From positions 1 through 28,728 of the forward strand of contig JAEEXS010000008.1 of the NCBI GenBank assembly GCA_016287855.1: a stretch of DNA of 28,728 bases, in the 5' to 3' direction. Position 1 is the stretch's first letter, and each line of letters opens with the position of its first letter. The translations under genes and the position numbers were made by a program. The notes beneath the pieces are model-generated. The model was not told the DNA's origin, ran no database searches, and worked only from the letters and a program-made list of their open reading frames with translations. This document shows, in pieces, positions 1 through 28,728 of this stretch. Source of the stretch: Clostridia bacterium. Its GTDB lineage: Bacteria; Bacillota; Clostridia; TANB77; RGIG9151.

Positions 1-756
1 TGATTTTATGCCTTCTCCTTTAGATGTTATATTTATATTTGCGTCCTTTATTGCAACGTAATCTTTTCCTCTAATACCATCATCTACCGAATTTATCTCA
101 ACTACTGCACTAATTATTTTTAACCCATCTTTACTAGCAATACCATCTGAATATTTAGAATTTACAACTAATTTTCCATTTCCGTTAATAACCAAATCTG
201 ATTTACTAAATACCGTTGCATCAGGCTCACTCTTTTCAGTATCTGTAAATACTGTATATGAACTACTATCTGTTAATGTATTTATAGAGCCATCCGCCAA
301 AGTTATTGTAAGCTTTCCGGCTTTAACACAATTTATTGGAGCAGTCGTTCTAGAAGTCAAATTAATATTATCTAAAACAATTTGAACATCATCACTCTTA
401 TCCGCTGAAACAACTATATTCCCATCAGATAATGTACCCGTTATATAATAAACTCCTGCTTTTAGTATTGTAATAGTAGATCCGCTCCTCGTAACCCCAG
501 CTCCTTCAATGCTTATATTACTATCACTCAAGCTAATTTTTGCACTATAATTTCCTATATCACTTTTTACCTCACTATTTTCATACTCAACATTTAACTC
601 TGTGCTCTCTGTAACTATCTCAACATTTCCAACTGAAGAACTATTATTATCTATAACTATATCCAAATCCTTTTTATTTAAACTATATCCAACTGCAAAT
701 AACAACACACAAATAGCTACAATTATCGGCAATGCAATTTTAATATATTTATTCAT
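1..756 (-). CDS. Carbohydrate-binding beta-helix-like protein (Cthe_2159/DUF4353 type), N-terminal part only; the C-terminus lies beyond the left window edge
   Basis: The reverse-strand frame is open from the window edge. It is absent from the ORF track because it has no in-window stop. The ATG at 756-754 overlaps the stop of the upstream gene (TAATG on the reverse strand). Translation MNKYIKIALPIIVAICVLLFAVGYS... gives a signal anchor. Downstream motifs ...ITILKAGVYYITGTLSDGNIVVSADKSDDVQIVLDNINL... and ...DGIRGKDYVAIKDANINITSKGEGIKS are ones I recognise from the family that normally sits beside VTC/DUF4956 genes. Confidence 0.7.
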   Translation of the reverse strand, partial: MNKYIKIALPIIVAICVLLFAVGYSLNKKDLDIVIDNNSSSVGNVEIVTESTELNVEYENSEVKSDIGNYSAKISLSDSNISIEGAGVTRSGSTITILKAGVYYITGTLSDGNIVVSADKSDDVQIVLDNINLTSRTTAPINCVKAGKLTITLADGSINTLTDSSSYTVFTDTEKSEPDATVFSKSDLVINGNGKLVVNSKYSDGIASKDGLKIISAVVEINSVDDGIRGKDYVAIKDANINITSKGEGIKS

Positions 757-1430
757 TATAACTCCACCTCACTTAACTCTTGTCTTTGAACCATAACAAG
801 TAAATTACCATTTCTGCACCTTATCTCATCCATAAGTTCTTTTTCCTTTTGAACTTCCTTCATCTTTACAGTATAACTCAATTCATACATACTACCCATA
901 TTAGTAGTCTTTACCTTTACTAACTCTGCATTATTAGTATATTTTTCAAATATATCATTAAACACTTCGTTATAATCTAAATTCTCAGGAATTAAAACCT
1001 TTAATCTTTTCTCTGATTCGTCTTGAGTTTTTTCAAAAATCTTACTCAAAATAATAATTAGTACCGCAACAATAAGTGTAATTACAATACTATATAAAAC
1101 ATAACCCATACCTAACGCAAGGCCTATTGTCATTGCCCAAAAAATACTTATAATTTCTTTAGAATTGCCTTGCATACTTCTAAATCTAATCAAACTAAAT
1201 GCACCTGCGACAGCCAAAGAAGTCCCTAAATTGCCATTAATCAACAATATAACAACCTGCACTAAAACGGGTAGTAAAACTAACGTAATTAAAAAATTTG
1301 AAGTAGTCTTAGTCGTAAATTTATGAGTAAAACTAATTACTCCGCCTAAAATAATACCTACCAAAATACAAATTAATAAATCCCCCGTACCAATTGATGC
1401 CATCGTTTGTGAAAAAATACTCTCTAACAT
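756..1430 (-). CDS. DUF4956 domain-containing membrane protein
   Basis: 224-aa ORF with several TM helices. The conserved stretch LLPVLVQVVILLINGNLGTSLAVAGAFSLIRFRSMQGNSKEIISIFWAMTIGLALGMGY is typical of DUF4956. It lies directly downstream of a VTC-domain gene, which is the canonical pairing. Confidence 0.8.
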   Translation of the reverse strand: MLESIFSQTMASIGTGDLLICILVGIILGGVISFTHKFTTKTTSNFLITLVLLPVLVQVVILLINGNLGTSLAVAGAFSLIRFRSMQGNSKEIISIFWAMTIGLALGMGYVLYSIVITLIVAVLIIILSKIFEKTQDESEKRLKVLIPENLDYNEVFNDIFEKYTNNAELVKVKTTNMGSMYELSYTVKMKEVQKEKELMDEIRCRNGNLLVMVQRQELSEVEL

Positions 1431-1453
1431 AAAAATTCCCTCCTATATTCTTT

Positions 1454-2164
1454 TCAAGCTATTCGCTCTATTTTTTTATCCGCTTTTAAAACTAATTTTG
1501 TATAAGCTGTTCCATATTTAGAAAAACTTCCCGGCACAATATTTAGCTCCTCCAAAGTCCTTACAAACCATATTGGCATCGCACCCAAAGTTTTAACTTC
1601 CATTATGTATTGATCTTTTTCTAATATATTCTCTCCGTAACTGCCTTTTTCCAAGCTCAAATCATACTCTCTTGCAATGATATTATTATCAAAAGTAAGT
1701 CTAAAATCTTTATTATCTTTATCATAGTAAGCCACCCTATGATAAGACAAATACATCGTTGGAACTAACCCATAATGATTAAAATAATAATTTAGTTCCC
1801 TCTTAATTTGATTTTTATCATTACTATCTTTTTCATCCCTTAAATAATCATAAAACTCATTTAACTTCATTCCAATTCTTCTCTTACTAACAACATCTTC
1901 ATATTTTCTTTTTACTTCTAAGTACACACTTCCATCCATTTTAGGTATATTATAACTTCTTAGCCTAACCTTATCTTTATAAACCGGCTTCGTAATGGAA
2001 TGTCTTATCAAATCATATTGATCTGTATCAAAATATATATTGCAAATCGTACTCTCACCAAATTCGTCACCAATCATCTGATTTTTTATTGCATCCTTTA
2101 ATGCTAAATACTGTTCTTTAGTTATAATATATTTTTTCTCAACCCTTCTAAAGAAATCTGCCAT
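1454..2164 (-). CDS. VTC domain-containing protein (polyphosphate polymerase-domain family)
   Basis: The family-like N-terminus MADFFRRVEKKYIITKEQY... starts at the ATG at 2164-2162, preceded by AAAGGGA. Motifs YFDTDQYDLIRHSI, KVRLRSYN and YLEVKRKYEDVVSKRR fit the VTC fold family. The ORF-track extension to 2287 runs through a terminator hairpin and is rejected. Confidence 0.8.
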   Translation of the reverse strand: MADFFRRVEKKYIITKEQYLALKDAIKNQMIGDEFGESTICNIYFDTDQYDLIRHSITKPVYKDKVRLRSYNIPKMDGSVYLEVKRKYEDVVSKRRIGMKLNEFYDYLRDEKDSNDKNQIKRELNYYFNHYGLVPTMYLSYHRVAYYDKDNKDFRLTFDNNIIAREYDLSLEKGSYGENILEKDQYIMEVKTLGAMPIWFVRTLEELNIVPGSFSKYGTAYTKLVLKADKKIERIA

Positions 2165-2250
2165 ACTTATCACATCCCTTTCTAAAAATAATATAAGATA
2201 TGAAGATTGAAGAAAAATTGAAAAATAAAAAAATTTTAAAAGTTTTAAAA

Positions 2251-2287
2251 ATTTAAAAATTGGACTCGGGGACATCCCCAAGTCCAA
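2251..2287 (-). terminator. Rho-independent terminator after the TCS/hydrolase unit
   Basis: Arms 2260-2272 and 2275-2287 (TTGGACTCGGGGA / TCCCCAAGTCCAA) form a 13-bp stem with one mismatch and a GGGG/CCCC core. On the reverse strand the stem is followed by TTTTTAAATTTTT. It sits 14 nt after the hydrolase stop. Confidence 0.7.
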
Positions 2288-2300
2288 TCTAACTCCTAAT

Positions 2301-3410
2301 TTAATCTATCTCCAGTTTATTTATAAAATTCAAAACTACATCACCACACTCTTTAGGACGTTGTTCGTAAATTCCATGCTCTCCTCCAAGTAAAACCAAC
2401 TCACAATTCCCCATTTTTTCAAGATATGGCTTAAGTTTTATATTTCTTAATTCTTCACACTGAGCCAGAATAGTATCAAAATAATACTCATTCCCTTCAT
2501 ATTCCACTGGTCTCAATTTTACATCAATATTATTCTTTTCTATCTGACCATTTATCCATTTACTATTTTCTATTATCTCGTCTATATTCTGATATCCCCA
2601 GCTTGCACAAACATATAGCTTTGGCACGTCATTCGTAACAATACTATTCCACGCATCCAACAAGTTCTTATCATGAAAAGCCTCTTCAGAGAGGGGGGCA
2701 TAAGAATCCCACGTCATCAGGTTCAATGCGTCGCCCATTTTTTGATCATCTTCAGTAAAACCGTCAGGATACAGATAGCATCCACTTCTTACCACATATC
2801 TTCCAAATCCAAGTTTTGCCAAATAAACCTCTAATTTATCTTCAAAATCAATTTCATTATCCTCTTGTTCCCACTCATTTGAAAGAACTGTGCCATCAAG
2901 AAAAACAACTGCTTCTATCTCATCAGGATATTTGCTTACCCAATAAGATGCATAGGCCCCACCGATAGAATGTGGCATCAAAACATAAGGAGCTGTAATG
3001 CCCGCATTACTCAATGCCTTTCTATAATCTTCCACTATATATTCAATTGTCATTTCATTGTCTGTATCATCACTTAATCCATACCCTGCACGATCAACAA
3101 ATACAACCGCATTGTCTTTCTCAAGGCATTCTGTCATCTTTCGCTCTATAACGGAATAATCACTCATTCCGAGGCCTGCCAGAGATACAATGTTATGTTT
3201 TCCGTTCTGATTTCCAAAAACTGCGACATTAAGTGAATATTCTCCTACAGAAACTGGATTGTAATATCCATTTTCTTTCATCCACTTTATTTCCTGATTG
3301 GTTTTTATCTGATGAAAGATATAAGTTCCTAATAGAAACAGAATCAATACACCAATCACTATCCAAAGTACAATTCTTATTATTTTGATTATTTTCTCCC
3401 TCTTGTTCAT
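2301..3410 (-). CDS. Membrane-anchored alpha/beta hydrolase
   Basis: N-terminal basic segment plus TM (MNKREKIIKIIRIVLWIVIGVLILFLLGTYIF). A nucleophile-elbow-like MPHSIGGAYA and FVDRAGYGLSD follow. The start is uncertain: TTG 3431, ATG 3425 or ATG 3410, none with a good RBS. Confidence 0.75.
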   Translation of the reverse strand: MNKREKIIKIIRIVLWIVIGVLILFLLGTYIFHQIKTNQEIKWMKENGYYNPVSVGEYSLNVAVFGNQNGKHNIVSLAGLGMSDYSVIERKMTECLEKDNAVVFVDRAGYGLSDDTDNEMTIEYIVEDYRKALSNAGITAPYVLMPHSIGGAYASYWVSKYPDEIEAVVFLDGTVLSNEWEQEDNEIDFEDKLEVYLAKLGFGRYVVRSGCYLYPDGFTEDDQKMGDALNLMTWDSYAPLSEEAFHDKNLLDAWNSIVTNDVPKLYVCASWGYQNIDEIIENSKWINGQIEKNNIDVKLRPVEYEGNEYYFDTILAQCEELRNIKLKPYLEKMGNCELVLLGGEHGIYEQRPKECGDVVLNFINKLEID

Positions 3411-3456
3411 ATCTCTACTTGACATCTCCAATATTTTATAAAATCACTTCGTTTTT

Positions 3457-4656
3457 CTATGGAATAATAACTTTAAATGTTGTCACTCCATCTTTGCAAG
3501 AAACACTTATCTTTCCACCATACTTTTCTACAGTAGATTTTGCAATAGCCAAACCTAAACCGTATCTTTTTTCATTTCTATTTCTAGCCTTATCTATACG
3601 ATAAAATCTCTCAAAAATCTTATCTCTATGTTCTTCAGGAATTGGATCACCCTCATTTTTTACCTCTAAAACAATTGAACTTTTCTCTTTAAATAGCTTA
3701 ACCTCGACATCTTTACCCTCGTACGTATGCTTTATTGCATTATCCGTCAATGTAGATAAAATATGCCGTATGTCCTCACTATTCCCCTTCATCATAACAT
3801 CTTTTTGTATATCTCTTTTTAGCTCAACCTTGTGTTCAGCCGCAATACTCTCAAAAGCTGAAACCTCACTATCAACTTCCTCAGATAAATTAAACTCTTC
3901 ATATTCCTTCATATTATCTACATTCTCTATCTTAGTAAGTAATAACAATTCATTTACAAGCTTGTCCATACTACTAACTTCATTTTGAATATATCCAATC
4001 CATTTATTTTCTCCGACCTCATTTTCTACGACCTCAGCATTAGCAGATATAACTGCAAGCGGAGTTTTTAATTCATGCGATGCATCTGAAATAAATTCCT
4101 TTTGTTTTTCAAAAGTCTCTTCCACTGGTTTTACCAACAATTCAGATATCTTTTTAGATAAAATGAAAATTATAGTAAGAGATATAAGTGAAATAATACC
4201 TGCATAAATAAATATTAAATTTATCCGAGAAATAGCATCTTCATTTTCTACTAACGTTACCATCATAAAATCTCTATTAAATCTAACTCTATAGATATAA
4301 TTATCAATAATGCCAATATCTCTTTTACTACTTACAGCCTTAATCGCATATTCTTTTATTTGCTCATCATATTCCCTATTAAAATCATCTATAACTTCTA
4401 AATCTCTAACCTTTAAATTATATACTCCCTCTATCTGTATATCTTGATTAAATTTTTCAATTCCTGCATCTAAAGGAGGTCTATGACCATTATCTCTTTC
4501 AAAATCCATACCAGCAATTCTATCCATCATAATAGTAGAATTATTTAGTACATTTACATAATTTAATGATGTAAACAAAACAATAACTCCTAGAACAACT
4601 ATGGACAATGTAATCATCATAAGCGTAAAAATCTTTGTTTTTAACTCTCTAATCAT
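3457..4656 (-). CDS. Sensor histidine kinase (HisKA/HATPase_c)
   Basis: Two TM segments flank a ~120-aa extracytoplasmic loop. H-box SDASHELKTPL, N-box LTDNAIKHT and G-box RYGLGLAIAKS are present. The start overlaps the response-regulator stop by 8 nt. Confidence 0.9.
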   Translation of the reverse strand: MIRELKTKIFTLMMITLSIVVLGVIVLFTSLNYVNVLNNSTIMMDRIAGMDFERDNGHRPPLDAGIEKFNQDIQIEGVYNLKVRDLEVIDDFNREYDEQIKEYAIKAVSSKRDIGIIDNYIYRVRFNRDFMMVTLVENEDAISRINLIFIYAGIISLISLTIIFILSKKISELLVKPVEETFEKQKEFISDASHELKTPLAVISANAEVVENEVGENKWIGYIQNEVSSMDKLVNELLLLTKIENVDNMKEYEEFNLSEEVDSEVSAFESIAAEHKVELKRDIQKDVMMKGNSEDIRHILSTLTDNAIKHTYEGKDVEVKLFKEKSSIVLEVKNEGDPIPEEHRDKIFERFYRIDKARNRNEKRYGLGLAIAKSTVEKYGGKISVSCKDGVTTFKVIIP

Positions 4657-5329
4657 TTTCTACCTCCAACCTATAACCTAAGCCCCTAACTGCCTTTACA
4701 TTAACCCTTGAATTTATCTTTTTTAACTTTCTTCTTAAAAACGTAACATACACCTCAACATTGTTATATTCTGCATCAGAGAAATATCCCCAAATTTTAT
4801 TAGCTAGTGTCTCACGACTAACAATTTGATTTTTGTTTATCAATAAAATTTCCAATAAATCTAACTCTTTTCCATTTATTGAAATTTCATTTTCTTTATA
4901 ACTAACCTTGCCACTACTCAAATCTAGCTTTAAATTTTCATACTCTAAAACACTTGTATCTTCTAAATTGGCTTTTCTCTTTAATATAACTTTAACTCTT
5001 GCAATCAACTCCTTCATATGAAAAGGTTTCGTAACATAATCATCTGCACCATTTTCTAACCCGTTTAACTTATCATCAATCTCAGATTTAGCTGTAAGCA
5101 TTATAACCGGCGTATCTATTTTCTCCTCTTTTAAAGTCTTTAGAACCGCAAAACCATCTTTACCAGGCAACATCACATCTAATATTATTAAATCATATAT
5201 ACCAGTTAAAGCCTCTTCCTCTCCAGAAATTCCATCAGTAAAAATGCTCACCTCAAAAGACTCTTTTTTGAGCATTTCGGATACTGCATCAGCCAAACTA
5301 AACTCATCCTCTATCATTAAAATTTTCAT
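4649..5329 (-). CDS. OmpR/PhoB-family response regulator
   Basis: Receiver domain (MKILMIEDE..., DLIILDVMLPGKDG, LTAKSEIDDKLNGLENGADDYVTKPF) and winged-helix output (VYVTFLRRKL...VRGLGYRL). I prefer the ATG at 5329 over the ORF-track TTG at 5341; GAAAGGAA lies upstream. Confidence 0.9.
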   Translation of the reverse strand: MKILMIEDEFSLADAVSEMLKKESFEVSIFTDGISGEEEALTGIYDLIILDVMLPGKDGFAVLKTLKEEKIDTPVIMLTAKSEIDDKLNGLENGADDYVTKPFHMKELIARVKVILKRKANLEDTSVLEYENLKLDLSSGKVSYKENEISINGKELDLLEILLINKNQIVSRETLANKIWGYFSDAEYNNVEVYVTFLRRKLKKINSRVNVKAVRGLGYRLEVEND

Positions 5330-5403
5330 ATTAATCTTCAATTCCTTTCTAATTTTCTTTTACCATTTAAACATTGAAGTTTTATTGAAAATCACATTTA
5401 AAA

Positions 5404-5432
5404 TATTAATACAAAATTTTACAAAGTGTCAA
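5404..5432 (-). promoter_or_regulatory. Candidate sigma-A promoter for the two-component operon
   Basis: On the reverse strand: TTGACA (5432-5427), a 17-nt spacer, then TTAATA (5409-5404). Sequence pattern only. Confidence 0.35.
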
Positions 5433-5468
5433 TTAAGAATATGTATATTTTTTCAATATCTAAACTAT

Positions 5469-5498
5469 TTGACAACAGATTTAAAAAAATGCTAATAT
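5469..5498 (+). promoter_or_regulatory. Candidate sigma-A promoter for the HD-domain gene
   Basis: TTGACA (5469-5474), an 18-nt spacer, then an extended -10 TGcTAATAT (5490-5498). Confidence 0.45.
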
Positions 5499-5576
5499 TA
5501 AATATATATATCGTTGAATTACGACATTGTAAATTTAAAAAAGAACTCTTTTTTAATGGAAGGAATGGGATTAATA

Positions 5577-6356
5577 ATGAATAAAGACCTTACTGATTTA
5601 CTCATTGAAACATATGGTCAAACTATAAACGATATAATAAGCAAAAAGAATGGTCTAAAGATAGATACTTTTACCCACTCTTTAAAGCTTTCTGCTTGTA
5701 TGGTAGAATTCGTAGATTATTTACGAAAAATGCCTTTATCTGAACTAAATAAAAAAATAAAACATAAAGATAAAGATTTATTTATAAACTATATAAAGAA
5801 TCTTTCTTTCGCTCAATATGATAAATTAATCGTGATGTGTTGGTGGCACGATATCGGCAAAATAAAGATAAGTAAAAAGATACTTGCTAAACCTGGAAAA
5901 CTAACTGAGGACGAGTATAAAGAAATGTCAAAACATTCTGTGCATAGTGCCAACTTACTTCGTGAACTAGGTTTTAGCGATGATATAATTGCAAGTGTAT
6001 TCTTCCACCACCCTAAAAATTTCTCTGAAAAGAAAATATATGTATTTTTACCAGCAATTTCGCTACTAGAAATAACAGATATTTATACAGCTTTAAGAGA
6101 ACCACGCGTATATAGAGAAAAAGATTTAACTCTAGAAGAATCCATAAAAATTCTTCAATCCGAACTAGAAAAAGGACTTGGAAATCCTTTCTATAAAATA
6201 TTTGTGGAATTTATAACAGAAAAAGAAAATGAACACTACGATATATTTAAAAAATTCGAAAAAACTACTTTAAAAGATATAGCTGAAAAGAGTATGCATT
6301 ATATAGATAAAAGTAAACAAATATCTGCTGCTCCTGTAGTAAAAAATGAAGACTGA
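5577..6356 (+). CDS. HD-domain protein, degenerate HD-GYP-like
   Basis: WWHDIGK, MSKHSVHSANLL, FFHHP and ITDIYTALREPRVYRE resemble HD-GYP/HD phosphohydrolases, but no GYP tripeptide is present. The start is ambiguous: TTG 5514, ATG 5556 or ATG 5577. ATG 5577 has GGAAGGAATGGGA upstream. Confidence 0.7.
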   Translation: MNKDLTDLLIETYGQTINDIISKKNGLKIDTFTHSLKLSACMVEFVDYLRKMPLSELNKKIKHKDKDLFINYIKNLSFAQYDKLIVMCWWHDIGKIKISKKILAKPGKLTEDEYKEMSKHSVHSANLLRELGFSDDIIASVFFHHPKNFSEKKIYVFLPAISLLEITDIYTALREPRVYREKDLTLEESIKILQSELEKGLGNPFYKIFVEFITEKENEHYDIFKKFEKTTLKDIAEKSMHYIDKSKQISAAPVVKNED

Positions 6357-6381
6357 AGGAATTAACCTTCAGTCTTTTCTT
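6351..6381. terminator. Bidirectional terminator between the convergent HD-domain gene and clpC
   Basis: GACTGAAGG (6351-6359), loop AATTAA, CCTTCAGTC (6366-6374). It is followed by TTTTCTTC on the forward strand and TTCATTTTTT on the reverse strand. The HD-gene stop lies inside the stem. Confidence 0.7.
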
Positions 6382-8802
6382 CTACCCTATCTTTACCTTA
6401 TCTTCTTTTAAAACTAACTTAATAGTTTTTCCCGGCTTTATATTTCCCTCTAAAAATTCTTCTGCAATAAAGTCCTCTATCTCGTTTTGAATTGCACGTC
6501 TTAGAGGTCTAGCCCCATAAGTAACATCAAATCCTTTTTTTGCAATAAACTCTCTAACATCCTCATTAACATCAATATAAATATCTTTACTCTCAAGCCT
6601 TAATGCTAAATTTTTAATCATAATATCCACAATTTGCTTTATATCATCTTTAGATAATCTATGGAACACAATAATATCATCTATACGATTTAAGAACTCT
6701 GGTCTAAAAGTTTTCTTAAGTTCATCTAAAACATTCTTTTTAATATCCTTATACTCTGTAGCCTCTTCTTCTCCTTTTGAAAAACCAAGCTTTTTACCAT
6801 CAGTTATACTTCTTGCTCCAATGTTTGATGTCATAATAATTATAGTATTATTAAAATTAGTAACTCGGCCTTGCGAATCTGTTAATCTTCCATCTTCTAA
6901 AATTTGTAACAAAATATTAAAAACATCTTCATGGGCTTTTTCAATTTCATCAAACAAAATTACCGAATATGGCTTACGTCTAACTTTATCTGTAAGTTGG
7001 CCCCCTTCTTCGTATCCAACATATCCAGGAGGTGAACCAACCAACTTAGAAACAGAATGTTTCTCCATAAACTCAGACATATCTATTCTTATCATAGCTT
7101 TTTCATCACCAAAAAGCACTTCAGCTAAAGCCTTGCTAAGCTCTGTTTTCCCTACACCCGTAGGCCCTAAGAATAAAAACGAACCAATAGGACGCTTAGG
7201 ATCTTGAATACCAACTCTACTTCTCTTTATAGCCTTAGAAATAGATGCAATTGCTTCGTCTTGACCAACAACACGCTTCTTTAAAGAGCTCTCCATATTC
7301 TTTAATCTCTCTGTTTCCTCTTCAGCGAGTCTTGTAACTGGAATTCCTGTCCATTTAGCAACAATCTCAGCAATCTGCTCTTCATCTACAACATTATCTT
7401 GTAATTCACTCTTCTTTTGCCAATCTTTCTTAGCCTTATCTAACTTTGCTTTCTGTTTTAATTCCTTATCTCTAATTTCAGCTGCCGCCTCAAAATCTTG
7501 ATTAATAATAGCAGAATTTTTTTCTTCAGAAAGCTTCTTTACCTTCTCCTCTAAAATTTTAATATTTTCAGGTTCAGTAAAACTAAGTAATCTTAATTTA
7601 GAAGCCGCCTCATCCATTAAATCTATAGCCTTATCCGGCAATGACCTATCATTTATATATCTTTGAGATAATCTAACCGCTGCTTTTATAGCATTATCTG
7701 TTATTTTAACAGCATGATGAGCCTCATACCTATCTTTTAATCCCATAAGTATATTAACAGCATCTTCAATACTAGGCTCCTCAACAATAATAGGCTGAAA
7801 CCTTCTCTCTAAAGCAGCATCCTTTTCAATATGCTTCTTATACTCGTCTAATGTAGTAGCACCAATAAGCTGAATCTCTCCACGTGCAAGTAGTGGCTTT
7901 AAAATATTTGCAGCATCTATCGCACCTTCAGCAGCTCCTGCTCCAACGATAGTATGAAGTTCATCAATAAATAAAATAACATTACCCGCTTTAATAACTT
8001 CGTTTAATGCCTTCTTTAATCTCTCTTCAAACTCTCCTCTATACTTTGCACCAGCAATAATAGAAGATAAATCTAGGGCAACAACACGTCTATCTTTTAA
8101 AAGTTCTGGAACATCTCCAACAACAATTTTATGAGCCAACCCCTCTGCAACAGCAGTTTTACCAACACCTGGCTCACCTATAAGGCAAGGATTATTTTTT
8201 GTCCTACGACTTAAAATTTGAATAACCCTATCTATTTCTTCAATTCTACCAATAACCGGATCTATCTTTCCTTGTTCAACAAGCTCTGTAAGGTCCCTAC
8301 CAAATTGATTTAAAGTAGGAGTAAGATTACTTTGGGTATTTCTTTTTCTAATTTGGAAACCTTCAGCATTCATATCTTCAGAAACACGCTTAACTACCTC
8401 GTTATATAATCTTTGCATATCTACGCCCAACTCAACTAAAACCCTAACCGCAATACAGTCTGGTTCTCTCATAATCGCAAGTAAAATATGCTCTGTTCCA
8501 ATATATTCTTGTCTATGTCCACGAGCTTCATGAAAAGCAAGCTCTAATACTCTCTTTGCTCTAGGTGTAAAACCTAGCATCTTTCCATCATCTATACCTC
8601 TACCTATTAAATCTTCTATTTTTTCAACAACAGCCTCTCGGCTCACTCCTTGCATAAACAAAACCCTATAAGCAACACCAGTTTCTTCTTCAATTAATCC
8701 AACTAAAAAATGTTCCGTTCCTACGTAATTATGAGCCAAATCCTTTGCTGCAACTTTAGCTAACCTAATTACTCTCTCTGCCTTCTCCGTAAACTTATAC
8801 AT
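6382..8802 (-). CDS. clpC: ATP-dependent Clp protease ATP-binding subunit ClpC
   Basis: 806 aa. Duplicated Clp_N repeats ([12 protein letters not shown] / [12 protein letters not shown]). Two AAA+ modules with Walker A GEPGVGKT and [12 protein letters not shown]-like linker ([12 protein letters not shown]). C-terminal ARPLRRAIQ. Confidence 0.95.
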
Positions 8803-8853
8803 TAAAACCCTTCACCCCCATGACAATATTATTGCCAAAATTTACAGTTAATA

Positions 8854-9507
8854 TCATAAAGATGATATATTTTTTAACTCTAAAACTGCACTCTTTTTGT
8901 CATCAGCACTAAAAATTGCGCTTCCAACAACTGCAATATCTGCACCACACTTTGCAACAGCTAAAATATTATCTTTATTTATTCCACCATCAACTTGTAT
9001 ATCAAAATGCAAATCATTTTCATATCTAATTTTTAGCAATTTCTCAATTTTTTCATTAACTGCTTCAATATATTTTTGACCGCCAAAACCAGGATTAACA
9101 GACATAATCAACAATAAATCAATATCCTTTAATATACTCTTATCTGGTATTTCTGTTTCTGGTTTTATAGAAATTCCAACTTTCTTATTACATTCTTTTA
9201 TTAAATTTATTGTGTTAAATGGGTCTTTTGTTGCTTCAATATGAAAAGTTATCCCATCGGCCCCAGCATCAGCAAAGTTTTTAATATATTTATCTGGATC
9301 TTCTATCATTAAATGAACATCAAAAAACAAGTTTGAACATTTTCGAATTGACTTAACAACAGGTATTCCAATACTTATATTATTAACAAACTTTCCGTCC
9401 ATAACATCAATATGCAAGCCGTCAGCATTTGCCTCCTCTACAAGCTTAATCTCTTCACCAAGCCTTGAAAAATCAGCAGATAAAATTGATGGAAATATCT
9501 TTAACAT
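8854..9507 (-). CDS. rpe: Ribulose-phosphate 3-epimerase
   Basis: 217 aa. PSILSADFSRLGEEI, HIDVMDGKFVNNISIG, MSVNPGFGGQKYI and DGGIN are canonical Rpe motifs. Confidence 0.95.
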   Translation of the reverse strand: MLKIFPSILSADFSRLGEEIKLVEEANADGLHIDVMDGKFVNNISIGIPVVKSIRKCSNLFFDVHLMIEDPDKYIKNFADAGADGITFHIEATKDPFNTINLIKECNKKVGISIKPETEIPDKSILKDIDLLLIMSVNPGFGGQKYIEAVNEKIEKLLKIRYENDLHFDIQVDGGINKDNILAVAKCGADIAVVGSAIFSADDKKSAVLELKNISSL

Positions 9508-9539
9508 TTAGCATCAACCTCCATTTAATTAATACAAAT

Positions 9540-10802
9540 TTAAACCCCTTTATACTCACTTAAAGTAATTTTTATAGTATTCTCTTTACCATTTCTTGAA
9601 ATAACTAATGTTACCTTGTCTCCAGGAGATTTCTCCTTCAAAGCGCTTTTAATATCATCAGATTCTTTAACTGTTTTATCATCAATTGAAACAATTCTAT
9701 CTCCAGATTTTATACCAGCTTTTTCAGCATCAGAATCCTCTTCTACACTTCTTACATAAACACCCAAACTATCCACTCTATAAATCATAGCATCCCATGT
9801 ATCTTCAATATCTAGCAAATTAACACCAAGTTGAACTCTACCTCTAATATATCCATAAGTTTTTATCTCTGAAATTACATCTTTAACGTCATCTATAGGA
9901 ATAGCAAAACCAATACCCTCAATATCACTTCCAGCAGACTTTGCAATAACAATTCCAACTAACTCTGCTTTTCCATTAAACAACCCTCCACCAGAATTAC
10001 CAGGATTAACTGCAGCATTGGTTTGAAGCAAATTTATAACAATTCCATCTAAATCAATCTCCCTATCCTTCGCACTTATAATTCCATTTGTAACAGTAAA
10101 ACCAGATCCCAAAGGATTACCAACAACCACAGCAGTATCTCCAACAACTAACTTACTTGAATCACCTACAACAACAGGTTGCAAATCTTTAGCATCAATC
10201 TTTATAACAGCAATATCCGCATCACTACTTCTACCAATTATCTTTGCCTCATACGTTTTCTCATTTTTCAATTTAACCATTATCTTACTTGCACTTTTAA
10301 CAACATGATTATTAGTAACAATATATCCATCAGACGATATAATAACTCCACTACCTGCACCTTCAACAACATATTGACCTAAAATTCTACCTCTAACAAC
10401 ACTCTCTGTCGTTATTTCAACAACAGAATTTTCAGTAAGTTTAGCAATATCTTTAATAGCAAACTCCTCATTATTATCAGAACTTGCAACTGTCTTTATA
10501 ATATTAGAATATATCTCTCCTTCTATATTAGAAGATTCGCTTTTTGTTTTACTCATACTACCTATTACAACACCAATAGTAAGAGCAAACAAAATTGCCA
10601 TAACAATCAATACTCCGTTACTTTTAAAAATATTCTTATTTTCTTTCTTTGCAATACTTGTAACTTCGCTACTATAACTTCCTTCGTCATTTTCCTTAAA
10701 AGATTCTGTGTTATAGTTAGAAGTTCCAAAGCCTTCGTTATAACCAGTATCCCCATTATTATAGTTTTCTCCTATGTTACTGTTATTCTCTTCATTATCC
10801 AT
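9540..10802 (-). CDS. htrA: HtrA/DegP-family trypsin-like serine protease with PDZ domain
   Basis: N/E/G-rich cytoplasmic tail, one TM, and triad contexts TNNHVV, DIAVIKI and GNSGGGLF. C-terminal PDZ (AEKAGIKSGDRIVSIDDKTV). Confidence 0.9.
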   Translation of the reverse strand: MDNEENNSNIGENYNNGDTGYNEGFGTSNYNTESFKENDEGSYSSEVTSIAKKENKNIFKSNGVLIVMAILFALTIGVVIGSMSKTKSESSNIEGEIYSNIIKTVASSDNNEEFAIKDIAKLTENSVVEITTESVVRGRILGQYVVEGAGSGVIISSDGYIVTNNHVVKSASKIMVKLKNEKTYEAKIIGRSSDADIAVIKIDAKDLQPVVVGDSSKLVVGDTAVVVGNPLGSGFTVTNGIISAKDREIDLDGIVINLLQTNAAVNPGNSGGGLFNGKAELVGIVIAKSAGSDIEGIGFAIPIDDVKDVISEIKTYGYIRGRVQLGVNLLDIEDTWDAMIYRVDSLGVYVRSVEEDSDAEKAGIKSGDRIVSIDDKTVKESDDIKSALKEKSPGDKVTLVISRNGKENTIKITLSEYKGV

Positions 10803-10881
10803 ATCTTATCAATCCTTTCTTCTGTTGTAATTTTACTCACACTCTATTACACAAATTATTGTAAAAATTTATAAATAACTA

Positions 10882-10911
10882 TTGATTTTTACATATAATA
10901 TATAGTATAAT
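10882..10911 (+). promoter_or_regulatory. Candidate sigma-A promoter for tRNA-Arg
   Basis: TTGATT (10882-10887), an 18-nt spacer, then TATAAT (10906-10911). It lies 19 nt upstream of the mature tRNA 5' end. Confidence 0.5.
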
Positions 10912-10930
10912 AATGAAGTTGAGTAAATAT

Positions 10931-11007
10931 GTGCCTGTAGCTCAGTTGGATAGAGCAACGGCCTTCTAAGCCGTTGGCCGGACGTTCGAGTCGTCTCAGG
11001 CACGCCA
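10931..11007 (+). tRNA. tRNA-Arg (anticodon UCU), CCA encoded
   Basis: Hand-folded cloverleaf. Acceptor GTGCCTG/CAGGCAC, D-arm GCTC-AGTTGGATA-GAGC, anticodon arm ACGGC-CTTCTAA-GCCGT (anticodon TCT). Variable loop TGGCC, T-arm GGACG-TTCGAGT-CGTCT, discriminator G, then CCA. Confidence 0.9.
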
Positions 11008-11040
11008 TAAAAGTTAAGTCGTAAGACTTAACTTTTTTTG
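11008..11040 (+). terminator. Rho-independent terminator after tRNA-Arg
   Basis: AAGTTAAGTC (11011-11020), loop GTAA, GACTTAACTT (11025-11034), running into TTTTTTTG. Confidence 0.8.
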
Positions 11041-11160
11041 TTATTTAAAGGTCTTATGACTTTTTATATATCTTCATTAAAATTTATATCATTCAAAGAT
11101 TGAAATTTTATTGAAAATTTTACATTTGAATTATATCACAAAAAGTCAATAGGTTATACC

Positions 11161-12384
11161 CTATTTTTCAATATAATATTTTTTATCTTTAATCTTATCC
11201 GGCAAGTATTGTTGTTCAACATATCCACCTTCATAATCATGAGCGTACTTATATCCTTCACCATAACCAAACTCTCTCATTTCAGGAACTGGAGCATTCC
11301 TTATATGCATAGGAATTGTACCCGTATCTGTATTCATAACATCATCTAACGCCATATTAAGTCCCATATAACTAGCATTAGACTTAGGAGCCTTTGCAAC
11401 ATAAACCGCCATCTCAGCTAAAATAATTCTAGCTTCTGGCATACCTACGAGGTTTACTGCCTGTGCTCCAGCGTTTGCAACAACTAACGCATTAGGATCT
11501 GCCATTCCAACATCTTCAGCAGCACAAATGACAATACGACGAGCCAAAAACATAGGATCTTCTCCCCCGGCTATAGCTCGAGCCAAGTAAAACAAAGCAC
11601 CATCAGGGCTAGATCCCCTCATGGATTTAATAAAGGCACTAATATTATCATAATGAGAATCACCGTTTTTATCAAATTCAGTAACCCTTTGTTGAGTACA
11701 TTCCTCAACAGTTTTTTTATCTATATGTATACCACCATCAGGACCCATATCCGTAGTAAGGACAGCCATCTCCAAAATATTTAAAGCTTTCCTCACATCA
11801 CCCTTAGCAAGTTCCGCTATATGTGGAATCGTACCTTCTTCAAAATTAATAATATAATTTCCTAAACCTCTTTCCTTATCTTCCAATGCATGATTTAGTG
11901 CCTTAATAATATCATCCTTTTTTAACGGTTCTAGTTTAAAAACAGTAGACCTAGAAATAAGAGCTTTATTAACCTCAAAATAAGGATTTTCAGTGGTAGC
12001 TCCAATTAAAATAACTGTACCATCTTCAACGTACGGAAGTAGTGCATCTTGTTGGCTCTTATTAAATCTATGTATTTCATCAATAAATAAAACTACTTTT
12101 CCCGAAGGATTCATAAGTAGGTTTTTAGCTTCTGTTATAATATTTTTTATATCACTAACCCCAGAATTAACAGCGTTAAGCTTTTTAAAACTGTTCTTTG
12201 TCATCTTAGCAATAACTTGCGCCATCGCAGTTTTTCCACAACCAGGAGGACCCCATAAAATAATTGAGGTAAGTCTATCTGCCTTAATTGCTCTGGTAAG
12301 TAATTTATCTTTTCCTAAAATGTGTTCTTGTCCATAAAATTCATCTAAGTTTCTAGGACACATTCTGTATGCTAATGGTTCCAT
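11161..12384 (-). CDS. rarA: Replication-associated recombination protein A (MgsA/RarA AAA+ ATPase)
   Basis: 407 aa. Walker A GPPGCGKT, Walker B LFIDEIHRFNKSQQD, GATTENPYFEVN, and the C-terminal MgsA domain (HYDNISAFIKSMRGSSPDGALFYLARAI). Confidence 0.95.
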   Translation of the reverse strand: MEPLAYRMCPRNLDEFYGQEHILGKDKLLTRAIKADRLTSIILWGPPGCGKTAMAQVIAKMTKNSFKKLNAVNSGVSDIKNIITEAKNLLMNPSGKVVLFIDEIHRFNKSQQDALLPYVEDGTVILIGATTENPYFEVNKALISRSTVFKLEPLKKDDIIKALNHALEDKERGLGNYIINFEEGTIPHIAELAKGDVRKALNILEMAVLTTDMGPDGGIHIDKKTVEECTQQRVTEFDKNGDSHYDNISAFIKSMRGSSPDGALFYLARAIAGGEDPMFLARRIVICAAEDVGMADPNALVVANAGAQAVNLVGMPEARIILAEMAVYVAKAPKSNASYMGLNMALDDVMNTDTGTIPMHIRNAPVPEMREFGYGEGYKYAHDYEGGYVEQQYLPDKIKDKKYYIEK

Positions 12385-12420
12385 TTCTTCTCTCCTTTTA
12401 TTATTTTTATATTGCCTAAA

Positions 12421-13269
12421 CTATTGACCGAAACCTTCGCCAAGTACTTCTCTAGCATCAGTAACAATAATAAAAGCCTTTTTATCTATAGATTTTGCAA
12501 TAGCCTTAATAACCGGGATTTGCCTTCTATCTACGACAGTAAGCAGTACTTTTTTACCTGTTCCTGAATATAAGCCTTCGCCATTTACCCCAGTAACACC
12601 ACGTCCAACTTCACTTAAAATTCTACTTCCTATTTCATCTCCATTATCTGAAATTATAAACATAGCCTTTGCAAAACCAACTCCTGTAAAAACTAAATCT
12701 ATAATTTTAGCCGAAAGCCAAATAGTAATAATCGCATAAAGTCCTACATCAAAATTTCTAAAAACGCACATAGCAAAAATAACAACAAAGCCGTCAATTA
12801 CAAATAGCTGTTCACCCACGTTAAAAGCCGGGAAATATTTATTAACAACCCTAGCCAAAATATCTGTTCCACCAGTTGTAGCATTCCCCTTAAAAACTAA
12901 TGCCATTCCTAATCCCATAACTATTCCACCAAAAAGTGAGGCAAGTAACATATCATCTGTAATCTGAGGCAACCATAAAGTATTATCTAGAAAAAAAGAC
13001 AATAAAATTGTCGCAATTAAAGTTTTTACACTAAATCGTTTCCCAAACGCAATAAAACCCGCAATAAATAAAGGAATATTCAAAACTAGAACTATACTAC
13101 CAACAGAAAAACCAGTTAAATAATGAATTACGGTAGCTAGTCCACTTACCCCACCTGGAGCAATTTTTAACTTTAAGAAAAATGAGTTGATAGAAATCGT
13201 AATAAGCAAAACTCCTATCAACACACTTAGCGCATTAAATATACCTCTTCTTATCTTTGCTGCTTCCAT
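12421..13269 (-). CDS. YitT-family membrane protein (DUF2179 C-terminal domain)
   Basis: 282 aa. Polytopic, with GGVSGLATVIHY and GGTDILA motifs and a soluble C-terminal domain (VLLTVVDRRQIPVIKAIAKSIDKKAFIIVTDAREVLGEGF). Confidence 0.85.
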   Translation of the reverse strand: MEAAKIRRGIFNALSVLIGVLLITISINSFFLKLKIAPGGVSGLATVIHYLTGFSVGSIVLVLNIPLFIAGFIAFGKRFSVKTLIATILLSFFLDNTLWLPQITDDMLLASLFGGIVMGLGMALVFKGNATTGGTDILARVVNKYFPAFNVGEQLFVIDGFVVIFAMCVFRNFDVGLYAIITIWLSAKIIDLVFTGVGFAKAMFIISDNGDEIGSRILSEVGRGVTGVNGEGLYSGTGKKVLLTVVDRRQIPVIKAIAKSIDKKAFIIVTDAREVLGEGFGQ

Positions 13270-13291
13270 AATTAACCTCTCTTTTTATCAA

Positions 13292-14011
13292 TTATTTTTG
13301 TTTCCTACTTCTTTTTACTCTATACATAAACCTTGGAAGCGTAATAATCCTTTTTAGTCTTCTAAAATCACTACAAGACCTATAAAGCCACTCTAATCCT
13401 AAATCTATAAAAATTTTTGGAGCTCTTTTAGTTTTTCCTGAAATAACATCTAAACAGCCTCCAACGCCAATTGCGATTTTACAATCTAACTTATTTCTAT
13501 ATTTATATATAAATCTCTCTTGTTTAGGAGCCCCCATAGCCACTAATAAAACATCAGGTTTAACCGCATTTATCTTATCTAAAATTTCTTTTTCTTCTTC
13601 AACAGAAAAATAACCATCATTGGTTCCAACTATCTTTATTCCAAGATATTTCTCCTCAATTTTCTCTTTTGCAAGATCTGCTATCCCAGGCTTTGCCCCT
13701 AAAAGGAAAAACGATATATCCATATCTTGACCCAATTCAAAAATTCTATGTATAAAATCAAAGCCCGTAACTCTTTCGAATATAGGCTCCTTTAATTTTT
13801 TAGCTGCCCAAACAACCCCTTTTCCATCAGGGATGTTTAAATCAGCCGAATTTAAAATATTCTTAAACTCCTCATCATTCTGAGCAGCCATAACAATCTC
13901 TGGATTAGGCGTACAAATAAAATGCAACTTACTTTCAACCAAAAACTCCTCCGCTTTTTTTACTGCTTCATCCATCGAAACATTATCTACACGAATACCA
14001 AGTAAGTCCAT
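13292..14011 (-). CDS. tagA: WecG/TagA/CpsF-family glycosyltransferase (ManNAc transferase type)
   Basis: 239 aa. TPNPEIVM, ADLNIPDGKGVVWA, FLLGAKPG, VAMGAPKQERFI and GVGGCLDVISGKTKRAPK match the family by eye. The exact substrate is not determinable. Confidence 0.85.
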   Translation of the reverse strand: MDLLGIRVDNVSMDEAVKKAEEFLVESKLHFICTPNPEIVMAAQNDEEFKNILNSADLNIPDGKGVVWAAKKLKEPIFERVTGFDFIHRIFELGQDMDISFFLLGAKPGIADLAKEKIEEKYLGIKIVGTNDGYFSVEEEKEILDKINAVKPDVLLVAMGAPKQERFIYKYRNKLDCKIAIGVGGCLDVISGKTKRAPKIFIDLGLEWLYRSCSDFRRLKRIITLPRFMYRVKRSRKQK

Positions 14012-14030
14012 TTATCTCTCTCCTTTAATA

Positions 14031-15122
14031 TTAACCTTCCATTTCACTTTCAAGCAAAATTTCATCTAAACTTCTTATAGTAAGTTTTTCAAAATCATTT
14101 ATAGCATTAAGCATATTATCTACCGGGAAAGTATTCTTCATAATCCAACTTACAGCTGGCATAATTTGCTCTTTAGAAAGTTCGCTATAAGTACAAACCG
14201 GCGACATACCAAGCATATCTAAAAATCCATCAATCTTAGGATCATAAGAAACCCCAAGAAGAGGTACTCCCATCTTAGCCGAAAATATAAGAGAATGAAG
14301 CCTTACACCAATATTTAAAGTCATAGCACCCATCATACCCATAATCTCAGATGGCAAATAACTATCTGCAACGATATATGCACGATTAGTCATTCTAGAA
14401 CAAATATCATTTATATACTTAACATCTTCATTTTTATGGAACGCATAAAAAACAATCTTAGCATTAAATCTATTTATACACTCATCAGCAATTTTTGCAA
14501 AAACTCCAGCTTTATCTTGAGTTCCCCAAGGTCTAGGAGAAATACCAATAATAGGTCTTCCATCTTCTGTTCTTATCCCAGCCTTAGCAAGTAAAACACT
14601 AATCTGATCCCTACTAGGCGGATTTAACATAAAAACAGCATCAGAAGATAAAGTGATATTAGGTTTTACTACTCCTATTTCACGCAAAGTATCTATAGAG
14701 ATTTCATCTCTTATCCATAATTTCTTACTACGATTTAATGTAATCTTAGTAATAAGCTCATTAGTCTTCTTAGTTATAGGGCCAATTCCCTGATATGCTA
14801 TATATATATGTTTTCCCATAATCCGGCAAAGATTTATAAAACCAGTATAATACCACAAACTATATGTACTTGTAACATCCTGAATCAAGCTTCCTCCCCC
14901 AAGAATTACAAAATCACAACTCTTAATCGCAGTTTTCATATCTTGAAGTCTTTGTCTATTATATGCCTCTACTCCGTAAAGTTGTGAAGAGGTAACCCTA
15001 TCTCCAGAAAGCATTAAAACTTCATAGCCTCTTCTTTTCAATTCTTTAATAAGTGCTTCTGCTATTGCTTCATCTCCGATATTATTTTCTCCATAATATC
15101 CTGCTAATAAGACTTTCTTCAT
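14031..15122 (-). CDS. csaB: Polysaccharide pyruvyl transferase CsaB
   Basis: 363 aa. N-terminal LLAGYYGENNIGDEAIAEAL and GGGSLIQDVTSTYSLWYY are CsaB hallmarks. Confidence 0.85.
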   Translation of the reverse strand: MKKVLLAGYYGENNIGDEAIAEALIKELKRRGYEVLMLSGDRVTSSQLYGVEAYNRQRLQDMKTAIKSCDFVILGGGSLIQDVTSTYSLWYYTGFINLCRIMGKHIYIAYQGIGPITKKTNELITKITLNRSKKLWIRDEISIDTLREIGVVKPNITLSSDAVFMLNPPSRDQISVLLAKAGIRTEDGRPIIGISPRPWGTQDKAGVFAKIADECINRFNAKIVFYAFHKNEDVKYINDICSRMTNRAYIVADSYLPSEIMGMMGAMTLNIGVRLHSLIFSAKMGVPLLGVSYDPKIDGFLDMLGMSPVCTYSELSKEQIMPAVSWIMKNTFPVDNMLNAINDFEKLTIRSLDEILLESEMEG

Positions 15123-15145
15123 TGGAAACTATGACCTCCTTTATA

Positions 15146-17218
15146 TTAAAACTTCTCTTTAATTTTATCTACTATTACAACACATATACTACCAATAATA
15201 ATTGCAAAAATCAAGCTGAAAATTGTACTTAATGTAGTCACAAATACCGGCATTCTTATATGGCAAAAAGAATTAATAACATTTTCTATACCAATCATAC
15301 CGGCACCCATCGCAATACAACTCCACTCTCTATTCTTAAACTTAGCTAGGCATGGTATTAATAGCAATATTGGAAAAGCTATAAGCTCTTTTGTTCTAGG
15401 TCTTGCGACCAAATATTTTTCTAATAAATTTCTAAACATAAGCTCTAAGCTACTTGCAGAAGATACCATCGTATTACCACTGCGCATAACGATTATAGCT
15501 AAAGCTACAAGAATTACACCCGCTATTGCAACGTATTTAACAGTAACTTGAGTCTCAAATAGTTTTTTACATTGTTCAAGAAGCGGTAAAGGTTTATTAT
15601 TACTATCTTTAAATAAACCTATCTTCATAACATAAGCAAAGCCCCAAATCAAAAGTGGAAGTAAGAACGAAATCTTAACACCTCTAAAAGTATCTAACTT
15701 CAAAATATATTTAGAATCAGATAAAATGGCTCCAACAAATACCCCACCTATTCCTGCAACTAAAACAGAAACTATTAATAATAAAATTCCTTCCTTAATA
15801 TTAGACTTATCTTTTAACTCTCGACAATGTTCAGAATACTCAATTAACCAAACACCACCAATAGAAGCAAACGATATAGTCGCAATTAAGGCTAAAAGCT
15901 TATTTGCTAAATCACCAAACAAATTATATACCAATGGTATTAAATATATAAACATTAACCCTAAGAGTATAATTCCATATAAAATGTATATTGCCTTCAA
16001 AAATTTTTTCAATTTATCTTCTTCAAAAACAATGAGTAACAAGAAAAAGCCTGAACTAATAATTCCAAAGCCCATAATTAATTGGAAATACCTATTTTGT
16101 TTAACACTTCCTAAACCTTTAGCATTACCTAGTTCCATACCCATATACTTTATTCTATTTTTTATTTCCTTTATAGCTTTTAACGTATTTTCACAGTTTT
16201 CAGAAACGGTCTTTTCTGCCTTAGCCAAAGGTCTTACATAAAGAATTCTAACATTTCTTTGAGAAATAGCCCTTCCCCACTGTTCAACTAATCCCTCATA
16301 AGTCAATTTTTGAAGTTGAGCTAAATCCGTTGAATATACCTTTGTATTAACATAGTTAGAATATTTTGAAAGGCTCTTTATTCCCCTTTGAATGGTTTCT
16401 AAATCAGTCTCAGCAGGTTTCTCAATAATAGCTGTAATTATTTCAGCATCAGTTTGAGAAAATTTTTCTCCAATAAATTTTAAAATTTCCTCTTTTTCAT
16501 CTTGATAATCTTGACCAAATACAGTAACTCCAGCAAAAATTATAGTCTTTACTTTATACTTTTTAACTTGAGAATATAAACTATCTACTTCTTCAGGAGT
16601 TATACCTTCGTGATTCTCAACTCTAGGTATTATATTGTTAAAACCAAGCTTAGTAGCTTCTTCAAAGTCTTCATCAGTTAAGCCTAAGCCAACGTTTTTC
16701 ACTTTATCCATACTACGATTAATTAAAATACAAAAATTATTTCCTTCTTTAAAATCAACCGTTATACCTCTAAATCTAGTTTTAAAAGAATTTATTAAAA
16801 AATTATATGTATCTTCATTATTCCCCAAAACCAAAGTAACATTTGAATAAGGAATCAAATTATTATCCAAATAGCTTTTAGCACTAGTAGCTAAAGACGA
16901 ATATTCATTGTTAAAATGAACATTTAAATAATTTAAATCAACCCCAGAATATAATAAAATTTTTCCTTCGTCCTTCATATCTAGTAAACGCTCTTCCGAA
17001 ATCGCAATAGAAGTCACACCACTACTAATTAATTTACCAGCCATCTCTTTTTCAGGTATATTCAATTGAAGAGCAATGTCTGAAAAATCTTTATAATCTG
17101 CTACAATTTCAACCATTTTATTCCTTTGCTCAGCAAGAAAACGTAAAGTTATTTGAAATCCTGCAAAAAGGAAACCTATAACCATAATAATTAGTAATAT
17201 TTTCTTAAATCTCTTCAT
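15146..17218 (-). CDS. Large polytopic membrane protein, DUF5693-like
   Basis: 690 aa from the ATG at 17218, which has a strong RBS (AGGAGGAG 6 nt upstream); the ORF-track start at 17269 is rejected. N-terminal TM, a ~370-aa soluble domain, then about 8-10 TM helices. The family name is from memory of csaB neighbourhoods and is less certain than the CDS call. Confidence 0.6.
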   Translation of the reverse strand: MKRFKKILLIIMVIGFLFAGFQITLRFLAEQRNKMVEIVADYKDFSDIALQLNIPEKEMAGKLISSGVTSIAISEERLLDMKDEGKILLYSGVDLNYLNVHFNNEYSSLATSAKSYLDNNLIPYSNVTLVLGNNEDTYNFLINSFKTRFRGITVDFKEGNNFCILINRSMDKVKNVGLGLTDEDFEEATKLGFNNIIPRVENHEGITPEEVDSLYSQVKKYKVKTIIFAGVTVFGQDYQDEKEEILKFIGEKFSQTDAEIITAIIEKPAETDLETIQRGIKSLSKYSNYVNTKVYSTDLAQLQKLTYEGLVEQWGRAISQRNVRILYVRPLAKAEKTVSENCENTLKAIKEIKNRIKYMGMELGNAKGLGSVKQNRYFQLIMGFGIISSGFFLLLIVFEEDKLKKFLKAIYILYGIILLGLMFIYLIPLVYNLFGDLANKLLALIATISFASIGGVWLIEYSEHCRELKDKSNIKEGILLLIVSVLVAGIGGVFVGAILSDSKYILKLDTFRGVKISFLLPLLIWGFAYVMKIGLFKDSNNKPLPLLEQCKKLFETQVTVKYVAIAGVILVALAIIVMRSGNTMVSSASSLELMFRNLLEKYLVARPRTKELIAFPILLLIPCLAKFKNREWSCIAMGAGMIGIENVINSFCHIRMPVFVTTLSTIFSLIFAIIIGSICVVIVDKIKEKF

Positions 17219-17242
17219 ATGTATGCTCCTCCTATCTTTCAC

Positions 17243-17271
17243 ATTATATAATTTAAATATATTTTGCACAA
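17243..17271 (-). promoter_or_regulatory. Candidate promoter for the DUF5693-csaB-tagA run
   Basis: On the reverse strand: TTGTGC (17271-17266), a 17-nt spacer, then TATAAT (17248-17243). It is overlapped by the small palindrome TTTTGC-N5-GCAAAA (17262-17278). Confidence 0.35.
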
Positions 17272-17347
17272 GGCAAAATTTTTATTAATTTTTATCAAAA
17301 TTTATACGATAAAGTAGATGTATTTTGAGTATTTTTAATCAATAATC

Positions 17348-17376
17348 TTGTCAAAATACGACAAATGTGTTAAAAT
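17348..17376 (+). promoter_or_regulatory. Candidate strong sigma-A promoter of the T4SS-like operon
   Basis: TTGTCA (17348-17353), a 17-nt spacer, then an extended -10 TGtTAAAAT (17368-17376). It lies ~50 nt upstream of the first ATG. The inverted repeat TTGTC-N7-GACAA (17348-17364) overlaps the -35. Confidence 0.5.
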
Positions 17377-17427
17377 ATAAACATAATATATAGTTTTTAT
17401 GTAGAATTATTATGAGGAGATGAGTAA

Positions 17428-17826
17428 ATGCGCAAATTTTTTTCAATTATATTTAGCTTAATTCTACTATTTAATATATTTACTACTGACGTTTATGCCT
17501 TCTCTCTTCCGTTTAATGGTGATAATTTCATCAAAGCTGGTAGTCGTACTGAAGAAGCAAAAAATGAAACAAAAGCACTCATAGACTCTGTAGATGAAGG
17601 ACTTGGTAAAGGACTTGAAGCTATACTTGTCATTCTCTACCAAATCGGAGATATAATAGCGATTTGTATATTTATCTTTTTTGGTATAAGATATGTAGTT
17701 GCTACACCTCAGAAAAAAGCCGATTTAAAGGCTTCTATGTATCCATATTTCATTGGGTTATTGTTGTATATAGTGGGAGTGCCAATCGCTATAACAATAA
17801 TAAATATATTCATAAATGTTTTTTAA
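17428..17826 (+). CDS. TrbC/VirB2-like small membrane protein (pilin-like), paralog 1
   Basis: 132 aa, RBS GAGGAG. Signal peptide MRKFFSIIFSLILLFNIFTTDVYA, a variable ~40-aa segment, hydrophobic helix, basic loop ATPQKKADLKASM, then a second hydrophobic helix. Confidence 0.6.
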   Translation: MRKFFSIIFSLILLFNIFTTDVYAFSLPFNGDNFIKAGSRTEEAKNETKALIDSVDEGLGKGLEAILVILYQIGDIIAICIFIFFGIRYVVATPQKKADLKASMYPYFIGLLLYIVGVPIAITIINIFINVF

Positions 17827-17843
17827 TTTAAGGAGGTTATTTT

Positions 17844-18248
17844 ATGAAAAAATTTTTTAAGGTTTTAAGTTTAGTTTTAGTATTTATGTTGGCAATCGCA
17901 CCTCTAGCAGTTTCTTTTGCTGCAGACCCATCACCAATGGCTAAACCTAGTATTACTGCTGATGACTCTTTTATTAATAATACTGGTGTAGGCAATTGGT
18001 TCGGTGCTGCTGCAGGGGCTCTTAAATTTATTGGATATGGTGTTGCCGTAGTAATGATTTTATGGCTAGGTATCCAATATATGCTTGCTCAACCTGCTAA
18101 AAAAGCTGAATTAAAAGGAAAAATGTGGTCAATGCTTATTGGTATTATTCTTTTAGTTGCTGGTGTTACTATAATTGATATTCTTTGGAATGCAGCTAGC
18201 GGTCTTGATGGCCAAGTAGAAACCTATTCAGATACTCAAAATCCATAA
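17844..18248 (+). CDS. TrbC/VirB2-like small membrane protein (pilin-like), paralog 2
   Basis: 134 aa, RBS AAGGAGG. Signal peptide ...LAVSFA, then FIGYGVAVVMILWLGIQYMLAQPAKKAELKGKMWSMLIGIILLVAG. Same architecture and loop motif as paralogs 1 and 3. Confidence 0.6.
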   Translation: MKKFFKVLSLVLVFMLAIAPLAVSFAADPSPMAKPSITADDSFINNTGVGNWFGAAAGALKFIGYGVAVVMILWLGIQYMLAQPAKKAELKGKMWSMLIGIILLVAGVTIIDILWNAASGLDGQVETYSDTQNP

Positions 18249-18277
18249 TAAAATATATTGTTAAATAGGAGTTTGCT

Positions 18278-18652
18278 ATGAATAAAGACGTTTTAAAAAT
18301 AATATCCATCTTTTTTATATTAATAATTGTGCTATTTAATTTTTCTTATGCTATCGATTACCATGAGATTTCTCAAGAAATTGAAGGTTATTTTGTAAAC
18401 GGAACAAATAATGATTCCAGTGTTAATCCTGAAACTTTAAGAGATAATATCTTAGGTATTTTTAAATACATAGGTTACTTTCTAGCAGTTTGCGTAATAT
18501 TAGTTACTGGCATCCAGTTTTTAACCGCAAATGCTCAAAAGAAAGCACAACTAAAAGAAAAATTATGGTACATAGCTATTGGCGTAATTATTTTAGCAGG
18601 CGGTATTCCTATGTATGAAGCAATAAGAGATGCTTTAATGAAGCTTAGATAG
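18278..18652 (+). CDS. TrbC/VirB2-like small membrane protein (pilin-like), paralog 3
   Basis: 124 aa, RBS TAGGAG. Signal peptide ...FNFSYA, then YIGYFLAVCVILVTGIQFLTANAQKKAQLKEKLWYIAIGVIILAGG. Confidence 0.6.
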   Translation: MNKDVLKIISIFFILIIVLFNFSYAIDYHEISQEIEGYFVNGTNNDSSVNPETLRDNILGIFKYIGYFLAVCVILVTGIQFLTANAQKKAQLKEKLWYIAIGVIILAGGIPMYEAIRDALMKLR

Positions 18653-18660
18653 TTATAATA

Positions 18661-18694
18661 TGTTTTGAGCGTGTTTTTATACACGCTCAAAACA
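18661..18694 (+). promoter_or_regulatory. Perfect 14-bp stem-loop inside the operon (partial terminator / RNA-stabiliser candidate)
   Basis: TGTTTTGAGCGTGT (18661-18674), loop TTTTAT, ACACGCTCAAAACA (18681-18694). It starts 9 nt after the paralog-3 stop. It is followed by ATAATTACTT, which is not a clean U-tract. Confidence 0.55.
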
Positions 18695-18717
18695 ATAATT
18701 ACTTGGAGGTGGTTATA

Positions 18718-19071
18718 TTGAACACATATATGATTCCACGTGAAGCTACCAATGAAAACAGGTTTTTAATTTTTACACCCCAAGCAGCAATATTTTCTTT
18801 AATAGGTTTTGGTATTGGACTATGTTTTGTATTTATTTTTAACTTTATAGCTGATATGGCTCAAAATTCAATTGCTACTTATATCGGCTGGGGAATATGC
18901 GTATTAATCGTATTAATAGGGTATGCTCTTGGCACATTTAACATACCTGACACAACAGCATTTGATATATGTAGGAAAACAGGTGGAGAACCTGCTTATG
19001 TTATTATAAAACGTGCAGTCACGTTCAACAAAAGAAAAAAGATTTATATCTATGAAAGGGGAAAGTTCTAA
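18718..19071 (+). CDS. PrgI/VirB3-like small two-TM protein
   Basis: About 117 aa. GGAGGTGG at 18705-18712 favours the TTG at 18718; ATG 18730 and TTG 18703 are alternatives. Two TM helices and a basic C-terminal tail (VIIKRAVTFNKRKKIYIYERGKF). It sits just upstream of the VirB4-type ATPase, separated from it only by the 349-aa bitopic gene, as PrgI/VirB3 analogues do. Confidence 0.5.
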   Translation: MNTYMIPREATNENRFLIFTPQAAIFSLIGFGIGLCFVFIFNFIADMAQNSIATYIGWGICVLIVLIGYALGTFNIPDTTAFDICRKTGGEPAYVIIKRAVTFNKRKKIYIYERGKF

Positions 19072-20120
19072 TGGATGGTTTCTCAAAAGGGTCACTTATT
19101 TTATTGTTGGCCGTTATATTCTTTATAATTGTTGCCTTAGTCGTAATTCTCTTAATCATGAAGAAAAATGAAGAAGAGGCTAATCGACCTGGTGCAAATA
19201 GAGTAAAACAAACCCCGCTTGGTATGAGCTATGATGATATAAGAAACTTTCTTCCTTTCGATGATATAAAAGACAATATGATAGTACAAGAAAAAGGCGA
19301 AAAATATACTATGCTTGTAGAATGTCATGGTATAAACTATTATCTTATGTCAGATGTTGAAAAAATAGCCGTAGAAGAAGGGTTTATTCAATTTTTAAAC
19401 TCCCTTCGCTTCCCTATCCAAATTTACGTTCAATCTAGGACTGTAAATTTAGATGAAAGTATACGAGCTTATAGTGAAAAGTATAATAAGATTCAAGATG
19501 AATTTAATAAAATGCTTGAAAAATTCCAAGAATTAAATAGAAAAGGTGCATCTACTGATGATATCTTAGCTCTTGGATATGAACTTGAAAAGAAAGAAAA
19601 AGTATTAAATTATACAAAAGATTTAATAGATAACGTTTCATATATGACTCAAAACACTAACGTACTTGAGAAAAAATACTATATAGCAGTTTCCTACCAT
19701 ACTACCGAAGCTGGTATCGTTAATACAATGAGTGAAGCTGATTTATATAGAATGGCTTATGCAGAATTAAGTAACCGTGCTGAAAGTATTTGTGCAGGAC
19801 TAGTATCTTGTGGTGTTGAAGCCAATATATTAGATACCTACCAACTTACAGACGTGATGTATATCGCTGTTAATCGCGATGATGCAGATATCTTTAATAT
19901 TAATAAGATTGTAGATTCTCAGATTAATTCTATATCTATAACATCTAAATCAACTAAAGAAAAACGTGATGAACTTTATAGAGCTGAAAAAAGAGCTCGT
20001 GAAATCAAAGAAGAACAAGAACGTATGCTTCAAGCTGAAGCTGAAAGGCGCGAATATTTAGCACAACAAAGTTTTTCATCATCTAATAATGATGAAGTTA
20101 GTGAGTCCACACTTTTATAA
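19071..20120 (+). CDS. Bitopic membrane protein of the T4SS-like operon (function unassigned)
   Basis: 349 aa. The ATG overlaps the upstream stop (TAATG); RBS AAAGGGG. One N-terminal TM (SLILLLAVIFFIIVALVVILLIM). The segment FLPFDDIKDNMIVQEKGEKYTMLVECHGINYYLMSDVEKIAVEEGFIQFLNSLRFPIQIYVQ reminds me of the N-terminal domain of Gram-positive VirB4 proteins. The tail is charged and coiled-coil-like (KEKRDELYRAEKRAREIKEEQERMLQAEAERREY). Confidence 0.55.
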   Translation: MDGFSKGSLILLLAVIFFIIVALVVILLIMKKNEEEANRPGANRVKQTPLGMSYDDIRNFLPFDDIKDNMIVQEKGEKYTMLVECHGINYYLMSDVEKIAVEEGFIQFLNSLRFPIQIYVQSRTVNLDESIRAYSEKYNKIQDEFNKMLEKFQELNRKGASTDDILALGYELEKKEKVLNYTKDLIDNVSYMTQNTNVLEKKYYIAVSYHTTEAGIVNTMSEADLYRMAYAELSNRAESICAGLVSCGVEANILDTYQLTDVMYIAVNRDDADIFNINKIVDSQINSISITSKSTKEKRDELYRAEKRAREIKEEQERMLQAEAERREYLAQQSFSSSNNDEVSESTLL

Positions 20121-20148
20121 GACTCATGTTTAGAAAGGAGTTCTTCCT

Positions 20149-22182
20149 ATGAAAACTGATTATTTAAATAGAGTAGACCGTGGAGGTTATAACCACGCTC
20201 AACAGGATACCACAATCACTTCAGTTGATGACGGAGAAAATATACTTGAAAAAAATGTCACATCAATAAAAGATATAATTCTACAATCTGGAATTGATGC
20301 GACTTCATATAACCATTTACAGTTTTTTGCGAAAGCAACTAGATATTGTAGAAGCTTTTATGTAGCTTCTGTTCCACGTATGGCTACATTCGTAGAATTC
20401 TTAAGCTCTATGTATGATTTCGGAGATATAAATGTTTCCGTACATATAGAGCCTATTCCCGAAGCTATGTCTCAAAACGACTTAAACAAAATGATTTCAG
20501 ATATAGAATCAGAAATCATAGTTGCTCAGAAAAAAGGAGATACAAACCGTGCATCAGTTTTACAAGACAAGTTTTCTGAAGCAGATCAATTAAGAAGTGA
20601 AATTGCTGCCGGTTTTAATAAGTTATACGATGTATCTATATTTTGTACAATATCTTCTTATGACCTAAATGAACTTGATAGATTGTCCGAGTTACTTGCA
20701 ATGGAAGTTTCAAAAAATCTTTTAGTACTAAAAACTGCTTGGGCAATTCAAGAAGATTGCTTTAAATCCAATTTACCACTCAATCTTGATTTGGTAAAGA
20801 AAAAACATACCTTTGATAAAAGATCAGTTGCAACAGTATTTCCATTTACTACTGCTGAAATTGGTCATTCAACAGGTGTACCACTAGGTATTAACGCTCA
20901 AACCGGAGTTCCCGTATTATTCGACAACTTCCACCCTTCCCTAACCAACTATAATATGGTTGTGTTTGGTAAGTCTGGTGCCGGTAAAGGTGTTACTATA
21001 AAAGTATTAACTGCTCGTTCCTCTGTTCTTATGGGAATTGAAACCTTAGCTCTTGACGCCGAAGGTGAATATGGAGTTGTTGCTCAATCCTTAGACGGAG
21101 TTAACGTAGTTATAAGCCCAACATCAAATACAATAATAAATCTATTCGATGTTGAAGCTGAAAAAACAAGAGATGAAATCACTGGTCGTGAAAGAAATAC
21201 TGTAAATATAGAAAATAAAGTTGAAGACGTAACTCAATCTTTAGTTACAATGGCACGTGGTTCTACTAAGAGTACAGAAGTCAACGAACTTACAAAGCAG
21301 ATTATCGCTGAGGCAGTTGCTGAAGAATACCGAGCTATCGGAATTACAAGTGATCCTGAATCTTTATACGATATGAATTCTGCTTCCGTTTGGGAAAATG
21401 GTGTTCTTGTAAAACCTAAAAAACAAATGCCAACTGTTGGTTCTTGGTATGAAAGAATTTGTCAAAAAGCTGAAGAAAATACAAATCCAGATTACCAATT
21501 CCACTTTAGCTACCTTGTAAAGGTTATGAAACAATACGTAAGAAAATACAATGGACAAATGAGTTACTTTGATGGACAATCTACCTTTAATCTGTTAGAT
21601 AATGTTCCATTCATAAACTTAGACATATCTCAACTAGAGGAACGTTTTGCAAGACCTCTTGCTCAACAAATACTTCTATCTTGGATATGGGAAAAATACG
21701 TTAAGAAAAATAGTGAAGATAAGACTGTTGCTAGAAAAAAACGTGTTATAATTGATGAGGCTTGGATGATGCTTGCATATCCAGAAGCCGTAGACTTCTT
21801 AAATACAATGGCACGTCGTGCAAGAAAAAGAAACGTTTCTCTAGCTGTTGTTTCTCAAAAGTTCCAAGATTTCTATGAAACTAAAGAAGCTCAAGCAGTT
21901 TTAACATCTTCAGATACTAAACTTTTCTTAGCGCAAGATAAATCTGAAATTGAATACTTAAAAGAAGTATTTAAACTTAGCTCAGGAGAGGCTTCCTTCC
22001 TAACTACTTGTACAAGAGGAAGCGGATTATTAAAAGTCGGACCTGCTACTGCTATTTTAGAGATACATCCTACAGAATTAGAATTTGACTTTGTAGAAAC
22101 AAATATGTCTAAGATTGTAGAACGCGAGAACGCAAAAAATGAAAATGATGAAAATGATGAAAATAACGAAGAAGATATTTAA
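20149..22182 (+). CDS. VirB4-type conjugation/secretion ATPase (Gram-positive CD1110/TcpF/PrgJ-like)
   Basis: 677 aa, RBS AAAGGAG. Walker A FGKSGAGKGV (nt 20968-20991) and Walker B KRVIIDEAWMML. SLAVVSQKFQDF is also present. The N-terminal non-ATPase domain is typical of VirB4. The acidic tail ENDENDENNEEDI is encoded by a 9-nt tandem repeat. Confidence 0.8.
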   Translation: MKTDYLNRVDRGGYNHAQQDTTITSVDDGENILEKNVTSIKDIILQSGIDATSYNHLQFFAKATRYCRSFYVASVPRMATFVEFLSSMYDFGDINVSVHIEPIPEAMSQNDLNKMISDIESEIIVAQKKGDTNRASVLQDKFSEADQLRSEIAAGFNKLYDVSIFCTISSYDLNELDRLSELLAMEVSKNLLVLKTAWAIQEDCFKSNLPLNLDLVKKKHTFDKRSVATVFPFTTAEIGHSTGVPLGINAQTGVPVLFDNFHPSLTNYNMVVFGKSGAGKGVTIKVLTARSSVLMGIETLALDAEGEYGVVAQSLDGVNVVISPTSNTIINLFDVEAEKTRDEITGRERNTVNIENKVEDVTQSLVTMARGSTKSTEVNELTKQIIAEAVAEEYRAIGITSDPESLYDMNSASVWENGVLVKPKKQMPTVGSWYERICQKAEENTNPDYQFHFSYLVKVMKQYVRKYNGQMSYFDGQSTFNLLDNVPFINLDISQLEERFARPLAQQILLSWIWEKYVKKNSEDKTVARKKRVIIDEAWMMLAYPEAVDFLNTMARRARKRNVSLAVVSQKFQDFYETKEAQAVLTSSDTKLFLAQDKSEIEYLKEVFKLSSGEASFLTTCTRGSGLLKVGPATAILEIHPTELEFDFVETNMSKIVERENAKNENDENDENNEEDI

Positions 22183-22201
22183 TTAGAAAGTGGGTGTCAG
22201 T

Positions 22202-25200
22202 ATGAAAAAATTTTTTAGTCTATTTTTAGTAATGATTTTAATATTAAATTTTGTATCTTTTTCATACGCAGATACTGTTAATACTATAGATAGACTTATT
22301 GATGTTAATCCAGATGCTGTAATTTCTGTTCCTGAGCCTTCTACTCCCCCTGAAACTGATGATGAAGATCCAGATTTCGGAAGTGAAGGTGCTAAACCAA
22401 GGTGGGGAATATTCGAGCCTATAATAAGTCTTATAGAAGATATTTTAGCTTTTTTACCTTCTATGGTATTAAGGATAATATATTTAATTCCTACTTTAGA
22501 TGGAATAATTTTTAATACAAATAGACTATTTAGTATTACTCTTTTTGATACAGTTGTGCCAGCAGATACAAGTGATGCAGCCGATGCAGCCGGTACAGCT
22601 AGTACGGGTGATGCAGCCGGTACAGCAACTGAAACAATTAAAAGTGGGTCTGTTTCAGCATATCTTCAATCTTCTATCTCAGCAGTTTACAATGCTTTTA
22701 GATATTTAGTTACTGCTGTATATATAGTAGTTTTAGTTTATTTAGCAATTAGAATGATGTTATCTTCTGTAGGTCGTCAAAAAGCAAAATATAAAGAATT
22801 ATTTAAATATTGGCTTATAGGACTATTACTCCTCTTCTCCTTCCACTGGGTAATGGCTGGTGTTATTTGGCTATCTAATACAATAGTAGAGATTTTATAT
22901 AAGACAACTATTTCTATGATGTCTTCCACTACTGTTTGGGAAGAGGTTTCTAAAGTATCTCATTTTTCTGCTACTCATTATAATCAATCACCTATTACAG
23001 ATTATATATTTTATGAAATTACTCATTTCTTAGGAACAGTTGCTGAAATAGGATTGGTAGCTTCCGTTTTTGGATGGGCTTTGGTATTTGCTGTACCAAT
23101 TCTTGCTCTTGTATTTGCAATTATGCTTATAAGATCCGCTTTTAGTATTATTATTACTTACTTTAAACGTTTGTTTACCATATTAGTTTTAGTATTACTA
23201 TTCCCTATCGTAGTACTTTCTTATGTGTTTGATAAAATAGGAGATAGGAAAGCTCAAACCCTTTCGATATGGATTAAAGAGTTTGTAACTAACGTAATGA
23301 TACAACCTATTCACGCCCTAATACTTACATTCATTGGTATTATGTTTGCGAAAGCTTCTTCTTCCCTATTACTTAATAATGCATTTTTTGGCCCTATTTT
23401 CTGTTTACTAGCTCTAAGATTAATACCTATGGGCGAAGAATTATTAAAGAAATTATTCCAGATATCTTCTCAAATGGGACCTGGTTCTCATGGTATCGCC
23501 GGTTCTGTTGCTCAAGCTGGCTTAGCTCTTCGTGGTATGAGAGAAATGGGAGGAGCTTTAAAGAGTAATTTTTCGAATATTAAAGATTTAAGGAATTTAC
23601 GAAAACAGCATGGAATAGAATCTAGCTTCAAGACTGCTACAAAAGGAGCTGCTTTATTCAGTAAAGGTGAAGATGGTAAACTACATCTTAATTCAAAAGA
23701 CCAACGAGGTCTAAATGGAGCTCGTGCTGCTCTTAGTTCTCGAAATAACGAAGAATATAAAAGAGCTTATGAGGATTATAAAAAAGCTGTTAAGAAAAAG
23801 ACTAATTCTAAAAATATGGTAGGAGCTCTTGCTAAAACATATGCTCCAGCTGCCGGTGTTGCTTATGGTATAGGTGGTGCTATAACAAGTGCTGGGTCAG
23901 GTCAATTCTTATCCAAGGCCGCTACAAATGCTGCTATTGCAGGATCAGCAGCAGGAGCAATTGCTAAGGCTCCTGGCGCTGTAGATAAGTTTATTCATGG
24001 TGATGATGAATCAGCTAAACAATATGAAAAATTACTTAAGAAGATTAAGAATACAGATTTAGACTCTATGGATTCAACTGAAAAGAAACGTATATCGACT
24101 CTAACTGGCATCCCTGAATCTGCTTTAACTGAGGCTAATAGAGCACGACTAGAACTAGATATCAATGCTATGGCTACTGCTGCTAGATTTGGTGCACCTT
24201 CAGATAAAGTTAAAGACTTTACGTCTTATTCTCGTCAGAAGAAATTAATTGAAGACGGGCTTATGCCTGACGGAAGCGGTGCTACATTTGATAAATCTCT
24301 ATTTACAAATGTTCAACGTACCAAAGATGGATATACTGGTGAATATAATGGTCAAAGATATTATATTGGTGGCAAAGGCAGTGAAGATGACCTTGTTGAC
24401 TTTAACAATCCTACTAAATGGGCTGATGCTAAGAAAGCTTATGATGCTGCTTCAACCAAGGTAAATACTGCTGAAATCGAGTTAAGTGATCTTAATACTA
24501 CACATTCTGAATTAGTAAAAGCACGCGATAAAGCTAAATCTCGTGGTAATACTGAAGAAGCAACTAGATTGCAACACGAAATTAATATTAATAGTGATAA
24601 AATCTCATCTAAAAAGACTGAAATTCGTGAAGCAAAACTAATAAGAGATGATACTGAAAAAACATTGAATTCACTAATAGATGCAGATATTGATTACCAT
24701 ACTAAATTTATGGGAGAGGCTGCTCCTGAGCATGCTGAATCTGCAGTTAAGTTAATAAGAAAAGATCCTAGCAAAGGTTCTTACACAATATCTGGCGTAG
24801 ATTCTGATGGTAATATAGATTATAGTGTAGATCCTCGTACGTTTACTATTACATATCAAGGTCAAACATTTACAACAGAAACTCCTCGCAATATGTTGAA
24901 TACTTCTCAACAGCTAGTAGCCGACTATTATGCTGCTAATGAAGCACTCGCTACTGCTGATACCACCCTAACTGCAGCACAAAATAACTTACAACTAGCT
25001 GTTGCCCAAAATCTCAGCGATCCTGGTAGTGTTTCTGCCGCTGATGTTGCCGTAGCTCAAACAGCTTACGATCAAGCTCAAGCAGCTTATGATCAAGCAC
25101 GGTTAGATCGTAGAAATGCAGGCGAAAGAATAATAAAGAGAAATCCAAATAACGGAAATATTAGTATAGATGGACGCAGTATGATAGTTACATATAAGGA

Positions 25201-26125
25201 TGAATCATATACTATGCAAACTCCTGATTACATGCTAGATTCTACTCAAAGAGTAGTAGCCGAGTATGACGATGCTACAACCGCTTTACGTGAAGCCGAA
25301 ACTGATTATAATGTAGCATCTGCAGCTAATGATACAGTTGCTATGAATAATGCTAATTTAAGACGTATTGAGGCTAGTGAACAACAAAGACTTGCTGCTT
25401 ATAAAATGGTTGTACAAAATCCTTCTAAAGGAAGTTACATTCAATCTGGAAACAATTATACTGTAACTGTAAATGCAAATGCTGAAAAAGGACAACAAGA
25501 AGAAACATTTAGTATTCCAGTAGTAAATCCTGCTTCAGTAGAGCAAGCTCAACATGTTATATATCAATCTGTAATGACTGAAGCTAAACAAGAAAAATAT
25601 GTTGAGTTAAGAGACAATTATATTAGTGCTATAGAGAGTGAAGATGCTAAAGCAATAAATACTGCAGATAGAGCGTTAAATAAATTCATTAATGAAACTT
25701 CTAAAGATGTGTCTGATACATTTAACGCATATACTGCAAACCCTTCTTCTGCTCCAGCTAATACTACTGATTTCGGACCATCTCTTGATTTACGAGGTCT
25801 CTTTACTAGTATAGCTGCTAATCCTAATACTCCTACGCCTGCCTTTACTGCCTCTATGATAGATTCTACGTTAGATGAAGACTTATTTGCTTCTGGTGCT
25901 TGTACTGAATTATCAGATTTCTTAAAAGACACGAGCCAAAAACTTATAATTTTGCAAAAAAATGTTGCTAATATTGTAATTAGTATTAAAGAATTTGGTG
26001 TTCTTAAACCTGTAAAAGAAATTTACGATGTTAGTACCTTAACTATGGAAGCAATATTTGGCGATTCAGATGATCCTGTAACAATATTCTTTAAAGATGG
26101 TAGATGGTATATAAAAGAAAAATAA
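22202..26125 (+). CDS. Giant VirB6/TrbL-like polytopic membrane protein with a long repeat-bearing C-terminal domain
   Basis: 1307 aa from the ATG at 22202; the ORF-track GTG at 22190 is less likely. Signal-peptide-like MKKFFSLFLVMILILNFVSFSYA. At least 6 TM helices lie between ~22650 and 23440, for example FKRLFTILVLVLLFPIVVLSYVF. After that come a Gly/Ala-rich segment (~23830-23990), a coiled-coil-like stretch (~24440-24700) and three divergent repeats. It follows VirB4 directly, as VirB6 analogues (TcpH/ConG/Orf15) do. Confidence 0.6.
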   Translation: MKKFFSLFLVMILILNFVSFSYADTVNTIDRLIDVNPDAVISVPEPSTPPETDDEDPDFGSEGAKPRWGIFEPIISLIEDILAFLPSMVLRIIYLIPTLDGIIFNTNRLFSITLFDTVVPADTSDAADAAGTASTGDAAGTATETIKSGSVSAYLQSSISAVYNAFRYLVTAVYIVVLVYLAIRMMLSSVGRQKAKYKELFKYWLIGLLLLFSFHWVMAGVIWLSNTIVEILYKTTISMMSSTTVWEEVSKVSHFSATHYNQSPITDYIFYEITHFLGTVAEIGLVASVFGWALVFAVPILALVFAIMLIRSAFSIIITYFKRLFTILVLVLLFPIVVLSYVFDKIGDRKAQTLSIWIKEFVTNVMIQPIHALILTFIGIMFAKASSSLLLNNAFFGPIFCLLALRLIPMGEELLKKLFQISSQMGPGSHGIAGSVAQAGLALRGMREMGGALKSNFSNIKDLRNLRKQHGIESSFKTATKGAALFSKGEDGKLHLNSKDQRGLNGARAALSSRNNEEYKRAYEDYKKAVKKKTNSKNMVGALAKTYAPAAGVAYGIGGAITSAGSGQFLSKAATNAAIAGSAAGAIAKAPGAVDKFIHGDDESAKQYEKLLKKIKNTDLDSMDSTEKKRISTLTGIPESALTEANRARLELDINAMATAARFGAPSDKVKDFTSYSRQKKLIEDGLMPDGSGATFDKSLFTNVQRTKDGYTGEYNGQRYYIGGKGSEDDLVDFNNPTKWADAKKAYDAASTKVNTAEIELSDLNTTHSELVKARDKAKSRGNTEEATRLQHEININSDKISSKKTEIREAKLIRDDTEKTLNSLIDADIDYHTKFMGEAAPEHAESAVKLIRKDPSKGSYTISGVDSDGNIDYSVDPRTFTITYQGQTFTTETPRNMLNTSQQLVADYYAANEALATADTTLTAAQNNLQLAVAQNLSDPGSVSAADVAVAQTAYDQAQAAYDQARLDRRNAGERIIKRNPNNGNISIDGRSMIVTYKDESYTMQTPDYMLDSTQRVVAEYDDATTALREAETDYNVASAANDTVAMNNANLRRIEASEQQRLAAYKMVVQNPSKGSYIQSGNNYTVTVNANAEKGQQEETFSIPVVNPASVEQAQHVIYQSVMTEAKQEKYVELRDNYISAIESEDAKAINTADRALNKFINETSKDVSDTFNAYTANPSSAPANTTDFGPSLDLRGLFTSIAANPNTPTPAFTASMIDSTLDEDLFASGACTELSDFLKDTSQKLIILQKNVANIVISIKEFGVLKPVKEIYDVSTLTMEAIFGDSDDPVTIFFKDGRWYIKEK
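24755..25620 (+). repeat. Three divergent protein-level repeats (~70-80 aa) in the C-terminal domain of the VirB6-like protein
   Basis: R1, 24755-24985: IRKDPSKGSYTISG...FTITYQGQTFTTETPRNMLNTSQQLVADYYAANEALATADT. R2, 25133-25335: IKRNPNNGNISIDG...MIVTYKDESYTMQTPDYMLDSTQRVVAEYDDATTALREAET. R3, 25409-25620: VQNPSKGSYIQSG...YTVTVNANAEKG...; R3 is more diverged. Confidence 0.7.
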
Positions 26126-26160
26126 CAACACTTATTCCAGTAACCAAGAAGGTGATTTAT

Positions 26161-28728: not shown

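Follow-up and report, generated by a model that had tools for sequence, protein, structure and literature searches.

Background

Arrays of diverged VirB2-like pilin genes have been described in the type IV secretion systems (T4SSs) of Patescibacteria, among them Ca. Southlakia epibionticum ML1 and Ca. Nanosynbacter lyticus TM7x (PMC12102498, PMC12857230). These arrays hold 2-11 genes with a mean identity of 25% and were detected with the Pfam models PF18895 and PF04956 (PMC12102498). A December 2025 review of T4SSs states that VirB2 and VirB5 are absent from Gram-positive T4SSs except those of Patescibacteria, which it describes as unique among monoderms in their potential for conjugative pili (PMC12857230). 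A 2025 survey of Patescibacteria found the origin of the pilins undeterminable "given their absence in MPF_FATA" (PMC12102498).

We have analyzed a stretch of 28,728 nucleotides (the window) from a Clostridia lineage that carries an array closely resembling those of Patescibacteria. We consider it likely that its three tandem ORFs encode paralogous pilin subunits of the VirB2/TrbC superfamily, and that these would serve a chromosomal, non-conjugative, monoderm-type T4SS as co-expressed subunits of a wall-spanning, pilus-like structure. Pilin arrays of this kind were already known from Patescibacteria, and the Clostridia array adds to them.

The three pilin ORFs

All features described here lie on the forward strand. 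The array consists of pilin 1 (17428-17826, 132 aa), pilin 2 (17844-18248, 134 aa) and pilin 3 (18278-18652, 124 aa). Each ORF begins with a signal peptide composed of a basic n-region (MRKFF, MKKFF and MNKDVLK, respectively), a hydrophobic core and an AXA-type end; predicted cleavage falls between VYA and F in pilin 1 (signal peptide aa 1-24), SFA and A in pilin 2 (aa 1-26) and SYA and I in pilin 3 (aa 1-25). A variable, predicted exposed segment follows, at aa 25-62 of pilin 1 (nt 17500-17613), aa 27-52 of pilin 2 (nt 17922-17999) and aa 26-55 of pilin 3 (nt 18353-18442), and then two helices joined by a basic loop that reads KKADLK, KKAELK and KKAQLK in the three proteins. Pilin 2 also has a variable C-terminal tail (aa 116-134, nt 18189-18245).

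In the alignment the three pilins share 26-30% pairwise identity, mostly within the helix-loop-helix, where G74, A78, G86, A92, K96, K97, A98, L100, K101, G110 and G117 are invariant. The 25-40 residues that follow the signal peptide cannot be aligned among the paralogs. An earlier note on this DNA had ascribed to the three ORFs a single architecture with unrelated mature N-terminal segments, and this description holds for the exact coordinates, the alignment and a family HMM that matches all three. The note had also pointed to the basic loop as conserved. It is present in all three ORFs, but its exact form (A-x3-KKA-x-LK) occurs in only 6-8 of the 185 pilins surveyed and is thus the form of a sub-clade; the wider family has the consensus S-x-E-E-K-A-E-Y-K-K, of which K-A-x-x-K is the constant part. 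AlphaFold2 models of pilin 2, made with and without the signal peptide, both give a helical hairpin (pLDDT 73-76). In the precursor model a signal-peptide helix (2-26) precedes helices at 49-81 and 84-130; the model of the mature form has helices at 23-55 and 58-103.

Among related loci, the positional orthologues in L081 and L084 are 91% and 54% identical to pilin 1, 81% and 56% to pilin 2, and 90% and 49% to pilin 3.

Family membership

The similarity to VirB2/TrbC pilins proposed in the earlier note is borne out by profile searches. ORF2 (28.9 bits, E 1.2e-6) and ORF3 (32.5 bits, E 9.2e-8) exceed the curated threshold of 26.6 bits for Pfam T4SS_pilin (PF18895), while ORF1 scores 15.6 bits, below it. 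A family HMM built from related loci matches all three ORFs at about E 1e-22 to 1e-29, and ORF1 is placed in the family because of its match to this HMM (E 8.5e-22). For Pfam TrbC (PF04956), ORF2 and ORF3 score 19.1 and 23.3 bits, and all three ORFs of the window fall below the threshold of 27.9. Among 94 members of the family, 73 match T4SS_pilin and 61 match TrbC/VirB2 at E<=1e-3. The NCBIfam model NF045849, for a pilin-like conjugal transfer protein of Mycoplasma ICEs, scores 25.0 bits with ORF3 (E 1.1e-5) and 16.1 bits with ORF1, under its curated cut-off of 40. The ORFs have the features expected of the VirB2/TrbC superfamily: a signal peptide and two hydrophobic helices with a short charged loop, as seen in sequence, alignment and AlphaFold2 model, and genes co-encoded with homologues of VirB3, VirB4 and VirB6.

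Similarity to Maff2, the other family named in the note, was not found: no Pfam Maff2 match appeared at E<=1 for the three ORFs, and none of the 94 relatives matched this family. Matches to holins or bacteriocin-immunity proteins, which would have spoken against pilins, were likewise sought in Pfam and absent from the three ORFs and the 94 relatives. Foldseek searches of the PDB with both AlphaFold2 models returned no pilin, only generic helical hairpins at E>4, with ATP-synthase c subunits, PsbZ and WXG100 proteins at the top; a fold search is uninformative for so small a protein. The pilin profile searched against PDB sequences also found no pilin, only a designed coiled coil, ninjurin and an ATP-synthase c subunit.

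Genes of the secretion machinery

The pilin genes open an operon-like cluster that continues with genes for a VirB3-like protein, a TrsD-like protein, VirB4, an extended VirB6-like protein and a large M23 hydrolase protein. The VirB3/PrgI-like gene (18703-19071) encodes a small two-helix membrane protein, and its start is probably TTG 18718 (117 aa), 5 nt past a GGAGGTGG ribosome-binding site. A gene is found at this position in 78 of 81 loci, and the counterpart in related plasmid modules is annotated as PrgI family (Pfam PrgI, E 1.4e-10). The protein encoded in the window has no significant Pfam match of its own, so it is identified by position and size. The TrsD-like gene (19071-20120, 349 aa) is found in 80 of 81 loci, and in the window its start overlaps with the stop codon of the VirB3-like gene. 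Its product combines an N-terminal transmembrane helix with a domain that shows remote homology to the VirB4 N-terminus; it matches the N-terminal regions of two NCBIfam VirB4 families (E 1.6e-4 and 4.5e-4), and its orthologues carry a precomputed match to Pfam PF26593 (TraC-like).

The VirB4-family ATPase (20149-22182, 677 aa) contains the Pfam TraG P-loop, DUF87 and AAA_10 domains and matches the NCBIfam CD1110-family VirB4 at 209 bits, along with TraC/VirB4 families. It has more than 6,900 homologues, and the top matches, at least 67% identical, are spread across Clostridia MAGs. Next is an extended VirB6-like polytopic membrane protein (22190-26125, 1311 aa; probable start ATG 22202, MKKFF...). 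It begins with a pilin-like signal peptide and contains a pilin-like hairpin (aa 158-240, nt 22661-22909) with the loop GRQKAKYKE, beyond which come more transmembrane helices and, at the C-terminal end, ~870 aa of hypervariable hydrophilic sequence. The hairpin matches Pfam T4SS_pilin (24.7 bits, aa 163-226) and the pilin profile (hhalign E 2e-4 over 75 columns), and the pilin HMM matches the large downstream protein in nearly all loci. The VirB6-like protein also has a weak NCBIfam match to MMCAP2_0566 (18 bits), and one orthologue matches Pfam TrbL_3.

The last gene (26161-28728) is an open frame that runs past the end of the window; the 856 aa that it encodes there are the N-terminal part of a large protein, either secreted or in the membrane. 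It shares 77% DNA identity with the corresponding gene of L081 and is also found in L082, L083, L088 and L089. Its orthologues, of 1060-1069 aa, end in a Peptidase_M23 domain (in L081, E 9e-28, aa 955-1052), and the protein is therefore a probable cell-wall hydrolase.

Genomic context and expression signals

No relaxase, coupling protein or integrase gene was found in the window or within ~10 kb on either side of the locus in L081, L084, L087, L088 and L089, and over the window and these relatives' flanks the system does not classify as a conjugative monoderm T4SS (MPF_FATA or MPF_FA). The flanks contain housekeeping genes (DUF5693, CsaB, TagA, MgsA, YmdB, FtsH, TilS and MutS2). They are common only to the closest relatives, so that a conserved chromosomal position was rejected. 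We infer that the host cell is monoderm because related records bear Clostridia names, CsaB and TagA genes lie in the neighbourhood, and VirB7/9/10 are absent. Rfam and tRNA scans gave no match in the locus itself.

The best promoter-like site of the region, TTGTCA-17-TAAAAT with a TG extension (17348-17376, 10 of 12 matches), lies ~50 nt upstream of pilin 1; it is assigned by consensus match, and promoter-like sites in the region are at chance level (12 found, 12.4 expected). Pilins 1, 2 and 3 are preceded by the Shine-Dalgarno sequences GAGGAG, AAGGAGG and TAGGAG, and the gaps within the array are 17 and 29 nt, each with a ribosome-binding site. No invertible or long repeats of the kind that could mediate switching or gene conversion were found in the locus.

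Between the array and the machinery genes lies a perfect 14-bp hairpin (18661-18694), contained in a 71-nt stretch with a folding energy of -25.5 kcal/mol (z -5.8). Stems of at least 9 bp are found at this post-array position in 78% of 73 related loci, as against 28% of pilin-pilin gaps, and most of these are terminators of the A-run/stem/U-run type. The hairpin of the window is probably a transcript end or attenuator; termination there is uncertain because it has no U-tract.

Distribution, copy number and strain variation

The distribution of the system was surveyed in a one-genome-per-species collection with VirB4 as marker. At least 496 stretches match, at 67-99% identity, and the pilin-array system has been retained by hundreds of species of uncultured gut Clostridia. 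Related records include the names Clostridium sp. CAG:452 and CAG:780; CAG genera such as these are presumably placed in the GTDB order TANB77. The core gene order is retained in 76-81 of 81 loci. At least three pilin paralogs are present in all 55 loci with complete flanks (3 in 34 loci, 4 in 15 and 5-7 in 4, with the array placed downstream instead in the remaining two). This copy-number survey, called for in the earlier note, makes the triplet a clade-wide conserved feature and not a peculiarity of the source genome. In some of the related paralogs the hairpin is preceded by additional domains of 200-430 aa.

The best match of 169 of the 185 pilins is in another locus, and for 126 of those it occupies the same array position; the paralogs are thus old and stably placed. 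Positional orthology holds only among nearer relatives. It was rejected for the clade as a whole, where same-position comparisons score 47-49 bits and cross-position comparisons 43-51.

VirB4 has a dN/dS of 0.03, and the machine is under strong purifying selection. Between strains with 99% identical VirB4, identity dips exactly at the variable segments of the pilins; variation at this level is concentrated in the pilin segments outside the helical hairpin, which are predicted to be exposed. The dN of these exposed segments is 0.25 as compared with 0.025 for the pilin core, in agreement with the hypervariable exposed regions described in the earlier note. The hairpin cores, with a dN/dS of 0.12, are under purifying selection. 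Pairwise dN/dS in the variable segments is 0.52, a value that falls short of showing positive selection and that relaxed constraint plus recombination would also fit. The C-terminal region of the VirB6-like protein cannot be aligned even in a strain with 99% identical VirB4. Exposed parts are hypervariable in the pilins, in the VirB6-like protein and in the hydrolase, which suggests surface structures under strong outside pressure.

Comparison with other systems

As in Patescibacteria, the Clostridia array consists of tandem, diverged VirB2-like pilins, here three with 26-30% identity, and the Pfam models that pick them up are the same. In both groups the array adjoins VirB4 and is accompanied by VirB3/PrgI-like, TrsD-like and VirB6-like genes and downstream peptidase genes, and the locus is chromosomal and usually without a relaxase. 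The three pilin genes of the window lie 1.5-2.7 kb upstream of VirB4 and form a tandem array of the Patescibacteria type, with a TrsD homologue and a PrgI/VirB3-like gene beside VirB4 and no clustered relaxase or coupling protein. The same component set with its pilin arrays has been described, and is essential, in Patescibacteria (PMC12102498, PMC12857230). The two differ in host, which here is a lineage of Clostridia (Bacillota), and in copy number: at least three pilin genes are fixed in every Clostridia locus surveyed, whereas arrays are found in 383 of ~1,950 pilin-carrying assemblies of Patescibacteria. In an exhaustive search with the clade collapsed to one representative, the nearest named VirB4 relatives are from Firmicutes (Peptostreptococcaceae, Heliorestis and Clostridium plasmids), which suggests that this VirB4 lies outside the Patescibacteria clade. 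These named neighbours neither support nor exclude a sister relationship with the Patescibacteria systems.

Modules with a shared gene order (pilin, PrgI/VirB3-like, TrsD-like, DUF87-type VirB4, large VirB6-like protein, peptidoglycan hydrolase) are found on C. perfringens pJFP838A, Thermoanaerobacterium pMU3262, a Paenibacillus thiaminolyticus plasmid, C. botulinum pINGR16-02E1 and C. beijerinckii p1. Their VirB4 proteins are 30-41% identical to that of the window, and in three of these plasmids the pilins score above the Pfam T4SS_pilin threshold (30-38 bits). The plasmid modules, which as pilin-bearing modules are apparently undiscussed in the searchable literature, differ from the Clostridia system in being plasmid-borne and in having one pilin gene (two in pMU3262) as against at least three; the type of hydrolase varies (C39, lytic transglycosylase or M23). 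The expectation that Gram-positive systems normally carry at most one such gene fits these modules, with one or two each.

The likeness to the VirB2, TrbC and TraA pilins of diderm systems (T-pilus, RP4 pilus and F pilus) lies in the signal peptide, two hydrophobic helices and short basic loop, and in the location of the genes beside VirB3 and VirB4. The window system differs from diderm T4SSs in having no VirB5, VirB7, VirB9, VirB10 or VirB11, no outer membrane being expected, and three co-encoded paralogs where diderm systems have one major pilin. The archaeal Ced/Ted systems (CedA1/TedC; PMC9905601) also combine a VirB2-like pilin, a VirB4-family ATPase and a VirB6-like protein without a relaxase, on the chromosome of a single-membrane cell. 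Their sequences are very distant (window VirB4 against CedB, 29.5 bits), the gene set is another, and they have no pilin array; DNA import has been shown for Ced/Ted and may be considered a possibility for the Clostridia system.

Proteins of Mycoplasma ICEs, also monoderm, provide the best NCBIfam matches (the NF045849/Mbov_0395 family, MMCAP2_0566 and Mbov_0397 VirB4): pilin 3 scores 25 bits, the VirB6-like protein 18 and VirB4 180, and the TrsD-like protein is also best matched there. These scores are far below the family cut-offs, and the window proteins are therefore related but not members; the Mycoplasma genes sit on mobile elements with transfer functions. A conserved "pilin" gene array has also been reported from uncultured, reduced-genome gut Clostridia of TANB77 (PMC11680825). 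That cluster was rejected as the same system, as it consists of a CpaF/TadA ATPase, a TadB/C platform and type IV pilin-like subunits (Tad type), and the paper makes no mention of T4SS or VirB proteins (PMC11680825).

Discussion

Several explanations of the array other than a pilus-like structure can be weighed against these results. The VirB2-like proteins might form no extracellular filament and stay embedded in the membrane, as parts of the T4SS channel or of its assembly apparatus; some diderm systems without a pilus do need pilins to transfer their substrates. Most Gram-negative T4SSs require VirB2 pilins with or without pili (PMC12857230), the VirB6-like membrane protein has a pilin-like hairpin built in, the PDB fold search was non-specific, and the filament itself is a prediction from sequence. 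We nevertheless regard this as rather unlikely: strain variation falls in segments predicted to lie outside the membrane, a pattern that points to selection acting from outside; the conserved hairpin of the terminator type behind the array suggests that subunits are made in larger amounts than the machinery; and the extra domains of 200-430 aa in some related paralogs fit a display scaffold. A second idea, that the array supplies alternative subunits for antigenic or receptor variation, one paralog at a time, has been cited for the tandem VirB2 copies of the intracellular pathogens Bartonella and Anaplasma (PMC12102498). It would suit N-terminal segments that are unrelated among the paralogs and hypervariable between strains. 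It seems improbable here, as the short gaps hold only ribosome-binding sites, internal promoter-like sites are at chance and invertible or long repeats are absent; moreover, the presence of at least three paralogs in 55 of 55 loci and the same-position best matches among near relatives point to non-redundant, co-expressed roles. The earlier note had proposed a heteromeric or alternative-subunit structure, and the tight operon spacing favours co-expression over switching between alternative subunits.

Decay of an integrated conjugative element, which would have left the locus as a remnant and the small ORFs without function, is a very improbable origin. Relaxase, coupling protein and integrase genes were indeed not seen nearby, and chromosomal position varies among distant loci, but all genes are intact, the core order is widely retained, VirB4 is conserved over at least 496 stretches, and both it and the hairpin cores show the low dN/dS of selected genes. 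We find it scarcely credible that the two-helix proteins are holins or bacteriocin-immunity proteins that have nothing to do with type IV secretion and act together with the M23 peptidase encoded close by. Their small size, two hydrophobic helices and the peptidoglycan hydrolase gene of the cluster would be in keeping with this; no holin or immunity family was matched, however, cleavable signal peptides are atypical of holins, and the linkage to VirB4, VirB3-like and VirB6-like genes is invariant.

Under the preferred reading, co-expressed subunits of a pilus-like structure, the three pilin genes would be co-transcribed from one promoter, and the hairpin would give them a higher dose than the machinery genes. 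Each precursor would leave by the Sec pathway and lose its signal peptide to signal peptidase I, giving a membrane helical hairpin with the basic loop in the cytoplasm and both termini outside. Subunits would then be extracted by VirB4 with its VirB3-like and TrsD-like partners and stacked on the VirB6-like platform, whose embedded hairpin may be the nucleating subunit. The outcome would be a short heteromeric tube or pilus through peptidoglycan opened by the M23 hydrolase, with the variable N-terminal segments and tails as its outer surface. Given that genes for a relaxase, coupling protein or integrase are missing from its surroundings, the structure is probably for contact-dependent exchange with other cells, in which DNA, proteins or nutrients could be taken up or delivered. 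The parallel is to the T4SS of Patescibacteria and the Ced/Ted importers of archaea, and not to mobile-element transfer.

A bolder and doubtful possibility is that the Clostridia system is a sister or donor relative of the Patescibacteria T4SS and builds the first VirB2-type pilus to be known from a thick-walled Gram-positive. This would be a heteromeric, hypervariable filament for a partner-specific exchange between cells on which these uncultured gut Clostridia depend, and VirB2 pilins would be ancestral to monoderm T4SSs and not borrowed from diderms.

Conclusions

Two results bear on the published statements about VirB2 in Gram-positive T4SSs (PMC12857230) and about the origin of the Patescibacteria pilins (PMC12102498). 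Plasmids of cultured Firmicutes carry T4SS_pilin genes that pass the Pfam threshold beside PrgI, TrsD-like and VirB4 genes, and in a large clade of gut Clostridia a version of this gene set is encoded chromosomally, its array fixed at three or more paralogs and its vicinity free of relaxase and coupling-protein genes. Together they suggest that monoderm T4SSs can carry VirB2-type subunits of their own. The question of VirB2 pili in Gram-positive T4SSs can now be tested in the culturable C. perfringens, Thermoanaerobacterium and C. beijerinckii, and the hypervariable surface parts mark structures of abundant yet uncultured gut bacteria.

The three pilin genes

Three ORFs (ORF1, ORF2 and ORF3; + strand, 17428-17826, 17844-18248 and 18278-18652) encode proteins of 132, 134 and 124 aa, exactly in the stretch (17428-18652) for which the earlier note had claimed three tandem, diverged VirB2/TrbC-like pilin paralogs. 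Each ORF is preceded by a Shine-Dalgarno sequence, with spacings of 17 nt (ORF1-ORF2) and 29 nt (ORF2-ORF3). Alignment of all three shows the common architecture that had been proposed: a typical Sec signal peptide (ending in VYA, SFA and SYA, followed by F, A and I, respectively), a variable segment and a pair of hydrophobic helices linked by a short basic loop. The segments following the signal peptide (25-40 residues) cannot be aligned among the paralogs and are unrelated, as had been claimed; overall pairwise identity is 26-30%. The loops (PQKKADLKA, PAKKAELKG and AQKKAQLKE) all contain the KKAxLK motif, but this is the form of a sub-clade, and the consensus of the broader family is S-x-E-E-K-A-E-Y-K-K.

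The proposed similarity to VirB2/TrbC is borne out by profile matches. ORF2 and ORF3 score 28.9 and 32.5 bits against Pfam T4SS_pilin (PF18895), above its threshold of 26.6 bits; ORF1 falls under it with 15.6 bits. Scores to TrbC/VirB2 (PF04956) are 19-23 bits, and a family HMM iterated over related loci takes in all three ORFs with E values of 1e-22 to 1e-29. Judged by these sequence scores, the resemblance to the pilin family is not due to chance. AlphaFold2 models (pLDDT 73-76) show a disordered N-terminal segment ahead of a helical hairpin, which is compatible with VirB2; in Foldseek and PDB sequence searches the pilin was indistinguishable from other hairpins. According to the known VirB2 topology and the positive-inside rule, the basic loop of these pilins would face the cytoplasm, or the lumen if in a pilus. 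Both termini, which are the variable parts, would be exposed.

Among promoter-like sites the best is TTGTCA-17-TAAAAT with a TG extension, ~50 nt 5' of ORF1; a perfect 14-bp hairpin lies directly 3' of ORF3. In 78% of 73 loci the post-array gap contains a stem of 9 bp or more, mostly in the A-run/stem/U-run form of an intrinsic terminator, while a comparable stem is found in only 28% of pilin-pilin gaps. This distribution fits a pilin transcript in excess over the machinery. A repeat search found no repeats indicating switching.

Genomic neighbourhood

T4SS machinery genes follow the pilins on the same strand and, together with the Pfam and HMM scores, uphold the main reading of the ORFs as VirB2-type pilins of a T4SS. 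A two-helix protein (18703 onward, 117-122 aa) occupies the PrgI/VirB3 position. Next is a 349-aa protein resembling the N-terminal part of VirB4 (E values 1.6e-4 and 4.5e-4), a type of protein called TrsD in the literature; its orthologues contain Pfam PF26593 (TraC-like). The VirB4 ATPase (677 aa) is followed by a VirB6-like polytopic protein (22190-26125, 1311 aa) whose signal peptide is pilin-like, as is a hairpin at aa 158-240 (T4SS_pilin 24.7 bits, hhalign E value 2e-4); one orthologue matches TrbL_3, a VirB6 family. The last gene (26161-28728, continuing past the window end) encodes a probable hydrolase whose orthologues end in a Peptidase_M23 domain. The mechanical ORF starts at 18703-18720 and 22190-22204 are probably too early: the most likely starts are TTG 18718, after GGAGGTGG, for the VirB3-like gene and ATG 22202 for the VirB6-like gene, giving MKKFF..., an opening as in the pilin signal peptides. 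Beyond the window end, a conserved ~300-aa protein lies 3' of the hydrolase gene (19811-20710 in L081, a metagenomic strain), with orthologues in 36 loci and only faint matches to DUF4864, DUF4829 and DUF3887, and is a candidate for the missing VirB8-like component.

All minus-strand genes 5' of the pilins are housekeeping genes: DUF5693, CsaB-type pyruvyl transferase, TagA, YitT, MgsA, HtrA, ribulose-phosphate epimerase, ClpC, a two-component system and a VTC-domain gene. The VTC-domain gene and an adjoining DUF4956 gene (together 756-2287, - strand) lie beside an alpha/beta hydrolase and the two-component system, an arrangement unrelated to the pilins. The sole RNA family detected in the window is a tRNA-Arg (anticodon TCT; 10931-11007, - strand), which separates the HtrA-like gene from MgsA.

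Related loci and copy number

More than 6,900 VirB4 homologues were found; the best 120, at 67% identity or more, come from Clostridia MAGs and carry the sole name 'DUF87 domain-containing protein'. Scanning a collection with a single genome for each species gave at least 496 matching stretches, from which 80 loci were retrieved. Pilin, VirB3-like, TrsD-like, VirB4 and VirB6-like genes recur together as one module in 76-81 of 81 loci. In the Pfam-annotated contexts of five loci (L081, L084, L087, L088 and L089) the flanks are housekeeping genes, and neither a relaxase nor a coupling protein nor an integrase was found.

Sufficient upstream sequence for a pilin count was available in 55 loci: 34 have three genes, 15 have four and 4 have five to seven; the other 2 lack upstream pilins and have their array, of four or five genes, on the downstream side. 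The minimum among all 55 complete loci is three. Arrays of 4-5 genes lie downstream of the machinery in a minority of loci (L004 19226-20773, L013 14605-16404, L088 19265-20794); the array has therefore relocated as one block. For 169 of 185 pilins the best BLAST match is in a different locus, at the same array position in 126 of these 169, and the paralogs are therefore older than many speciations. Comparison of array positions did not resolve positional orthology across the entire clade. Several related loci encode one paralog of 200-430 aa that carries a large additional domain N-terminal to the conserved hairpin (L087 3979-5259, L023 6202-7311, L038 4542-6796, L045 597-1574, L001 7723-8382); such paralogs may be adhesin-like or tip subunits shown on a pilin scaffold.

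A matching module is found on plasmids of cultured Firmicutes (VirB4 30-41% identical). The C. botulinum and C. beijerinckii plasmids have one pilin-like gene each, C. perfringens pJFP838A and a Paenibacillus plasmid each have one gene above the T4SS_pilin threshold immediately 5' of an annotated PrgI family gene, and Thermoanaerobacterium pMU3262 has two pilin genes. Thus T4SS_pilin genes are not rare in Firmicute T4SS modules. Copy number per T4SS locus, a point raised in the earlier note, is one or two on related plasmids and at least three in the chromosomal gut clade, to which such arrays are specific among the loci and plasmids sampled. In T. saccharolyticum pMU3262 (L090 5728-6366) a 212-aa protein matches T4SS_pilin in two separate stretches (38.1 bits) and resembles a tandem-domain pilin; its gene adjoins a second, single-domain pilin gene. 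In pJFP838A and the Paenibacillus plasmid (L091 and L092, 74-5900) a conserved set encoding prepilin peptidase, TlpA-type disulfide reductase, a sigma-70 family factor and ClpX lies 5' of the module, and its occurrence in two distant genera suggests a larger co-inherited unit.

Strain variation

The window was compared with L081, whose VirB4 is 99% identical. DNA identity is 94-100% along the locus and falls to 71-77% precisely at the pilin variable segments and the ORF2 tail, in agreement with the proposed hypervariability. Pilin orthologues are only 25-45% identical at a VirB4 identity of 82%. The hydrophilic C-terminal ~870 aa of the VirB6-like protein (23551-26125) are essentially unalignable with L081 (25-50% DNA identity, many gaps); a loosely repeated unit (..NPSKGSY...T.QTP..ML.S.Q..) occurs three times in this region, which also has a 21-nt tandem repeat (25054-25098). 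Identity is ~58-66% at the start of the hydrolase protein, which opens with a long K/D/N/P-rich low-complexity region; its gene has tandem repeats of 36 nt (26759-26870) and repeats of 18 nt (26255-26289).

By the Nei-Gojobori method, dN and dS between these strains are 0.25 and 0.48 for the pilin variable segments and tails, 0.025 and 0.20 for the signal peptides and hairpin cores, and 0.004 and 0.125 for VirB4. The raised dS suggests that the variable-segment alleles were imported, or are divergent and long kept; their dN/dS of 0.52 is not, on its own, proof of positive selection.

Discussion

Most likely, the products of the three genes are VirB2-family subunits, expressed together, of a wall-spanning, pilus-like structure on a conserved, non-conjugative chromosomal T4SS; filament formation is inferred, as are subunit stoichiometry and cargo. 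A literature search found no paper on this Clostridia T4SS, and the 'pilin' paper on TANB77 deals with a Tad pilus (PMC11680825). The system closely matches, in parts, that of Patescibacteria, where 441 arrays of 2-11 VirB2-like genes (mean identity 25%) adjoin VirB4, TrsD, PrgI and VirB6, mostly without a relaxase (PMC12102498). The same study states that virB2 is absent from Gram-positive T4SS classes, which is repeated in a later work where Patescibacteria are termed unique among monoderms (PMC12857230). The Clostridia pilin arrays contradict this generalisation, and the plasmid modules point to culturable test systems.

Follow-up and report, generated by a model that had tools for sequence, protein, structure and literature searches.

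The 1307-amino acid (aa) protein encoded within the 28,728-nucleotide stretch of Clostridia bacterium DNA analyzed here (the window) was identified as a VirB6-like subunit, and we propose that it forms the central VirB6-type membrane platform of a chromosomal, pilin-bearing T4SS-like machine in uncultured gut Clostridia. Taken as a whole, we give this explanation about an even chance. Because the gene stands in T4SS gene order and its product combines a seven-helix bundle with a subsequent hydrophilic tail of ~860 aa, we regard it as an 'extended VirB6'. The designation VirB6-like, already made in an earlier note on this DNA, was borne out by the position of the gene directly after VirB4, by the five top Foldseek matches, all to TrwI, by sub-threshold similarity to MMCAP2_0566 and by a pilin-homologous hairpin. 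The locus contains the following genes.

17428..18652, forward strand: three VirB2-like pilin paralogues (17428-17826, 17844-18248 and 18278-18652; Pfam, NCBIfam)
18703-19071, forward strand: small membrane protein with two helices, at the VirB3 position
19071-20120, forward strand: separate gene for the VirB4 N-terminal domain
20149-22182, forward strand: VirB4 ATPase
22202..26125, forward strand: extended VirB6-like subunit, an open reading frame of 1307 aa (stop-free translation; 30 homologues of 746-1307 aa)
26161..28728, forward strand: downstream gene that runs off the window (orthologue of ~995 aa with a C-terminal M23 peptidase domain)

Pilin paralogues 2 and 3 were recognized by Pfam T4SS_pilin/TrbC, and paralogues 1 and 3 by the NCBIfam Mbov_0395 pilin-like family, under its curated cut-off. 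The operon comprises the three pilins, the VirB3-like protein, a split VirB4, the VirB6-like gene, an M23 wall hydrolase with a TM segment at aa 409-427, and three small proteins; VirB4 is also split in L001, L002 and L009. The locus is chromosomal, and its synteny is kept in relatives down to 30% identity. Its flanks carry SpoVS and YmdB, pointing to a sporulation-gene-bearing Clostridia lineage. No relaxase or coupling protein was found within ±10 kb of the locus, and neither VirB5 nor a separate adhesin within it.

Homologues begin with MKK or MKR, which makes the ATG at 22202 a likelier start codon than the GTG at 22190. The family has 30 members, the 1307-aa protein being the longest, and a membrane-domain profile retrieved 4177 cluster representatives at E≤1e-3. 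The protein had been described as oversized, which holds only against TcpH of pCW3 (832 aa) and not against the superfamily, whose 163 closest representatives have a median length of 1040 aa and a maximum of 1972 aa, with 17% exceeding 1307 aa. Its N-terminal third contains the following features.

22202..22270, forward strand: signal peptide, aa 1-23 (MKKFF...FSYA followed by D; read from sequence, motif family-conserved)
22271..22651, forward strand: mature N-terminal region, predicted extracellular, aa 24-150 (acidic stretch, helix 69-103, insert 119-148)
22379..23536, forward strand: VirB6-like helical membrane domain, aa 60-445 (AF2, Foldseek, profile and sub-threshold NCBIfam matches)
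22676..22867, forward strand: VirB2-pilin-like hairpin α1/α2, aa 159-222, with cytoplasmic loop RQKAKYK (PF18895, Smith-Waterman)
23222..23260, forward strand: most conserved motif, YVFDKIGDRKAQT, aa 341-353 (invariant in alignment A1)

The protein begins with MKKFFSLFLVMILILNFVSFSYA followed by D, a putative Sec signal peptide that would leave an acidic N-terminus exposed outside the cell. Its FSYA ending, earlier matched to that of paralogue 3, was confirmed: paralogue 3 has '..NFSYA', and '..FSYAD' is kept across the family. Signal peptide-like N-termini were present in 131 of 163 superfamily members. The acidic stretch (aa 24-68; family mean net charge -8.2) is followed by a conserved hydrophobic helix (aa 69-103, ..PTLDGIIFN; AF2 helix 69-92, pLDDT about 80) and by an Ala/Thr/Asp/Gly-rich insert (aa 119-148) present only in the closest relatives (family-alignment occupancy 0.36). 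The first robust hydrophobic helix begins at ~aa 166, so ~140 mature residues lie ahead of it, in agreement with the ~130 estimated before. Judged from sequence, the N-terminal hairpin and the neighboring VirB2-like pilins are homologues: Smith-Waterman comparison with the three adjacent pilins gave z = 4.2, 9.8 and 5.2, and Pfam T4SS_pilin (PF18895) scored 24.7 bits, below its cut-off of 26.6, matching 23 of the 30 members. Homology of this kind is a reported property of CedA/CedA1 and VirB6/VirB2 (PMC9905601). The hairpin would anchor the protein and lead into a bundle that resembles VirB6, its helices long and for the most part hydrophobic.

AF2 modeled aa 60-445 as a seven-helix bundle (pLDDT 74.8, pTM 0.69). 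When this model was compared with 350,542 PDB chains using Foldseek, the top five were all TrwI/VirB6 of R388, with probabilities of 0.96-1.0, target TM-scores of 0.40-0.52 and E-values of only 0.07-0.15. TrwI has seven long helices, five of them hydrophobic (α1, α2 and α5-α7) (PMC9259494), and the AF2 helices correspond to this pattern one-to-one. Below cut-off, the Mycoplasma ICE membrane family MMCAP2_0566 was matched by 17 of 23 members, and two further conjugation membrane families, Mbov_0396 and pLS20_p028, by 6 and 4 of the 23; PF19590 has precomputed matches in four relatives, that of P0006 being listed as TrbL_3 (weak). W357, E360, F361, N364, Q368 and P369, which follow YVFDKIGDRKAQT, are likewise invariant in alignment A1, and the same columns, those of the motif included, are largely kept in the wider superfamily alignment A4. 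By analogy with R388, a pentamer of the VirB6-like protein probably serves as the base for pilin extraction by VirB4 and for stacking.

The tail that follows the bundle contains, besides the repeat modules listed further below, these features.

23432..24001, forward strand: semi-conserved linker with a basic juxtamembrane part (aa 411-538), then a Gly/Ala-rich part (aa 539-600)
24005..26146, forward strand: tail cassette, with no counterpart in the nucleotide sequence of strain L011, which is near-identical elsewhere
24413..24739, forward strand: helical spacer of coiled-coil type, aa 738-846 (rich in K/E/A/T; 1 Pro, 2 Gly)
25877..26116, forward strand: family-specific C-terminal α/β domain, aa 1226-1305 (F..G.C..L ... 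G.WY; conserved columns)

The last hydrophobic segment ends at ~aa 410 and leaves ~900 residues, close to the ~880 previously counted after the channel domain. The basic juxtamembrane and Gly/Ala-rich regions carry net charges of +5.7 and +6.0 (family means), with Ala at 19 and Gly at 10 of 58 residues in the latter segment, and are not TM-like, since the maximum KD19 is about 1.0. The previously proposed coiled coil was upheld by AF2 tail helices of 34-64 residues, by the scarcity of Pro and Gly in aa 738-846 and by a PDB profile search that returned coiled-coil proteins only. The C-terminal α/β domain reached AF2 pLDDT values of 74-79, and its HMM matches 17 family members, at the extreme C-terminus only; this distal end is the most conserved part of the tail, whereas the rod varies. 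The AF2 model of the tail is of low confidence (pLDDT 62, pTM 0.35). The tail would be pictured as a rod that runs from the basic and Gly/Ala-rich linker through the coiled coil and the β-hairpin/α-hairpin modules to a small, conserved α/β end domain.

A blastn comparison of the window with L011 gave 91.8% identity over 21302-24005, no similarity over 24005-26146 and 76.6% identity from 26146 on. An unrelated tail thus occurs in a strain whose VirB4 is ~100% and whose membrane domain is 98% identical. Identities among relatives were 82-100% for VirB4, 25-54% for the pilins, 24-67% for M23 and ≤29% or undetectable for the tail. These comparisons indicate that the tail is a hypervariable cassette swapped between strains by recombination.

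On which side of the membrane the tail lies is the least certain step of our explanation, and we lean slightly toward the cytoplasm. Per 100 aa, net charge amounts to -9.6 in the head past the signal peptide, where 99% of members are negative, and to +4.8 in the first 100 aa past the bundle, where 76% of members are positive; in the protein's own family, aa 411-538 reach +11.7. The positive-inside bias, tallied from loop K+R counts, was +4.8 or +6.6 in C-in models and -0.4 or +1.4 in C-out models, and no further TM segment was found in the tail. This charge bias favors a cytoplasmic tail. Helix counting is unreliable, because 'TM3' and 'TM6' are TM-like in hydrophobicity in only 40-49% of superfamily members; AF2 models 'TM3+TM4' as a single continuous helix (aa 292-346), which could not make two membrane passes. 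A cytoplasmic tail would act as a variable-length arm that keeps the conserved end domain off the membrane; in this system without a coupling protein, either a substrate or a partner within the machine could dock on that domain. Such a tail would be no surface adhesin. Separately, we observed that the tail evolves at a speed equal to or exceeding that of exposed parts, which counts against the cytoplasmic lean.

In TrwI of R388, the sole VirB6 with a solved structure, only α1-α2 lie in the membrane, α3-α7 are on the periplasmic side and VirB5 is mounted on VirB6 (PMC9259494), so in an R388-like assembled state the tail would begin outside the cell. We regard it as possible, though rather doubtful, that only the hairpin spans the membrane here too, that the rest lies in the wall zone as a stalk, tip or adhesin standing in for VirB5 and the separate surface adhesins of enterococcal systems, and that cassette exchange would diversify target or partner specificity. 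That those TrwI chains are the best AF2 fold matches, that one long helix runs across the supposed TM3-TM4 pair, and that the operon lacks VirB5 and an adhesin gene are all consistent with this arrangement. The hypervariable, recombining tail would also suit it, but hypervariability does not imply exposure, because the cytoplasmic N-terminal 400 aa of the adjacent M23 protein are more variable than its extracellular part. The α-hairpins resemble periplasm-spanning hairpins (AcrA, probability 0.99; KpsE, 0.97; Pfam OEP, 20.5 bits), but these matches are generic. The distal tail is slightly extracellular-like in composition (a weak signal), whereas the juxtamembrane 130 aa are strongly basic and the segments that are certainly outside are all strongly acidic. 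By the positive-inside rule, the very hydrophobic helices (KD up to 2.8) before the tail would act as a stop-transfer with the basic flank inside.

The suggestion that the tail is a built-in adhesin or target-recognition domain fared poorly. No adhesin-like fold, Ig-like domain, Pfam domain, LPXTG, wall anchor or wall-binding module was found in the 1307-aa protein, nor any adhesin or wall-binding domain in 34 long superfamily members. The modules consist of β-hairpins followed by α-helical hairpins, and a conserved distal domain is the opposite of what would be expected of a receptor-binding tip. Conversely, homology of the tail to the C-terminal domains of TcpH/ConG, which the earlier note had named as evidence against the adhesin idea, was not seen, as no similarity to TcpH was detectable. 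The adhesin idea is unproven but also not refuted, because charge favors the cytoplasm while the R388 structure would put the tail outside.

It is very improbable that the protein is no VirB6 homologue but the fusion of a pilin paralogue with some unrelated polytopic protein of the membrane, with its T4SS context a coincidence. Such a reading would account for the lack of a match to Pfam TrbL/VirB6 models, for sequence-profile comparison (hhalign) finding nothing (probability 0.1% for TrwI and 1.6% for TcpH), for tblastn of the protein giving no match in 72,556 plasmids, and for the modest Foldseek E-values. However, it leaves aside that the five best PDB chains are all VirB6, that the order of pilins, VirB3-like gene, VirB4, this gene and M23 hydrolase is kept in all loci examined, and that a relative locus with a T4CP holds the same parts. 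The sub-threshold matches consistently fall on three conjugation membrane families, PF19590 has its matches in four relatives, and VirB6/CedA proteins are themselves known to have a pilin-like N-terminus (PMC9905601).

Within the rod, three module copies were delimited.

24728..25126, forward strand: copy R1, aa 843-975 (helix followed by a β-hairpin and an α-hairpin)
25127..25390, forward strand: copy R2, aa 976-1063 (motif, Smith-Waterman, HMM)
25391..25741, forward strand: copy R3, aa 1064-1180, degenerate (independent HMM match, 1.5e-8; MAFFT)

The earlier note had described three modules sharing a core motif; three copies stood, but the strict motif matches only twice (aa 883-909 and 996-1022), and the degenerate R3 lacks the 'TP..ML..Q..VA.Y' half. 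The copies are real, because a module HMM trained solely on single-copy modules from 8 other family members gave three separate matches, at 845-865 (2.5e-5), 978-1011 (3.2e-8) and 1066-1093 (1.5e-8). AF2 gives R1 two strands (880-885, 888-893) and two helices (895-939, 946-979), with pLDDT 70-87. MAFFT places the single module of relatives on R3, suggesting that R3 holds the ancestral position in the family. At least nine relatives have one copy of the module, so the triplication is private to the 1307-aa protein. Smith-Waterman comparison gave z = 13.6 for R1 and R2 (0/1000 shuffles), 4.7 for R1 and R3 and 2.2 for R2 and R3. R1 and R2 are 57% identical at the nucleotide level and no long DNA-level repeats were found, so the copies are not an assembly artefact; from this identity, we infer that the triplication is an old internal duplication. 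The view that the modules resemble one another by chance, in a helical region of low complexity, or stem from misassembly could appeal to the weak R2-R3 score and the two strict motif matches, but was rejected as next to impossible on the R1-R2 score, the HMM matches and the nucleotide divergence.

Among known systems, TrwI/VirB6 of R388 (PDB 7o3v, 8rt9, 8rtd) is the best fold match, with seven long helices, the same hydrophobic pattern and a cognate VirB2 pilin in the operon. Unlike the Clostridia protein, TrwI has 342 aa, no tail, no cleavable signal peptide noted and no sequence-profile similarity, and R388 has VirB5, VirB7-11 and VirD4, all absent from the Clostridia locus. TcpH (pCW3), ConG (ICEBs1), Orf15 (Tn916) and PrgH (pCF10) are likewise polytopic membrane proteins of monoderm T4SSs, and MPF_FA VirB6 members have 700-900 aa with extra C-terminal regions (PMC12857230); however, hhalign against TcpH and tblastn against the 72,556 plasmids did not connect them to our protein, and their systems lack VirB2-like pilins and have a T4CP and relaxase. 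The families MMCAP2_0566, Mbov_0396 and pLS20 p028 (NF045848, NF045889, NF045890) are the sole curated sequence families touched by the membrane domain, and the neighboring pilins touch Mbov_0395, but scores fall far under the curated cut-offs (22 vs 90 bits), and these proteins have about 300-380 aa, lack a tail and reside on conjugative elements.

CedA/TedA of the archaeal Ced/Ted DNA import systems are VirB6-like and share an N-terminal region homologous to the cognate VirB2-like pilin; they belong to chromosomal 'domesticated' machinery with VirB4 and without relaxase (PMC9905601). Unlike our protein, they come from archaea, are much smaller and lack the long tail. Chromosomal T4SSs of Patescibacteria are also monoderm, usually lack a relaxase and place divergent VirB2-like pilin arrays next to VirB3, VirB4 and VirB6 (PMC12102498; PMC12857230), whereas the present host belongs to a sporulation-gene-bearing Clostridia lineage, with no T4CP nearby and VirB4 in two genes. 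The extended VirB6 definition of Alvarez-Martinez and Christie is restated in PMC12857230. Extended VirB6 proteins (F-plasmid TraG, Rickettsiales paralogues) resemble ours in having at least five hydrophobic helices and a large C-proximal hydrophilic domain, beside VirB4. They differ in that tail sequence similarity is undetectable, that our host is monoderm and Clostridium-type, that relaxase and coupling protein are missing from the locus and ±10 kb around it, and that our tail is assembled from β-hairpin/α-hairpin modules plus an end domain private to it. In TraG of F and SXT, a variable hydrophilic segment sets strain/plasmid specificity (entry exclusion).

The protein under study lies in a tightly packed cluster of genes on one strand, ordered as three pilins, a small membrane protein at the VirB3 position, the VirB4 N-terminal domain, the VirB4 ATPase, the 1307-aa protein and an M23-type protein.

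17428-17826, 17844-18248 and 18278-18652, + strand: three paralogous VirB2-like pilins that have diverged; all carry a signal peptide and a Q-K-K-A loop that is conserved
19071-20120, + strand: first half of a split VirB4, a 349-aa membrane-anchored N-terminal domain
20149-22182, + strand: second half of the split VirB4, a 677-aa ATPase
22202-26125, + strand: the VirB6-like protein
26161-28728 and beyond the window end, + strand: the downstream M23-type protein, whose orthologues terminate in an M23 peptidase domain

The order from the pilins through VirB4 and the VirB6-like protein to the M23 protein is kept in three orthologous loci (L001, L002 and L009), as is the splitting of VirB4; orthologues of its N-terminal gene match the Pfam family TraC-like. 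The best promoter-like site lies upstream of the first pilin gene. Minus-strand ORFs of 82-146 aa, antisense to the downstream gene at 26157-28238, have low-complexity translations and are almost certainly spurious. The left 17 kb of the window carries housekeeping genes (ClpC, Rpe, HtrA, RarA, YitT, TagA, CsaB and DUF5693), and the orthologous loci share this left flank (RarA-YitT-TagA-CsaB-DUF5693) together with YmdB and SpoVS on the right, plus Amidase_3 and MecA in two of them. Across these loci VirB4 is 82-91% identical, conserved to the degree of CsaB, and the VirB6-like proteins share only 30-40% identity with that of the window. No relaxase, T4CP or integrase was found within ±10 kb of the window locus or the three orthologous loci. 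Relatives occur in 5 of 185,579 GTDB species representatives, all of them MAGs of uncultured Clostridia/Eubacteriales; the two with a named source came from the gut. Overall, the T4SS-like operon (17428-28728) looks like a vertically inherited, domesticated chromosomal T4SS of Clostridia.

The VirB6-like protein itself has a reading frame of 1307 codons without a stop; since relatives begin with MKK/MKR..FSYAD, translation likely starts at the ATG at 22202. The earlier note, made by reading the sequence alone, was largely correct: the N-terminus resembles a signal peptide and closes with FSYA, which pilin paralogue 3 shares; the mature protein has about 140 residues ahead of its first robust hydrophobic helix and about 900 after the last; and long coiled-coil-type helices are found. 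The Ala/Gly-rich linker corresponds to two such stretches, at aa 119-148 and aa 539-596. The VirB6-like identity proposed there is likewise supported, by genomic context, fold, a pilin-like N-terminus and weak sequence links, which point to a VirB6-type subunit; we call the protein VirB6-like.

We utilized AF2 with the alignment of the family (30 homologues) to model aa 60-445, which gave a pLDDT of 74.8 and a pTM of 0.69. The model and a hydropathy scan revealed seven long helices in the membrane domain, with hydrophobic character in α1, α2 and α5-α7. These match one-to-one the seven long helices published for TrwI, the VirB6 of R388, in which α1, α2 and α5-α7 are also the hydrophobic ones (PMC9259494). 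When the model was searched with Foldseek against 350,542 PDB chains, the best five hits were all TrwI/VirB6 of R388 (probability 0.96-1.0, target TM-score 0.40-0.52); the fold support is moderate, since the E-values were only 0.07-0.15.

The pilin-like hairpin at aa 159-222 scored slightly below the Pfam T4SS_pilin threshold, with T4SS_pilin matches likewise in 23 of the 30 relatives, and its similarity to the three neighbouring pilins was significant for each (z = 4.2, 9.8 and 5.2). Beltran et al. described a VirB6-like N-terminus homologous to the cognate pilin in CedA/CedA1 and VirB6/VirB2 (PMC9905601), and the window protein displays the same trait. In seven relatives (P0005, P0008, P0010, P0011, P0013, P0014 and P0021) the hairpin weakly resembles a segment about 150 residues downstream (~aa 125-170 vs 273-317; scores 44-57), hinting at an internal duplication in their membrane domains; aa 271-350 of the window protein did not resemble the pilins (z ≤ 0).

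Sequence links to named families were faint. Among 23 members, 17 matched the conjugation membrane family MMCAP2_0566, 6 matched Mbov_0396 and 4 matched pLS20_p028, all below cut-off; for the first two, which come from Mycoplasma ICEs, the curated NCBIfam cut-offs were not reached (22 bits vs 90 and 16.6 bits vs 70). No member of the 30 matched Pfam TrbL/VirB6 at E≤0.01; a precomputed PF19590 match exists for four relatives, listed for P0006 as TrbL_3 (weak). Profile comparison with hhalign gave a probability of 0.1% against TrwI and 1.6% against TcpH (pCW3, 832 aa); neither the membrane domain nor the C-terminal domain showed homology to TcpH, and the TcpH/ConG-like cytoplasmic tail that the earlier note had named as evidence against its own proposal found no backing. 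A tblastn search with aa 1-483 against 72,556 plasmids (PLSDB) returned zero matches, and a PDB sequence profile search recovered only coiled-coil proteins (SMC3, p85 iSH2) and was uninformative.

The protein had been described as oversized. This holds against TcpH (832 aa), but it is ordinary within its own uncharacterised superfamily. A membrane-domain profile retrieved 4177 cluster representatives at E≤1e-3 and 2117 at E≤1e-30; the top 163 of these have a median length of 1040 aa and reach 1972 aa at most, 17% of them exceed the window protein, and their median tail length is 534 aa. Pfam analysis of 34 of the longest members found no domain other than T4SS_pilin in their heads and tails. 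Because its C-proximal hydrophilic domain is large, with about 860-900 aa and no more TM segments after the last hydrophobic helix, we apply the label 'extended VirB6' in the sense of PMC12857230; the window protein is a new form of this subtype.

The claim of three repeated modules in the tail, here R1 (aa 843-975), R2 (aa 976-1063) and R3 (aa 1064-1180), is partly right. All three were matched, at 2.5e-5 to 1.5e-8, by an HMM built from other family members only, whereas the exact motif first put forward occurs only twice (aa 883-909 and 996-1022). Smith-Waterman alignment with shuffling gave z = 13.6 for R1 vs R2, 4.7 for R1 vs R3 and 2.2 for R2 vs R3. A self-BLASTP of the protein showed no off-diagonal matches, and an HMM of two copies did not recover the module in relatives; a multi-member seed did. 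The module runs from a helix, (F/Y)(T/A)ETA..V..(N/D)PSKG, into two or three short strands that close with ..Y(T/S)M..TP, after which there is usually an α-helical hairpin. At the DNA level the copies are 57% identical and share no long direct repeat, indicating that the duplication is old and not an assembly artefact. Within the helical part of R1, a 21-nt tandem duplication (25054-25095) in perfect register, 90% identical, encodes AQTAYDQ-AQAAYDQ.

The module is a family feature rather than a private invention; its triplication is private. At least nine relatives carry one copy, and the window protein alone carries three. In a MAFFT alignment the single copy of the relatives pairs with R3, the most degenerate copy, which argues that R1 and R2 are the added ones. 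Beyond the modules, an α/β end domain of about 80 aa (F..G.C..L ... G.WY; aa 1226-1305) forms the extreme C-terminus in 17 family members and was absent from the wider superfamily representatives searched. When the tail was used as query in word-indexed homology searches, as sequence or as alignment, these returned nothing and also missed the parent protein and family members; being blind to known relatives, they carry no information on tail uniqueness, and such negatives on coiled-coil or low-complexity queries should not count as absence.

We also compared the window with its closest relative, the locus of a near-identical strain (L011, encoding P0002). The two share about 100% identity in the VirB4 C-terminus (99.7% by blastp) and 98% in the membrane domain. 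From aa ~441 onward the identity between the window protein and P0002 drops, nucleotide similarity is nil over nt 24005-26146, and it is back at 76.6% immediately past the stop codon (26146 onward); this puts the recombination breakpoints at about nt 23520-24005 and 26146. P0002 and a further homologue, P0003, show the opposite pattern, with the tail 96% identical and the N-terminal half 77%. This mosaic of identities among the window protein, P0002 and P0003 demonstrates exchange of the tail via recombination. Among the more distant loci, identity to the window varies strongly from component to component.

Identity of locus proteins and of the tail to their window counterparts
VirB4 ATPase (across loci): 82-100%
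CsaB (housekeeping comparison): 83-90%
VirB3-like: 60-84%
Pilins: 25-54%
M23 protein: 24-67%
Tail: no more than 29%, or undetectable

A palindrome with a 14-bp stem, GAAAAGAGAAAGAGC AAGC TCTTTCTCTTTTT, lies at 26195-26226, just within the 5' end of the downstream gene and about 50 nt beyond the point (26146) where similarity to L011 restarts. Possible roles are a regulatory hairpin or a link to the recombination boundary.

The adhesin interpretation of the earlier note hinges on which side of the membrane the tail lies, and we lean slightly toward the cytoplasm. Segments that are certainly external are acidic: the head has a net charge of -9.6 per 100 aa, with a negative value in 99% of members, and the central loop, counted among them, has -4.2. 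The first 100 aa past the bundle have a mean of +4.8 and are positive in 76% of members, and aa 411-538 carry +11.7 in the family of the window protein; both count toward a cytoplasmic tail, as does a hydropathy profile showing no further TM segments in the tail. A tally of loop charges gave topologies with the C-terminus inside a far better positive-inside balance, and reporter-fusion data on A. tumefaciens VirB6 reportedly agree with a cytoplasmic C-terminal tail.

An extracellular tail, which we place somewhat below an even chance, also has points in its favour. VirB6 of R388, in the solved machine, has just α1-α2 within the membrane, and its remainder forms a periplasmic stalk base carrying VirB5 (PMC9259494, PMC12857230). 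The supposed TM3-TM4 pair of the window protein is a single continuous helix (aa 292-346) in AF2, half of the superfamily shows weak hydrophobicity at two of the six candidate TM segments, and the locus holds no VirB5 or adhesin gene. A literature search on TcpH topology yielded nothing usable.

Other properties of the tail are not diagnostic of inside or outside, namely its fold matches, hypervariability and domain content. Its AF2 model is of low confidence (pLDDT 62, pTM 0.35), with hairpins of both β and α type and an α/β end domain of small size. In PDB and BFVD, Foldseek matched it only to helical proteins of a generic kind (ABC exporters, tape-measure proteins), local α-hairpin matches (AcrA, KpsE) being the sole results of high probability. 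The notion that a hypervariable region must be exposed was rejected as a rule, given that the cytoplasmic part of the neighbouring M23 protein varies more than its extracellular part. That protein begins with about 400 aa of D/N/K/E-rich low-complexity sequence, which we assign to the cytoplasm because it lacks a signal peptide and is followed by a single TM (aa 409-427) and a C-terminal M23 domain; between the near-identical strains, its aa 51-295 are 24-54% identical vs 76-94% for the extracellular aa 540-838. A composition classifier of our own, trained on proteins of the window to separate cytoplasmic from extracellular sequence, was uninformative: its scores were intermediate and it put the M23 N-terminal region on the wrong side, so it was discarded. 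The earlier suggestion that the tail repeats could be a built-in adhesin or target-recognition domain is unsupported rather than refuted: Pfam and motif searches of the tail found no adhesin-like domain, wall anchor or LPXTG.

The analysis establishes the domain order, from pilin-like hairpin through VirB6-like bundle to a modular rod with a conserved end domain, together with the private triplication and the cassette exchange. The most likely mechanism is as follows. By analogy with R388, a pentamer of the window protein would form the base where VirB4 lifts pilins from the membrane and stacks them. The tail may act as an arm of variable length that holds out the conserved end domain toward a partner that is itself conserved, and the two extra modules would add two more α-hairpins and lengthen this arm. 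With the tail in the cytoplasm, as we slightly favour, the partner of the end domain could be VirB4, or a substrate in a system without a coupling protein; with the tail outside, the arm could be a stalk or tip replacing VirB5. A bolder version of the external arrangement, which we consider rather unlikely, would have the tail pentamer cross the wall as stalk and tip of a Gram-positive T4SS that builds a pilus, replacing VirB5 and the outer core complex, with module number setting its reach and recombining cassettes defining strain-specific partner recognition or exclusion. If that were true, the locus would give the Firmicutes their first counterpart of the domesticated T4SSs with pilins, which to date are known from Patescibacteria and archaea only.

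The interest of the protein lies mainly in its swappable tail and in the unusual chromosomal pilin-bearing T4SS around it. A 2025 review notes of the additional domains in extended VirB6 proteins that their role 'is not yet known' (PMC12857230). Here a constant core, with VirB4 conserved like housekeeping genes, is combined with wholesale tail swaps between near-identical strains, a natural experiment that makes the locus usable for asking what such tails do. According to the same review, Gram-positive T4SSs lack VirB2-type pilins, the sole exception being Patescibacteria (PMC12857230). Our findings in gut Clostridia, with 4177 representatives matching the membrane-domain profile, suggest that pilin-bearing monoderm T4SSs extend beyond that group. 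Conjugative versions with such a VirB6 probably exist in Firmicutes too, because the locus of a distant superfamily member (P0100, L014) contains a T4CP (T4SS-DNA_transf/TraG-D_C) alongside an M23 protein and two TrbC/T4SS_pilin genes.

Among known systems, no link of the window protein to the TcpH/ConG-type analogues was seen: TcpH homology went undetected, and neither T4CP nor relaxase was found within ±10 kb. It also differs from PrgB-like enterococcal and other Gram-positive adhesins, whose adhesin/Ig-like domains and wall anchors were not found in it. There is a parallel with domesticated T4SSs that have VirB2-like pilins, ascribed so far only to Patescibacteria among monoderms and to the archaeal Ced/Ted systems (PMC12857230, PMC12102498, PMC9905601). 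The locus of the gut Clostridia has no relaxase or coupling protein gene nearby (±10 kb) and encodes a pilin-bearing T4SS that is fixed in the chromosome.
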